Origin: Candidatus Latescibacterota bacterium | GTDB taxonomy: Bacteria > Latescibacterota > UBA2968 | Assembly (NCBI GenBank): GCA_965222605.1 | Contig: OZ244960.1 | Span: forward strand, 3,680,001 to 3,744,000 | Reading direction: 5' to 3' | Length of the DNA: 64,000 bases | Shown here: positions 1 through 64,000 of the stretch, piece after piece | How the letters are laid out: every line of letters begins with the position of its first letter | Position numbering within the stretch: the stretch's first letter is position 1 | The notes under the pieces: generated by a model | Database searches by the model: none | What the model was told of the DNA's origin: nothing | Seen by the model: only the letters and a program-made list of their open reading frames with translations | Translations under genes and position numbers: made by a program

Positions 1-121
1 GTTCATACATTCGCAGAGACCACGAGCCACGTGTCAATACGTACAATCGTCCCGCCTCGCTTCGCGCTTCATAGTCTGGCAATTCAGTGCGTCTGTGAAA
101 CGCCAAAACTTCTTGTGCCAT
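1..121 (-). CDS. 5' part of a hypothetical protein (MAQEVLAFHRRTELPDYEAR...), runs off the window edge
   Basis: ATG at 121 preceded by a GGGGTGAG RBS-like motif, open to position 1, with a promoter and structured leader upstream. Confidence 0.45.
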   Translation of the reverse strand, partial: MAQEVLAFHRRTELPDYEARSEAGRLYVLTRGSWSLRMYE

Positions 122-281
122 ACTCACCCCATATAAAGAAAGCCCGCGACGGTTGCGGCCAAACACGGCGACTAGGCGCAGAGTTTGCCGTCACGGGCTT
201 TTGTGAATAGATATGAAAAATCCTAGTCTTTTCCCGTATTGGCCGCAACCACATAGTAAGCCCGAAGTGTGCGAAATTCAA
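122..281 (-). promoter_or_regulatory. Sigma70-like promoter and structured 5' leader with mutually exclusive hairpins
   Basis: TTGAAT(281-276)-N17-TACTAT(258-253); GGTTGCGGCCAA...TTGGCCGCAACC competes with AAAGCCCGTGACGG...CCGTCGCGGGCTTTCTTT. Confidence 0.55.
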
Positions 282-390
282 GCGGATTTTTAACCTGCCT
301 GAGAGACAAAAATCAGCAATCCCTTGACGATTCTGAAAAATCGCTGTCAGACGGGTAAGGAACTCTATAGCACTCAGCACATGCTTTATT

Positions 391-2265
391 TTACCCTGAC
401 GTACCAAAACTGTTGGCAAAAATCAGAAAATCTCCGAACCCAATCGTGCCATCGCCATCCAGATCGTACTTTGCGTCGTAATTAGAATCGCCTCGTCTTG
501 TCCCGAACCTCGCTACAAATGCCAAAAAATCTGCAAAATCAACTTGTCCTTTTCCATCAAAGTTGGGCGTGGGTGGTTTTACCTCCAGTATGTTCCATTC
601 TGATACATCCCACATCTTGATCGTTCTATCGTGTGCCCCCGAAGTGAGTGTGTTGCCATTGGGGGAAAACGCAACAGAAGTGACCCCCTCCGTATGTCCT
701 TCAAGCGTGGCGATGGTTTCCCTTGCTGCCACGTCCCACAGCTTGATGGTGTTATCTCTTGCCCCCGAAGCGAGTGTGTTGCCATTGGGGGAAAACGCAA
801 CAGAAGTGACCCCCTCCGTATGTCCTTCAAGCGTGGCGATAGGTTGTCTTGTTGCCACGTCCCACAGCTTGATCGTATTATCTCTTGCCCCTGAACCCGA
901 AGCGAGTGTTTTGCCATCAGGCGAAAACGCAACAGAAGTGATCCCATTTGTAATCACAAACCTTTGTTGTTTTTTCGCCACGTTCCACCGCCCACCAGGT
1001 GGGGTGTAGCGATATATGGTGATAGTTGTTCGTGTTGCCACGTCCCACAGCTTGATCGTTCTATCTTCTCCCCCTGTAGCAAGTGTGTTGCCATCGGGTG
1101 AAAACGCAACAGAAGTGATCCCCTCCGTCCCTCTAAGTGTGGCGATAGTTGTTCGTGTTGCCACGTCCCACAGCTTGATGGTGTTATCTCTTGCCCCCGA
1201 AGCGAGTGTGTTGCCATTGGGGGAATAGGCAACAGACAAGACAAAATCCGTATGCCCTTCTCCCAACGTGTCCACATGTTCCCTTGTTGTCACGTCCCAC
1301 AGTTTAATCGTGTAATCCTTCCACGCCCCTGAAGCAAGTGTGTTGCCATCGGGTGAAAACGCAATAGACAAGACCCCCTCCCCATGCCCTCTAAGCGTGG
1401 CGATATGTGTTCGTGTTGCCACGTCCCACAGCCAGATTGTGTTATCATAAGACACCGAAGCGAGCGTTTTGCCATCAGGTGAAAGCACTACAAAAAAGAG
1501 AGAACCGCCCCCCATGCGCTCCCCCAATGTGGCGATAGGTTCCTTTGTTGCCACGTCCCACAGCCAGATCGTGCTGTCGATTACCCCCGCAAAGAGCGTT
1601 TTGCCATCGGGTGAAAATGCAACAGAATTGACCGTCCCTGTATGTCCTTCAAGTGTAGCGATATGTGTTCGTGTTGTCACGTCCCATAGTCTGACCTTTA
1701 AACCTTCCCCTGCTGTAGCGAGTGTTTTGCCATCGGGTGAAAATGCAACAGAAAGACTGTACCAGCGCCCATGCCCTTCAAGTATCGCGATATGTGTTCG
1801 TGTTACCACGTCCCACAGTCTGCTCGTGCCATCATTCGATCCCGAAGCAAGCGTTTTACCATCGGGTGAAAACGCAATAGATAAGACCCCCTCCTCATGC
1901 CCTCTAAGCGTGGCGATATGTGTTCGTGTTGCCACGTCCCACAGCTTGATTGTATTATCTAATGACCCTGAAGCAAGCGTTTGACCATCAGGTGAAAACG
2001 CAACAGAAGCGACCCCCTCCATATGTCCTTCAAGCGTAGCGATAGGTTCCTTTGTTGCCACGTCCCACAGCTTGATCGTGCTATCTAATGACCCTGAACC
2101 CGAAGCGAGTGTTTTGCCATCAGGCGAAAACGCAACAGACAAGACAGAATCCGTATGCAACTCGCCCAGTGTGGCGATAGGTTCAACCATTACTTGACAA
2201 GGCACGGGTGTTGAAAAGAGTTGCCCCATGATTAGCAAAAAAGCCCCAACGAGTTTGAAACGCAT
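391..2265 (-). CDS. Secreted WD40-repeat beta-propeller protein with C-terminal EF-hand/dockerin-like module
   Basis: 12 repeats of GH..V.SVAFSPDG.TLASG..D.TIKLWDV; signal-like MRFKLVGAFLLIMG at 2265 (ORF open to 2433); C-terminal FDGKGQVDFADF...YDLDGDGTIGFGDF. Confidence 0.9.
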   Translation of the reverse strand: MRFKLVGAFLLIMGQLFSTPVPCQVMVEPIATLGELHTDSVLSVAFSPDGKTLASGSGSLDSTIKLWDVATKEPIATLEGHMEGVASVAFSPDGQTLASGSLDNTIKLWDVATRTHIATLRGHEEGVLSIAFSPDGKTLASGSNDGTSRLWDVVTRTHIAILEGHGRWYSLSVAFSPDGKTLATAGEGLKVRLWDVTTRTHIATLEGHTGTVNSVAFSPDGKTLFAGVIDSTIWLWDVATKEPIATLGERMGGGSLFFVVLSPDGKTLASVSYDNTIWLWDVATRTHIATLRGHGEGVLSIAFSPDGNTLASGAWKDYTIKLWDVTTREHVDTLGEGHTDFVLSVAYSPNGNTLASGARDNTIKLWDVATRTTIATLRGTEGITSVAFSPDGNTLATGGEDRTIKLWDVATRTTITIYRYTPPGGRWNVAKKQQRFVITNGITSVAFSPDGKTLASGSGARDNTIKLWDVATRQPIATLEGHTEGVTSVAFSPNGNTLASGARDNTIKLWDVAARETIATLEGHTEGVTSVAFSPNGNTLTSGAHDRTIKMWDVSEWNILEVKPPTPNFDGKGQVDFADFLAFVARFGTRRGDSNYDAKYDLDGDGTIGFGDFLIFANSFGTSG

Positions 2266-2380
2266 GAAAAATTTCCTTTTCGCCAAGTGTTCTTTGCTAA
2301 TACCCGTCATGGTGTATATCCTGTTCATCTGATTCGGATTTCTGACGAGCCGTAAGGTTGCCCCTCGGCGAGGTTGGCTT

Positions 2381-2767
2381 CTACTGCGCCCGCGGTGTCC
2401 ATTGTGTAATATCACTGTTGTATTCTCTAACAATATCAGGGTTAGATTTGGTGTTTAGCCAATCGCTGAATGATTGTAGTTCAGGGGGCGGAGGTAATAC
2501 TTCTTTCCAAATACAAGGCCCCCTTAGCCATTCGTCATCGGTGTCTGGCATGAATCTGTTGCAAAGCGCATGCAAATTTTGCTCTGCTCCAATCTCGGAG
2601 TCAAAGGAAGGCCCTCTCACAGTGATAGACTCCTCCTCATAGTTACGAATTTCAAATTCTGCGAAATATACAACATTGCCCTCATCCAATTCACCCTGTT
2701 CTATTGGCGCATTCTGCGCTCCTTTCGCGTTCTCGTCTATGTCCGCTTTATGAGGCAAAAGATACAC
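2381..2767 (-). CDS. Hypothetical protein (128 aa), possibly a fragment
   Basis: ORF with plausible acidic composition; no recognised motif. Confidence 0.35.
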   Translation of the reverse strand: MYLLPHKADIDENAKGAQNAPIEQGELDEGNVVYFAEFEIRNYEEESITVRGPSFDSEIGAEQNLHALCNRFMPDTDDEWLRGPCIWKEVLPPPPELQSFSDWLNTKSNPDIVREYNSDITQWTPRAQ

Positions 2768-2971
2768 AAAATGGATTTATTTGCCTAAAAAAGACCGCGT
2801 GTCAGGGAAATTCAAACATGGAATGAGCTTGACACCCAAAGGGAATTTCCTTATCTGTGATTTGAGAGATACAAGCGGATAAACCGACTCACTATCTGAA
2901 ATTATAAAGAGAGGAACAATGCGATGCAATCAGATACGATTGCTTAACCGAGAGGAGCGTCAAGTAAGAAA

Positions 2972-3520
2972 ATGAAAATTCAATTGTTAGTATTGGCAAC
3001 GCTGGTAAGTGTGGTTTTGACGACGGGATATGCAGAGGATGTTGCCGAAGATAATGGTGTTGTGGAGAAAGAAATCATGGAGGCCCAAAAAATTTGGGGC
3101 GAAGCAATTGTCGCTATCGGTGAGGCTTATGCAAAAAAAAAGGACTATAAAGCGCTGGCCGAAAAGATCGTGGATACGTTATATGGTTATGATGAAGGCG
3201 TGGTTCTGTTTAAGCCCACGAAGGCGTCAGACAAACAGTTTCGTTTAACAGAAGAAGAGGCCGTATCTTACTTTGTGACTGGTATCGTATCTGAAGATCG
3301 CGGTTTTGCCATTCAGCCGTGGCGCAAAGTCCGATTTGAGAACGCAGGCATCGTCGTTGATGGCGACTCGGCCATCGCAATGGGGAATTACTATTTTACA
3401 GACGCGAATACTGGAAAAGAAGCCAAAGTGGAGTTCACATTTGGCTATTTTATGGACGAGAATGGCAAGTTGCGTATCAATGTACATCACTCGTCATTTC
3501 CGTACATACCGATACCTTAA
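2972..3520 (+). CDS. Exported COG4337/NTF2-like protein, candidate iota-class carbonic anhydrase
   Basis: Signal peptide; motifs VLFKPTKA, SYF, GFA..PW..VRFEN, AMGNYYF, KVEFTFGY and C-terminal HHSSxPY. Confidence 0.75.
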   Translation: MKIQLLVLATLVSVVLTTGYAEDVAEDNGVVEKEIMEAQKIWGEAIVAIGEAYAKKKDYKALAEKIVDTLYGYDEGVVLFKPTKASDKQFRLTEEEAVSYFVTGIVSEDRGFAIQPWRKVRFENAGIVVDGDSAIAMGNYYFTDANTGKEAKVEFTFGYFMDENGKLRINVHHSSFPYIPIP

Positions 3521-3606
3521 ATCTAACTGATGGCAGACTCATCCGATTTGCGAAAGCTAATTTTTAAAAAAAGAAACCCGCAATTGTTCTTGTATATGAG
3601 GCGCTT

Positions 3607-3855
3607 CTACAGAAACTTCAAGATAGCAGCAAAAGCCAATAGCGCAGCAATCGTTGTGGGAACATACCACTTTATCAAATCGTCAATTCGGGCATTGATC
3701 CGCGCTTCGAGATTGGCTTGTCCCTGCTTAAGGTCTTTCAGGTCCTGTTTCATATCTGATAGCTGTTCCTTGATAAATTCCATGTTCGTCTCAAGGGTTG
3801 TTATCCGTTGACCCTGTTCAGCCGTTGCGTTGTTATTTGTGGTGTCCGCATCCAT
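3607..3855 (-). CDS. Small coiled-coil protein with C-terminal TM helix (DUF1640/Bdr-like architecture)
   Basis: Heptad-like LETNMEFIKEQLSDMKQDLKDLK followed by a hydrophobic tail; AAGGAG RBS. Confidence 0.7.
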   Translation of the reverse strand: MDADTTNNNATAEQGQRITTLETNMEFIKEQLSDMKQDLKDLKQGQANLEARINARIDDLIKWYVPTTIAALLAFAAILKFL

Positions 3856-3949
3856 TGTTATATCTCCTTTTAAGTGTGGATGATTACGTAACTAAATGGA
3901 ATATAAGAAAAATTTAATTTTGGTGAATATTTTTCTTTTTCGCGTTGCC

Positions 3950-4063
3950 TTATACATTCATAAAAGCGCGGCGCTCGGGTGTTAATCGGTCGATTGAGAG
4001 TGCCTGCTCGAGGACCAAATACCCTCTCAGGTCAAATAAATAATCTTCCATCTCTGTTGGCAT
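3950..4063 (-). pseudogene. 37-codon remnant of a PhyH-family dioxygenase, probably internally deleted
   Basis: MPTEMEDYLFDLRGYLVLEQALS resembles a PhyH N-terminus and joins directly to DRLTPERRAF; RBS present. Confidence 0.55.
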
Positions 4064-4086
4064 AATATTCCTTCTGTTCTCAGTAA

Positions 4087-5511
4087 TTAACTGATCAGTG
4101 CTCGCGCAGCGCGGGCGGCCATATCCCAGAAGGGGCCGGGGAGCGTGCCCATTGCGATTACGAGGATGATGGTCGCTATTGCGGTGACGGCGATGAGGGG
4201 CGTGGGTTTGATGGTGTTCTGAGTGGTGGGTTCTGCCCAGTAGAGTTGGCGGATGATAAGGAGATAATAATACAGGGCGACCGCGGCGTTGATGGCGGCG
4301 ATGAGGACGAGATAGAATTGACCGCGTTGGAGGGCGGCAGAAAAGAGGAACCATTTGCCGACAAAACCCACAGTGGGGGGTAGGCCAATGAGTCCAAACA
4401 GGCCGATGAGCAAGGTGAATGAGAGGAATGGCGCGCGTTTGTAAAGGCCAGATACGGAGTCGATGGTGATGCGGTCTTCGCTGCGACCGATTTCGCAGAT
4501 GACGAGGAAACATGCAAAAGACATGGCAAAGTAGCCAATGGCGTAAAAGAGGGCAGCCGTAAGACCCCATTCGGCGAAGGTTTGCAGGGCGAGTAGCACA
4601 TAACCGGCGTGGGCGACTGTAGAGTATCCGAGCAGGCGTTTGAGGTCTTTTTGCGCGAGTGCGGCCAGGTTGCCCAGGGTCATTGCGATGATGCTTGCCC
4701 ACATGAGCGCGGTTTGGGCGTGTCCCGATTCCCAGCCGCCGGGCATGGCCAGGGACAACAAGCGGCAGAGGATGCCGATGGCGGCGATTTTGGAAACGGT
4801 GGCGATGAATGTGATCACTGGATGGGGCGCGGTTTCATAGGTGTCGGGTGCCCAAAAGTGGAAGGGGAATGCGCCGAGTTTGAAGAAGAAGCCAGCGAGT
4901 GTGAGCAACAGACCCAGGTAGAAGATGGGTTGCGCGGTGGCGTGTGGGATGCTGATGGCGGAGAAGTAGGTGGAGCCAAATGTGCCGAAGAGGAAGCTCA
5001 TGCCGTAGAGTGAGATAGCTGAGGCAACCATACCCTGTACCATGTATTTGGCGGCACTTTCCCCGCCGATGTCCGCATTGCGGTGAAGAGCAACGACGAT
5101 ATAGACGGGGTAGGCGGCCAATTCCATGGCGACATAGAGGGTGAGAAGTTCGGTCGCGCTGACCATCATCATCATGCCGAGTGTGGAAAAGATAAAAAAG
5201 AGGGGGACCTCGAGCCAACCATTGCGGTCAACTGTGAGAGGGTTGGCGCTGGCGATGACGACAAATAAGAATCCGACTGCGAGTGCTGTTTTGATCAGTT
5301 GGGAAAAGAAGTCAACCGCGTATATACCCGGGAAGAAGGGTTCGCCTTCAAGGGATAGGGTCCAGAGACAGGCGACGATCATGGCTATGCCGGATGCTAT
5401 GGCAATGCCCCGGGTGGTGGGGTAGGACCAGCTGAGCACTGTAGCAAAAAAGAGCACGAGGCCCATGATCAGACAAATAAGTTCTGGTGCGAAGAGTATA
5501 GCGTTTTCCAT
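4087..5511 (-). CDS. nuoN: NADH-quinone oxidoreductase subunit N
   Basis: FKLGAFPFHFWAPDTY, KRLLGYSTVAHAGY; operon position. Confidence 0.95.
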   Translation of the reverse strand: MENAILFAPELICLIMGLVLFFATVLSWSYPTTRGIAIASGIAMIVACLWTLSLEGEPFFPGIYAVDFFSQLIKTALAVGFLFVVIASANPLTVDRNGWLEVPLFFIFSTLGMMMMVSATELLTLYVAMELAAYPVYIVVALHRNADIGGESAAKYMVQGMVASAISLYGMSFLFGTFGSTYFSAISIPHATAQPIFYLGLLLTLAGFFFKLGAFPFHFWAPDTYETAPHPVITFIATVSKIAAIGILCRLLSLAMPGGWESGHAQTALMWASIIAMTLGNLAALAQKDLKRLLGYSTVAHAGYVLLALQTFAEWGLTAALFYAIGYFAMSFACFLVICEIGRSEDRITIDSVSGLYKRAPFLSFTLLIGLFGLIGLPPTVGFVGKWFLFSAALQRGQFYLVLIAAINAAVALYYYLLIIRQLYWAEPTTQNTIKPTPLIAVTAIATIILVIAMGTLPGPFWDMAARAARALIS

Positions 5512-5512
5512 G

Positions 5513-6988
5513 TTAGAAATTACCTAAAAAAGCCATTGTGGTGCTGTTGATCAGGTCGAGCATGAGGCGGGGGACAAAGCCGAAGATCACGAGTACGGCG
5601 ATTAGTATGGCACGCGGTAGCAGGTGCAGGCCAGACATGTCCTGTGCTTTCAGATTTTCCCATTTCGGATTTGGTGCGCCAAAAAAGGCCAGATTGAAGA
5701 CGCGCAAGATGTAAACCGCGGTGAGTACGAGGCCCAGGATGACGATGATGCCGAGAATGGGGTACGTTTTCAGGGCTGCGAGGAAGACGAGTAATTCGGC
5801 CCAAAAGCTCGCCAGGCCGGGTAGCCCAGCACCACACAGGCCCGCGACGATGAAGATGGAGACTGCGCGGGGCATCTGTGTGCCAAGGCCACCAAAGTCG
5901 GTAATAGTTTTGGAGTGGGACTTGTCGTAGATATATCCGGCGGTGCTGAAAAATAGAGCGGTCATAATGCCGTGGGCAAACATCTGGAAAACAGCACCGT
6001 TGAGGGCGTCGGTAGCAACGACTGAGCCGAGGACAGCGAGGTTGAGGCCGAGGAGAACAATGCCCATGTGAGATACAGATGAAAAGCCGATTACAAATTT
6101 GAAGTCGGTTTGTCGCATGGCGACATAAGCACCGTAGATGATCCCAATGACGGCCAATACCACGAAGGTCGGTGCCCAGTACGCAGCACCTTCGGGCAGC
6201 AGACGAATGCCCACTGTGAGTATGCCATAAGCGCCGAGTTTCATCAGGACACCCGCGTGTAGCATGGAAACTGCAGATGGCGCAGCAACATGGCCTGTGG
6301 GCGACCAGCCGTGGAAGGGGAACAGGCCTGCTAAGACGCCAAAGCCAATGTAGATGAAGGGATAGACAAATATTTGGAATTGGGGATCGAATGTGTGCGA
6401 TGATAAGGCAATGATATCAAAGGTGTTGAGGCCCGATTGGTGATAGATGGCGAGAAGGCTGGGAAAGAGGAGCGCGCTGCCGGCGAGGAGGAAGAGCATG
6501 AGTTTCATCCCGGCGTATGCTCTGTTGCCGCTGCCCCATATCAGGATGAGGGGATACATGGGCACGACAGCGATTTCGTAAAAGAAGAAGAAGAAGAAGA
6601 GGTCCAGCGACATGAAGACGCCAAAGACGCCGATGACGAGGAGTACCATAAAGGCGAAATATTCTTTGACGCGCTCTTCGAGGTCCCACATGGTGAGTAC
6701 CCCGGTGAAATAGACGATGGAATTGAGCATTACGAGGATGACGCCAAATCCGTCAACGCCGAGGTGATAGGAAATACCAATGGCTGCGACCCAGGGGATT
6801 ATTTCTTCAAATTGAATACCGCCGGTTGTGGGATCATAACCCGTCCAGAGTTGCAAACTCAGCACACAGGTCAACAGACCGCTGAGGGCGCATATCAGCC
6901 GAATGCCCCGCACAGCCCTTTGGGGCATGAGCAAAAGGATGATGAGCGTGACGACGGGAATGAGAAGTATAGATGAAAGAAGTGGCAT
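5513..6988 (-). CDS. nuoM: NADH-quinone oxidoreductase subunit M
   Basis: YHLGVDG, FPFHGWSP, AGVLMKLGAYG, SSVSHMG. Confidence 0.95.
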   Translation of the reverse strand: MPLLSSILLIPVVTLIILLLMPQRAVRGIRLICALSGLLTCVLSLQLWTGYDPTTGGIQFEEIIPWVAAIGISYHLGVDGFGVILVMLNSIVYFTGVLTMWDLEERVKEYFAFMVLLVIGVFGVFMSLDLFFFFFFYEIAVVPMYPLILIWGSGNRAYAGMKLMLFLLAGSALLFPSLLAIYHQSGLNTFDIIALSSHTFDPQFQIFVYPFIYIGFGVLAGLFPFHGWSPTGHVAAPSAVSMLHAGVLMKLGAYGILTVGIRLLPEGAAYWAPTFVVLAVIGIIYGAYVAMRQTDFKFVIGFSSVSHMGIVLLGLNLAVLGSVVATDALNGAVFQMFAHGIMTALFFSTAGYIYDKSHSKTITDFGGLGTQMPRAVSIFIVAGLCGAGLPGLASFWAELLVFLAALKTYPILGIIVILGLVLTAVYILRVFNLAFFGAPNPKWENLKAQDMSGLHLLPRAILIAVLVIFGFVPRLMLDLINSTTMAFLGNF

Positions 6989-6991
6989 ATT

Positions 6992-8818
6992 TTATCGCAA
7001 TCCCAGATAAAGCGCGACAACGGCTAATAAAATAATTGCCCAGCCCAGGTAGAGTTGCATCCAGCCACCCTGTACGCGGGTTGATTTCGCGCCCGTGCGC
7101 AAGATGCCGAGGCCAAAGCGGTCGTAGTTTCCGTCGAGGACGTGGTTTTCTATCCAGTGCAAGATGCGAGATAGTGTGTGGGTGATGGCGACGATGGTGA
7201 CGCGGTAGATGTCGTCGATGTACCATTTGTTTGTGAATAGGGTGTTGAGTGGCGCGATTTTGCTGATGAATCCCGTGCGCGACGCGTTATCGCGCCCATA
7301 GTCGAAATAGGCGATCAGGATGCCGAGGATTACGACTCCTACGGTGGGGATCAGCAAATATATGCTGTGGTGCTGTGGTATGAGGTCGAGGCCATGAGCG
7401 ATGTTGGAGCCAAAAAAGCCGAGTACGATTGCGCCCAGGGTGAGGAGCAAGACGGGGAGTTTCATGTTCATGGGTTCGGGATGGCTGTGATCGGAGGCAG
7501 GTGCCTGATCGGGTTTTGTGATGAGGAAAACCATGCGGAATGTGTAATAGGCGGTGAGAAAGGCCGCTAAAAATGCACCGGCCATGTAGATGTTAAAGCC
7601 ATTGTGACCGAGTTGGGCAAAAATTTCTTCTTTGCTCCAGAATCCCGCCAATGGGGGAATGCCGGATAGGGCCGCGCCACCGATGATGAGGCCAAGGGTC
7701 GCAGCTTTGAGGCGGCGGCCTCCACTGCGGCCAATTTCGGCCATGCTATTGGTGTGATAGGCGTGAATGTAAATGCCCGAGCAGAGGAAGAGCAGGGCTT
7801 TGAAGACGGCATGGGTGATCAGGTGAAATACACCGGCGAAGAGGCTGCCGGCAGCGAGTGCCATGATCATAAAGCCGAGTTGGCTGATGGACGAATAGGC
7901 GAGTACTTTTTTGATGTCGGTATCGACCATTGCAATGGTCGATGAGAGGATTGCGGTGAAGGTGGCGATGCTCAGGACGATGAGTGCTGTGTCTTGCGCC
8001 GCCATAAAGAGCGGGTGCAGACGGATCATGAGAAAGACGCCTGCGGCGACCATGGTGGCAGAGTGCAACAGGGCACTGACCGGTGTGGGGCCTTCCATTG
8101 CGTCGGGCAGCCAGGTGTGTAATGGGAATTGCGCGCTTTTGCCCATGATGCCAATGAAGATGAGCAGTGTGATTGCGTTGAGCATGCCGGGCGATATCTG
8201 GGTTGAGAGGCCAGATTGAGGGTCTAAGAGGCTGGGGATATCGAAGTTCTGAACGAGTTGAAGGATGATCAGAATGCCGATGAAGAGGCCGACGTCGCCC
8301 ACGCGGGTCATGAGAAAGGCTTTGCGCGCAGCCCCGGCTGCTTCGGGTTTTTCAAACCAGAAACCGATGAGGAAGAAAGAAGACAGGCCGACGAGTTCCC
8401 AAAATATGAAAGACTGCAAGAGATCGACGGCATAGACAAAGCTGAGCATGGACCAGGCAAAGAAACTGAGCATTGCAAAATAGCGCGTTTTGCCCGGGTC
8501 GCTCGCCATGTAGCCGATTGAATAGAGCATGATGCAGGCGGTGATGAAAGCGACGACAACGCCAAACATGAGGCTTGCACCATCGAGAATGAAGCCAAAT
8601 TGGAGTTGTATTGCACCGCTTTGGAACCACAAAAAACGAAGGGGCTCAACAGGTCCTTGTACGAGAAGGCCGATGGCTGCAAAAAGGGATACTGTGCTGC
8701 CGAATAGGACCAGTCCCTGAGCTATTCGGGGTTGTTGCGCGAGAAATATGATGGCAATGACAAAACACGCCAGGGGGGAAATTGTGGTTAAAAGTATGAG
8801 TGAGAGAGTGTCCATCAA
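6992..8818 (-). CDS. nuoL: NADH-quinone oxidoreductase subunit L
   Basis: GKSAQFPLHTWLPDAMEGPTPVSALLHSATMVAAG. Confidence 0.95.
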   Translation of the reverse strand: MMDTLSLILLTTISPLACFVIAIIFLAQQPRIAQGLVLFGSTVSLFAAIGLLVQGPVEPLRFLWFQSGAIQLQFGFILDGASLMFGVVVAFITACIMLYSIGYMASDPGKTRYFAMLSFFAWSMLSFVYAVDLLQSFIFWELVGLSSFFLIGFWFEKPEAAGAARKAFLMTRVGDVGLFIGILIILQLVQNFDIPSLLDPQSGLSTQISPGMLNAITLLIFIGIMGKSAQFPLHTWLPDAMEGPTPVSALLHSATMVAAGVFLMIRLHPLFMAAQDTALIVLSIATFTAILSSTIAMVDTDIKKVLAYSSISQLGFMIMALAAGSLFAGVFHLITHAVFKALLFLCSGIYIHAYHTNSMAEIGRSGGRRLKAATLGLIIGGAALSGIPPLAGFWSKEEIFAQLGHNGFNIYMAGAFLAAFLTAYYTFRMVFLITKPDQAPASDHSHPEPMNMKLPVLLLTLGAIVLGFFGSNIAHGLDLIPQHHSIYLLIPTVGVVILGILIAYFDYGRDNASRTGFISKIAPLNTLFTNKWYIDDIYRVTIVAITHTLSRILHWIENHVLDGNYDRFGLGILRTGAKSTRVQGGWMQLYLGWAIILLAVVALYLGLR

Positions 8819-9120
8819 CCGCTCAATTTGGTGAGTTTTTCCGCATCAATATCGCGATACGCCCGATAGATGCGCAGGATAATCGATAAAAAGATAGCGA
8901 CTTCGGCGGCTGCCAGTCCAATGATGATGAGGACGAAGATCTGACCGGTCGTTGGATCGGTGACGACGAACCGGTTAAAGGCCATCAGGTTTAGGCTGGC
9001 GGCATTCATCATGAGTTCGATGCCGATGAGCAGGGCAATGAGGTTGCGGTGGGATAGTGCGCCGATCAAACCGAGTGAAAACAGGGCAGCGCCCACCAGC
9101 AGATAAGATTCGAGGGTCAC
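8815..9120 (-). CDS. nuoK: NADH-quinone oxidoreductase subunit K
   Basis: IELMMNAA, GLAAAEVAI; GTG start at 9120 inferred. Confidence 0.92.
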   Translation of the reverse strand: MTLESYLLVGAALFSLGLIGALSHRNLIALLIGIELMMNAASLNLMAFNRFVVTDPTTGQIFVLIIIGLAAAEVAIFLSIILRIYRAYRDIDAEKLTKLSG

Positions 9121-9139
9121 GTTTTTTCCTTTGCTAAGC

Positions 9140-9640
9140 TCATGTCGAAGCCTTGCGGGCAATCAAGATGGCACCGATGATGGCCAGGAGTAAAACGAGG
9201 GAGAGGGTTTCAAAGACGAGATTGTAATGCGTGAGCAATGCATGGCCCAACGCGCCCACAGACCAGGCTTTTTCCGATGCTGGGGATGCGATTTGTTGGA
9301 ATTGCGCGCCGCGGATTAGATGGGCGACTGCGCCAAAAAAAATCACGGCACAGGCAATGGCGAAGCCGAGTTTTCGGGGATCGGGATTGGGCGGACGAAT
9401 GGACATGGCAATCGAGAGCATCATGGCAAATACAATGGCAACGGTTATGCCGCCAATATAGATGAGTACTTGCATTGCCGCGACAAATGCGCTGCCGAGG
9501 TTGAGAAATAGCCCCGCCAGTCCCAACAGACTGATACCCAGACCAATGATGGCGTAGAGTATCGGACGAGAAAATGCCGCTATAAATCCACCGATGAGGA
9601 CGAGGGCTACAAATGTGTAAATGACAGCTTGCTCGAGCAT
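9140..9640 (-). CDS. nuoJ: NADH-quinone oxidoreductase subunit J
   Basis: QVLIYIGGITV, FETLSLVLLLAIIGAI. Confidence 0.92.
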   Translation of the reverse strand: MLEQAVIYTFVALVLIGGFIAAFSRPILYAIIGLGISLLGLAGLFLNLGSAFVAAMQVLIYIGGITVAIVFAMMLSIAMSIRPPNPDPRKLGFAIACAVIFFGAVAHLIRGAQFQQIASPASEKAWSVGALGHALLTHYNLVFETLSLVLLLAIIGAILIARKAST

Positions 9641-9653
9641 TGTTGTTCTCCGA

Positions 9654-10199
9654 TTACTTCCTACTTCTCACCTTCTTCGCTTTTCTGGCTGCGGCGAGTC
9701 GGGCGCGTTCTGCGGCTTGTTCGGCTTCGATTACTTTCAGGCGTTCGCGCGTGGCTTCTTCTTTGTCTGCCCACGGTTCGATTAAGTCGTAGAGAAAGTC
9801 GCTGCGATTGTATCCGGCTTCATCGTGTATTTTGCTATATCCCAGAGTGTCGGTGGGGCATACGTCTAAGCACAGTCCGCAGTCGCTGCACAGGGCAAAA
9901 TCGACTTCGAATTTGGTCGCCCGTTTGCGCCTTAGTCCTTCGGGGCGTTCTCCGTCGAGCGAAATGCAGAAGGAGGGACACACGCGCTCACAGAGTTTGC
10001 AGTCGATGCAGTCGTGCGAGCCGATGTCTTCTTTTTCGATGAGGACAATGACATTGCGAAACGCTTCCGACATCTCGATTTTTTCCATTGGATATTGCGA
10101 GGTGACGGGCGGTTTTCGAAAGTTGTCCAGTGTGACTTTCATGCCGCTCAGGAGCGTTTTGGTGCCGTTGAGGATTTCTTTTACGAGAGCCATGGGCAT
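9654..10199 (-). CDS. nuoI: NADH-quinone oxidoreductase subunit I (2x[4Fe-4S])
   Basis: Two CxxCxxCxxxCP motifs; VTSQYP. Confidence 0.93.
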   Translation of the reverse strand: MPMALVKEILNGTKTLLSGMKVTLDNFRKPPVTSQYPMEKIEMSEAFRNVIVLIEKEDIGSHDCIDCKLCERVCPSFCISLDGERPEGLRRKRATKFEVDFALCSDCGLCLDVCPTDTLGYSKIHDEAGYNRSDFLYDLIEPWADKEEATRERLKVIEAEQAAERARLAAARKAKKVRSRK

Positions 10200-10219
10200 T
10201 TTCCTCTGAGATGAAAGTT

Positions 10220-11194
10220 CTAAACGATTTTCAAGACCAGCGTTGTGATCAGCAGGTTGATCAGCGATAGGGGGACGAGTACTACCCAGGCGAATTTCAT
10301 GAGTTGATCAAATCGGAGCCGCGGGAAAGTCCAGCGGAACCACATCATGAGGACGATGAGTGCATAGACTTTGATGAAGAACCATACGGCGTCTGGCAAA
10401 AAAGGCCCGCGCCATCCCCCCAGGAAGAGTACGGTTGCCAGTGCGCATGCAAAGATCATGTTGGAGTATTCGGCAAAGAAGAACAGCCCAAAGCGCATGC
10501 CGGAATATTCGGTGTGGAATCCGGCGACGAGTTCAGATTCCGCTTCGGGGATGTCAAAGGGGGCGCGATTGGTTTCGGCAGTGGCCGATATGATAAAGAT
10601 GATCAGGGCGATGGGTTGCACCAGTACAAAGGGATAGGTTTCCTGTGCAAGGGTGATGTCGTAGAGCGACATGGTGCGGGTTATCATGACAATGGGGATG
10701 ACCGATAGGATGAGCGGGATTTCGTAGGAGATATTTTGTGCGACCGAGCGCACTGCGCCGAGCAGGGCGTATTTGTTATTGGATCCCCAGCCAGCTAAGA
10801 ATATGCCGATTACATTGATGCCGCTGATGGCGAGGATCAGGACAATGGCGATGTTGAAGTCGTGAAAGATGTACGTGCTCGTAATGGGAAAGAGGGACGA
10901 GAGGGCGACGACGGGAGCAAAGACCAGGATGGGGGCAATTACGTAGAGCAGTTTGTTGGCATGTTCGGGGGTGAGGAGTTCTTTGCTGAGCAATTTGCCC
11001 ATGTCAAAAATTTGTTGCATCAGACCAAAGGGACCGCGCTGCGGACCAATGCGGCGCTGTATGCGTGCGCTGAGTTTGCGTTCGAGCCATATTAGCATAA
11101 TGGCATTGACGCTCAAGTAGACCATGATGACGGCGATGGTTGCGCCGAACGCGAGATAGGGGTTTTCAAAAAGTTGGATGACGTCTGTTTTCAT
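10220..11194 (-). CDS. nuoH: NADH-quinone oxidoreductase subunit H
   Basis: ERK..ARIQRRIGP, AETNRAPFDIPEAESELVAGFHTEYSG. Confidence 0.96.
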   Translation of the reverse strand: MKTDVIQLFENPYLAFGATIAVIMVYLSVNAIMLIWLERKLSARIQRRIGPQRGPFGLMQQIFDMGKLLSKELLTPEHANKLLYVIAPILVFAPVVALSSLFPITSTYIFHDFNIAIVLILAISGINVIGIFLAGWGSNNKYALLGAVRSVAQNISYEIPLILSVIPIVMITRTMSLYDITLAQETYPFVLVQPIALIIFIISATAETNRAPFDIPEAESELVAGFHTEYSGMRFGLFFFAEYSNMIFACALATVLFLGGWRGPFLPDAVWFFIKVYALIVLMMWFRWTFPRLRFDQLMKFAWVVLVPLSLINLLITTLVLKIV

Positions 11195-11302
11195 ATAATA
11201 GCTTTCAGCGATCAGCAGTCAGTCTCCTGTGCCTCGTTTGACCGCATGCGCACTTATATATTTTTATTTTAAAATTCTGTGGAGAAATATATTCGAATTG
11301 AT

Positions 11303-11509
11303 TCATCTTGTTGTTATACCAACGGTTTTTGGAACGGATTGAGTTGCAGTGTGATCAACAGTGGCTTGCAAGGGTGTTCGAAATTCTCGATTTGATTCTC
11401 GTTCCTGTCGTCTGAGATCTTCGCATATCGCGTGAAGATCATTATTAAATCGTTCCGCATAAGCGCGGCGAATTTGACGTATTTCATTCACAATGGGGTC
11501 ATCAATCAT
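11303..11509 (-). CDS. Small protein, putative antitoxin partner of the PIN protein
   Basis: MIDDPIVNEIRQIR...F.NDL.AI..DLR, a type often found downstream of these PIN genes; overlaps the PIN stop. Confidence 0.6.
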   Translation of the reverse strand: MIDDPIVNEIRQIRRAYAERFNNDLHAICEDLRRQERESNREFRTPLQATVDHTATQSVPKTVGITTR

Positions 11510-11984
11510 CGTCGGCCTCCAATAATTCTTCTGGTGTACAGAGGATTGGTGGATCGTATTCAGCAGCGCGACAGATGCTCTCTATCGCGGGACGAAGCGA
11601 TGCATTCACGATATGCCGAAAGTTCCAAGATACAAGATATTGTACTCCGTGCGTGGTAGCCAAGGCGATATGCAATGCATCGTTTGGCTGATTTTCAGGA
11701 ACCGCATGTCCTTGAATAAGGGCATCGGCCAGAGATTCTGCGTCTGATGTAATTGGAAGAACGGGTATGCCGTCAATGCTGTCGAGGCGGTCCTTTACAG
11801 CTTTTGGGTCGCCATCCGAGCATTCGCGGATTACCAGTTGGGAAACAAACAGATCAAACCTTTGGGCAGCAATTGACCACCACAATTTTGTCGTGTTCTG
11901 ATGACCGGCGATAGTCACATCTTGATGAGGCCAAGATGTTAGATAGCCGATAACCGATGTTTCGATATAGACGCTACGATTCAT
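11502..11984 (-). CDS. PIN-domain (VapC-like) protein
   Basis: VYIETSVIGYL, DALHIALA, YLVSWNFRHI, ICTPEEL; ATG at 11984. Confidence 0.85.
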   Translation of the reverse strand: MNRSVYIETSVIGYLTSWPHQDVTIAGHQNTTKLWWSIAAQRFDLFVSQLVIRECSDGDPKAVKDRLDSIDGIPVLPITSDAESLADALIQGHAVPENQPNDALHIALATTHGVQYLVSWNFRHIVNASLRPAIESICRAAEYDPPILCTPEELLEADDD

Positions 11985-12072
11985 TTGTTGAACGCTCAAA
12001 AACGATTGTGTGAGGTTTATAATCTGCTGCCGCAAGGGTGGTTTGGATGCCGCCTGTTTTCATAGTTGTGCG

Positions 12073-13203
12073 TTATCTGTCTATTTCGGGAACGACGATG
12101 TCGATGCTGCCGAGGATTGCCACGGCATCGGCGAGCATGGTGCCGGCCATGACGGTGGGCATGGTCGATATGTGTGAAAACGATGGGGTTCGCAATTTGA
12201 GGCGAAAGGGGATGTCGCTGCCGTCGCTTGCGATGTACATGCCGAAGTTGCCTCGCGGTGATTCAACACAGAAGTAATAGTCGCCTTCGGGCGGGCGGAT
12301 GCGTTTGGGCACTCGGGCTGCGATAAAGGGACCATCGGGCGTGTCGCTTACGGCTTGTTCGATGATGCGAATGCACTGGCGCATTTCTTCCATGCGAACG
12401 AGTGTGCGGGCAAAGCAGTCGCCTTCTGTTTGCGTGGGTACATCAAAGTCAAAGCGGTCGTAGATGCCATAGGGTTCGTCTTTGCGGACATCGTGGGCAT
12501 GGCCCATGGCGCGCAGACAAGGACCTGTTATGGCGTATTTTTGAATGAGGTCGGGTGCGAAGATCCCGACGCCAATGGTGCGTTCGCGGAAGATGACGTT
12601 GCCGATGACGAGTTTTTCGTATTCTTTTAATCGCTCGACAAAATAGGTGCAAAAGTTGGAGACATTATCGAGGAATATATCGTCGATATCGAGAATCACA
12701 CCGCCAAATCGCGCGTAACAATAGGTGAGGCGCGATCCGGTGATGCGGTCGAGGATGTCGAGGATTTTTTCGCGGTCGTCAAAGGCGTAGAGAAAGGGGG
12801 TAAATGCGCCCAGGTCCATCAAAAAGGTGCCCAGCCAGAGCAGGTGGCTGGAGATGCGATTGAGTTCATTGCAGATGATGCGGATGTATTCGGCGCGTTC
12901 TGGGACTTCGATGCCCATTGCGCGTTCGACTGCCTGACAATATCCCACGTTGTAGATCATGCCACCGAGATAATCCACGCGACTGGGGTTGGGTAAAAAC
13001 TGGAGGTAGTCGCGGTTTTCGGCCATTTTTTCGTGTGCGCGATGCCCATACCCGATAATGGGTTCTGCCGAAATTATCCGTTCGCCATCCAGGTGCAGTT
13101 TGATCCGCATGACGCCGTGTGTAGAGGGATGCTGAGGCCCCATGTTGAGATAATAGGTATCTCGACTTTTCGGGTCTTGTTCGACCTCAAATCTATTCAT
13201 CAC
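12073..13203 (-). CDS. nuoD: NADH-quinone oxidoreductase subunit D
   Basis: NMGPQHPSTHGV, C-terminal IDIVVPEIDR; no NiFe-binding CxxC. Confidence 0.96.
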   Translation of the reverse strand: MMNRFEVEQDPKSRDTYYLNMGPQHPSTHGVMRIKLHLDGERIISAEPIIGYGHRAHEKMAENRDYLQFLPNPSRVDYLGGMIYNVGYCQAVERAMGIEVPERAEYIRIICNELNRISSHLLWLGTFLMDLGAFTPFLYAFDDREKILDILDRITGSRLTYCYARFGGVILDIDDIFLDNVSNFCTYFVERLKEYEKLVIGNVIFRERTIGVGIFAPDLIQKYAITGPCLRAMGHAHDVRKDEPYGIYDRFDFDVPTQTEGDCFARTLVRMEEMRQCIRIIEQAVSDTPDGPFIAARVPKRIRPPEGDYYFCVESPRGNFGMYIASDGSDIPFRLKLRTPSFSHISTMPTVMAGTMLADAVAILGSIDIVVPEIDR

Positions 13204-13658
13204 GCGCCGTCCTCGCTGCGATAGGGATTGGGGGGATCGACAAAGTCTTTGAGCAGGGGATGACCAAAATAGTCTTCTTCCATTAAGATGCGTTTCAGAT
13301 CGGGATGGCCGTCAAAGGTGACGCCATACATGTCAAAAATTTCGCGTTCGTACCAGTCGGCGGCGGGAAAGATTGCGGCAATACTGGGCGCAGTTGTATC
13401 GGGCGCAATGTCGGCGTGGATCACATGCCGTTGGGGAGAACCGTATTGGTTAAACTGATAAATTAGGCGAAACGTATCGTCGATCGCACGTCGATCCTGA
13501 CAGGTTATCATTTCGAGGTGAAAATCTTCGGATAGGAAGGTATCTGCGATCTGAGGGAGGGTATCGGCTGAAGCGGTGTATTGTACATGAAAGCCACGCG
13601 CGTCGTATTTGACATCGGTCGCGTCGAGCACGAGCAAAGAGAGTTTGTTGGCGATCAT
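13200..13658 (-). CDS. nuoC: NADH-quinone oxidoreductase subunit C
   Basis: ADWYEREIFDMYGV.F.GHPDLKRIL...GHPLLKDF. Confidence 0.94.
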   Translation of the reverse strand: MIANKLSLLVLDATDVKYDARGFHVQYTASADTLPQIADTFLSEDFHLEMITCQDRRAIDDTFRLIYQFNQYGSPQRHVIHADIAPDTTAPSIAAIFPAADWYEREIFDMYGVTFDGHPDLKRILMEEDYFGHPLLKDFVDPPNPYRSEDGA

Positions 13659-14188
13659 TTATTGAATTTCTTTCCGGCTCTGATTTTTTCTTCGAGTTTG
13701 AACAATGCGGCAAAGAGCGCTTCGGGGCGCGGAGGACAACCCGGTACGTACACATCAACGGGCACAATTTTGTCTGCGCCTTCGACAATGGCATATTGCC
13801 CGGGATATTTGAAGGGGCCGCCGTCAATGGTGCAACCCCCCATTGCTATGGCCCATTTTGGCGAGGGCATCTGGTCCCAGAGCGTTTTGATGGGTGTCGC
13901 CATCTTGCGGGAAATTGTGCCTGCGAGAATCATGACATCGGCTTGTCGCGCACTCGGGCGAAAGACGCCCGCGCCAATGCGGTCGAGGTCAAAGCGGGAT
14001 GCGCCTGCGGCCATCATTTCGATGGCGCAACAGGCCAGGCCGAATGTGAGGGGCCACAGGGATCGGGACCGGGCTTGATTGAGCAGGTTTTCCAGCAGGT
14101 TTATATGTATCAGTGGGCCAACCTGTTCGCGCAGTTCTTCAATATTTTTTGGATCGCCTGCCACGAGAGGGAGTTCTTGTTGTGCCAT
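13655..14188 (-). CDS. nuoB: NADH-quinone oxidoreductase subunit B
   Basis: FGLACCAIEM, VDVYVPGCPPRPEA. Confidence 0.96.
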   Translation of the reverse strand: MAQQELPLVAGDPKNIEELREQVGPLIHINLLENLLNQARSRSLWPLTFGLACCAIEMMAAGASRFDLDRIGAGVFRPSARQADVMILAGTISRKMATPIKTLWDQMPSPKWAIAMGGCTIDGGPFKYPGQYAIVEGADKIVPVDVYVPGCPPRPEALFAALFKLEEKIRAGKKFNK

Positions 14189-14562
14189 TATCGATGTCTC
14201 CAGTGCAAAACGCCTTTGCTCCAGGCGTAGATGATGGCGAGAAAAAGAATGCCGATGAAGATCGTGAGTTCGATGAAGTCGCGCCAGACGTAGGTCCCCG
14301 TGTCGTAGATTACGGCGATGGGAAGAATATACAGTACATCGACTTCAAACGCGACAAAGATGAGTGCAAACAGATAATAGGAGATGTCGAAGCGCACCCA
14401 GGCACTGCCAATTGTGTCCATGCCGCATTCGTAGGTCTCACGGGTTTTGCGACCCCGAGTGCGGGGCGAAATGATCAGGGGTAGCACGACGGGAATTGCA
14501 CCGAGAACAATGCCCGCGAGAAGCAGGGCTCCGAGAAAGCCGTATTGAGAAAACCAGTCCAT
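14188..14562 (-). CDS. nuoA: NADH-quinone oxidoreductase subunit A
   Basis: YECG, YYLFALIFVAFEVD, AWSKGVL.W. Confidence 0.95.
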   Translation of the reverse strand: MDWFSQYGFLGALLLAGIVLGAIPVVLPLIISPRTRGRKTRETYECGMDTIGSAWVRFDISYYLFALIFVAFEVDVLYILPIAVIYDTGTYVWRDFIELTIFIGILFLAIIYAWSKGVLHWRHR

Positions 14563-14579
14563 TGTATTCTCCTATCTGC

Positions 14580-16895
14580 TCAATCTGCTGCCTGACCGCT
14601 TGCTGTTTGGCTGCCATCTGCTTCCCACAGTGCTTTCAGGACCCGCGATGGCGACATTGGCAACTCGTTTAACCGAATGCCAACAGCCCGATAAATCGCA
14701 TTGGCGACCGCAGCCGGCGGTGGGACAATTGGCACTTCGCCCACGCCGCGCACCCCGTATGGATGCCCCGGGTTGGGTACTTCTACAATGACTGTTTCAA
14801 TCATCGGCATGTCGAGTGTTGTGGGCATCCGATAATCCAGGAAAGAGGCGTTGACCATGACCCCCTGGTCGTTGTACACAAATTCCTCGTTCAATGCCCA
14901 TCCGATTCCCTGTACCACACCGCCCTGCATCTGTCCTTCCACATAGCCGGGATAGATGGCTTTGCCCGCGTCCTGAACGATGGTCGCCCGCAAAATATCC
15001 ACCTTGCCCGTATCTGGATCTACTTCGACATCTACGATTAATAGCGCGAATGCCGGGCCGGCCTGCTTGCCGCTTATGGCAGCGCGTCCTACTACGGGAC
15101 CGCCCGCCCGATTGACTCTGCTGGCGAGTTCTTTGAATGTTATCGATTTGGATGCATCCGATTTGGAGCGAAACGATCCGTCTTCAAAGACCACATCGTC
15201 TTTTGATATTTCCCATAATGTTGCCGCTCGTTCTATCATTTGTCGCTTTACGTCTTGGGCCGCTTCATAGCTCGCCCAGCCGGTTGCAAATGTCACGCGG
15301 CTTCCGCCTGTTCCATCGGTTTGTCCGATTGCGTCGGTATCCGTCACATTTGGCTTGATATCTTCGATGGAAAGATTCAGGACTTCGGCAAATTGCATGG
15401 CAACTGAGGTGCGCGTTCCCCCGATATCGGTTGAGCCTTCGACCAGTGCTACTGTGCCGTCCGGGTTTACACTGGCGACCACTGTGGATGTGCCTCCGCC
15501 ATTGAACCAGAATCCGGCGGCGACGCCGCGTCCCCGATTCGGTCCTTCAAGGGGGGTGCGATAGTGCGGATGCGCCATGGCCGCTTTTACTACTTCTTCT
15601 TGACCAATGCGTAAAAATATCGGTCCATCTGCCCGTCGCGTGCCTTCTTTAGACGCATTTTTTAATCGAAATTCGAGCGGGTCCATGCCGATCTGTTCGC
15701 ATATTTCATCTATTACTGTCTCAGACGCAAATGCCGCGTTGGTCGCGCCCGGCGCGCGGTAAGCGGATGATTGGGGTTTGTTTACCACGACATCGTAGCC
15801 GTCAATGAGCGAGTTTGGGATGCTGTAGGGCGAGAAAATACATCCCGCACCAGCGCCGACTGCTGAGCCGGGATAGGCACCGGCTTCGTATGCCATATAG
15901 GCTTGTGCCGCGGTTAGCATGCCGTCCCGCGTTGCGCCCATCTTGACTTTGATGTAGGATGCCGGCGTTGGGCCGGTGGCTTTTAATACTTCTGTGCGGG
16001 ACATGACCATTTTCACGGGTTTTCCGGTTTTTTGCGCCAGCAGGGCTGCGGACGGTTCTTCATATACCCGGAATTTTCCGCCAAATCCGCCACCAATTTC
16101 CAGCGGGATCACGCGCACGTCGCCCACTTCAAGGCCCAGCACATCGGCGACCTGGCCGCGCACTTCAAACGGTCCCTGTGAACTGCACCAGATAGTCAAC
16201 TTTCCATTTTCGCTCCAGTGCGCTGTTACATTGTGTGGTTCGATGTATCCCTGATGTACTGTTCCGGTTACAAATTCCCGATCTACGATTACGTCCGCTT
16301 CTTCAAATCCCTTCTCTACATCTCCCTGTTTGTGCTGAAAGTGATTTGCGATATTGCTCGCCTGGTCCGTTTCTTCGCCGAGAGATTTCATTTTTAAGTC
16401 GTCGTGCAATAATGGCGCGCCGTTTTCCATTGCGCGGCGCACTTCCAACACGGGTTCGAGTACTTCGTAATCTACGTCAATCAGGTTTAATGCTTCTTCT
16501 GCAATATGTGCAGAGGTGGCTGCGACGGCTGCGACGGCGTGTCCGTCGTAGAGTACTTTATCTCCGGCGAGGACATTGGCAATTAAGAACCGCAAATCGA
16601 CTGATCCTTCACCGAGGTCGGATACTTTGTCTTCGTAATTTTGAACGAGGTCTTTTCCCAGTACTATGGCTTTTACTCCGGGCAGTGCTTCTGCTTTGCT
16701 GGTGTCGATGGATTTGATCCGCGCATGCCCATGAGGGCTTCGCAATGTTTTGCCATAGAGCGATCCGGTCAAATGAAAGTCTGGTCCGTAAACCGCTCGG
16801 CCCGTCACTTTGTCCGTTCCATCGTGCCGAATGGGTCGCGTGCCCACTACTTTGTAATTTTCAATTCCCAAATAGTCTTCTTTTTTGATCGCCAT
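14580..16895 (-). CDS. Xanthine dehydrogenase-family molybdopterin-binding (large) subunit
   Basis: DKVTGRA.Y, IGGGFGGK, AYRAPG, VEGQMQGG, GVGEVP; ATG at 16895 (ORF open to 16937). Confidence 0.9.
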   Translation of the reverse strand: MAIKKEDYLGIENYKVVGTRPIRHDGTDKVTGRAVYGPDFHLTGSLYGKTLRSPHGHARIKSIDTSKAEALPGVKAIVLGKDLVQNYEDKVSDLGEGSVDLRFLIANVLAGDKVLYDGHAVAAVAATSAHIAEEALNLIDVDYEVLEPVLEVRRAMENGAPLLHDDLKMKSLGEETDQASNIANHFQHKQGDVEKGFEEADVIVDREFVTGTVHQGYIEPHNVTAHWSENGKLTIWCSSQGPFEVRGQVADVLGLEVGDVRVIPLEIGGGFGGKFRVYEEPSAALLAQKTGKPVKMVMSRTEVLKATGPTPASYIKVKMGATRDGMLTAAQAYMAYEAGAYPGSAVGAGAGCIFSPYSIPNSLIDGYDVVVNKPQSSAYRAPGATNAAFASETVIDEICEQIGMDPLEFRLKNASKEGTRRADGPIFLRIGQEEVVKAAMAHPHYRTPLEGPNRGRGVAAGFWFNGGGTSTVVASVNPDGTVALVEGSTDIGGTRTSVAMQFAEVLNLSIEDIKPNVTDTDAIGQTDGTGGSRVTFATGWASYEAAQDVKRQMIERAATLWEISKDDVVFEDGSFRSKSDASKSITFKELASRVNRAGGPVVGRAAISGKQAGPAFALLIVDVEVDPDTGKVDILRATIVQDAGKAIYPGYVEGQMQGGVVQGIGWALNEEFVYNDQGVMVNASFLDYRMPTTLDMPMIETVIVEVPNPGHPYGVRGVGEVPIVPPPAAVANAIYRAVGIRLNELPMSPSRVLKALWEADGSQTASGQAAD

Positions 16896-16977
16896 AGCGC
16901 GGTCCTCATAGGGAGAGGTGAATTCCAAAATGCACAAAGGTAATACTACAATAAGTATATATACTTAGACAAATAAA

Positions 16978-18012
16978 TCAAGGGGGTACAAATGACATCT
17001 CCAATCGCTCTCGTACCGGCACCGCATATTGCCCGGCCGCGCGAATTGCTTCCACCATTCCCCGTTCTGCCGCTATTCCCTGTCCGGCAATGTCAAAGGC
17101 CGTTCCATGATCTACTGACGTGCGCAAAAACTTCAGCCCCATCGTCAGACTCACTGTTCCGTGAAAATCCAGCGTCTTGGATGCAATATGCCCTTGGTCG
17201 TGGTAAAGCGATAACACCCCATCATAACGCCCTTCCAACGCGAGATGAAATACCGAGTCCGCTGGCACCGGTCCTTGCACCCGCCATCCACGTCTTTGCG
17301 CCTCTTCTACAGCGGGGCCGATCACCTCAATCTCCTCTCGTCCAAACAAACCCTGCTCTCCTCCGTGTGGATTCAAGCCCGCCACAGCCAGAGTCGGTGT
17401 TTCCGTCCCCAGTTGCCGCAAATACAGATCGCACAGCGGCAATGCTTCCAAAATTCCTGCTTTTGTAATCGCATCTGGGATTTCCCGAAACGAAATATGT
17501 CGGGTGAGAAAGAAAATCTTCAAATTTTTCACCAAAAACAGCGTCATTGGCACTCGCAACGCCGCTCGAGCATTGAGCACCGCCGTATGGTCAATATAAG
17601 GCAGCTTTGCAGCCTGCAATGACTCTTTGTTCAGTGGCGCTGTAGCCAGGCCGACCACGGCACCTGAAAGAGCCGCATCAATTGCCCGGTCCAAATATTG
17701 ATATCCTGCCCGACCGCCTTCGGCAGAGATCTGGCCATAAGCAATCGGCTCGGACAAAGCCCCAACGTCAATAAAGTCGATACACCCGACTTCATAATGC
17801 CCGTTGCGCGGATTGTTTACAGCGTGCAAATCCATATCCACACCCAGCATCTTCACCGTCTGCTCCAAAACCGATCGGTCGGCAAAGACCAGCGGCTTTA
17901 CATCGTTGTAAATCGTCGGATGACCCAGTGTTTTAATCACAATTTCTGGTCCAATCCCCGCCGGATCGCCCACGGTCACGCCAATCACCGGGCGTTCTGT
18001 CAATTCAGCCAC
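16978..18012 (-). CDS. pdxA: 4-hydroxythreonine-4-phosphate dehydrogenase family protein (PdxA/PdxA2)
   Basis: GDPAGIGPE, GLNPH.GE.GLFG.EE, YHDQGH, RTSVDHGTAFDIAG; GTG start with AGGAGG RBS. Confidence 0.9.
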   Translation of the reverse strand: MAELTERPVIGVTVGDPAGIGPEIVIKTLGHPTIYNDVKPLVFADRSVLEQTVKMLGVDMDLHAVNNPRNGHYEVGCIDFIDVGALSEPIAYGQISAEGGRAGYQYLDRAIDAALSGAVVGLATAPLNKESLQAAKLPYIDHTAVLNARAALRVPMTLFLVKNLKIFFLTRHISFREIPDAITKAGILEALPLCDLYLRQLGTETPTLAVAGLNPHGGEQGLFGREEIEVIGPAVEEAQRRGWRVQGPVPADSVFHLALEGRYDGVLSLYHDQGHIASKTLDFHGTVSLTMGLKFLRTSVDHGTAFDIAGQGIAAERGMVEAIRAAGQYAVPVRERLEMSFVPP

Positions 18013-18207
18013 GAGATCTACCTCCTGAAATACTGGTATCTGTAAAGAATAAGCGTTCCATAAACCACTGTCAACCGCATTGAGCTTCATTCGACAAATT
18101 CCCTGTTTCCATTTTTCTTTCACTGTTGCCAAAATATCAGGTATATACTATACGGTGAGGTTATGACGGCGGTATAGAGATGTAAAATCTAACGCTGGAG
18201 GAGAGTT

Positions 18208-19557
18208 ATGAAATTGCACGCAGGGGCTGCTACTTCCAATATTACACCCTGGCTGGGGGTTACGATGCCGGGAAGTTTTCGACCGCGATACGGAGAGGAT
18301 GTACACGACGAGCTTCTGGCCAAGGCATTGGTGATCGACAATGGAGACGTCAGGATTGCCATGGTGACCTGCGATTTGATTGCGATGCCAGAAGCGATTG
18401 CGAATGCAGTGAAGGCACGCATTAAAGAACGGTGTGGGATATCTCCTGAATGCGTGATGGTGAATGCGACGCATACACATTCAGGGGCAGGGGTGAGCAA
18501 TCTTCTAAGTATGGGTGAAGATGAGGGATATACGACATGGCTCCCGCTGAAAGTGGCCGATGCAGTGGAGTTGGCCGTCAAGAGAATGCGGCCTGCCCGA
18601 GCGGGGTTTGCCAGTGTGATGGAGGACCGTATTTCGTTTTATCGGCGCTGGCTGATGAAGGATGGGACAGTGCGGATGAATCCGGGTTTTAACAACCCGG
18701 ATCGCGTGCGGCCGATGGGAGAGATCGATCCGGAGTTGGCGATGATGTATGTGGAAGGGGTGGACGGTACGCCGATTTCGGTGGTGGCGAGTTTTTCTTT
18801 GCACTATGTGGGAACGGGCAGTGTCGGGCAGGTGTCGGCGGATTATTTTGGACAGTTTTTCAATTTGATGCGGCATTATCTGGGTGGGAACTGCGTGCCG
18901 ATCTTGTGGAATGCGGCGTCTGGACAAATTAATAACAACGATTATAGTGGCGAGCGGATTTGGCAGGATCGGGGGCACACCCGGGCGCGGCGGATGGCAA
19001 ATGTTCTGGCAGGACATGTTTTGACAGAGATCCAGTTGATGGATTTGGATGAGAAACTGGCATTGGAGGCTGTGACAGGGACGCTGGAATTTTCGAGGAA
19101 AGTGATTACAGAGACAGATCTCGACATTGCCGAACAGATTCTCGCAGGTGGATATGAATACGAGGAAGGTCCATTCAGTTGGGTGGTGGGACAACCGGTG
19201 CCGAAGGATCGGGTAGATGTGTATGCCAGGCAGTGCCAGCGGTTGGCGGCGTTGCCCGAACAGATGACGGCACCCGTGCAGGCGATCCGATTGGGCGATG
19301 CGGCGATTCTGGCGTTGCCGGGGGAGATTTTTGTGGAGAGTGGCCTTCGGATCAAGGCGCAGACATCGGCTTCGCCGTTGATGCTGGTGAGTCTGGCGAA
19401 CGGGTATATCGGGTATGTGTGTACAGATGAGGCATTGATACGGGAGGGGGGGTATGAAACCTGGGCAGCCCTGTCGTCTTTGGGGGGTGTAGGTACAGTG
19501 CCGGCAATGGAGACTTTGAGTCGGTCACTTTTGGAGACGCTGGGGTTTGTGGGGTGA
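18208..19557 (+). CDS. Neutral/alkaline ceramidase-like hydrolase
   Basis: ATHTHSG, LPGEIF, SLANGYIGY, EGGYE motifs. Confidence 0.7.
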   Translation: MKLHAGAATSNITPWLGVTMPGSFRPRYGEDVHDELLAKALVIDNGDVRIAMVTCDLIAMPEAIANAVKARIKERCGISPECVMVNATHTHSGAGVSNLLSMGEDEGYTTWLPLKVADAVELAVKRMRPARAGFASVMEDRISFYRRWLMKDGTVRMNPGFNNPDRVRPMGEIDPELAMMYVEGVDGTPISVVASFSLHYVGTGSVGQVSADYFGQFFNLMRHYLGGNCVPILWNAASGQINNNDYSGERIWQDRGHTRARRMANVLAGHVLTEIQLMDLDEKLALEAVTGTLEFSRKVITETDLDIAEQILAGGYEYEEGPFSWVVGQPVPKDRVDVYARQCQRLAALPEQMTAPVQAIRLGDAAILALPGEIFVESGLRIKAQTSASPLMLVSLANGYIGYVCTDEALIREGGYETWAALSSLGGVGTVPAMETLSRSLLETLGFVG

Positions 19558-19579
19558 ATTGCCGCAGAAAAGAGAGCCG

Positions 19580-20347
19580 TTATTTTGTTTTTTGATCGGG
19601 CGATGGGATGGGGTCAAGGCCGTGCCGAGAGATGAAGCGATCGACCTGGCGAAAGAGGCGGTGGATGGTCGCTACGTCGCGGTGTTCCATGTCGATGCGG
19701 CTGAAGATTCGGCGGATGGATCGGATGAAGGTCTGGGGGCGATGCCGCGAGACAAAGCCGAGTTTGTCGAGCGCTGTTTGGATGTGGTCATACATGGATT
19801 CGAGTTCGCGGTGCGTAGCCAAGTCGAGTTCTGATGGTTTGTAGGGGGCTTCGGAATGGGTTGCGCGAAAGAGTTCGTAGCCATAGATGAGGGTGGCTTG
19901 CGATAGGTTGAGGGAGGGATAGCGCACTGCCGAGGGGATGCGGGAGATTAGCTGACACAGTTGGATTTCGTTGTTGGTCAGTCCGTTTTCTTCCCGGCCA
20001 AAGACAATGGCTCCTTTGTGGTTTTCGGGAAGGGTCAACAGTTTGTCTGTCGCGGTTTGGGGCGGGTGTACGATGTCGAATTCGCGGCGTTTGCGATGGG
20101 ATGTGCCCACGGCGAGAGATACGTCTTCGAGTGCTTCGGGTAGTGAGGATACGACGGTTGCACCGTAGAGGATATCGCCCGATCCGTGCGCCATTGCGCG
20201 GGCAGTGCCGCTGGTGTGGTCGGGCGGGTTGACGAGATAGAGGCGCGATAGACCGGTGTTTTTCATCGCGCGAGCCACAGCGCCGATGTTGCCGGGTTCT
20301 TTGGGTTCAACCAGGACGATTCGGATGTGGTCGAGGGGGTTGGACAT
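19580..20347 (-). CDS. SPOUT RNA methyltransferase, TrmJ/LasT family
   Basis: IVLVEP..PGNIGAVARAMKN, VFGRE..GL.N.E, SLNLSQA. Confidence 0.88.
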   Translation of the reverse strand: MSNPLDHIRIVLVEPKEPGNIGAVARAMKNTGLSRLYLVNPPDHTSGTARAMAHGSGDILYGATVVSSLPEALEDVSLAVGTSHRKRREFDIVHPPQTATDKLLTLPENHKGAIVFGREENGLTNNEIQLCQLISRIPSAVRYPSLNLSQATLIYGYELFRATHSEAPYKPSELDLATHRELESMYDHIQTALDKLGFVSRHRPQTFIRSIRRIFSRIDMEHRDVATIHRLFRQVDRFISRHGLDPIPSPDQKTK

Positions 20348-21521
20348 GGTGGTCTCCATAAAAACTGTGTCTTACCTCGGTCATGGCGTCTAATAATTGT
20401 GCGATGTCGTCGTCGGTATGGGTTGCCATGACGGAGAGGCGCAGACGGCTTTGGCCCTCGGGTACGGTGGGGGGGCGTATGCCGTAGAGATAGATGCCGC
20501 GGTTGTAGAGGTACTCGGATATTTCAACGGTTTTTTGGGCGTCGCCAACGAGTATGGGTATGATATGGGTTTGGGATTGGGCGAGGTCGAAGCCGAGGGT
20601 TTGAAGACGCTGGCTGATGGTTGTGGTGTTGTGCCTCAGGCGCTGGCGCAAGCTGGCGTCGCGTTGGATGAGGTCGAGTGCCGCGGTGGTGGATGCACAG
20701 GCGTCGGGTGGCATTGCGGTGGTGTAGATATAAGCTGCCGAGCGGTTGCGAATGAGGTCGATGAGGTCGCGGCTGCCACAGATAAAACCGCCGGATGCGC
20801 CGAGGGCTTTGCTGCCCGAGGTCATGAGGATGTCGATGGTATCGGGGGAAAGGCCAAAGTGTTCGAAGGTGCCGCGACCGGTTGGACCGAGGATGCCGGT
20901 TGCGTGGGCGTCATCGACCATGAGGATGGCGTTGTATTGTTCGGCGAGGGAGACGAGTTCGGGCAGTGGGGCGATGTCTCCGTCCATTGAGAAGATGCCA
21001 TCGGTGACGATGAGGCGACGCCGATAGGCGGATGAGGTTTTGAGCTGGGATTCGAGGTGGGCGATGTCGCAGTGGTTATAGATGGCAATTTTTGCGCGGG
21101 AGAGGCGACAGCCATCAATGATGCTGCGGTGATTTAATTGGTCGCTAAAAATGATGTCGTCGCGGTTGATGAGGGCGGGTATGACGCCGAGGTTGGCTGT
21201 GTAGCCTGTGGGAAATGCGATGGCGGCTTCTGTGCCGAGGAATTGCGCCATGCTGCTTTCGAGGTCGGCATGCGGGGGCATATATCCCGAGATGAGTGCT
21301 GATGCTACGGTGCTGCTTCCATAGGTGTTGAGCGCTTCGACTGCTGCACCTTTGAGGACGGGATGGTTGGCGAGGCCCAGGTAGTTGTTTGAGCAAAAGA
21401 GGATGAGTTCCCGCCCTTTGATGCGGATGCGGGGTTCCTGGCTGGTTTCTACACATCGCACGGAGCGGTAGAGGTTTTGCTCGTGCAATGCCTGGAGTTC
21501 TGAATTGAGATCGGGCAACAT
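20307..21521 (-). CDS. bioF: 8-amino-7-oxononanoate synthase
   Basis: FCSNNYLGL, DGIFSMDGD, VDDAHA.G, SKALG, IRPPTVP. Confidence 0.85.
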   Translation of the reverse strand: MLPDLNSELQALHEQNLYRSVRCVETSQEPRIRIKGRELILFCSNNYLGLANHPVLKGAAVEALNTYGSSTVASALISGYMPPHADLESSMAQFLGTEAAIAFPTGYTANLGVIPALINRDDIIFSDQLNHRSIIDGCRLSRAKIAIYNHCDIAHLESQLKTSSAYRRRLIVTDGIFSMDGDIAPLPELVSLAEQYNAILMVDDAHATGILGPTGRGTFEHFGLSPDTIDILMTSGSKALGASGGFICGSRDLIDLIRNRSAAYIYTTAMPPDACASTTAALDLIQRDASLRQRLRHNTTTISQRLQTLGFDLAQSQTHIIPILVGDAQKTVEISEYLYNRGIYLYGIRPPTVPEGQSRLRLSVMATHTDDDIAQLLDAMTEVRHSFYGDHHVQPPRPHPNRPG

Positions 21522-21675
21522 GGGTTATAACCGGTTTGTTTTGTTGGACGGCAATTGACAGGGATTTGACCCGCATTTATATTCCATAATCTTTGTGTTT
21601 TTTGCAACAGGGATTTTGTTTGTGATTTTTGCTAATCCGAATGGTTTTTGAATTGATGGGGTTAAAAGAGGGAAG

Positions 21676-23979
21676 ATGACAGATAATATGGCGCAGGACA
21701 ATACGTTGGGTTGGAGGTTATCGCTCGGGTATCCGATTTTGTCGGGTTTGATTATGGCAGCGGCATTTCCGCCTTTGCCACTCGGTTTTTTGGCCTGTAT
21801 CAGTTTGTTGCCTCTGATTCCCGTTGCCGAAAATTTGCGTGGGCGCGTGGCTTTTGGCGCGGGTTTTTTGCAGGGTCTGGTTTTTTACGGTGCGAGTATT
21901 TATTGGATTGCGTGGATTACTCCCCCGGGTATGGCGGGGGCAATTTTGTATATGTCGCTTTTTCGGGGGCTGTTTGTGTGGTTGTGGTCGTTTGCACTGG
22001 CGCGCGCTGGCAGGCTGGGTTTGTGGATGACGCCCTTTTTGTGGGTGGGTTTTGAATATTTTAATACGCTGGGCGATATGGGTTTTTCGTGGATGTTGCT
22101 CGGGCATACCCAGGTGGATTATTTGCCTTTGATTCAAATTGCAGAAGCGACCGGGGTTTACGGTGTGTCGTTTTGGGTGGTGGTGGTTAATCTCATTGCG
22201 TTTCAGGCTGTGAGAAGTGCGCAGCGCGGCTTGATGGTTGGTGTTTTGGTTTTGGTTTTTGCTCTGCCATTGGGATTTGGTTTGTGGCGCATGGCAGAGC
22301 CGGTTGCCGAGGGCGATTTGAAGGTCGCTATTGTGCAGCAAAATGTGCCACCCGTTGAGAAATCTTACTGGGGTTTTGATCACAATTTTGATAAGCTGAA
22401 ACCTTTGACTATTCAGGCAGCAGAGACAGGGGCGCGATTGGTTGTGTGGTCAGAGGCGGCTTTGCCCGCGTATTTGAAGCGTGATGATGCATTGCAACAA
22501 GCGTATCAGGCGCGGGTGCAGGCACTGGTCGATTCGCTGGGTATTTATCTGTTCATGGGATCCAATCGCTTCGAGGCCGCGGCGCGGGATCGGTATTACA
22601 ATTCTTCTTTTTTGTTTGAGCCGGGTGGGGGCGATTTGCCGCATTACGACAAGGTGAAGGTGGTGCCGTTTGGAGAGCGGACGCCTTTTCCCGAGTTGCT
22701 CGGGTTTTTGCGCGATTTTCGGTGGAGCGGCGGGGGGTATATCAGTGGGGATTTTGAAAGCGGGACTGCGCGAACGGTTTTTGAGGTGCCGGGTGGAAAG
22801 TTTTCCGGTATGATTTGTTTTGATTCGGTGTTTCCCTGGCTTGCGCGCGATATGATGGTTCGGGGTGCCGAGTTTTTGGTGGTGATTACCAATGATGGGT
22901 GGTATGGGCGGACGGCAGCGCCTTATCAGCACGCGGATATTGCAACTTTCAGAGCTGTTGAAAACAGGCGTTGGGTGGTGCGCTGTGCCAATACGGGTGT
23001 GTCGATGTTTGTCGATCCCTATGGGCGGCAAGAGCAAAAGACGGGTTTGTTTCACGAGGCTGTTGTGGCCGGGACGATTGCACCGCGCAATGAGCAGACG
23101 CTTTATATGCGGTTTGGCGATTTGTTTTCTCAGTTGTGTGGCGTGATTGCGTTGATGGGGTTGGCGGTGTCGGCTATTCGGCGGCCGCAAGAGGTGGAGG
23201 AGGAGGTTGCACCGCCTGAAGGTACGGTGCCGGCGATTATGCCAGACCGGGATGGGGAACTTCCCGATAATGGCAAGCCGATGCCGTTTCTCGATCATCT
23301 GGAGGAGTTGCGGTGGCGCATTTTGAAGGGTTTGAGCGCGATTATTATAGGTGCGATTTTTTGCGGAATTTTTGTCAATGAGATTTTGGCCGTGCTGCTC
23401 CATCCTACCCGCGAACTGGAAAATGAACTGATATTGCAGACGTTAAGACCGATGGGCATGTTTATGGTCAAGCTGGAGATCGCGCTGGTGGGCGGGGGGA
23501 TTCTGGCGCTGCCGTTTTTGATTTATCAGATCTGGATGTTTGTTGCGCCCGGTCTGTTTGCCAGCGAGCGGCGATTTGTCACGTTTGTAATTGGTTCGGC
23601 CACTTTGTGTTTTGTTGTGGGTGCTGTTTTGGCGTACTGGCTGGTTATTCCACTGGCGATGAAGTTTTTTGTTGGCCTTGCTGCTGATACGGGTGTGAAG
23701 CCGCAGTTTGATATTGGAGAGTATATCGGTTTTGTGCTGCGCCTTCTGGTGGCTTTTGGCCTGGTGTTTGAGTTGCCCGTGTTGACGTTTTTTCTGGCTA
23801 AGATGGGGATTGCGACACGCGATCGGATGCAAAAAGGACGGCGTTATGCGCTTTTGGCCGGGTTTGTACTGGCCGCCATTTTGACCCCTCCCGATCCCCT
23901 GTCTCAGCTTTTGATGGCGATGCCGCTTATCGTTTTGTACGAGATTAGTATTTGGGTGGCGTGGTTTGTGAATGAATAG
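21676..23979 (+). CDS. lnt-tatC: Fusion of apolipoprotein N-acyltransferase (Lnt, ~aa1-500) and Tat translocase subunit TatC (from aa536, nt 23281)
   Basis: Lnt triad motifs WSEAA, YDK..VPFGE, ICFDS, plus TNDGWYG and RAVENRR; TatC motifs DHLEELRWR, YQIWMFVAPGL, FELP, LTPPDP; one ORF with no stop. Confidence 0.88.
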   Translation: MTDNMAQDNTLGWRLSLGYPILSGLIMAAAFPPLPLGFLACISLLPLIPVAENLRGRVAFGAGFLQGLVFYGASIYWIAWITPPGMAGAILYMSLFRGLFVWLWSFALARAGRLGLWMTPFLWVGFEYFNTLGDMGFSWMLLGHTQVDYLPLIQIAEATGVYGVSFWVVVVNLIAFQAVRSAQRGLMVGVLVLVFALPLGFGLWRMAEPVAEGDLKVAIVQQNVPPVEKSYWGFDHNFDKLKPLTIQAAETGARLVVWSEAALPAYLKRDDALQQAYQARVQALVDSLGIYLFMGSNRFEAAARDRYYNSSFLFEPGGGDLPHYDKVKVVPFGERTPFPELLGFLRDFRWSGGGYISGDFESGTARTVFEVPGGKFSGMICFDSVFPWLARDMMVRGAEFLVVITNDGWYGRTAAPYQHADIATFRAVENRRWVVRCANTGVSMFVDPYGRQEQKTGLFHEAVVAGTIAPRNEQTLYMRFGDLFSQLCGVIALMGLAVSAIRRPQEVEEEVAPPEGTVPAIMPDRDGELPDNGKPMPFLDHLEELRWRILKGLSAIIIGAIFCGIFVNEILAVLLHPTRELENELILQTLRPMGMFMVKLEIALVGGGILALPFLIYQIWMFVAPGLFASERRFVTFVIGSATLCFVVGAVLAYWLVIPLAMKFFVGLAADTGVKPQFDIGEYIGFVLRLLVAFGLVFELPVLTFFLAKMGIATRDRMQKGRRYALLAGFVLAAILTPPDPLSQLLMAMPLIVLYEISIWVAWFVNE

Positions 23980-23997
23980 CGATTAGAGGAGTGGATA

Positions 23998-24771
23998 GTG
24001 AAGATTTGTTTATTGGCAAGTGGGAGTGGTGGCAATTCGATTTGTGTTCAAAATGGTTCTTCAGGTGTGCTTATCGATGCGGGTTTAACGGGTAAGAAGA
24101 TCGAAGAGCGTCTGCAAAGTATCGGGGTTAATCCAGCGGGTTTGCAGGCTATTTTGGTGAGTCACGAGCATTCCGATCACATTAAGGGGGTGGGTGTGTT
24201 GGCGCGGCGATATGGGCTACCCGTTTGGATGACTGAGGGTACGTTGAATGCTTCGAAGAAGATTTTTCGCGGGACTGAGAGAATTAGGGTGTTTGCAAAT
24301 GATGAGGCATTTTCAATTGGCGATTTGTCTTTTCAGGCGTTCCAATTGCCTCACGATGCCGCTGATCCCGTGAATTTTTCTGTGACGGATGGTCATTCCA
24401 ATGTGACTGTTGCAACAGATATGGGTACGGTGACGCAGTTGGTTTATCAGCATATGCGCCGCGCCGATCTGGTGATTATTGAGACGAATTACGACTGGCA
24501 GTTGCTTATGGATGGGCCTTATCCATGGCATTTGAAGCAGAGGATCAGTAGCACGCACGGCCATTTGTCAAATGATGGGGCAGCCGAGGCGTTGTGCGAT
24601 CTGGCGCGAGAGGGATTGCAACAGGCGGTTCTGGCGCATTTGAGCGAGAAAAATAACCGGCCGGATTTGGCGCGGGAAACTTGTGCGGATATGTTGCGAG
24701 GTCAGGGTATTCGGTCTTTTCCGATGAGCGTGGCCGAGCAAGATCGTCCCAGTGATATATTTGTGATTTGA
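23998..24771 (+). CDS. MBL-fold metallo-hydrolase, YycJ/WalJ-like
   Basis: LASGSGGN, SHEHSDH, HDA.DP, GHLSN, AHLSE.NN. Confidence 0.88.
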   Translation: MKICLLASGSGGNSICVQNGSSGVLIDAGLTGKKIEERLQSIGVNPAGLQAILVSHEHSDHIKGVGVLARRYGLPVWMTEGTLNASKKIFRGTERIRVFANDEAFSIGDLSFQAFQLPHDAADPVNFSVTDGHSNVTVATDMGTVTQLVYQHMRRADLVIIETNYDWQLLMDGPYPWHLKQRISSTHGHLSNDGAAEALCDLAREGLQQAVLAHLSEKNNRPDLARETCADMLRGQGIRSFPMSVAEQDRPSDIFVI

Positions 24772-24786
24772 TTTGGAAGGGTAGCG

Positions 24787-25821
24787 ATGGAAAAATGGAT
24801 TGAAGAGCTTGTGATAGGGTTGGCCAGTCCGTTCCTTTTAGTGATTATTGCGGTGACGCTGTACACGCTTGGCAAAGGCGCGAATTGGCTCGTTGATGAG
24901 GCTGTGACGCTTTCGGTGCGCTGGGGGCTGGGGAAAGCGGTTATCGGTGCGACGATTGTGAGTATTGGCACGACGACGCCGGAAGCGGCGGTGTCCGTGT
25001 TTTCGGCGATTCAAGGAAAACCGGGGCTTGCTCTTGGGAATGCCGTCGGTTCGATTATTTGCGATACGGGCCTTATCATTGGCCTGGCGTCTCTGATTGC
25101 TCCCTTACCTCTCAACCGCCAGTTGGCGTCGCGGTTGTCAAATGTGCAGGTGGGGGCTGGTATTCTTCTGGTGCTCGCCTGTTTTCCGTGGGCTTCTCCC
25201 GCGAAATTATTTAGCCAGGGTGGGGTTTTGCCACAGTTCGTTGGCTTCGCCTTTGTCGCACTTTTGGGGCTTTATATTTGGCAGTCGATCAGATGGGCTG
25301 CAACCATGTCGGATACTGAGCGTGAAGATGCAACCGATGCGGAGGGTAGTCACGCGGTCGTTGTGCTCGTCAAGTTGCTCCTGGCGATTGCTGTTATTGT
25401 TATTTCAGCCCAAATTCTTATCCCCAGTGTGAGCGTTTTGGCAGAGAGAATTGGTGTGCCCAAACACATTATTTCGGCAACGCTCGTCGCGTTTGGCACG
25501 TCGCTCCCAGAACTCGTGACGGCGATTACCGCTGTTAGACGCGGGCACGGCGAGCTGGCGGTTGGCAATATTATTGGTGCAGATATTCTCAATGTGCTCT
25601 TTGTCGCTGGTGTCTCGGCCGCAGCAACGCAAGGTGGCTTGCAAGCCGATGGTCAGTTTTTCCAGTTTTTGTTCCCGGCAATGGTGTTTATTCTCATCGT
25701 TTTTCGCTGCGGCATTTTTGTGTCGGGTAACGCGTTGAAGCGTCCTTTTGGGATCGTTCTGATGGCGACGTGGCTTTTGGTGACTCTGCTCAGTTATGTG
25801 TTGTCCATAGATATGTATTAG
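24787..25821 (+). CDS. Na+/Ca2+ antiporter, CaCA (YrbG) family
   Basis: Alpha-repeat motifs GTTTPE and GTSLPE; GN..GS/GA. Confidence 0.9.
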   Translation: MEKWIEELVIGLASPFLLVIIAVTLYTLGKGANWLVDEAVTLSVRWGLGKAVIGATIVSIGTTTPEAAVSVFSAIQGKPGLALGNAVGSIICDTGLIIGLASLIAPLPLNRQLASRLSNVQVGAGILLVLACFPWASPAKLFSQGGVLPQFVGFAFVALLGLYIWQSIRWAATMSDTEREDATDAEGSHAVVVLVKLLLAIAVIVISAQILIPSVSVLAERIGVPKHIISATLVAFGTSLPELVTAITAVRRGHGELAVGNIIGADILNVLFVAGVSAAATQGGLQADGQFFQFLFPAMVFILIVFRCGIFVSGNALKRPFGIVLMATWLLVTLLSYVLSIDMY

Positions 25822-25838
25822 GTCGTGTCTTTGGCTCC

Positions 25839-27821
25839 TCACCAGGTATAGATCATGTGTCCGCGTCCGTTGAACCAGATTATATCTACGATTGCCGATA
25901 TGCCCACAGCCATTGCGTGTCCCACGGTCAGTCCTATGAAGAAGGGCGCAATCCGGCGATAAAGCAGGGCACCCCCGGTGCGGAGTACTATGATCTTGAT
26001 AGTCCAGACGATGAAGATGGGCAGTGCAGATATCCGTATCAGCGAGGTTCCAGAAATCGGGAACCCAATGGGGTTGATGGGCCACCACGGGAAGCGGTAG
26101 CGCAGAAATAGCAGGGCTGACATAATGGCGATTCCGAGCCAGAAGAAGGTGATTTTCCAGCCGCTGGGCGGGAAGGGATTGCCCATCTTGCCGACCACTT
26201 TTCCCAGTAGCCGTCGAGGTCCGCTGGAGAAAGGTCCCAGGGGGTTGAAGTTGTAAGCACCCAGGCTGTATCCGAGGTGCAGGGTATAGACGAGAGAAAC
26301 CAGCGTTCCCACAACGAGTGCTCCCAGCAATGCGAGAAGCATCCTTCGCCTATTCGCCCGGACGATATCTGTGAGTTTCACAGCGTGAACGAGCGCGGGG
26401 AGAAAGAGTCCTTGTCCGTGAGAGAGCAGGGCATAAGAGAATCCCAAAACTGTCATACTGCTTTGGGCAACGGATGTGGACCCCAGGCTGTAGAAACAGA
26501 ACGATTGCGCTGTCATTGGACCCCGTACGGATATGAGGCCCGACTCTGCTACGATACGGGCGACTCCCAGATGAATCACAAGCGTCGCAAACAGGAAGAG
26601 CCAGACAACCGATAGCTCCATACCGGCGTAGTGCAGCCATCCCACGATGAAAGCGGCGCTGAGGACAAGTCCCCAGAATGCGGTTCGGTAGGAGACCATT
26701 TCTCCTCGATCATCCAGCCCCCCCCGCGCGGCAAAGGCCGTCGCTATAACGCTCCTTATGTGGTGTCGCCCTATCCATAAACTCCATCCGACGAAAGCCG
26801 TCATTGCTCCCATTCCCTGCCAGCTATAAGCTGAGTGGTGTGACGACCACAGATCGCCGTTTGGTCCTATGTCGAATCCCACGCGGTTAAAGACCCAGAC
26901 CTGGCCCAGGAAGAATAAAAGAAAGACCCAGAAACTGCCCAGGACTTCCACATTGGCAAAATAGGTGAATCCCATTAAAAAAAAGTTGAGACGAAGTGGA
27001 ATGGATGGCAGTCCTCCTCCGAGCGCGAGATTTCCCAGGCTCTGCGGGATGGCGGGAAAAAGCGGCGAGAAAAACGACCCGATGTTCCAGGAGACCGCGA
27101 CAAAGGCGAGTCCGGCACCTATCCAAAAGATGCGATGCCTCAGGATGTCGGGAAGCCGCTCATCACCTTCTGTGATGGCGAGTGCCGGCATCAGCATTGG
27201 GTAGATCAGACGCTCGTGCTCCGACCACTGGCGCCGCAGAACCACTGCAAGACAGATCGATCCGAGTGTCATCGCAGCAATCAGGCAGGACCACCAGAGG
27301 AGGGGTACGATCCACACATCCCATGGAATCGCGATTCCTTCGGGTAACCCTTCGAAGAGCCACTGCATGGCTGTCTTCTGTGAAGGGGCAAACCACGTGG
27401 GCAGATGGGGATGGAGGTACTCAGCCCAACCGTTTTCCGGTGTGGCGAAATAGTAGGGAGACGCGATAATGCCGAGAAAGAATCCGGTTAGACCCGCTGT
27501 GGGCAGGATGGATCCGAGGAGGCCGAGGGCGAGGGCTACAAGGAACTCAGAACGCGAAAATCCCAGGAAGCGACGGCACCGCTGAAGGATCGGATTGAGG
27601 AGAAGGGTCAGGAGAGCGTAGGAAAAGAAAAGCGCGATAGAAAAGTGGTTGAGATTGGTCTTGGACGACCGGACAATGTAATCCAGGTAGTTGATGAAGA
27701 GGTTGAGAAAGATCACCAGCGCAAGGCCAAGCAGGATGGCGCGCCGGGTGACCCCTTCCCTGCGTGCTGGCTCCGCAGATGTGGTCGCACCTACCTGGGA
27801 AGTGATTTCCGGCTTTGACAC
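25839..27821 (-). CDS. Large polytopic membrane protein, DUF6785/DUF6784-like (putative transporter)
   Basis: YFATPENGW, LRRQW..HERL.YP, R.VAESG, RFPWWPINPIG, YRR..PFFIGL. Confidence 0.7.
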   Translation of the reverse strand: MSKPEITSQVGATTSAEPARREGVTRRAILLGLALVIFLNLFINYLDYIVRSSKTNLNHFSIALFFSYALLTLLLNPILQRCRRFLGFSRSEFLVALALGLLGSILPTAGLTGFFLGIIASPYYFATPENGWAEYLHPHLPTWFAPSQKTAMQWLFEGLPEGIAIPWDVWIVPLLWWSCLIAAMTLGSICLAVVLRRQWSEHERLIYPMLMPALAITEGDERLPDILRHRIFWIGAGLAFVAVSWNIGSFFSPLFPAIPQSLGNLALGGGLPSIPLRLNFFLMGFTYFANVEVLGSFWVFLLFFLGQVWVFNRVGFDIGPNGDLWSSHHSAYSWQGMGAMTAFVGWSLWIGRHHIRSVIATAFAARGGLDDRGEMVSYRTAFWGLVLSAAFIVGWLHYAGMELSVVWLFLFATLVIHLGVARIVAESGLISVRGPMTAQSFCFYSLGSTSVAQSSMTVLGFSYALLSHGQGLFLPALVHAVKLTDIVRANRRRMLLALLGALVVGTLVSLVYTLHLGYSLGAYNFNPLGPFSSGPRRLLGKVVGKMGNPFPPSGWKITFFWLGIAIMSALLFLRYRFPWWPINPIGFPISGTSLIRISALPIFIVWTIKIIVLRTGGALLYRRIAPFFIGLTVGHAMAVGISAIVDIIWFNGRGHMIYTW

Positions 27822-27830
27822 GGTTTTCCT

Positions 27831-28589
27831 TCAGGTGATCTTTAAGAGCCTGCCAGCGCCTCTGCCGAGATAGGTTCTTGAGTTGGCGCCCGGGTAAGCA
27901 TAACCGTTTATAAAAACACGCCGCGGTTTTTGCGAGCGGTTCGGTTCGCTGCCGTGAATGACATAGGGATTGAACAGGGCCACGCTGCCGGCTTTCATGA
28001 TTCCCGTAACAGCGTCGTCGGGGTTGAAGAGCGTCCGGCGTTCTTCTTCGCTGCGACTCAGCAAACCCAGATGTCCCAATTTACAACTTCCGGGGATAAA
28101 TTTCAACGGTCCATTTTCTTCGGTCACATCGTCAATGGCGATGGCTTGCTGGACAAAGCTGCCGCGCCCGTTGACGTCCTTCCAGCCGGGTTTTCCATAT
28201 CCCCGGTTCTCGCTGTCCTGGTGCCAGGGAAATGCTACATTGTCGCCGGGTATTTTGAAATGGGCCTGGTTGATCAATTGGTTCATCTCGTTGCTGCCCA
28301 GCAACTGGCTCGCCATCCCGAGCAGGCGATGGTCTTTGCCATAGGCGAGCAGGACTGGTTCGGCTGCCCCGCACCAGGAGATGCGCCGAATGATGACCCG
28401 GCCCGATTCCGTTCGATCAATGGCAAAATCAGAGCCTTTGTGTATCCCGGCTTCCGATAGCGAGTAAGCCATTTCCTGCAGACGGTCGAATCCGGCTCGC
28501 ATTTCTTCGATTTCGGTGGGTGTGAAAATGTCCGGTACGATGATGAATCCAATTTCGAAGAATGCTTCGACTTGTTCTCCACTGAGCAT
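27831..28589 (-). CDS. Phytanoyl-CoA dioxygenase (PhyH)-family Fe(II)/2OG oxygenase
   Basis: WHQD, AIDD.TEENG.L.FIPGS, IHGS.PN.S..PRR. Confidence 0.88.
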   Translation of the reverse strand: MLSGEQVEAFFEIGFIIVPDIFTPTEIEEMRAGFDRLQEMAYSLSEAGIHKGSDFAIDRTESGRVIIRRISWCGAAEPVLLAYGKDHRLLGMASQLLGSNEMNQLINQAHFKIPGDNVAFPWHQDSENRGYGKPGWKDVNGRGSFVQQAIAIDDVTEENGPLKFIPGSCKLGHLGLLSRSEEERRTLFNPDDAVTGIMKAGSVALFNPYVIHGSEPNRSQKPRRVFINGYAYPGANSRTYLGRGAGRLLKIT

Positions 28590-28609
28590 CGGGGGAGGAG
28601 ATAGGTTTC

Positions 28610-29551
28610 TCAGAATGCACCTCCGACGCTGATGCGGATAGGCTCGTTCAACAGATTTCCAAAGTTCGTGTAGGATACATCCACCGTGAACATGCGGTCA
28701 TCTAACTTCCATTTGACTCCCGTACCCAGACTAAAACTCTCAGCGTCATAGTTAAACTTGTAGCCGCCTCTGAGAGCCAACACATTCACCAGCCAGATTT
28801 CGGCACCCACATGGACCCGCGTCCCGAAATCGGTTACGAAAAGGGCCTCGGAGGAAAGTGTGGCGTAGGAGGGATCTCCCTGCTCACCGTAAATCTCCAT
28901 CGCCCCGCCAATCGAGAATACGCTCGGTACGAAGAATGGTTGCTCGTCAATCGTGATGTCTTTGCTGAGGTTTCGGAGAGACATCGCCAGTCGGGTGCTT
29001 TTGAATCCCGTCTTGAACCAACTGCCGACGTTGAAGTCGAATGTGTTGATGGTTTCCAGATCGAGGGACTCGCGAATGATTCGGAGTTGCGCGCCAAAGG
29101 AGAACCGATCGGTCAGCGTGATGGCATAAGCGGCCCCTACGGCCAGGTCTCCCAGGTCCAGCGTGCGTCCGGTGCCATTCGGTGCAAAGATGGTCGTTTC
29201 TTCCACATCACCGGGGTCCAGAGCGATCACACCAAGTCCGAGAGCTGCGCGTCCGTATTTGATCGCAAATGCTCCCGAGTAAATTTTTGTATCTACAAGC
29301 CAATTGGTATATGAAAGCGTATAGGCTCGCTTTTCAATCTTCGTCAGTCCGGCCGGATTCCAGAAGATCGCGTCAATCCCATCAGAAATCGCCGTAAATG
29401 CTCCTCCCATAGCTGCCGGACGTGCGCCCTGTCCGATCTTCAGGAAATTCAAACCCGACCGGCCAACCCGTTCTGGCGGGTCATCTACGGCGCCTTCCGC
29501 ATTATAGGCGATTAGGGAAAGGATCAGTGCAATGCAGAATACTTTGTTCAC
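28610..29551 (-). CDS. PorV/PorQ-like (UPF0164) outer-membrane barrel
   Basis: FLKIGQGAR.AAMGGAF, AIFWNPAGL, LRGGYKFNYD, C-terminal F; GTG start with AGGAGG RBS. Confidence 0.8.
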   Translation of the reverse strand: MNKVFCIALILSLIAYNAEGAVDDPPERVGRSGLNFLKIGQGARPAAMGGAFTAISDGIDAIFWNPAGLTKIEKRAYTLSYTNWLVDTKIYSGAFAIKYGRAALGLGVIALDPGDVEETTIFAPNGTGRTLDLGDLAVGAAYAITLTDRFSFGAQLRIIRESLDLETINTFDFNVGSWFKTGFKSTRLAMSLRNLSKDITIDEQPFFVPSVFSIGGAMEIYGEQGDPSYATLSSEALFVTDFGTRVHVGAEIWLVNVLALRGGYKFNYDAESFSLGTGVKWKLDDRMFTVDVSYTNFGNLLNEPIRISVGGAF

Positions 29552-29583
29552 TGAGGGCCTCCTTTTGAGGATGCATGGCAATC

Positions 29584-31860
29584 TCATTTTATGATTACAA
29601 AGGTACCGGACTGAGTTTGGCCCGGAGATACCAGCGATTCCACTACAAAGTAGTAGATTCCCGATGAGACAGGTCCGGTGACAGACCGGTTGAGCAGAAG
29701 CCGCCAATTGACTTCGCCGCGGTCTGGTCCGTCGTGTTCGAACTGCGCCACCAGGTCGCCGGAAAGGGAGAAGACGTTGATTCTGGCCTTCCTCGGCACG
29801 TTCACGAATCGAACGCGGTCGGAACCTGAATACTTATGGACATCGTCGGCTCTGAATGGATTGGGCACTACCCGGACACGGTCCTGTAGTTGGTCCTTGG
29901 CATCGGTGGAAGGCACGAACGGTACTTTCGATAGGGGCGTACGCTGAGACTCGCCACCCTTTCCACTTTCAAGCCCCAGACTCAGACGCGTCTGTTCGAT
30001 CTTCGAGAGATCGCTCATGGTCGATGTCCCATTTGTCCACGAGGATTTGCCCGAGGCATAGGTCGTAACAGCGTACCAGTACTCGAATCCCGCCGCGGAC
30101 CGCGTGTCGGCGTAGGTGTAAATTCCGTTGTTCAGCGAGGAGTTTGGCGTATTGGGATTTGGGTCTCCCACCGGGATGTCTTCGAGGAGCGTCCATGGCC
30201 CGATTTCCCGCACAGAGGACTGATAGACGCGATACCCGGCAATATCCGCTGTTCCGTAGTCCGGATTCGGGGACTGCTCGACGGAAGTGCTCCACGAAAG
30301 CTGAAGGTTGCCCTGCGGATTGCTTCCGACAGTGAACGCCACGTCGGGTGGGGCATCGGGAATATCAAACCCGTTGTCGTAGGCAAATTGCGCTCTCGCC
30401 AGGTGGTTGAACAATGCCTGCTCGCCGTCGGCGAGTTGATCATGACGGCCCTGTATTGCCCATTCGTACATATCCATTCCCTGGGCTTCGGCTCCCGAGC
30501 CGAGAACATAAGCGAGGACGATTTTTGCCTTGTCTCCTGGTCCCAGGTCGTAGGGACCATAGGTTTGGGAGTTGAGGAGTCCCTTCACCTCACCCGGATT
30601 GTCGCGACTGGAGGCGGTAAAGATTTCGTAGATCTCCTGATCTGAATTGACCTGATTTGTAGGCTCTTCCGAGTTCTGCGTGTCGAAGGCTTCCCACCAA
30701 TGGCCAGCAAAAGGCTGCTCCATTTGCTTTGGTGCTATGTAGATCTCTCCGGGATCATTGGTAAAAGGCGGCGTGTAATCCAGAGGCGCCACCCCCACGT
30801 ACTGAAAAGCCATCAGTTCGCCTTCTGTTTCGGAATAAGCGGGGAGTTGAGCGGCAAGTTCGGAACTGAACGGCTCTCCGGTGTCGTCGTTGGTTGTGAA
30901 GGGTGAATCGCCATCCCATTGATACGCCATCTTCGTTGCACTGTGCGGACCCGAATAGTTCGGAGCACCGGTATAGACAAACCAGTCATCCCGGACTTCG
31001 TTGCGGTAGTTCCCGTAATTGCCGCTGCCGTACCGCGTGATATGCCCGGCCTGGGCTACGGCGAAGCTGTTCACGAAGACGAAGTAGGTGTCATTTAGCT
31101 GCATCGGCAATCCGCTGTCGGCAATACCATCCCCGTTGGCATCTCCCGTGTTCTCGAAGATGTGTTCTACGATCACAAAATCGTCGTAGTCGGGATAGCT
31201 CCAGGCATACGCCTTGCGGGTAACTGTAATGCCCCGCTCCGTCGTCCACTTTGACACGATTATTTCCTCGGGAAAATGGTCCTTGTCAGCATCCATATAC
31301 TTGCTGCCGGCATAGTTGTGGATCTCGACGGGTTCCTCGATTGGAGGCGCAGCTCCCGGGTAGTAGTTGCTGCGGCCATCGTTCACACCCAGAGAGGCTT
31401 CTGGCTCCTCGTTTGCGTCGTAAACCATTGGCGCGATATCCACTGTCTCATATCTCGGATTCGATGACGAGACGTTATAGGAACCTGGCTCGCGCGTGAG
31501 AATCCAGACGCCTTGCCCCAGAGCGCAGTTGTAGCCATCGATACCCGAACTTTGCAGGTTGGGGTACCACGATCCCCAGATCCAATCGTTGGGATCGCCG
31601 CCCGAGGTCGCACTGTGTACCTTCGTGCCGGGGTAGGACAAATCGGGATCCGTGAGTCCTTCGGCCCCGCCCCCTCGCCCAATATCATTCCGTCTCCCCA
31701 TCGTTCCCGTATTTCGAAAACTGATCCAGGTTTTTGATCGTGTCAGATGGCGCTGTTTTCCGGGAGGATTTCCCGCTTCCACTTCAGCAGTAAACCAACC
31801 CGAAAGCACGAGCGCGAAAGCACCCGCGCCAAGAAGCCCTAAGGAAGTTTTCCAATGCAT
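29584..31860 (-). CDS. Secreted protein with FN3-like region and T9SS-CTD/FlgD-like C-terminus
   Basis: Signal peptide; AGYRVY, YWYAVT; C-terminal VRVVPNPF...F.NVP....I.VFSLSGDLV...SGIYYFVV. Confidence 0.72.
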   Translation of the reverse strand: MHWKTSLGLLGAGAFALVLSGWFTAEVEAGNPPGKQRHLTRSKTWISFRNTGTMGRRNDIGRGGGAEGLTDPDLSYPGTKVHSATSGGDPNDWIWGSWYPNLQSSGIDGYNCALGQGVWILTREPGSYNVSSSNPRYETVDIAPMVYDANEEPEASLGVNDGRSNYYPGAAPPIEEPVEIHNYAGSKYMDADKDHFPEEIIVSKWTTERGITVTRKAYAWSYPDYDDFVIVEHIFENTGDANGDGIADSGLPMQLNDTYFVFVNSFAVAQAGHITRYGSGNYGNYRNEVRDDWFVYTGAPNYSGPHSATKMAYQWDGDSPFTTNDDTGEPFSSELAAQLPAYSETEGELMAFQYVGVAPLDYTPPFTNDPGEIYIAPKQMEQPFAGHWWEAFDTQNSEEPTNQVNSDQEIYEIFTASSRDNPGEVKGLLNSQTYGPYDLGPGDKAKIVLAYVLGSGAEAQGMDMYEWAIQGRHDQLADGEQALFNHLARAQFAYDNGFDIPDAPPDVAFTVGSNPQGNLQLSWSTSVEQSPNPDYGTADIAGYRVYQSSVREIGPWTLLEDIPVGDPNPNTPNSSLNNGIYTYADTRSAAGFEYWYAVTTYASGKSSWTNGTSTMSDLSKIEQTRLSLGLESGKGGESQRTPLSKVPFVPSTDAKDQLQDRVRVVPNPFRADDVHKYSGSDRVRFVNVPRKARINVFSLSGDLVAQFEHDGPDRGEVNWRLLLNRSVTGPVSSGIYYFVVESLVSPGQTQSGTFVIIK

Positions 31861-31898
31861 GGAATATTCTCCTTTAGTTCAAGGGATGACATATTGGT

Positions 31899-34800
31899 TT
31901 AAAAAGAGAGGCGAAGTCCAGTGAACGTCTCTCTCGGTGCCCCCGCATAGCGAGTCCGATCCAGGGTATCTCCAAATGAGTTGTAGGTCGGACTGGTCGG
32001 GCGGGGAAGGTCTAAGCCGTACTGATAATAATCGTTGCCAGCCGAACTGGAAACGGCCGACAGGTTGTAGTCTTGCTGATTGAACAGGTTGAATACTTCG
32101 AGGAAAAACTCGAGTTGCCTCTCACCAAAGTCGAATCTCCTCACGACGCCTAAGTCCACAGTTGACTGCATGGGTTTGGGTTTTATTTCTCGAGGTCCCA
32201 CCAGGGGCCGGAACTGGAACGGTCCGCCCGTCACCAGTCGATAGACCAGATTGACGTTCAGGTTTTCCAGCGGTGCGAAACCCCGGATCCTGGGACCATA
32301 CTCGGAGGGCGATGCAAAGAGAAATGCCAATGATCCTTGGCTTCGCCTATCATCTGCGATGCTATTTCTTCTCGCTCCGTACCCCGACTGCCGCCAGACC
32401 AGGAAGCGCTTCATCCCCGGGTAGTCCTCGAAATCCATCAGTTCCCCTTTGATTCCGTTGAACTGAAGGGTCGTCGGGTCGTAAGCGGCAATGGCTGCAT
32501 CGGCAATATCGGCCAATTCTCGTGCGCGCGCCGGATCTGCTTTGCTGATTGGAATCAGGCGCTCGCTGCCGTCTGGCTGAGGCTCCCAATACTCGTCTGC
32601 GCCGTTGGGCGCGTAGTGGTCACTCATGACGAACTCGCCGGTTGGCAAGTAGAAATCGAATGTGACGCCGCCTTCGCCCTCTGATTCCCACTGCAGATTG
32701 TAGGCGGCTAAAAAAGAGAAGTTATGGCTGAATTTCTTGCGGAGTCCCAACTCGAATCCGCGGACATCGTTAAATTCCTTCCGCAGGGACGAATACCGGA
32801 AAGCGATTCCGGCTCCTGTGGGACGCCTTACACCTGCCGGGTCGTTCATGCGACTGAACCCGGAGCCGTTGACCTGATCGTTTTGGCTCTTGTGGAATGT
32901 CGCCAGGCTCAGCGTGTAGTCGCTGACAAAATTCCAGTCGAAGCCGACCTCGAATTGTACGGTCTGTTCCCAGGCCTGCTCCCGGGGGTCTCCGTACTCA
33001 TCCGATGTCCTCAGGCGATTGTACAATTCAGTCTCAGGATCGATGCGTCCATTCTGATTGACATCTACATCTGCCTCGTTGCCACGCCATTCTTCGCCGA
33101 ACATCTGATGGAAGTTGTTGATCTGGTAGAACTTCCCGAAAAAGTAGTGGAGTTTCGCACGCTCTGTGATGGGGTGCGAGATTCCAATGCGGGGAGAGAA
33201 ATTTTTGATGACAGGTCCATCTACCGTAGGTGCTTGACGGTTCCGCGTGTAGGTCGTATAGATGGCTGGCCATCCGTGCCATGCTCCAATCGGCGTGTTC
33301 GTGTCGAACAGGTCTCCGCGAATGCCGACGTTGATGATCAGTCCCAGGAACTCCATTTTATCCTGGGCGTACACGGAGTATTGACGTGGTGTAACGCCTT
33401 CGCCCATCTGATGGGCTTTTCCCATAAAGAGGATCCGTCGCGAGTTCTCAGTGGTTTTAATGATGCGCGAACCCCAGGTGTCGTAGAAGGTCGCGTCGAA
33501 GCCAGCCTTGATAAAGTGGCCTCGGGTCACCTGATTCGAGAGGTCGAATTTGATGCCAACGCGTTTTTGGTTGCCGATCTGGACGCTGACCGTTGGCCGC
33601 GGACGAATGTAAAACCAATTGTCATTATCGCGGAATTCGGGACCTGCATTGCGGACGTCATCCAGCGATGGTACCCCCGAGGAATCGCGCTTGCTTTCGG
33701 AGCGGAAAATGCGGACTTCGTAAAACATCTTAGGCGTCAGGGAATGAGTCAGGGTGGCGTAGAACAGGTTGTCCGATTCGATCCACTCTCCCGCTCCGGA
33801 CACACCCGAGGGCAGGAAGATATTTCGTCCGCTGTTCGACATGTTCCGCACCGTGCCTTCGCCTCCGTTGATGAACCCTCTGGCTCTGGAATAGAAGCCG
33901 CCAGCGGTGCCCCTGATATTGGGCGAGATATCGAAGGTTAGCTTGCCAATATTATGGGAGTTTGGCGGCGAGGTATCCTCCGGGCCTGGAATTGTCGCTG
34001 GCTGGAGGTTGTAGCGCGAACTGGCGAAGAAAGAGGCTTTTTCACCAATGGGTCCAGAGAGATTTCCTTCAACAAAATGCCCTGAGACCTCTGTGTAGTT
34101 TGTCCTCTGGTGGACGAGGCGACCGGTCAGGGGATAAATTTCGTTTACCCAGTCGATGTCGTCGAATTTCATACGGTCTCGATGCACTGGAGAGTCATAT
34201 ACATTTTCTCCCCAGTGTCTTTGGGTAGATGGCGTGAATCGGTATTCCAGCCGTCCTCCCATGTCCTTTCCGCCCGATTTGGTTACGATATTGATGACGC
34301 CGCCCTGTGCGTTGCCGTATTCGGCTTCCATACCACCGGTCACGACCGTTAGTTCCTGGATGGCGCTGTTGTTGAATCCCTGGAAGTAGCGGGACCTATC
34401 CCAGCCAGTGTCGTTGTTGACAATTTTGATGCCATCCAGGTAGTAGGTGACATCTCCGGCCTCGACGGTGTCGCCCCCTCGGATCCGCTGTCGTCCGTCA
34501 TTCGAGACCCCTGCCTGAAGCTCGATCAGATCGTCGAAGCCCCGAATCAGGGGAAGCGCCTCAATGTCACTGGCGTCGATGACATATTTGCTGGATGTTT
34601 TATCCGGTTCCACCGGGGGCCGCTCCGCCACTACGGTCAGGACATCCATTTCCAATACCGTCGGCGGCAGCGTGAAATTTACGGTCGTGGTATAGTCTGC
34701 ATTCACCCGTACCTGTGTCTTGGTCCGGGGTGTGTAGCCGACCAGGCTGGCCGTCATTGTGTACGTTCCCGGTTCCACAAGCAGGATGACGTAATTTCCT

Positions 34801-35006
34801 TCCGCGTCGGCTGTCGCCCCCCGCTGCGTGCCCTCAATAACCAGATTTGATCCGGGGAGGGGGCTGCCATCTGGGTCCAGCACCTGACCGGTTATTTTGC
34901 CCGTTGTTCCTGCGAGGGCAGATCCAGATAGCAGTAAACTCAGCACAAAGGTCAACAGCCCGGTCGCGAATATAGAAAGTACAACTGATTTGGGCTGATT
35001 CATCAA
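31899..35006 (-). CDS. TonB-dependent receptor with N-terminal carboxypeptidase-regulatory-like domain
   Basis: AGTTGKITG, IRGG, TGG..AEYGNAQGGVINIVTK, FSPRIGISHPI, NLFN, C-terminal F. Confidence 0.9.
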   Translation of the reverse strand: MMNQPKSVVLSIFATGLLTFVLSLLLSGSALAGTTGKITGQVLDPDGSPLPGSNLVIEGTQRGATADAEGNYVILLVEPGTYTMTASLVGYTPRTKTQVRVNADYTTTVNFTLPPTVLEMDVLTVVAERPPVEPDKTSSKYVIDASDIEALPLIRGFDDLIELQAGVSNDGRQRIRGGDTVEAGDVTYYLDGIKIVNNDTGWDRSRYFQGFNNSAIQELTVVTGGMEAEYGNAQGGVINIVTKSGGKDMGGRLEYRFTPSTQRHWGENVYDSPVHRDRMKFDDIDWVNEIYPLTGRLVHQRTNYTEVSGHFVEGNLSGPIGEKASFFASSRYNLQPATIPGPEDTSPPNSHNIGKLTFDISPNIRGTAGGFYSRARGFINGGEGTVRNMSNSGRNIFLPSGVSGAGEWIESDNLFYATLTHSLTPKMFYEVRIFRSESKRDSSGVPSLDDVRNAGPEFRDNDNWFYIRPRPTVSVQIGNQKRVGIKFDLSNQVTRGHFIKAGFDATFYDTWGSRIIKTTENSRRILFMGKAHQMGEGVTPRQYSVYAQDKMEFLGLIINVGIRGDLFDTNTPIGAWHGWPAIYTTYTRNRQAPTVDGPVIKNFSPRIGISHPITERAKLHYFFGKFYQINNFHQMFGEEWRGNEADVDVNQNGRIDPETELYNRLRTSDEYGDPREQAWEQTVQFEVGFDWNFVSDYTLSLATFHKSQNDQVNGSGFSRMNDPAGVRRPTGAGIAFRYSSLRKEFNDVRGFELGLRKKFSHNFSFLAAYNLQWESEGEGGVTFDFYLPTGEFVMSDHYAPNGADEYWEPQPDGSERLIPISKADPARARELADIADAAIAAYDPTTLQFNGIKGELMDFEDYPGMKRFLVWRQSGYGARRNSIADDRRSQGSLAFLFASPSEYGPRIRGFAPLENLNVNLVYRLVTGGPFQFRPLVGPREIKPKPMQSTVDLGVVRRFDFGERQLEFFLEVFNLFNQQDYNLSAVSSSAGNDYYQYGLDLPRPTSPTYNSFGDTLDRTRYAGAPRETFTGLRLSF

Positions 35007-35015
35007 GACCTCCTT

Positions 35016-35735
35016 CTATTTGAAATAGAATTTTATTCCCGCACTCATATCGAATAGCTGGATCGGAAATGTATGTCCGATGTTGTATTGCACGACTTCG
35101 CGCATTTCGCCTATCACCATGTTATACCGCGCCCGCACATCCAATGCCCAGTTTTCGATGATGAAGGCCTGAGCACCAAGCCCGAGGTTGAAACTCAAGG
35201 CCGTGCGCGTATCGCTGAAGGGGTGAAGGACAAGAGTTGTGTCGAGCGGGGGTGTCGTCTGTGCGCCAAAGACCAGATTTTCATTGTAAAAATCGTAGTC
35301 GTAAAATCCGACGCCGAAAGCAAAATAGGGAGAAATACCACCGCGTGTGAAGGCGTGACCGCTGGGTGGATGCACCAGGAGGTTCACAATGGCACTTTTA
35401 AGTGTCATCTCCGATACAGCTTGAGGGCTGCTATAGGAATTGCCATCTACCGGCCAGACAAATTCCAGGTCCTCGAGCTTCCCGTTGTTAAACTTGGCGT
35501 AATAGCCCTCCAATTCCAGGATCGTGCTGGGGGACATCACATAGCTGAGTGTTCCCCCTACCTTCCCGGTATCGGTGACCCGATCTCTCAGACCCATTAA
35601 TGGCACGTTGAGGCTCCAATATCCCCCCAAACCGAGCCGCCATTGGGTCTTGTCCTGGGCATGTGCCTCCTGGGCTTTGCTATTGAAAGCGAGACACATT
35701 AGCCCGCACATTGTTAATGCTTTGAGTAGCTTCAA
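35016..35735 (-). CDS. Small outer-membrane beta-barrel protein
   Basis: Signal peptide; SPYFAFGVG.Y; C-terminal GIKFYF; TTG start with AGGAGG RBS. Confidence 0.75.
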   Translation of the reverse strand: MKLLKALTMCGLMCLAFNSKAQEAHAQDKTQWRLGLGGYWSLNVPLMGLRDRVTDTGKVGGTLSYVMSPSTILELEGYYAKFNNGKLEDLEFVWPVDGNSYSSPQAVSEMTLKSAIVNLLVHPPSGHAFTRGGISPYFAFGVGFYDYDFYNENLVFGAQTTPPLDTTLVLHPFSDTRTALSFNLGLGAQAFIIENWALDVRARYNMVIGEMREVVQYNIGHTFPIQLFDMSAGIKFYFK

Positions 35736-36146
35736 TGTCTGCCCTCCTTTTGGTTTTGATAGACTCGTTCGCTGCTGTAGGCTAAATTTTTATTCGATAA
35801 AATTATATAAAAAATAAGATTATATTTATTGAAATGTCAAGCAATTTTTTGTTTAAAATTCTATGTTACTATTGGGTTATACATATTTATCTATTTTTTC
35901 TACTGTCGAGATTTTAGACTACAGCAATATATATCAATAATATATATCAATAATTTATCTACAATAAGATATTATCTAATATACTTCTTTTATTTTTTGG
36001 TATATATTGCCTTTTGATCCAAAATACTTGAATCTGCACCCAGCAGAATGCGTTTCAGAAGGTGCTATAATCGAAACGCTTTTGTCTATTGAGGCGTCCA
36101 CATAGATAAACTTTCAATATTCCACTCTTATGGCGTGGGTAAAGCA

Positions 36147-37078
36147 ATGTCTGATAGAGGAAAAGACAGGCTCGTACTGGTGACGGGAGCCAGTGGGTAT
36201 GTTGGTGGGCGGTTGGTTCCGGCACTTGAAGAGCGGGAAGCGCGCGTGCGTTGTCTGGCTCGCAATCCCCTGTATCTGGCTGGTCGGTTTTGTCCCGATA
36301 CCGAAATTGTCGCGGGGGATGTGCTGGATCGGGATTCGCTCAGGGTTGCTTTGGAGGGGGTGAATACGGCGTACTATCTGGTGCATTCTATGGGGTCCAG
36401 GTCCAATTTTGAGGAGCAGGATCGCATTGGGGCACAAAATTTTGCTCGCGTCGCGCGCAGCAGGGGGTTCGGCGCGTTGTTTATTTGGGGGGTCTGGTTG
36501 GGGATAGCCAGCTTTCTTTGCATCTGGCGAGTCGTCGGGAGGTGGGGGCTATTTTGGCTTCTGAGGGACCTGCGACTCTGGAGTTTCGCGCTTCTATTAT
36601 TATTGGTTCGGGGTCGCTGTCTTTTGAGATGGTGCGCAGTCTGGTCAATAAGTTGCCGGTTATGATTACGCCGAGCTGGGTCTGCACGCCAACCCAGCCG
36701 ATTGCGATTGAGGATGTGATCGCTTATTTGATCCGGGGGCTGGATCTGGAGGAAGAAGGTAGCGCGATTTTTGAGATTGGGGGTCCGCAACAGGTGACTT
36801 ACGGCGGGTTGATGCGCGAATATGCCCGCCAGATCGGTGTGCGGCGTCTGATGATTCCGGTGCCTTTTTTGAGTCCTCGTCTTTCCAGTCTGTGGTTGGG
36901 GCTGGTGACGCCTCTTTATGCGCGGGTGGGTAAGAAGCTCATAGATAGTTTGCGGAATGAGACGGTTGTTCGAGATGGTGGTGCGCGCGAGCGTTTTCCC
37001 GTCTGTCCTCTTAATGTGCGTCAGGCGATGGCACGTGCGCTTGAGGAGGAAGACCGGGAGATGGCTCAGACCCGATAA
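36147..37078 (+). pseudogene. Frameshifted, probably truncated SDR/NAD(P)-binding oxidoreductase (YbjT-like)
   Basis: VLVTGASGYVGG and YYLVHSM in one frame; GVRRVVYLGGL, HLASRREVG and TQPIAIEDV in the next; shift near 36455-36465. Confidence 0.8.
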
Positions 37079-37090
37079 TACGAAAATTCT

Positions 37091-37439
37091 TTAGTCAGTG
37101 ATCTTTAAAAGCCTGCCAGCCCCCCTTCCGGGATAGGTTCGCGAGTTGGCGCCCGGGTAAGCATAGCCGTTTATAAAGACGCGCCGCGGTTTCTGCGAGT
37201 AGTACGGGTTCGGCTGCCCCGCACCAGGAGATGCGCTGAATGATGACCCGTCCCGATTCCTTTCTTTCTATGGCAAAGTCGGAGCCTTTGTGGATCCCGG
37301 GTTCCGATAGCGCGTAGGCCATTTTTTGCAGACGGTCAAATCCGGCTCGCATTTCTTCGATTTCGGTTGGCGCAAAAACGTCCGATACGATGACGAATCC
37401 GATTTCGAAGAATGCTTCGATCTGTTCGTCACTGAGCAT
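37091..37439 (-). pseudogene. Internally deleted paralogue of the PhyH gene at 27831-28589
   Basis: N-terminal MLSDEQIEAFFEIGF...WCGAAEPVLLA joined out of frame to the 3' end; 413 bp missing relative to the intact copy. Confidence 0.9.
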
Positions 37440-37469
37440 TGGAGATAGAGATAGGTTGCTCCTGATACA

Positions 37470-37576
37470 CCTCCCTAAAAAGCGAAAGGTCCCGAGAGAT
37501 CCCAGGACCAACTGCCGACCGGGAACAACCCCCAGTCCAATACCCGAATATAGTCCTTAAGAGCTTATTATGTCAA
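37470..37576 (-). promoter_or_regulatory. Promoter and two-hairpin leader with terminator-like element
   Basis: TTGACA-N18-TATATT; hairpins 37517-37537 and 37488-37509 followed by a T-rich tract. Confidence 0.45.
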
Positions 37577-37624
37577 GAATGTGTTTTTGAAATAGTGCGA
37601 TAAGCAAAACAATTTTTTCTATTA

Positions 37625-37653
37625 TTGACAAGTATTGTGTGATTATCTAAATT
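37625..37653 (+). promoter_or_regulatory. Sigma70-like promoter of the XRE gene
   Basis: TTGACA-N17-TAAATT. Confidence 0.5.
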
Positions 37654-38516
37654 GATATTGGATGGTTACAAATAGGAGATATTCCCAACACTCAGAGGTG
37701 CATCATGGTCATTACTTCCAAAGAGATCGGACAACGATTGCGATTTGCACGCGAAAGCCGACATATCACTCAGGAGGCTGCCGGTATAGTGCTTGGCTTA
37801 CAGAGATCTGCGATTAGTCTCATGGAATCCGGCCAACGGCAGGTTTCCACGCTTGAACTGACCCGTCTTGCGGATTTGTACGGACGTTCGGTCGAGTGGT
37901 TTGTCAATCCGGATAGCCCGCTTAAGCAGGAAGATCCGGTGGTCGCGCTTTTTCGCGCAGAGCCAGACTTGCAAAGCGAGGTCGTTCAGGAGCAAGCCCG
38001 ACGTTGTTTGCGTTTGCTCAGAGAAGGCGCGTCGCTTAGACGGCTGACGGGTCGTGGGACAGATGTTTCTCTGCCCAGTTATGATCTTCCGCCCCCTCGG
38101 TCGGTGGGACAGGCGATTGCCCAGGGCCAGCTTGTGGCCGAGCAGGAGCGTCGGCGTCTCGATTTGGGTAATGCGCCTGTTAAGGTGCCCGAGACTCTGG
38201 CTCGTCAGAATATCTGGACAGCTACTTTGCCATTGCCCGATGAAATTTCGGGTCTTTTTTTGAGTAGTCCCGACTTTGGCATGGCGGTGCTGGCTAATTT
38301 AAATCAGGCGCCGGTGCGGCGGCAGTTTTCGTTTGCACACGAACACGGTCACGCGCTTATGGACCGCGATGAGGCGGCTACTGTTACGAGTGCTCATAAT
38401 GCTAAGACGAGGAGACGATGTGCCTATCTTAGTTGAAATAGTAGAGGCTCCGATGTAAATTGGATACAGCAGATTCAACCGTGAAAACGCTGTGTCCTCA
38501 ACCAAAGGAGCCCGTG

Positions 38517-39837
38517 ATGAAAAAAGTATCGCACAAAGCCCCCAAAGTCAAGGCCATCCACAAAGACGATGCAACGCCAGAGACACCCCTTGAAGAAGAA
38601 GTGGGCGCACTGGATACACGCATCGCGTTGATCCAGGCCTTGATCCCATTAGGATTAGACGCCGTGGCAGAAGAATTGCAAGAAGAAGTGACCCGCTTGG
38701 CAGGTCACAGATACACACGCAAAGACACCCAAAACCCCAATCGTCGGTGGGGCAGTCAACAAGGGTCTGTGTATCTCTCCGATCAGAAAGTGCCCATACC
38801 TGTTCCCAGGATACGTAATGTGGTGACCGATGAGGAAGTCTCCTTACAGACCTATCATCATCTTCAGCACCCCCGCAGGATGGATGAAGGGCTGCTCCTG
38901 CGTATGATAAAAGGCATTGCCACACGCGCTTATCAAGCCTGTGCTGAGGCGATACCCGAAGCCTTTGGGCTCTCCTCATCTACCGTATCGAGACGCTTTA
39001 TCAAGGCGTCGGCACAAAAGTTGAAACAGTTCAAGGAACGCTCTTTAGCACAGTATGACCTCGTCGCCCTATTTATAGATGGAAAGACCTTTGCGGATCA
39101 GGAGATGATCATTGCCCTTGGCGTAACGATAGAAGGAGACAAAATCCCCCTCGGCTTTGTCCAGGCTGCGACCGAGAACGAGCGTGTCTGCCGACAGTTT
39201 ATACGGTCCCTCCTAAAGCGTGATCTGGTCTATCACAAGGGCCTGCTGTGTCTTATTGACGGCTCAAAAGGCTTGTATGCTGCCCTTACAAAGGCACTTG
39301 ATGGCTATGTGGTCATTCAACGTTGCCAATGGCACAAACGTGAGAATGTCATTTCCTATCTGCCTAAAGGAAAGCAAGATGAGATCAAAAAGACCCTCCA
39401 AAATGCCTACGATCTGCCCACCTACAAAGAAGCTAAAGCTGCTCTTGATGCCCTTAAACCTGAATTGACTTTGATCAACGAAGACGCGACAAAAAGCCTT
39501 GAAGAAGGTCTTGAAGAAACCCTGAGCCTGCATCGCCTAAGACTCATGCCGCAGTTGAAGCAGTCTTTCCGTACCACTAACTGCATTGAGTCCCTCAACT
39601 CTATGGTGGCACAACTCACCAGGGATGGTGTACAACGTGTCGCTTTCCAGACACGTTCATGTGAAGCGATGGACAAACTCGAATCAACGCACACGCTGGT
39701 TAGCCACTGCGCTGTTGGATATTGAACCGCGCTTGCGAAGGGTTAAAGGCTTCCGAAGCCTGCCCAAGCTCAGGCGCGCACTGCAGAAGGACTTGAAACT
39801 CGATACAGACTGGCAAGACGCGCTTGCTGCTGATTGA
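38517..39837 (+). pseudogene. IS256 transposase, frameshifted by a 34-nt insertion
   Basis: FIDG, IDGSKGL, QRCQWHK, RTTNCIES.N; C-terminus HVKRW...RWLA.ALL..E.RLRRVKG is in the +1 frame after 39657. Confidence 0.88.
39624..39657 (+). repeat. Short hairpin insertion element, copy 1
   Basis: GATGGTGTAC-AACGTGTC-gctttcca-GACACGTT followed by CAT. Confidence 0.7.
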
Positions 39838-40644
39838 AACCACCGGCCTCGATTATTTCAACTAAAAATAGCACTTGACCAGACGAGGACGGAACAGCGG
39901 GCAAATGCTTTTGCAGCCACTTTTCTGATGCCCGAAGAGGGTGTGCGGGATTTTCTACATAGTCTGGGCAAGGGAAGAAGTGCCCGGCGCGAGGAAGCGG
40001 CGATGGATGCTGTTACTGGAGAGGGTATTCAGGGCGCGTTGCGCAGTCCGGCGCGTTCGCAGAATATAACCTATGTGGATGTGGCGCTTTTGGCCCGGCA
40101 CTTTGGTGTGAGCTATGCGGCGGCGGTTTGGCGGTTGCGCGGTTTGAATCTCCTGGGTAGTGAACAAACCGAACCGCTTCTCGATCAGACGGAAGAAGCC
40201 AATCGCTATTTGCGCGCTGTGAGGGCTTATGCCAATGTAGAAGATTCCGAAGACGAGGCGCATTTGGACCACGAGTTGGATTGGCAGGTTCTTTGGCTGG
40301 CTCTGGAAGCGTGGTGGCGCGAGGAGATTTCACAGGGACGACTGCTCGAAGTGGGCCGCCTGTTGAATATTGAGGACGAGACGATTCTGGATTTGGCGAA
40401 TTGAGGCTTTCTGAATGCTACATCTGTCTCTCGTATGCGGGCATTTTTTTGCTGGAGCTCTATGCGATTTATTTGGGGGTAACAGCGAAGATGTTTTTGT
40501 ACCGGTTAAGAGTTATTGACGCGGTGCTTGACATAAGGCAAGTTATTCCGTAACAAATAAGGACACTGAACATGACATGCGTGCCGCGTGGGAAGCACTG
40601 TTGTCCTTCTGCACGAAGCGCAATACTGTGAAAGAACTGTGGCT

Positions 40645-40920
40645 ATGATCTATGCGATTGTACCTCTTCAGCGGAGTAACGAAGAAAAACTCCGCCAGAA
40701 AATAGAAGCCTTTAGGACGAGTGGAAGGCATGTCTATACTGACTACGCGCCAATTGCTTACTTTGTGTCTTACAAAGGAACGACGCGCGAACTGGCTGAA
40801 GAGATTGGCTTTAGCGGAGGTGAATCGGGCACTGGTATCGTCATACCGGTCTCGAATTACTATGGTTACGCTGCCAAAGACCTCTGGGAGTGGATGAAGA
40901 TCTATGGATATGACACCTGA
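40645..40920 (+). CDS. Small hypothetical protein
   Basis: 91-aa ORF ending YYGYAAKDLWEWMK; overlaps the next ORF. Confidence 0.6.
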   Translation: MIYAIVPLQRSNEEKLRQKIEAFRTSGRHVYTDYAPIAYFVSYKGTTRELAEEIGFSGGESGTGIVIPVSNYYGYAAKDLWEWMKIYGYDT

Positions 40921-41275
40921 GCGAAACGATAACACAGAAAATAGCGAGGATCGAGAACTCGGATCTCCGACACCATCAGAATCTCCATCTCCACCTCATG
41001 CAGACCTAAATGAGTGGATCATGCAGGGTCTCAATCAGCTCAATGAGCGGTTCAACCGGATTGAAGGCAGGCTTGACGAGATTGGGAAAGATGTAGGCGA
41101 TTTGAAGGAACGAGTCGCTCGGGTCGAAGAAAAGATCACGTCGATACCACAGATTGAAAAAAAATTGTGGAGTCTTCAACGCAATATGTGGGTCGCCACT
41201 GGAATTTTAATCGTTATTGTTTTTTTGGCGCGAATATTTTTACCGGATTTCGACATCACTATCACGCCGAAGTGA
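40904..41275 (+). CDS. Coiled-coil protein with C-terminal TM helix
   Basis: LNQLNERFNRIEGRLDEI...VARVEEK followed by a hydrophobic segment. Confidence 0.65.
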   Translation: MDMTPERNDNTENSEDRELGSPTPSESPSPPHADLNEWIMQGLNQLNERFNRIEGRLDEIGKDVGDLKERVARVEEKITSIPQIEKKLWSLQRNMWVATGILIVIVFLARIFLPDFDITITPK

Positions 41276-41319
41276 CCCTTGCCAAACCGCGCACATCTCC
41301 GCATATAGCTACTATACCT

Positions 41320-41352
41320 AACTCCTGATGATTAGTCATTCAGGAGTTTTTT
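41320..41352 (+). terminator. Intrinsic terminator
   Basis: AACTCCTGA...TCAGGAGTT followed by a T run. Confidence 0.65.
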
Positions 41353-41414
41353 GGTATATTGTACAGTCATTCTGAGCGGAGGACCGGTGGGAGCTTATGG
41401 ACAAGGAAATAAAA

Positions 41415-41627
41415 ATGAACTGCATCCACTGTCATGGGCAAATGAAGCGCTCGAATGCGCCTTTCCACGTTGACCGAAAGGGCTATCATCTGATGTTTGA
41501 CACAGTCCCCGCCTGGGTCTGTGATCAGTGCGGTGAAGCGTATTTCGAAGAGCGCGAAGTCACCGCAATTCAGAGTGCGATTAAGGGGCTGGACCAACAA
41601 GCCCGGCAGCTTGTTGCAGACACTTGA
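41415..41627 (+). CDS. YgiT-type zinc-finger protein (MqsA-N-like), orphan
   Basis: M.C..C.G.M...VPAWVCDQCGEAYF. Confidence 0.85.
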   Translation: MNCIHCHGQMKRSNAPFHVDRKGYHLMFDTVPAWVCDQCGEAYFEEREVTAIQSAIKGLDQQARQLVADT

Positions 41628-41733
41628 GATGCTTAGCGCAGGGTTGCGGCACATGGTTACTGCGCCACTAATAATAGGAATCAGCGAAAGGACGCGTACA
41701 ATGCCAGAGACAAGGATCGAGTGGGGCATAGAT

Positions 41734-41946
41734 ATGGAGACAATATCGAGCAAGTGGGGAATAGGAGACGGAGGAAAAGAAAAAGAGATACGAATCGCGG
41801 GAAGGTGCAAAAGTTGCTGGGGAGGACTCATAGGAAGAAGGAACGAAGCATATGAGTTGACAGGAATCAAATGTCGAGTGTGTGGAACGAAGGTAGAAGG
41901 ACAGGATGCAAAAGAAGAACATGAAAGAATGTCAAATAAAAGAATT
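41734..41946 (+). pseudogene. 5' part of a two-CxxC zinc-ribbon gene interrupted by IS4 and IS701
   Basis: RCKSCWGG...KCRVCG; similar A-rich sequence resumes at 43152-43166 and after 44305. Confidence 0.5.
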
Positions 41947-43142
41947 CAAAGTACACGACAAAAAATAAAAGACCTGTGAAAATTGCTAAAAAGAGTTAGG
42001 TTTGAATGTCCAAAACGAACCTTTCTCATCTCAACAAAGCACAGGTCTATGTCCTCTGAAACTATCGAACTTCAAGAAGTTATGCAAGGATATTTTCCAT
42101 GGCATAAAGCGCGCGTGACATTCATCGCCGCGTTCATTGTGTCTCTGATTAAATTGACCAGCGTCAATTTTACCAAACTGGCAAACGCACTCAATGGAAA
42201 TGTTAAGCAAAAATCCAACTATCGTAGAATCCAACGCTTCTTTGCACACTTTGATTTATCCTATGATTGCCTAACAGGGCTGATCTTGCACTTGTTACCT
42301 GTAAAGTCCGATTTCACCCTCTCAATAGACCGTACCAATTGGAAGTTGGGTAAATTTAATATCAACATCCTGACCGCAGGGATTATCTATCAAGGCGTGG
42401 CATTTCCCATCTGTTGGATGCTGTTATCCAAACGGGGCAATTCTAATACACGGGAGCGCATCCATCTGATGAAACAGGTGCTCCAACGCATCCGTAAATC
42501 CCAAATCCACGTTGTGGTTGCAGATCGGGAATTTATTGGGCAAGAATGGTTTGCGTGGTTAGACACACAAAATATCCCTTTTGCCATCCGCATCAAGGAA
42601 AACGCCATCGTCAAATCAGACAATAAAGAGATACCCCTAAAAAAGCTGTTCGCAAACCTGCAAATACACCAGCAAACGATCTTACGTAAACCCCGTCGCG
42701 TTTATGGGCATTCTCTCTATCTGTCTGCGATACGATTGAAGGATGAATGCCTCATTGTTGCCAGTAAAGCACAAGGCCAGTGGGCATTGGCCGCATACAA
42801 AAAACGCTGGGGCATTGAAGTCTTTTTTGCGAACCTTAAAAGTCGAGGCTTTGATCTGGAAGCGACCCATCTCGTCCACGAAGACCGCATTGAAAAACTC
42901 GTTGCACTTCTGGCCATTGCATGTAGTTGGGCGCATATCGTTGGCGAATGGGTTGCAAAACATCATCCGCTGAAAATTAAAACGCATGGACATCGGGAGA
43001 AGAGCCTCTTTCGATATGGACTTGATTACTTGCAGTATCTTCTCCTGAATATTCAAGCCCATCGGTGTGAGTTTAAATACTGTCTCGCACTCTTAAAAAA
43101 ACTATGACTTCAACCTTTTTTGGCGTTTTGTCGTGTACCATG
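41947..43142 (+). mobile_element. IS4-family insertion sequence (1196 bp)
   Basis: Terminal IRs CAAAGTACACGACAAAA / TTTTGTCGTGTACCATG; 9-bp target duplication AAAAGAATT at 41938-41946 and 43143-43151. Confidence 0.92.
42049..43107 (+). CDS. IS4-family DDE transposase, apparently intact
   Basis: IDRTNW, ADREF, YREK-type YKKRWGIEVFF..LKSRGF. Confidence 0.9.
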   Translation: MSSETIELQEVMQGYFPWHKARVTFIAAFIVSLIKLTSVNFTKLANALNGNVKQKSNYRRIQRFFAHFDLSYDCLTGLILHLLPVKSDFTLSIDRTNWKLGKFNINILTAGIIYQGVAFPICWMLLSKRGNSNTRERIHLMKQVLQRIRKSQIHVVVADREFIGQEWFAWLDTQNIPFAIRIKENAIVKSDNKEIPLKKLFANLQIHQQTILRKPRRVYGHSLYLSAIRLKDECLIVASKAQGQWALAAYKKRWGIEVFFANLKSRGFDLEATHLVHEDRIEKLVALLAIACSWAHIVGEWVAKHHPLKIKTHGHREKSLFRYGLDYLQYLLLNIQAHRCEFKYCLALLKKL

Positions 43143-43172
43143 AAAAGAATTACAAATTTAATGAATTAGGAC

Positions 43173-44216
43173 TTACGCAAGCACCATGTGAATAGTAGGC
43201 GCTTTGAGTTGTTGTTTCAAATAATCAGCTAACAAGCCGTATTTGACCTGATAAACGGATTGTCGTGTTTGATAGGCGACCTGTGCAAATCGCACCCAAA
43301 CGAGGAAGGCACATCCGATGTGATTGCGAACAATGCGTGGCAATCGACATTGACACTTTTCAAGACCCGTCACTTGTTTTGCTTCTCGGTGAAATTGCTC
43401 AATTTTCCAACGCCAGTGACACGCCTGTTGTGCCACTTGGGTATCGTTTTGGGCCTGGTCGTTAGTCACGACATATTCCGTGCGTCTGGTAGAAGACATC
43501 ACCCGAAATAATTTCACTTTATGGTCTCTTGGAAAGCCTCTGATTTTAATGCGTTTGCCAGCTTTTGTCTCGCTGACCGTCCAATCTAAGCGGTCTATGC
43601 GTTGATAGGGTTTAGCACCTGAAGAATCATCCACACGCCGATTCGATTTGAGAGGGCAGTAATAGGTTTTTTGCAGTTTCTCAATGTGTAGCATGACCGT
43701 CCTGGTGGCATACCAGCTATCCATTAACACGGTCTGAAAAGGCAGTTTTCTGGCATAGACCAAGACAGATAACATCTCCTGTAGATGATCTAACTTGGTT
43801 TTGCCATCCCCCTCAGGGTCATAAATGCGATAGTCAATGAAAAAGAACCGATCCTGATCGGGATGAACTGCTGGCGCAGTTGTACCCCGTTCGACATAAA
43901 CGCAAGTGACGACCCCGATGCCGTTGATGACCCCTTTGGCATTGCCGCTATATTGACGCCGCACCAACGCAATCTTGTGGGCATGACGCTTGTCCAGCAC
44001 TGTGTCATCGAAGATCACATAGCCCTTTGGGGTCACTTGAATGTGGTCTTTGACGTGTTCCCACACCAGGCGAGGCGGGATGCGATCACCGGATAGGTAA
44101 CGGTTGATCATATCATGACTGAACCTTTGGCTGTGGTCTGCGAAATGGGTCAGCGTATAGTTGATTGGACTGCTCAGCAAATACTGACAGTAATCCAAGC
44201 GGGTTGGTTTATCCAT
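43173..44216 (-). CDS. IS701-family transposase with a 9-aa in-frame insertion
   Basis: FDDTVLDK, RQYSGN, MDSWY, RWKIEQFHRE.KQ.TG.E.CQ.R; ATG at 44216 with GGAGG RBS. Confidence 0.88.
   Translation of the reverse strand: MDKPTRLDYCQYLLSSPINYTLTHFADHSQRFSHDMINRYLSGDRIPPRLVWEHVKDHIQVTPKGYVIFDDTVLDKRHAHKIALVRRQYSGNAKGVINGIGVVTCVYVERGTTAPAVHPDQDRFFFIDYRIYDPEGDGKTKLDHLQEMLSVLVYARKLPFQTVLMDSWYATRTVMLHIEKLQKTYYCPLKSNRRVDDSSGAKPYQRIDRLDWTVSETKAGKRIKIRGFPRDHKVKLFRVMSSTRRTEYVVTNDQAQNDTQVAQQACHWRWKIEQFHREAKQVTGLEKCQCRLPRIVRNHIGCAFLVWVRFAQVAYQTRQSVYQVKYGLLADYLKQQLKAPTIHMVLA
43866..43892 (-). repeat. Short hairpin insertion element, copy 2
   Basis: On the minus strand GAACGGGGTAC-AACTGC-gcca-GCAGTT followed by CAT; encodes ERGTTAPAV. 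Confidence 0.7.
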
Positions 44217-44493
44217 CCTCACCTCCTCGGTGCTCAGGTTAGGCTCCAATCCCGTCAATTTAAAGATTGGAAAACCTTGGGGCTATTGTTTTGCGTAAGT
44301 CCTAAAATATTAAAATAGAGGGAAGGGAGTGCCCTCCAAAGAACGTATAATGAACACAGATAACAGAAGCAAAAACAACAGAGTAAGAGCCAGATACAAA
44401 ACTCTACACTATCTTGCGAGTGGTGTGTTCTATTCAGGCATCTTGAATACGTTTGTCTATTGCTCTACTCTCTGTCCTACAAGGAGAACTTCA

Positions 44494-44763
44494 ATGGAAA
44501 TTTACGAACTTGTCCTTGAAATGAAGCGGCTTGAACGGCGGCTCACGCTCTATGAAGAAAAATACGGGATTCTTAGCCAGGATTTTTACGATATTTTAAT
44601 GGCGGGAAAACTATCGCGCTACGACGATTTTGATGAGACACGAACGGATTTCAGTCGGTGGAAAGGCATTTACGAAACCTGGCAACGCCGCAAGACGGCC
44701 TATAACGAACAAATCCAACAAAGCGATCCGGCAGACGTATTGCGTGTACAACCCGCTTATTGA
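44494..44763 (+). CDS. Small protein resembling TumA-type antitoxins, orphan
   Basis: L..YEEKYG..S.DFY.....G.L......DF..W.G.Y pattern; AGGAG RBS. Confidence 0.55.
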   Translation: MEIYELVLEMKRLERRLTLYEEKYGILSQDFYDILMAGKLSRYDDFDETRTDFSRWKGIYETWQRRKTAYNEQIQQSDPADVLRVQPAY

Positions 44764-44822
44764 TGCTAAAAATTCCCTTGAATTATTTGTGAAGACCAAC
44801 TTTTCCCACCTGGAAATCCGCG

Positions 44823-46202
44823 ATGAATTTTGTTTCTAAAATCAAAGAGAATCCTCTGTTGATTTTTCAGGTCGTTCTTATCGTTCTGTTAATTGTGTTG
44901 GCGATAGTTTTTGTGGTCGTCATGTGCTTCGAAGATCCCAAGAGGATTTTCAACCTGTTAGGGGTATCTGAAAAAGAGCAACCAAAATACGAGGTTCTGA
45001 AATTTTTGGGAATCAGCATGGGCGGCATACTGATCGCCTTGCAAGCTCTGATGTCCTACAAGCGTGCTAAGGCAATGGAAGATACCGCGAAAGCTCAGGC
45101 CGATGCAGCGAGCGCCCAAGCGGATGCAGCGCAAGCTCAGGCCAGAGCCACAGAGGAGCAAGCGAGAGCCAATGAGAATACTGAGCAAGGACTACGGCAG
45201 GAACGCCTGAAAAATGCTATTGAACATCTGGGGCACGAAAGAGACTCCGTGCGTCTCGGTGGGGCATACGAACTTTTCCATCTGGCGGAAGACAACAAAG
45301 ATTTGAGAAAAACGGCATTCGACATGCTCTGCCTTCATATCCGCCAGACGACGGGCGAAAAAGAGTATCAGGAAAAGCACGAATCTAAACCCTCGGAAGA
45401 GGTCCAAAGTCTGTTGACATTGTTGTTCGTGCAAGATCACGAAGTTTTCAAAGGTCTCCAAATCAACTTGCAGAGAAGTTATCTGAACGGGGCTAATCTC
45501 AGGGAAGCACGTTTAGCAAAGGCTGTTCTATCCGGAACATACTTACAGGGGTGTGATCTTCACGGGGCATACCTGCAAGGAGCTGATCTTCACGGGGCAT
45601 ACCTACGAGGGGGAACTCTTAGCGGGGCATATCTGCAAGGGGCTGATCTTCGTAAGGCACATCTACAAGGAGCAAGTCTTGGCTGGGCACATTTGCAAGG
45701 AGCAAATCTTGGCGGGGCACATCTGCAAGGAACACGTCTCTATGTAGCACATTTGCAAGGAGCAAATCTTGGCGGGGCACATCTACAAGGAGCAAGTCTT
45801 AGCTGGGCACATTTGCAAGGGGCTGATCTTTGTGAGGCACGTCTGCAAGGAGCAAGTCTTGGTGGGGCACATCTGCAAGGGGTGGGCGGAGAATATTTGA
45901 TTCCTTTTGATTCTTTTGGAGATCATATCCGGAACCAGATTGACAAAGAAACCGATTTATCTGGCGCTATTTTCGCGGGCGGATTGAGTACGGGAGATAT
46001 GTACTCAATCATAGAAGACTTGTCTGATGAAAAAGCAAATGAGTTGCGAGAGAAATTGGAACCACATATTGACCAGCCGATAAGCAATGAACTGCCAGAA
46101 GACAGTGATGCTATTACCGGTGCCTACACGAAAGAAGAGGCCGAAGAATGGATTGCTGAATACGAGAAAGCCATGTCAGAAGTGCCGAAGGATGATAGTT
46201 AG
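44823..46202 (+). CDS. Membrane-anchored pentapeptide-repeat protein
   Basis: Two N-terminal TM segments; ERLKNAIEHLG...VRLGGAY.L; tandem AHLQG-A(D/N/S)Lxx repeats at about 45480-45880. Confidence 0.88.
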   Translation: MNFVSKIKENPLLIFQVVLIVLLIVLAIVFVVVMCFEDPKRIFNLLGVSEKEQPKYEVLKFLGISMGGILIALQALMSYKRAKAMEDTAKAQADAASAQADAAQAQARATEEQARANENTEQGLRQERLKNAIEHLGHERDSVRLGGAYELFHLAEDNKDLRKTAFDMLCLHIRQTTGEKEYQEKHESKPSEEVQSLLTLLFVQDHEVFKGLQINLQRSYLNGANLREARLAKAVLSGTYLQGCDLHGAYLQGADLHGAYLRGGTLSGAYLQGADLRKAHLQGASLGWAHLQGANLGGAHLQGTRLYVAHLQGANLGGAHLQGASLSWAHLQGADLCEARLQGASLGGAHLQGVGGEYLIPFDSFGDHIRNQIDKETDLSGAIFAGGLSTGDMYSIIEDLSDEKANELREKLEPHIDQPISNELPEDSDAITGAYTKEEAEEWIAEYEKAMSEVPKDDS

Positions 46203-46298
46203 TTTATATTGAACCAACTGCAAGAAGACGTGTATGAAATGATGGCGATGCCAGATCGGTATCGTGTCTATCTTAAGGCGGTTAGAGGAGACAACATC

Positions 46299-46523
46299 AT
46301 GGCGAGTACAATTCAGTTGGCTCCCGAAGCTGAGAAACGAATTGATTCCCTCGTGGCGCGGACAGGGCGTAGCAAGGATTTCTTTCTCAAGGAGATTATC
46401 AAACGCGGTCTTGAGGATGTGGAGGATTACTATCTTGCCGCAGAAGTGTTGGAGCGCGTCCGGAAAGGTACGGAGGCGGTGTACTCAGATGCTGAAGTGA
46501 GACGAGAACTTGACCTTCCATGA
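46299..46523 (+). CDS. Ribbon-helix-helix antitoxin (RelB/TraY-like), orphan
   Basis: I.L.PE.EKR...L..RTGRSK.F....I..GLED.EDYYLA..VLER. Confidence 0.8.
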   Translation: MASTIQLAPEAEKRIDSLVARTGRSKDFFLKEIIKRGLEDVEDYYLAAEVLERVRKGTEAVYSDAEVRRELDLP

Positions 46524-46556
46524 GAATGTTCAGAAAACAAGCAGTCAGCAGTTAGC

Positions 46557-46630
46557 GGGTGACCGCAGGGGGGCGCCCCTACAACCAGCATTAACAATAT
46601 CATCGTAGGGGACGGTCCCTGTGCCGTCCC
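46557..46630. repeat. Inverted pair of GTAG-type REP-like palindromes
   Basis: Reverse complement GTAGGGGCGCCCCCCTGCGGTCACCC (46557-46582) and GTAGGGGACGGTCCCTGTGCCGTCCC (46605-46630). Confidence 0.7.
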
Positions 46631-46811
46631 GTGGTAGTCAGCGAAAAATCTCCTGGATTGCGGCTTTAATCATGCCGCAATGACCATTGGTACTCGTCAC
46701 GCCTGCATGCCTGAAGCAGGCGTCCAGGATGGGTGGGTGAAAGCTGATCGCTGATCGCTCCTTACTCTGTGTTTATCTGTGTTCATCTGTGGTTGCTTTT
46801 GTTTTAAATAA

Positions 46812-47837
46812 ATGGAGACAAATTTGAAGACGATGCTCATTACAGGCGGTGCCGGGTTTATCGGCAGCCATTTTGTGCGATATGTTCTCAATACGTATCG
46901 CGATTATCGCGTTATCAATTTGGATAAGCTGACGTACGCGGGCAATCTGGACAATTTGCTGGATGTTGTGGATAATCCCCGATATGAATTTGTGAAGGGT
47001 GATATTTGCGATGCCGGGTTGGTCAATGATTTGATGCAGCGGGTTGATCTGGTGGCGAATTTTGCTGCGGAGAGCCATGTTGATCGGAGCATTATGGGTG
47101 CCGAGGAGTTTATGAAGTCCAATGCGTTGGGTGTGTACACGTTGCTCGCTGCAGCGCGAGATCGTGGCGTTGAGCGATTTTTGCAGGTGAGTACAGATGA
47201 GGTGTATGGGTCTTTGGAAGAGAGTGAAGATCCATGGACGGAAGATGCACCTGTTGCGCCGCGCAATCCATACTCAGTGGCGAAAGCATCTGGCGATCTT
47301 ATGGCGCGGGCGTTTGCCATTACGTATGGTTTGCCCGTGGTGATTACGCGCGCGTCCAATAATATTGGTGGGTTTCAATATCCCGAGAAGCGCGTGCCCA
47401 TTTATATTGCCAATGCGATTGACGATATTGCATTGCCCGTATATGGCGCGGGAACGGCGATTCGCGATCATCTTTATGTGACGGATCACTGCGAGGCGAT
47501 TGATCTGGTGCTTCACGAAGGTGCGCAGGGCGAGGCTTATAATGTGGGGGGTGAGAATGAAGCGGATGGTCTTTCTGTTGCGGAAAAGATTTTGGAGTAT
47601 TTGGAGAAGCCCAAAGATTTAATGCAGCATGTGGCTGACCGGCCCGGGCACGATATGCGGTATTCGTTGGATGCATCAAAAATTATGGCGCTGGGGTGGA
47701 AGCCAAAGTACAATTTTGAAGAGGCGTTGCGCCTGACGGTTGAATGGTATTTGGGCAATGAAGATTGGTGGCGAAAAATTCGAGATAGCGAGAGTTATCG
47801 AGAATATTACAGGCGGCAATACGAAGAGCGGAAATAG
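46812..47837 (+). CDS. rfbB: dTDP-glucose 4,6-dehydratase
   Basis: ITGGAGFIGS, DKLTYAGN, AAESHVDRS, VSTDEVYG, DRPGHD.RY. Confidence 0.93.
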   Translation: METNLKTMLITGGAGFIGSHFVRYVLNTYRDYRVINLDKLTYAGNLDNLLDVVDNPRYEFVKGDICDAGLVNDLMQRVDLVANFAAESHVDRSIMGAEEFMKSNALGVYTLLAAARDRGVERFLQVSTDEVYGSLEESEDPWTEDAPVAPRNPYSVAKASGDLMARAFAITYGLPVVITRASNNIGGFQYPEKRVPIYIANAIDDIALPVYGAGTAIRDHLYVTDHCEAIDLVLHEGAQGEAYNVGGENEADGLSVAEKILEYLEKPKDLMQHVADRPGHDMRYSLDASKIMALGWKPKYNFEEALRLTVEWYLGNEDWWRKIRDSESYREYYRRQYEERK

Positions 47838-47861
47838 GTGGAGAAATATACTCACATATCA

Positions 47862-48878
47862 TTATTCTGGAAATCCCTCTTTCCGAATGCGCTCGCCTAC
47901 CGCAAGTAATACGGATACATCCCTCTCGTCCAGTGAACCATCAGGCAAGGGACCGCAATTTAACAACAGATTACAATCGCCCTCACGCGCTGTACTCAAC
48001 GTCTCCCAAACACCCTCCTCATCCTTGTAATTCACTCTTTCAGCAAAATATCCCCATCCACCGCCCATTGTCGTACATATCTCCATAGGTTTGCCAGTCC
48101 CTTCTATTGCACGATGCTCAGGCGCATAAAAATCTTCAGTACCCAACAAACCCTGCTTATAGGAAACCAACACCTGCGGTTGCATGCTGTGAATATGGTT
48201 ATATAACTCTTGACACTTAAACTTCGACTCATCGCCACTCTTAGGCGTCATGATGCCATCTAACCAAATCGCGGCTATGGGACCATAATTGGAAAGCAAT
48301 TCTGTAATCTGCGCTTGTACAAAATCGAGGTATATCTGTAAGTTGTGTTCCGACCCTGTGGCGTAACTCGGCTCAGGCGGGTCATACTCAGGTCTCGCAT
48401 GACCGCCCCATTCGTCATTGTTGGGCGCGTGAGGATGCTTCCAATCACGCCCATGAGAATAATACAAACACAACCCCAATCCATACTTGTCACACGCCCT
48501 GGCTAATTCGCCAACCAAATCGCGTCCCGCTGGCGTATTCATACTGTTAAAATCCGTCTCCGCAGTATCAAACAAACAAAACGAATCGTGATGCTTCGTC
48601 GTGATGTTGATATATCTCATCTCACTGTCAACAGCGAATTTTGCAATACGCTCGGCGTCAAAATTTTCAGCCGTAAAATCGTTGATGAGCTTCCCATACT
48701 CAGAAACAGGGATGAGTTCCCGCAACTGTACCCACTCTCGTCGCCCTATCAAAGAATATAGTCCGTAATGTAAAAATAAACCGTAACGCGCATTGCGAAA
48801 CCATTGTCGTGCTGCAACTCGTGGATTGTCAGCGTAAAGGTCGGCGTAATCTCTCAAATAGTTTGGAACGTTACTCAT
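47862..48878 (-). CDS. Alpha-L-fucosidase, GH29
   Basis: GLFLHYGLYS, TTKHHD.F.LF, IWLDG, NLLLN.GP..DG. Confidence 0.85.
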   Translation of the reverse strand: MSNVPNYLRDYADLYADNPRVAARQWFRNARYGLFLHYGLYSLIGRREWVQLRELIPVSEYGKLINDFTAENFDAERIAKFAVDSEMRYINITTKHHDSFCLFDTAETDFNSMNTPAGRDLVGELARACDKYGLGLCLYYSHGRDWKHPHAPNNDEWGGHARPEYDPPEPSYATGSEHNLQIYLDFVQAQITELLSNYGPIAAIWLDGIMTPKSGDESKFKCQELYNHIHSMQPQVLVSYKQGLLGTEDFYAPEHRAIEGTGKPMEICTTMGGGWGYFAERVNYKDEEGVWETLSTAREGDCNLLLNCGPLPDGSLDERDVSVLLAVGERIRKEGFPE

Positions 48879-48899
48879 GAAACCTCCCGAAAAAGAATA

Positions 48900-51653
48900 C
48901 TATGTGGTGGCGGTTAAAATTTCTTTCAGGAAACGGCCCGTGTGAGAAGAGGGGACTTTGGCAATGGTCTCTGGCGTGCCGGTTGCGACGATGTTGCCGC
49001 CGTTTTCGCCAGCGTCGGGACCGAGGTCAATGACCCAGTCTGCGCGTTTGATAACGTCGAGGTTGTGTTCGATGACGAGAACGGTATTGCCGCGGTCAAC
49101 GAGGCGGTCGAGCACTTCGATGAGGACGCGGATGTCGTCAAAGTGCAAACCCGTGGTGGGTTCGTCGAGCAGATAAAGCGTTTTGCCCGTGGCGGTTCGC
49201 GCCAGTTCGGTTGCGAGTTTGACGCGCTGTGCCTCGCCGCCAGAGAGAGATGTGGCCGGCTGACCGAGGCGCAAATAACCCAGGCCCACGTCGGCGAGTG
49301 ATTTGAGTTGTCGCTGCGCGGCCGGGATATTGCGGAAGAAGGTGCGGGCTTGATTTACGGTCAGGTTTAGTACGTCGGCAATTGAACTGCCTTTGTATCG
49401 GACCTCAAGGGTTTCTCTGTTGTATCGGCTGCCACCGCATACGTCGCAGGTGACGAAAACATCGGGCAAGAAGTGCATTTCGATACGGCGCACGCCATCG
49501 CCCTGGCAGGCTTCGCAGCGCCCGCCTTTGATGTTGAAGCTGAAGCGCCCGGCGCCATAACCGCGGACTCGGGATTCGGGCAATCGGGCGTAGAGTTCGC
49601 GTATCGCTGTAAAAAGGCCCGTATATGTGGCGGCATTTGATCGCGGGGTGCGCCCGATTGGGGATTGGTCTATGCGAATGACTTTGTCGATTTGTGCAAC
49701 ACCTTCGATGGTTTTGTGAGGCAATGGTTCTGTGCTGGCGCGGTGGAGTTGTCGGGCAAGTGCGGGATACAGGGTGTGATTGATGAGCGAACTTTTGCCC
49801 GAGCCAGATACGCCAGTGACGCATACAAAGACGCCCAGTGGAATATCGACATTGACGTTTTGCAAGTTGTGTCCGCTGGCACCCTTGATTGAGAGATGTC
49901 CGCGCGGTTGGCGAATGTCGGGAGGTGGGGGAATGGTTTTTCGTCCGGAGAGATAATTGCCGGTGAGAGAGTTTTCGTCTGCGATCACGGTTGCTGGTGG
50001 TCCCTGTGAGATAATTTTGCCGCCGCGTTCACCCGCGCCCGGGCCTAAGTCAATGAGGTGATCGGCCATTTCTATGGCTTCGCGGTCGTGTTCGACTACG
50101 ATGACCGTGTTGCCCAAATCGCGCAGGTTGCAGAAGGTGTTGATGAGTTTGCGATTGTCGCGGGGGTGCAGGCCAATGCTGGGTTCGTCGAGTACGTAGA
50201 GAACGCCGACGAGGCGGGTTCCGATTTGTGTTGCGAGACGAATGCGCTGAAATTCACCACCTGAGAGCGTTGCAGCTCTGCGGTTGAGCGCGAGATAGCC
50301 CACGCCGACATCGACGAGAAATGCGAGGCGGTTTTCGATTTCGCGTATGAGGGGGGCAGCGATCTCAGCCGCGTTGTTTTTGAGGTCGAGCGTTTGGAAG
50401 AATTGCCCGATTTTTGCAATGGGCAGGCTGGCAATGTCGGCAATTGTAGAATTGGAAATTGTGACGGCAAGAGCTTCTGGGCGCAAGCACGCGCCCTGGC
50501 AATCAGGGCAGGTTTGCCCCCGCATAAAACGCTCGATTTTTTCCCGGGCCTCGTCTGGGGTAGCTGCTTTGTATTGGTGCTGGAGATCGGGTATAACGCC
50601 GTCTCTGCCTCTGAGGATTGCTCTTTGAACGGTTTTGGGAAGTTTGGAAAAGGGTGTTGAGGGATCGAAGGAGAGATTGCGCGCCAGGCGTTGACGTTGC
50701 TCTACCTGGCGTTTGCCCTTGGGAATACCCCAGGGGGCAATCGCGCCCTCGAGGATGGATTTTGAAGGATCGGGCACGACGAGGTCGGGATCGACTTCAA
50801 AAACTGTACCCGTACCGCTGCAAGTGGGGCAAGCGCCGTGCGGGCTGTTGAAGGTAAAGAGGCGCGGTTCTAATTCTTCGATTTCAAAGTGGCCCTCTGT
50901 GCAGGCAAAGCGCGTGGAAAATGTCCATTCTCGATCGTCAATAATGTCGAGTGTGGCGGTGCCGTTGGCCAGGTCGAGGGCTGTTTCGAGTGAGTCCGCG
51001 AGGCGCGCGGCCATGTTCCCGCGCACAACGAGGCGGTCAATGACGGCTTCGATGTTGTGCGCTGTATTTTTATTTAGGTGGATATCGCTGTCAAGTGATA
51101 CAACTGTGCCATCAACGCGTACTCTGAGATAGCCTTCCTGGCGCAACTGCTTAAAAATATTCAGGTGGGTACCTTTGGCATTTCGGATCAGAGGTGCGAG
51201 AATCTGAAGGCGTTGTCCTTCGGGCATTGCGAGTACGCGATCGACAATTTGCGCGATGGTCTGGCGCACAATGGTCTGGCTGCATATCGGACAATGGGGT
51301 GTACCTATTCTGGCAAATAAGAGACGCAAATAGTCATAGACTTCGGTTATCGTGCCCACTGTTGAACGCGGTGTGCGGGGAATGCCGCGCTGTTGAATCG
51401 CCACAGCAGGCGATAGACCTTCTATGCTATCGGCATCGGGTTTATCCATGAGATCGAGAAATTGCCGCGCATAAGCGGATAGCGATTCGACATAACGTCG
51501 TTGTCCTTCGGCATAGACCGTATCAAAGGCCAACGACGATTTGCCCGATCCCGAAGGTCCGGTGATGACAACGAGGCAGTTGCGCGGGATATCCAGATCG
51601 ATGTTTTTGAGGTTGTGCTGACGCGCACCTCTGATGGTGATTGTATCGCTCAT
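48900..51653 (-). CDS. uvrA: Excinuclease ABC subunit A
   Basis: GARQHNLKN, two ABC domains, zinc-finger CxxC motifs. Confidence 0.97.
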
Positions 51654-51671
51654 TGGTGTGATAAAAAGATG

Positions 51672-51707
51672 AAAAAAATTCAGGCACTTAAAAATTAAGT
51701 GCCTGAA
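51672..51707 (-). terminator. Terminator downstream of tRNA-Arg
   Basis: TTCAGGCACTTAA...TTAAGTGCCTGAA hairpin followed by a T run on the minus strand. Confidence 0.7.
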
Positions 51708-51715
51708 AAAGAAAG

Positions 51716-51789
51716 TGCGGCAGAGAGGACTCGAACCCCCAACCCTCTGGTCCGAAGCCAGATGCTCTGTCCAATTGAGCTACTGCCGC
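51716..51789 (-). tRNA. tRNA-Arg (TCG), CCA not encoded
   Basis: GCGGCAG acceptor stem, TCTGG-CTTCGGA-CCAGA anticodon arm, GGTTCGAGTCC T arm. Confidence 0.93.
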
Positions 51790-51915
51790 TGTGCAAATAA
51801 TATACGGATTGTGGTCGTGTTTTGCAAGGGGAGGAATTAGCTTGACAGGATAAAATGAGAGGTGTAATTAAGATGTTGTCTTGAAATTCCATTTGTCTTC
51901 TCACGGAGGTGTAAT

Positions 51916-53205
51916 TTGAGTACGCGTTCAAAAGCGCTATTTGATGCAGCACAACAGGTGATTCCCGGCGGTGTGAACAGTCCTGCACGAGCATTTGGTC
52001 CCGTAGGTGGTGATCCCCTCTTTATTGTGAAAGGAGAGGGGGCGCGAATTGTCGATGCCGATGGAACATCTTATATCGACTTTGTGGGTTCCTGGGGACC
52101 GCTTATTTTGGGCCATGCACATCCGGAAATTGTCGCGGCTGTCAATGAAGCGGCTGATGAGGGCACGAGTTTTGGTGCGCCAACTGAAATCGAAGTGAAG
52201 ATGGCGCAATTGGTCACCGAAATAGTGCCGAGTGTGGAAATGGTGCGGATGGTAAATTCGGGTACCGAAGCCACGATGTCGGCTATTCGGCTGGCTCGCG
52301 GACACACGGGGCGAAACAAAATTGTCAAATTTGAAGGATGCTGGCACGGGCATGCCGATAGTTTTCTGATTCAGGCGGGGTCTTCGGCACTCACGATGGG
52401 CGCGCCGAGCAGCCCGGGAGTTACACCTGGAACTGCAGCAGATTCGATTACGGTGTCCTTTAATGATCTGGAAGCTGTAGAAAAAGCCGTTGTGGAAAAT
52501 AGGGATGAAATCGCTGCTGTTATTGTCGAACCCGTAGCTGGCAATATGGGGGTGATTCCGCCGGCGCCGGGTTTTTTGCAGGGTTTGAGAGATGTAACAA
52601 CAGAAATGGGTATTGTGCTGATTTTTGACGAGGTCATCACCGGATTTCGCGTCAGTTGTGGCGGAGCGCAGGAGCTTTATGGCGTAACGCCCGACTTGAC
52701 GACTTTGGGAAAGATTATTGGCGGTGGGTTGCCCGTTGGTGCTTTTGGTGGCAAGCGAGAGATTATGTCAGATATATCACCCCTGGGAAAAATGGTGTCG
52801 CAGGCCGGCACATTGTCGGGCAATCCCCTGGCTATGACAGCGGGATATGAGACGCTCAGACGCCTGCAAGAACCAGATGTTTATGACGTGTTGGAAGCAA
52901 AAGCGCAGGCTCTGGAGATAGGTATTCTGGAAAACTTAAAAGCTCTGGGATTGAAATATCAGACCAATCGGGTGGGTTCGATTATGACCTTGTTTTTTAC
53001 GGAAGTACCAGTGACATCATTTGATGCTGCCAATGCGTGTGATCAGGATTTGTTCGCCCGGTATTTTCGGGAGATGGTCAATCGAGGTATTTATCTGGCC
53101 CCGTCACAGTTTGAGGCTGCGTTTGTTTCCCTGGCTCATTCTGATGCGGATATTGACGCGACTATAAAGGCAAATTACGAAGCCCTAAAAGCATGCATCA
53201 GTTAA
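51916..53205 (+). CDS. hemL: Glutamate-1-semialdehyde 2,1-aminomutase
   Basis: [44 protein letters not shown]. Confidence 0.95.
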
Positions 53206-53675
53206 AAAAAATACTGCCAATACTTTTGCTTTTCTTATCTGGTTGCAGCTCTCCACACGACGATTATCTTCGTCAATTGCGATCGGGTTCGGTTGATCAG
53301 CGCATCGATGCGGCGTCCTTTTTGGGTGCGCAGCGGGTTGTTGAGGCCATTCCCCATTTGCGCGCTGCTTTGCGCGACTCTGTCACACCTGTGCGCACAA
53401 AGGCCGCCTGGGCGTTGGGAATGTTGCGGGCAAAGGAGGCATTGCGCGATCTGATCCGGATGCTTGGAGACAAAGACCGGGATGTGCGCCAGATTGTCGC
53501 ATGGACATTGATGCAAATTGAAGAACCCGAAGCCATTTCAGCACTTGAACGCGCTATGGTGTCTGAACCCGACGCCTGGGTAAAAAAAGATATGGAGCGG
53601 GCAGTGCGCTACTTAAGGCAGTTCGATGGTGAGGCAGATGTTGAAGAAGGTCGTGTGAGAGGAGAATTTTTCTAA
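53193..53675 (+). CDS. HEAT-repeat lipoprotein
   Basis: Lipobox LSGC; VR..AAWALG-type repeats. Confidence 0.75.
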
Positions 53676-53682
53676 AAATGGT

Positions 53683-53830
53683 TTGACTTTCGGATTTCTA
53701 TTCTTTATATTGTGCTTTCTACACTAAAAAATGGGGCAGAGTTTTTCCTTGACTTGTGAAAGTCGATTCTGTACATTTGCTCCTTACCGGCACTTTGTAA
53801 ATAAAAAGTGCCTATTTTGTTCTTTGAAAA
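53683..53830 (+). promoter_or_regulatory. Tandem rRNA promoters and boxA
   Basis: TTGACT-N17-TATATT (53683-53711), TTGACT-N17-TACATT (53749-53777), TGTTCTTTGAAAA; second boxA at about 55796. Confidence 0.7.
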
Positions 53831-53933
53831 TCAAATAACGTGCATGTGTTATTAAAAGCTTGGTAGGTTCTCAAGGTTTCTTGAGAATTCAGTAATTGCA
53901 AAAAAAAGCCCATAATATGGGCACTCTCATTTT

Positions 53934-55483
<1,550 letters not shown>

Positions 55484-55599
55484 GGGAGACGCGATGTAAG
55501 GCCATAGGCGCTTACATCTACTCCTAAGGTCAATGCCAGGCTTGGCATGTGCACGTTATTTGGTTTTTAAAAGCCGGGATTTTTCCCGGCTTTTTAGGC

Positions 55600-55676
55600 G
55601 GGCCTATAGCTCAGTTGGTTAGAGCGCGCGCCTGATAAGCGCGAGGTCAGTGGTTCAACTCCACTTAGGCCCACCA
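55600..55676 (+). tRNA. tRNA-Ile (GAT)
   Basis: Cloverleaf with CTGATAA loop and CCA end, in the ITS. Confidence 0.97.
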
Positions 55677-55691
55677 AATTATAAAATATTC

Positions 55692-55767
55692 GGGGATATA
55701 GCTCAGATGGGAGAGCGCCGGCTTTGCAAGCCGGAGGTCACCGGTTCGATCCCGGTTATCTCCACCA
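55692..55767 (+). tRNA. tRNA-Ala (TGC)
   Basis: Cloverleaf with TTTGCAA loop and CCA end. Confidence 0.97.
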
Positions 55768-55896
55768 AAGATGTAACTTTTATAGAATTTTCAACTGCTC
55801 TTTGACAATTGAATATGGATTGGGTAATACAATTTGCCAAACTGAAGTATGGATTCTTTTGCAGAGCACAGTAGTGATCTGCTGAAAACCTGTTTT

Positions 55897-58925
<3,029 letters not shown>

Positions 58926-58996
58926 TTTTTAAACTTTTTTCAGCAGATCGCTTCTGTGCTTTGTTTTGGCGCTCAATCCATATTCATTTAAATTTT

Positions 58997-59114
<118 letters not shown>

Positions 59115-59120
59115 ATACAA

Positions 59121-59153
59121 AAAAGCCCGGATATAAAAATCCGGGCTTTTTTT
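59121..59153 (+). terminator. rRNA operon terminator
   Basis: AAAAGCCCGGAT...ATCCGGGCTTTTTTT. Confidence 0.85.
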
Positions 59154-59277
59154 CTTGTACAAGATCAAAAGAGTGCTTGACAAAACCCATTTGTTTTGCA
59201 ATTATACGCGCCTTATTTTTGTACGGAGGTTGATATTTTCAAAGCAATTATTTAATACTGATATTAAGGAGGTTACT

Positions 59278-61359
59278 GTGAATAGATATACACCTGAAAA
59301 TATCAGGAATATCGCCCTCTCGGGACACGGCGGCACGGGCAAAACGTCCGTTGCCGAAGCCATGATGTTTTCTGCTGGTGCAACCAATCGACTCGGGTCG
59401 GTCGATGAGGGAAATACTGTGTCAGATTATACCGATGCAGAGATTGCGCGTAAAAACTCTATCAGTACATCTATGTTGCACTGCGATTGGAAGGGCACCA
59501 AAATGAATATTTTGGATGGTCCGGGTTATGCCGACTTTATTGGCGATGCAAAAACCGCAGTTTGGGCATCTGATATTGCCCTTACGCTGGTCAATGCGGC
59601 CAGTGGTGTAGAGATTGGAACGGATAAGGCGTTTGGTTTTGCCGGTGAATTTAATCGCGCAACGGTGTTTTTAGTCAATCACGTCGATCGGGAGTTTGCC
59701 GATTGCGATGGTGCGTTTTCAGCAATTCAGGAGCATTTTGGAAATGGGGCTATTCCCTTTCAGATTCCGGTCAATGCCGGCGAAGAGTTTAATCAGATCA
59801 TCGATGTTTTGCAGATGAAATTGGTAACCTATACCGATGGCAAAGCTGCAGCTTCGGAGATTCCCGAGGAATGGCAAGATCAGGCTGAGGACTTGAGGGA
59901 ACAGGTGGTTGAAGGGGTTGCTGAAAGTGATGATGACCTGATTGAGTGCTATTTAGAAGAAGGAGAATTGACAGACGAAGAGATTGCACAAGGGGTAAAA
60001 ATTGGGATGGTCAATCGCACTTTGTTTCCCATTTTTGTGAGTGCTGCCAGCAAAAATATCGGTGTTGACTTGTTGCTCGATTTTTTATCTACCTTCGCGC
60101 CCGGTCCGCTCGACTTGCCAATTCCCGCAGCATACAAAGAAGGGTCTGAAGAAGAAGTGACACTTGCCGTAAGCGATGATGACTCTTTGGCTGCCGTGGT
60201 GTTCAAAACGATTTCCGAATCTGTAGGCGATTTGTCATTTTTGCGCGTGTATTCCGGTAGTGTCAAACCTGGCGACGACGTATTTAATCCCAACCGCCGA
60301 GCCACTGAGCGCATCGGTCAAATTTATTCGATGAGTGGCGGAAAGCGCGACGATATGGACGTTTTGGGCGCGGGTGATATTGGCGCGTTGATCAAGCTAA
60401 AGGACACGCATACGGGCAATACTCTTTGCAGCAGAAACACGCGCTTGCAAATTCAGCCGATCGAATTCCCACACCCTTTGATTCGCGTGGCCGTAGAACC
60501 CAAATCGCGAGGCGACGAAGACAAAATTAGCGCGGGATTGCACAGCATTCACGAAGAAGATCCGAGCTTTGTCGCCGGGTATGACTCGGAATTGCGACAG
60601 ATTATTGCCCAGGGACAGGGCGAGTTACATTTGACGGTTGTGTTTGACAAGTTGAAGAGTAAGTTTGGCGTGGATGTAGAAGTGGCCGAACCCCGAATAC
60701 CGTACCGCGAGACTATTCAATCGCGTGCAGAAGCTCGGTATCGGCACAGAAAACAAAGCGGTGGACGCGGTCAATATGGCGAAGCTTATTTGCGCGTTTC
60801 GCCCATGCAGCGCGGTGATGGCTTCGAATTTATAGACGAAGTCGTAGGTGGTGCGATTCCCGGAAAATTTATTCCGGCTGTTGAAAAAGGTGTTGTAGAG
60901 ACCATGCAACGCGGTGTGCTCGCCGGATATCCCGTTGTCGATACGCAGGTCACGGTTTACGATGGGTCCTTTCATGCGGTTGACTCTTCTGATATGGCTT
61001 TTAAGCTGGCCGGTTCTTTCGCATTTCAAAATGCATTTATGGATGCCAGACCCATTTTGTTAGAACCCATTTACAAAGTTAGCGTCGTTGTTCCGGATTC
61101 CTATATGGGGGATGTGATGGCGGATCTCAATGGGCGACGCGGGCGCATTCAAGGCATGGATCCCGAAGGCAATTTCCAGGTTATTCACGCCGAAGTTCCA
61201 CTGGTAGATCTCTACAAATATTCAACCTCTTTGCGTTCTATGACACAGGGCACAGGCGATTATACCATGGCGTTTTCCCACTACGAGCCTGTCCCTCACG
61301 ATGTGACACAAAAGGTCATTGAGGCTTCCGAACACGATCGCGAATTGGTCGAAGCATGA
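59278..61359 (+). CDS. fusA: Elongation factor G paralogue (EF-G II type)
   Basis: IRNIAL.GH.GTGKT, GQGELHL, KQSGGRGQYG, DGSFH.VDSS; divergent G2 and G4; outside the str operon. Confidence 0.85.
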   Translation: MNRYTPENIRNIALSGHGGTGKTSVAEAMMFSAGATNRLGSVDEGNTVSDYTDAEIARKNSISTSMLHCDWKGTKMNILDGPGYADFIGDAKTAVWASDIALTLVNAASGVEIGTDKAFGFAGEFNRATVFLVNHVDREFADCDGAFSAIQEHFGNGAIPFQIPVNAGEEFNQIIDVLQMKLVTYTDGKAAASEIPEEWQDQAEDLREQVVEGVAESDDDLIECYLEEGELTDEEIAQGVKIGMVNRTLFPIFVSAASKNIGVDLLLDFLSTFAPGPLDLPIPAAYKEGSEEEVTLAVSDDDSLAAVVFKTISESVGDLSFLRVYSGSVKPGDDVFNPNRRATERIGQIYSMSGGKRDDMDVLGAGDIGALIKLKDTHTGNTLCSRNTRLQIQPIEFPHPLIRVAVEPKSRGDEDKISAGLHSIHEEDPSFVAGYDSELRQIIAQGQGELHLTVVFDKLKSKFGVDVEVAEPRIPYRETIQSRAEARYRHRKQSGGRGQYGEAYLRVSPMQRGDGFEFIDEVVGGAIPGKFIPAVEKGVVETMQRGVLAGYPVVDTQVTVYDGSFHAVDSSDMAFKLAGSFAFQNAFMDARPILLEPIYKVSVVVPDSYMGDVMADLNGRRGRIQGMDPEGNFQVIHAEVPLVDLYKYSTSLRSMTQGTGDYTMAFSHYEPVPHDVTQKVIEASEHDRELVEA

Positions 61360-61388
61360 CCGGTTTTTGTTTGCCGTTTCCATAGGAG

Positions 61389-62264
61389 ATGATGATGTCA
61401 GCCGGGCGCAGGTTCAGGGCGGCACTGGACGCAGAACGACCCTTACAGATTGCGGGTACCATCAACGCCGTATCTGCGCTAATGGCAAAACAGGCTGGAT
61501 TTCGCGCGCTGTATCTTTCCGGTTCGGGCGTGGCTGCTGCTTCTTATGGATTGCCCGATTTGGGCATTACAACGCTGGACAATGTGGTCGAGGATGCCCG
61601 GCGGATTACCGATGTGGTGGATTTGCCGCTGTTGGTTGACATTGATACCGGGTTTGGCGGCACCTCTTTTTCTATAGGTCGCGCGGTAAAGACGCTGGAA
61701 AAAATTGGCGTTGCTGCTGTTCACATTGAAGACCAGGTGTTGCAAAAACGCTGTGGACATCGCCCCGGAAAACAGGTGGTATCTGCCGAGGAGATGTGCG
61801 ACCGAATCAAGGCCGCGGTTGATGCTCGGTCAGATTGCGGGTTTGTGATTATGGCGCGAACCGATTCTGTGGCGAATGAAGGTTTGGAGCGCGGTCTCAA
61901 TCGCGCCCAGGAGTACATTTCTGTCGGTGCCGATGCGATTTTTGCAGAGAGCTTGAGTTCACTGGAAGATTTCCGCACCTTTGCCCGCAATCTCTCTGTA
62001 CCTGTGCTGGCGAATCTCACCGAGTTTGGGCAAACGCCTCTGTTTGGTCTGGGCGAGATGAGAGGTGCGGGTGTCGCCATGGTGTTGTATCCTCTTACGG
62101 CGTTTAGAATGATGAATGCGGCTGCTCACCGGGCGTATAAAACGCTGCGGACACAGGGCGCACAGGGGGCGTTGATAAACGAGATGCAGACGCGGGAAGA
62201 ACTCTACGAATTGCTGGATTATTACGCGTATGAGGCGCAGGTCAATCGACTTTATGGCGCGTGA
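61389..62264 (+). CDS. prpB: 2-methylisocitrate lyase
   Basis: KRCGHRPGK, LLVDIDTGFG, LANLTEFG.TP. Confidence 0.93.
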   Translation: MMMSAGRRFRAALDAERPLQIAGTINAVSALMAKQAGFRALYLSGSGVAAASYGLPDLGITTLDNVVEDARRITDVVDLPLLVDIDTGFGGTSFSIGRAVKTLEKIGVAAVHIEDQVLQKRCGHRPGKQVVSAEEMCDRIKAAVDARSDCGFVIMARTDSVANEGLERGLNRAQEYISVGADAIFAESLSSLEDFRTFARNLSVPVLANLTEFGQTPLFGLGEMRGAGVAMVLYPLTAFRMMNAAAHRAYKTLRTQGAQGALINEMQTREELYELLDYYAYEAQVNRLYGA

Positions 62265-62348
62265 ATCGACTGAGGAGATTTTACGGGAAAAGGTCGTGAG
62301 TGAAAATGCTCACGGCCTTTTTTTGACTGAGCCTGATAGGAGGATATT

Positions 62349-63446
62349 GTGAGCAAACAGACGGTAACAACAGGCCTGAGGGGCGTTAAAGCTGGCAATA
62401 CATCGATTTGTACTGTAGGCGCAGAAGGTCACGGTTTGCACTATCGAGGCTATGCTATTGAAGACCTGGCACAATATGCCTGTTTTGAGGAAATCGTGCA
62501 TTTGTTGTTGTGGGATGCACTGCCCTCTGAAAGGGAATTGGATGCGTTGAAGACGCAGTTGCGGGCGCACCGGCAGTTGCCGGATCTGGTTGTGCGAGTT
62601 TTGAGTTCGCTGCCTTCAGACGCGCATCCGATGGATGTGTTGCGAACCGGTGTGTCGGCGCTTGGCATTGCCGAGCCAGAGCAGGGTTTGGAGGACACTG
62701 TGGCTGTGCGGCTTTTGGGTGCATTGCCCTCTATGCTGGGGGTCTGGCATCTGGGTGCTGATGTTTTGGATGTGGATGAGCACGCGACTTATATCTTGCA
62801 TATGCTCAAAGAACAGACGCCTTCTGAGTTGGAATGTCGGATGATGGATGCGTCGTTGATTTTATATGCCGAGCACGAGTTTAATGCTTCGACATTCACG
62901 GCCAGAGTATGCGCCTCTACACTTGCCGATTTTTATGGATGTATTACCGGGGCAATTGGTACTTTGAGCGGACCTTTGCACGGGGGCGCAAACGAGCGGG
63001 CAATGGAATTGATTGAACAGTTCGAGACTCCCGAAGACGCGGCAATGGGCGTGCGAGAGATGCTGGCGCGCAAAGAATTGATTATGGGGTTTGGGCACGG
63101 GGTTTATCGCGTGCGAGACCCGCGCAATGCGATTATTAAAGATTGGGCGCGTCAGGTGAGCGAAGCAAAAGGCGATATGAGTCTTTACGAAGTTTCTGAA
63201 GCGATTGAGCAGGTTATGTGGGATGAAAAAAAGCTGTTTCCAAATCTGGATTTTTATTCGGCAACAGCGTATCATATGGCCGGTATTGAGACGGCGCTTT
63301 TCACACCTGTATTTGTACTCAGTCGTTGTAGCGGTTGGGCTGCTCATGTGATGGAACAGCGAGCAGATAATAAGCTGATTCGGCCTCTGGCGGAATACAC
63401 GGGGGTAGAGGCGCGAGATTATGTGCCGTTGGAAGAAAGGGGTTGA
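62349..63446 (+). CDS. prpC: 2-methylcitrate synthase
   Basis: [31 protein letters not shown]; between prpB and prpD. Confidence 0.9.
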
Positions 63447-63462
63447 TAGATTGAGGATTGCC

Positions 63463-64000
63463 ATGGATGATCGGGCACCGGATAGAGAACTGGTGGCTAT
63501 TGCACAGTACGTGCTGGATTGCGAAGTGAATTCTGCGGAGGCTTTTCAGACGGCTCGATTGTGTCTGATGGATAGTTTGGGGTGTGCGGTATTGGCATTG
63601 CGGTTTTCTGAGTGTACCAAGATGCTCGGCCCCGTGGTTCCGGGAACGATTGTGCCGTGCGGTGCGCGGGTGCCGGGAACTGATTACGAACTCGATCCGG
63701 TGACTGCTGCGTTTAATATTGGGACAATGGTGCGTTGGCTGGATTTTAACGATACGTGGTTGGCGGCTGAGTGGGGTCATCCTTCGGATAATCTGGGTGC
63801 AATTCTCGGTGTGGCGGACTGGGTGTCGCGCACGCAACGCGCACAGGGGCGAGATGCGCTGGTCATGCGGGATGTGTTTGTGGCGATGATCAAAGCGCAT
63901 GAAATTCAGGGCGTGATGGCACTGGAAAACAGTTTTAATGCCCGGGGGCTGGACCATGTGATTTTGGTGAAGTTGGCGAGCGCGGCGATCTCTGCTGGTC
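63463..64000 (+). CDS. prpD: 2-methylcitrate dehydratase, 5' part (runs off the window edge)
   Basis: Manual translation MDDRAPD...[22 protein letters not shown]. Confidence 0.92.

Follow-up and report, generated by a model that had tools for sequence, protein, structure and literature searches.

Two hairpin inserts in transposase genes

The window, by which we mean the whole 64,000-nucleotide stretch that was analysed (contig OZ244960.1, positions 3,680,001 to 3,744,000), contains two insertion sequences (ISs) of different types, each with a short hairpin inserted in its transposase gene. The features are as follows.

38414..39880, plus strand: IS256-family (Mutator) IS, carrier of the long-form copy
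38460..39725, plus strand: IS256 transposase ORF, frameshifted by the element
39621..39660, plus strand: long-form hairpin element copy; tag GGTGTAC, 8-bp stem AACGTGTC/GACACGTT, 8-nt loop, 3' CA
43167..44314, minus strand: IS701-like (Pfam DDE_5/DDE_Tnp_1) IS, carrier of the short-form copy
43862..43894, minus strand: short-form hairpin element copy; tag GGGGTAC, 6-bp stem AACTGC/GCAGTT, loop GCCA, 3' CA

The IS256 element resides in an HTH/ImmA-IrrE-type gene, flanked by the 9-bp target duplication AGACGAGGA (38405-38413 and 39881-39889), and contigs of runs X3 and X6, in which it is absent, connect 38404 directly to 39881. The N-terminal part of its transposase matches Pfam Transposase_mut (E 8.4e-34); this domain and the 8-9-bp target duplication are those of the IS256 family. 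A preliminary description of this DNA had reported the inserts at 39624-39657 (plus strand) and 43866-43892 (minus strand), and its letters match ours. The 34 nt break the IS256 frame as it had stated, since their removal rejoins 38460..39623 with 39658..39837, where the native C-terminal ~60 codons lie in another frame. The 27 nt are in frame within the IS701-like transposase ORF (43173-44258, minus strand, 361 aa, DDE_5/DDE_Tnp_1).

Both inserts fold into the perfect hairpins proposed (8 bp and 6 bp), with energies as DNA of -7.2 kcal/mol (z -2.3) for the long form and -5.2 kcal/mol (z -1.9) for the short form. GTACAAC by itself occurs five times in the window, compared to 3.9 expected. Neither hairpin stands out more than mildly by itself, nor is there an excess of GTACAAC; the significance of the inserts lies in the family to which they belong.

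A family of dispersed hairpins

Judged by sequence, the two inserts are members of one hairpin-repeat family. The further copies anticipated in the preliminary description exist: a strict form of the motif, GG[GT]GTACAAC-N6-24-GTTCAT, occurs 28 times in the genome, and a profile search of the 6.34 Mb returned 87 merged hits of at least 20 bits, compared to none in the reversed genome (best hit, 15.7 bits). The family consensus is (G)GARY-GGKGTAC-AAC-stem-loop-stem-GTT-CA, a unit of 26-37 bases that adds a net 26-27 nt or 34-35 nt. Each unit consists of a hairpin of 15-24 nt and an unpaired, conserved 5' tag, GGKGTAC, upstream of which stands the less strictly kept GARY; the loop begins with a retained G and ends in (C)CA, and the stem is followed by CA. 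The conserved unit reaches ~4 nt further 5' (GARY) than had been proposed.

The stem foot AAC/GTT is invariant (20/20 long and 10/10 short hairpins), and the upper stem varies by compensatory changes only. Among 20 distinct long hairpins, compensatory double changes are seen at stem pairs 4-7, pair 7 being T-A in 12, C-G in five and G-C in one. All 30 long and all 24 short seed copies carry GTAC, although the seeds were themselves chosen on GTAC; support independent of the seeds comes from hairpins with an AAC...GTT foot, before which GTAC is the commonest 4-mer (56/248). Considered as a restriction-type palindrome, TGTACA is unremarkable (observed/expected 1.03).

Based on crude longest-ORF gene calls, 62 of the 87 copies are intergenic, compared to ~10% intergenic DNA, and copies often lie immediately upstream of long ORFs. 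Single units predominate. Close inverted pairs are few and mostly nested insertions. Nested cases numbered four in all, with the insert inverted relative to its host in every one. Transposases from at least three types of IS are interrupted or decorated by the element, which also lies inside three further ISs. The idea that it affects other mobile elements holds for the IS256 copy, which the frameshift inactivates, but the suspected enrichment in IS genes is unsupported, as most copies are intergenic and paralog-based detection sees repeated DNA only.

Filled and empty sites

Paralogs without them and uninterrupted homologues confirmed that the 34 nt and the 27 nt are, at the level of sequence comparison, true insertions. 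Four IS256 paralogs in the same genome are filled and four lack exactly 34 nt; among the IS701-like paralogs, two are filled and two lack the 27 nt. Empty sites thus occur in other copies of both ISs, and the segments are not native to homologous transposases, which were uninterrupted in 58/58 readable loci of other genomes (80 fetched). These findings, together with the many further copies, agree with the earlier proposal of a family of minimal non-autonomous elements. The accompanying suggestion of excision scars is not supported, since the empty form is both widespread and ancestral.

The genome holds seven independent filled/empty paralog sets. Target sites in these sets are short A/purine runs in which 1-2 bases are replaced and no duplication arises; both window copies likewise lack a target duplication when compared with empty paralogs, as had been noted. 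The inserts are real, and the empty sites redraw their boundaries: in the long form, 36 nt take the place of AA (net 34), and in the short form, 28 nt take the place of A (net 27). An A-to-G change plus a clean insertion is another way to read the 1-2 replaced bases. The 3' junction is exact and the 5' junction variable, and even among hairpins of one class the GARY segment differs, so the 5' boundary is approximate. Frequently, the target run is part of a tandem 7-8-mer array or of another hairpin's loop.

Presence and absence are also seen between species. In tilS, the element is in frame in 14 of 19 genus genomes, including this one, and the other five show a clean 27-nt gap; in some species the copy is eroded by point mutation. 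Further copies lie within thiE and an oxidoreductase gene. One orthologous intergenic region has the element in some species and lacks it in others, with two variants: one species has a second copy nested inside the first, and in another the loop of a GTAG hairpin holds a copy. Flanks were too diverged for between-species intergenic alignment to place the junction to the base. At the IS701 site, a public-run contig (7 differing letters in 404 nt) lacks the 27 nt, and a second contig has a gap at 43865-43890 plus 43892, yielding GTCAATCCC, the junction of the genome's own empty IS701-like copies. In a relative's contig, the IS256 gene holds an independent copy of the long form, placed 25 nt further downstream at CTCGAATCAACG. 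No insertion is demonstrated as recent within the strain itself. The contigs, used only where they cover the stretch, come from other samples and relatives, and the empty IS256 form on contigs is explicable by paralogous empty copies.

Distribution and the search for a mobiliser

The strict pattern was found in 20/20 other genus genomes and almost nowhere else in the phylum, and the element in 18/18 genus genomes versus 1/12 sister-family genomes. The reversed pattern gave no matches in 31 genomes and two in 168. Matches per genome ranged from 14 to 206 across 21 genus genomes, and copy number spans a 15-fold range among sister species. The family appears almost restricted to one genus of uncultured Latescibacterota, being very sparse elsewhere in the phylum. 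The long-form pattern had no matches in a viral contig collection, and on this ground a phage origin was rejected.

The preliminary description had pointed to HUH-mobilised elements. By this account, the copies would be REP/REPIN- or PATE-type units that a Y1 HUH transposase (RAYT or IS200/IS605 TnpA) moves in single-stranded form. The build is indeed like that of tagged REPs as defined in PMC3733652 (a conserved unpaired tetranucleotide by a hairpin, 20-40 nt, mostly extragenic), target duplications are absent, hairpin loops are frequent targets, and of the three Y1_Tnp matches in the genome, two are RAYT-like and carry HUH and Tyr motifs. Yet the RAYT-like profile is distributed inversely to the element, with matches in 6/18 genus genomes versus 12/12 sister-family genomes. 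Pfam Y1_Tnp matches only 11/18 genus genomes, and five genomes with neither a Y1_Tnp nor a RAYT-like match (G004, G006, G010, G016 and G017) have 67, 23, 196, 126 and 63 pattern matches, respectively. RAYT-like genes carry, or precede, GTAG-type palindromes rather than the hairpin element, and in this genome every copy is more than 6 kb away from a Y1 gene. Replichore orientation is unbiased (25/27 and 18/17, Fisher P = 0.83), and the tag, GTAC, is neither GTAG nor CGTC. No test of Y1, RAYT-like or IS200/IS605-type features supported a link to HUH enzymes, and we consider it unlikely that one moves the element.

A larger element with the same ends, also suggested earlier, was not found beyond chance: when GTAC-AAC plus 4 nt was paired with its complement plus GTTCA at 40-8000 nt across the genome, 26 pairs were obtained versus roughly 12 estimated by chance, which we take as about chance level, and the full tag appeared only in the known nested case. 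Two direct copies, at 3029854 and 3030586, flank a gene whose motif marks it as an RsmG-like methyltransferase and not as a candidate mobiliser. Since the Y1, RAYT-like, RVT_1 and larger-element searches found no mobilising gene for the family, we can only infer that the element is moved in trans by an enzyme.

Carriers and passive spread

The three filled IS256 copies with readable ends each have their own 8-9-bp target duplication, and IS256 copies share the IS length only, with different flanks. As read from these copies, the frameshifted IS256 is shown to have moved at least three more times after the element landed, presumably with help in trans from two intact paralogs that have open frames of 452-453 aa and near-identical ends. 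For a sister species, MITE-like composites of 100-250 nt were shown to carry the majority of copies; of 20 G004 copies that were fetched, 9 are in such composites, which are wholly absent from the orthologous G000 sites. The element tag is, in addition, the homing site of an IS110-family element.

Could the unit itself be immobile, spreading only as a passenger of larger repeats and through recombination or gene conversion between them? The G004 composites and the multiplication of IS256 and IS701-like copies with their IS are compatible with this, as are the 17 of 87 copies that lie in six multi-copy contexts and make copy number overstate events. However, 70 of the 87 copies lack a filled paralog across flanks of 250 nt, and element-sized (26-35 nt) presence or absence is seen in unrelated unique contexts, namely tilS, six IS types, and the loops of other copies and of GTAG hairpins. 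Passenger spread as the sole process is accordingly quite improbable.

A reading in which the motif acts in cis, as a DNA protein-binding site or an RNA hairpin, and is retained by selection where useful rather than being a selfish insertion, we hold to be very improbable. Intergenic enrichment, the frequent position just upstream of long ORFs and the conserved loop and tag bases would fit such a site. Against it, a transposase is frameshifted, copies lie inside tilS, thiE and the oxidoreductase gene, orientation is unbiased relative to co-directional flanking genes (22 against 17), and the tilS copy is decaying in some species.

Insertion by reverse transcription of RNA, or removal of the 34 nt at the RNA or ribosome level that would leave the IS256 transposase intact, is scarcely credible: the variable 5' and exact 3' junctions, the A-rich targets and the continued transposition of the frameshifted IS256 are in its favor, but this 98.7%-complete single-contig genome has no RVT_1 (Pfam) match, orientation is unbiased with respect to transcription, the sequence as read lacks a matching pair of take-off and landing codons as well as a stop following a take-off site, and the intact paralogs can explain the continued transposition. 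For want of matching codons, translational bypass or splicing of the 34 nt was rejected; RNA-library contigs, being 90-95% alike and from relatives, are uninformative on the strain.

Comparison with known repeats

Rickettsia palindromic elements (RPEs), of about 100-150 bp, are palindromic repeats that, like the short form, lie in frame in protein-coding genes that stay open, although the element adds just 27 nt, or nine codons. MITEs make target duplications and end in inverted repeats that match a parent IS, and PATEs retain both IS ends and show strand bias. The element is similarly short, non-autonomous and hairpin-forming; unlike MITEs, it shows no duplication at any filled/empty set, and no parent IS with matching terminal repeats was found, nor were the retained IS ends or the strand bias of PATEs. 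Its empty sites have A/purine runs instead of the fixed, kept tetra- or pentanucleotide of IS200/IS605-type elements. Integron attC sites fold, carry an AAC/GTT R box and stand in cassette arrays next to intI; they resemble the element only in the AAC/GTT foot, the copies here being dispersed rather than in arrays.

The Nostocaceae repeats SDR4-6, reportedly described by Elhai et al. in 2008 (Genome Res 18:1484), are mobile units of 21-27 nt with no known transposase; nested copies are reported, as are copies within genes and in arrays of tandem heptamers. The element, too, is tiny, nested, found in genes and found in 7-8-mer tandem arrays; the phylum differs, and the likeness is one of description. 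Small dispersed repeats of Nostocaceae are also mentioned in PMC5861425.

According to Di Nocera et al. (2013, PMC3733652), tagged REPs of the GTAG and CGTC superfamilies are dispersed palindromes of 20-40 nt with an unpaired conserved terminal tetranucleotide, mostly extragenic, some being in genes or other small palindromes, and CGTC REPs have no dedicated transposase. The element resembles them in its many dispersed palindromic copies and extragenic majority. It differs in its tag (GTAC within GGKGTAC, a tetranucleotide absent from the text of that paper), its invariant AAC/GTT foot, its mostly single units rather than inverted dimers, its lack of RAYT association and its confinement to one Latescibacterota genus. 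REPINs, according to Bertels and Rainey (2011, PMC3116915), are short hairpin repeats proposed as non-autonomous mobile DNA evolving within the genome, and form inverted doublets tied to a flanking RAYT gene. The element is likewise a short, non-autonomous hairpin repeat, but singlets dominate and RAYT genes neither flank it nor share its distribution.

No published description of the family turned up in the literature searched, nor one of GGTGTACAAC among the matches listed, and the family is apparently undescribed.

Interpretation

Collectively, these data are probably best explained by a genus-specific family of tiny, non-coding, REP-like dispersed hairpin repeats that enter DNA as a discrete block, i.e. 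a REP/SDR-like mobile element with a new GTAC tag and a putative mobiliser. The unit is shown to insert in either orientation at short A/purine runs, swapping 1-2 target bases with no duplication. Tag, stem foot and loop may together be what an enzyme encoded elsewhere recognises and acts on in trans; that enzyme is probably neither a Y1 HUH transposase nor a reverse transcriptase. Landing is tolerated mainly in intergenic DNA, with the 27-nt form also tolerated in frame in proteins, and carriers then multiply copies passively. More tentatively, this family and the cyanobacterial SDRs may together represent a distinct class of ultra-small mobile hairpins that use neither HUH chemistry nor reverse transcription and swap 1-2 bases, a reading we entertain with considerable doubt. 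If true, it would imply a new transposition chemistry, or a host replication or repair reaction on tagged hairpins.

The question of how REP-like repeats move without a RAYT is already posed by the known examples, the CGTC REPs and the SDRs of cyanobacteria. The family described here offers clean filled/empty sites, nesting, a defined recognition module, housekeeping genes that carry the element in frame and the 15-fold range in copy number, so that its mobiliser could be sought by comparative genomics, with the 21 genus genomes as a ready series, and tested in vitro. For annotation, the element accounts for frameshifted transposases and 9-residue protein inserts in these genomes. It also forms part of a small mobile-DNA ecosystem in an uncultured phylum, in which it hits ISs, rides on ISs and hosts the homing of an IS110-family element.

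Hairpin insertions in two transposase genes

The window (bases 3680001-3744000) belongs to a single-contig genome (G000) of 6.34 Mb and 51% G+C. Two insertion sequences (ISs) within it carry extra segments:

38414-39880, IS256-family element (transposase, Pfam Transposase_mut, E 8.4e-34), bordered by the 9-bp duplication AGACGAGGA
43167-44314, minus strand, IS701-like IS (a label from the preliminary description) with a 361-aa DDE_5/DDE_Tnp_1 transposase

The IS256 transposase frame (38460..) is interrupted at 39624 and picks up 34 nt later in a different frame, and the IS701-like transposase contains 27 extra bases in-frame. Both segments agree in sequence with the preliminary description and form the proposed hairpins when folded as single-stranded DNA (-7.2 and -5.2 kcal/mol; z -2.3 and -1.9), which confirms the original observation of hairpin inserts in two transposase genes. 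These are the only copies of the hairpin element in the window. Other features nearby are:

37705-38436 and 39928-40404, HTH_3/Peptidase_M78 (ImmA/IrrE-type) gene, split by the IS256 copy
41983-43107, single-copy DDE_Tnp_1 (IS4-type) transposase gene, directly adjoining the IS701-like element
46645-46684 (G000:C1:3726645-3726684), separate short dispersed hairpin repeat ...CTCTGGATTGCGGCTAAAAACATGCCGCAATGACG..., at ~70 other places by BLAST
53934-59114, rRNA operon

Contigs from two other public sequencing runs connect 38404 directly to 39881, and thus the unsplit HTH_3/Peptidase_M78 gene is present in related populations.

Empty sites were found for both ISs within the genome. Four IS256 copies are filled with the 34 nt, versus four (81-89% identical, one of them partial) that lack exactly those bases; the empty site reads ACCAG-AA-ATGTGAAG and the filled site ACCAG-GGATGGTGTAC...CGTTC-ATGTGAAG. 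Similarly, two IS701-like copies are filled versus two (~76% identical) without the 27 nt, with TATGTC-A-ATCCCG in the empty state and TATGTC-GAACGGGGTAC...CAGTTC-ATCCCG in the filled state. Homologous IS256 transposases might have contained the segment natively. However, among 80 loci taken from other genomes, the nearest being MAGs labelled Candidatus Latescibacterota (88-59% identity), the transposase is uninterrupted (...AQLTRNVKRW...) at all 58 readable sites, and the hairpin motif is found in none of the 80.

Contigs from public runs also cross the IS701 site. For a 404-nt contig from run X6, there are 27 gap letters and just 7 other letters. A contig from run X16 has a gap at 43865-43890 plus 43892, giving GGGATTGACATAA on the plus strand and GTCAATCCC on the gene strand, the same junction as in the empty copies of the genome itself; a loose contig end from run X3 has the identical junction. 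These contig junctions indicate that the exchange of one A for 28 nt belongs to the insertion event, rather than to old divergence.

A dispersed family of hairpin elements

The preliminary description inferred a family of minimal non-autonomous elements, and further copies of the motif bear this out. The genome contains 28 matches to the strict motif of that description and 80 sites where GTAC precedes an AAC...GTT hairpin of 5 or more perfect pairs, the commonest hairpin lengths being 24 nt (n = 34) and 16 nt (n = 25). GTAC precedes 56 of the 248 AAC...GTT hairpins of these sizes (both strands counted); the 4-mers ranking next are the same copies read on the reverse strand. With nhmmer profiles made from the two size classes, we obtained 150 merged matches (E <=10), 87 of which score at least 20 bits; the reversed genome gave none at this level (top score 15.7).

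The family consensus reads (G)G-A-R-Y-GGKGTAC-AAC-[stem-loop-stem]-GTT-CA-Y. The foot AAC/GTT is invariant in 20 distinct long hairpins, whose stem pairs 4-7 vary jointly on both sides: pair 4 is T-A in 15 and G-C in 4, pair 6 G-C in 17 and C-G in 2, and pair 7 T-A in 12, C-G in 5 and G-C in 1. A variant subfamily (G000:C1: 4600305, 5800490, 5819376, 1772991, 4904332, 3361131) is ~5 nt shorter and has GAGC-ATG-ACTG...CAGTTCA in place of GGTGTACA, its ATGA being able to pair with TCAT. The genome has several independent families of small hairpin repeats.

Gene context was assessed with crude longest-ORF calls (4889 ORFs, 90% of the genome covered). These calls place 62 of the 87 copies between genes, many of them directly upstream of long ORFs, and 25 within genes ('genic'; 16 sense, 9 antisense). 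Several of the latter, at ORF positions 0.01-0.12, probably lie 5' of the actual start. Where the flanking genes are co-directional, the element runs along them in 22 cases and opposite to them in 17. By GC skew, the origin lies near 3.05 Mb and the terminus near 0.04 Mb, and no replichore orientation bias of the copies was found (25/27 and 18/17, p 0.83). Separately, the genome strongly avoids GTATAC (observed/expected 0.10, 64 sites) and TGCGCA (0.38), which suggests restriction-modification pressure.

Insertion sites and junctions

A search of flanks yielded seven independent filled/empty paralog sets, all without duplication, with net insertions of 34, 27, 35, 27, 27, 26 and 27 nt. The carriers in six sets are six IS types (the IS256 and IS701-like elements of the window, a DDE_Tnp_1_3 IS, a second Mutator IS, a TnpB/OrfB_IS605 upstream region and a DUF772 IS); the seventh is an unnamed repeat. 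Because paralogous empty sites exist solely in repeated DNA, this IS-heavy list is an ascertainment effect, and the suggested targeting of ISs is left unsupported.

Copies also occur in unique DNA, both in genes and between them. In tilS, a 27-nt in-frame copy (adding AVYNCFSSS) is present in 14 of 19 genus genomes, G000 counted, and eroded by point mutation in some species; the remaining five have a clean 27-nt gap. Further in-frame copies lie in a GFO/IDH/MocA oxidoreductase gene, in thiE (antisense) and in the gene for a 261-aa protein of no family (filled state only). One orthologous intergenic region contains a copy in some genomes and none in others; in one relative (G007) a second copy lies within the loop of the first, and in another (G014) a copy lies within the loop of a GTAG-type hairpin. 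All four nested inserts seen lie in the opposite orientation to their host, consistent with a purine-run target, since the loop consensus G-N-Y-Y-Y-C-C-A has a purine run solely on the other strand.

Empty sites include CAG-AAA-TG, GTC-AA-TC, TGC-AAA-TT, TCG-AA-AC, AAG-AA-TC, GTG-AG-TC, GTG-AG-AC and TGC-AAAA-C; others are octamer arrays, e.g. (CGAATAGA)n. The 3' junction does not vary (...GTTC-A). The 5' junction is G-A-R-Y, which can be read as replacement of 1-2 target bases or as a change of the run's first A to G. Clean insertions are seen for the tilS copy and in two of the loop cases. In a relative's contig, the same IS256 gene contains, 25 nt downstream, an independent 37-nt long-form copy that replaces GA at CTC-GA-ATCAACG. 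We know of no transposition chemistry from which this junction rule could be derived.

Passive amplification and associated elements

The four filled IS256 copies share a stretch of IS length only, and each of the three with readable ends is bordered by its own duplication (AGACGAGGA, AGCGGGAA, AGGCGAAG). Two of the empty paralogs retain intact open frames of 452-453 aa and near-identical ends. The best explanation for transposition after the frameshift is thus help in trans. In a relative (G004), most of 20 extracted copies lie in octamer arrays or have other repeated sequence around them, and nine fall within a 100-250-nt block wholly absent at the orthologous G000 site, composed of inverted arrays of CGAATAGA or CGAATCAA, the hairpin element and a second hairpin repeat. 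High copy numbers are therefore partly due to carriers. Loci (L-handles) of the associated elements are:

L156, L159-L163, L166, L167, L169 (G004); G000:C1:5877330-5877500, MITE-like composites of 100-250 nt, in which octamer arrays (CGAATAGA or CGAATCAA, complement on the opposite arm) flank a ATTGCGGC...GCCGCAAT hairpin
L175:1-1610 = G000:C1:3341159-3342768; also L157, L158 (G004), IS110-family element of 1610 nt (Pfam DEDD_Tnp_IS110 7.6e-30, Transposase_20 7.8e-20)
G000 about 4859681-4861292, 4319157-4320765, 951972-953582, other IS110-family copies

IS110-family elements are known to target REPs. Here, the element always lies between ...GAGCGGTG and TGTACAAC..., i.e. within the conserved tag, and adjoins three different hairpin types and, once, a look-alike site without a hairpin. 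The tag appears to serve as its homing site, with a TG overlap.

Distribution and candidate mobilisers

Other genomes were searched with the pattern GTACAACTG-N6-18-CAGTTYA, using the reversed pattern as a control. All 18 sampled same-genus genomes contain it (14-206 matches each), as does one of 12 sister-family genomes (a single match), and the reversed pattern gave no matches in all 31 genomes. Across 168 genomes of the phylum, matches were seen in 20/20 genus genomes other than G000, 1/10 from other genera of the family (one match), 3/22 of the sister family (one match each) and 0/115 beyond, compared to two reversed-control matches in total. The three sister-family matches represent one orthologous locus with surroundings 87-89% identical. 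A viral contig collection gave no matches to the long-form pattern.

The preliminary description also proposed HUH-type mobilisation. In G000, Pfam Y1_Tnp picks out three genes, of which one is IS200-type (141 bits); the other two encode RAYT-like proteins of ~180 aa that contain HUH and Tyr motifs. No copy of the hairpin element lies within 6 kb of any of the three. Y1_Tnp matches occur in 11 of 18 genus genomes, and a profile of three RAYT-like proteins matches 6/18 genus genomes versus 12/12 of the sister family. Five genus genomes (G004, G006, G010, G016, G017; four of them single-contig) match neither, with 67, 23, 196, 126 and 63 pattern matches, respectively. A search for larger elements with the same ends found none beyond the chance level. 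The HUH proposal is therefore not supported, although a very divergent enzyme could evade the profiles used. Pfam RVT_1 (reverse transcriptase) has no matches in G000.

The RAYT-like genes themselves contain GTAG-type perfect palindromes (L083:1564-1585; L082:1670-1698; L153 about 1444-1472), each at the same coding position immediately 3' of the HUH motif, e.g. GGGGCGACGCA/TGCGTCGCCCC, encoding ...GATHASP.... There is thus a second, GTAG-tagged REP family tied to RAYT-like genes. In G011, one RAYT-like gene is followed by a GTAG-type palindrome with a copy of the hairpin element inserted in its loop.

Comparison with known repeats

The hairpin family behaves like a REP. It lacks two features that define REPs, a GTAG or CGTC tag and a link to RAYT (PMC3733652). 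No description of the family turned up in the literature searched. The SDRs of the Nostocaceae resemble it in that they are similarly small, nest, insert into genes, are associated with tandem short repeats and have no known transposase; Elhai et al. in 2008 reportedly called them 'very small mobile repeated elements'. Outside the Nostocaceae, SDR-like repeats were not found among HIP1-enriched cyanobacteria (PMC5861425). What stands of the initial interpretation is the family of minimal non-autonomous elements, without the HUH mechanism or the IS targeting. We rate the hairpin family as a new form of REP/SDR-like tiny mobile DNA.
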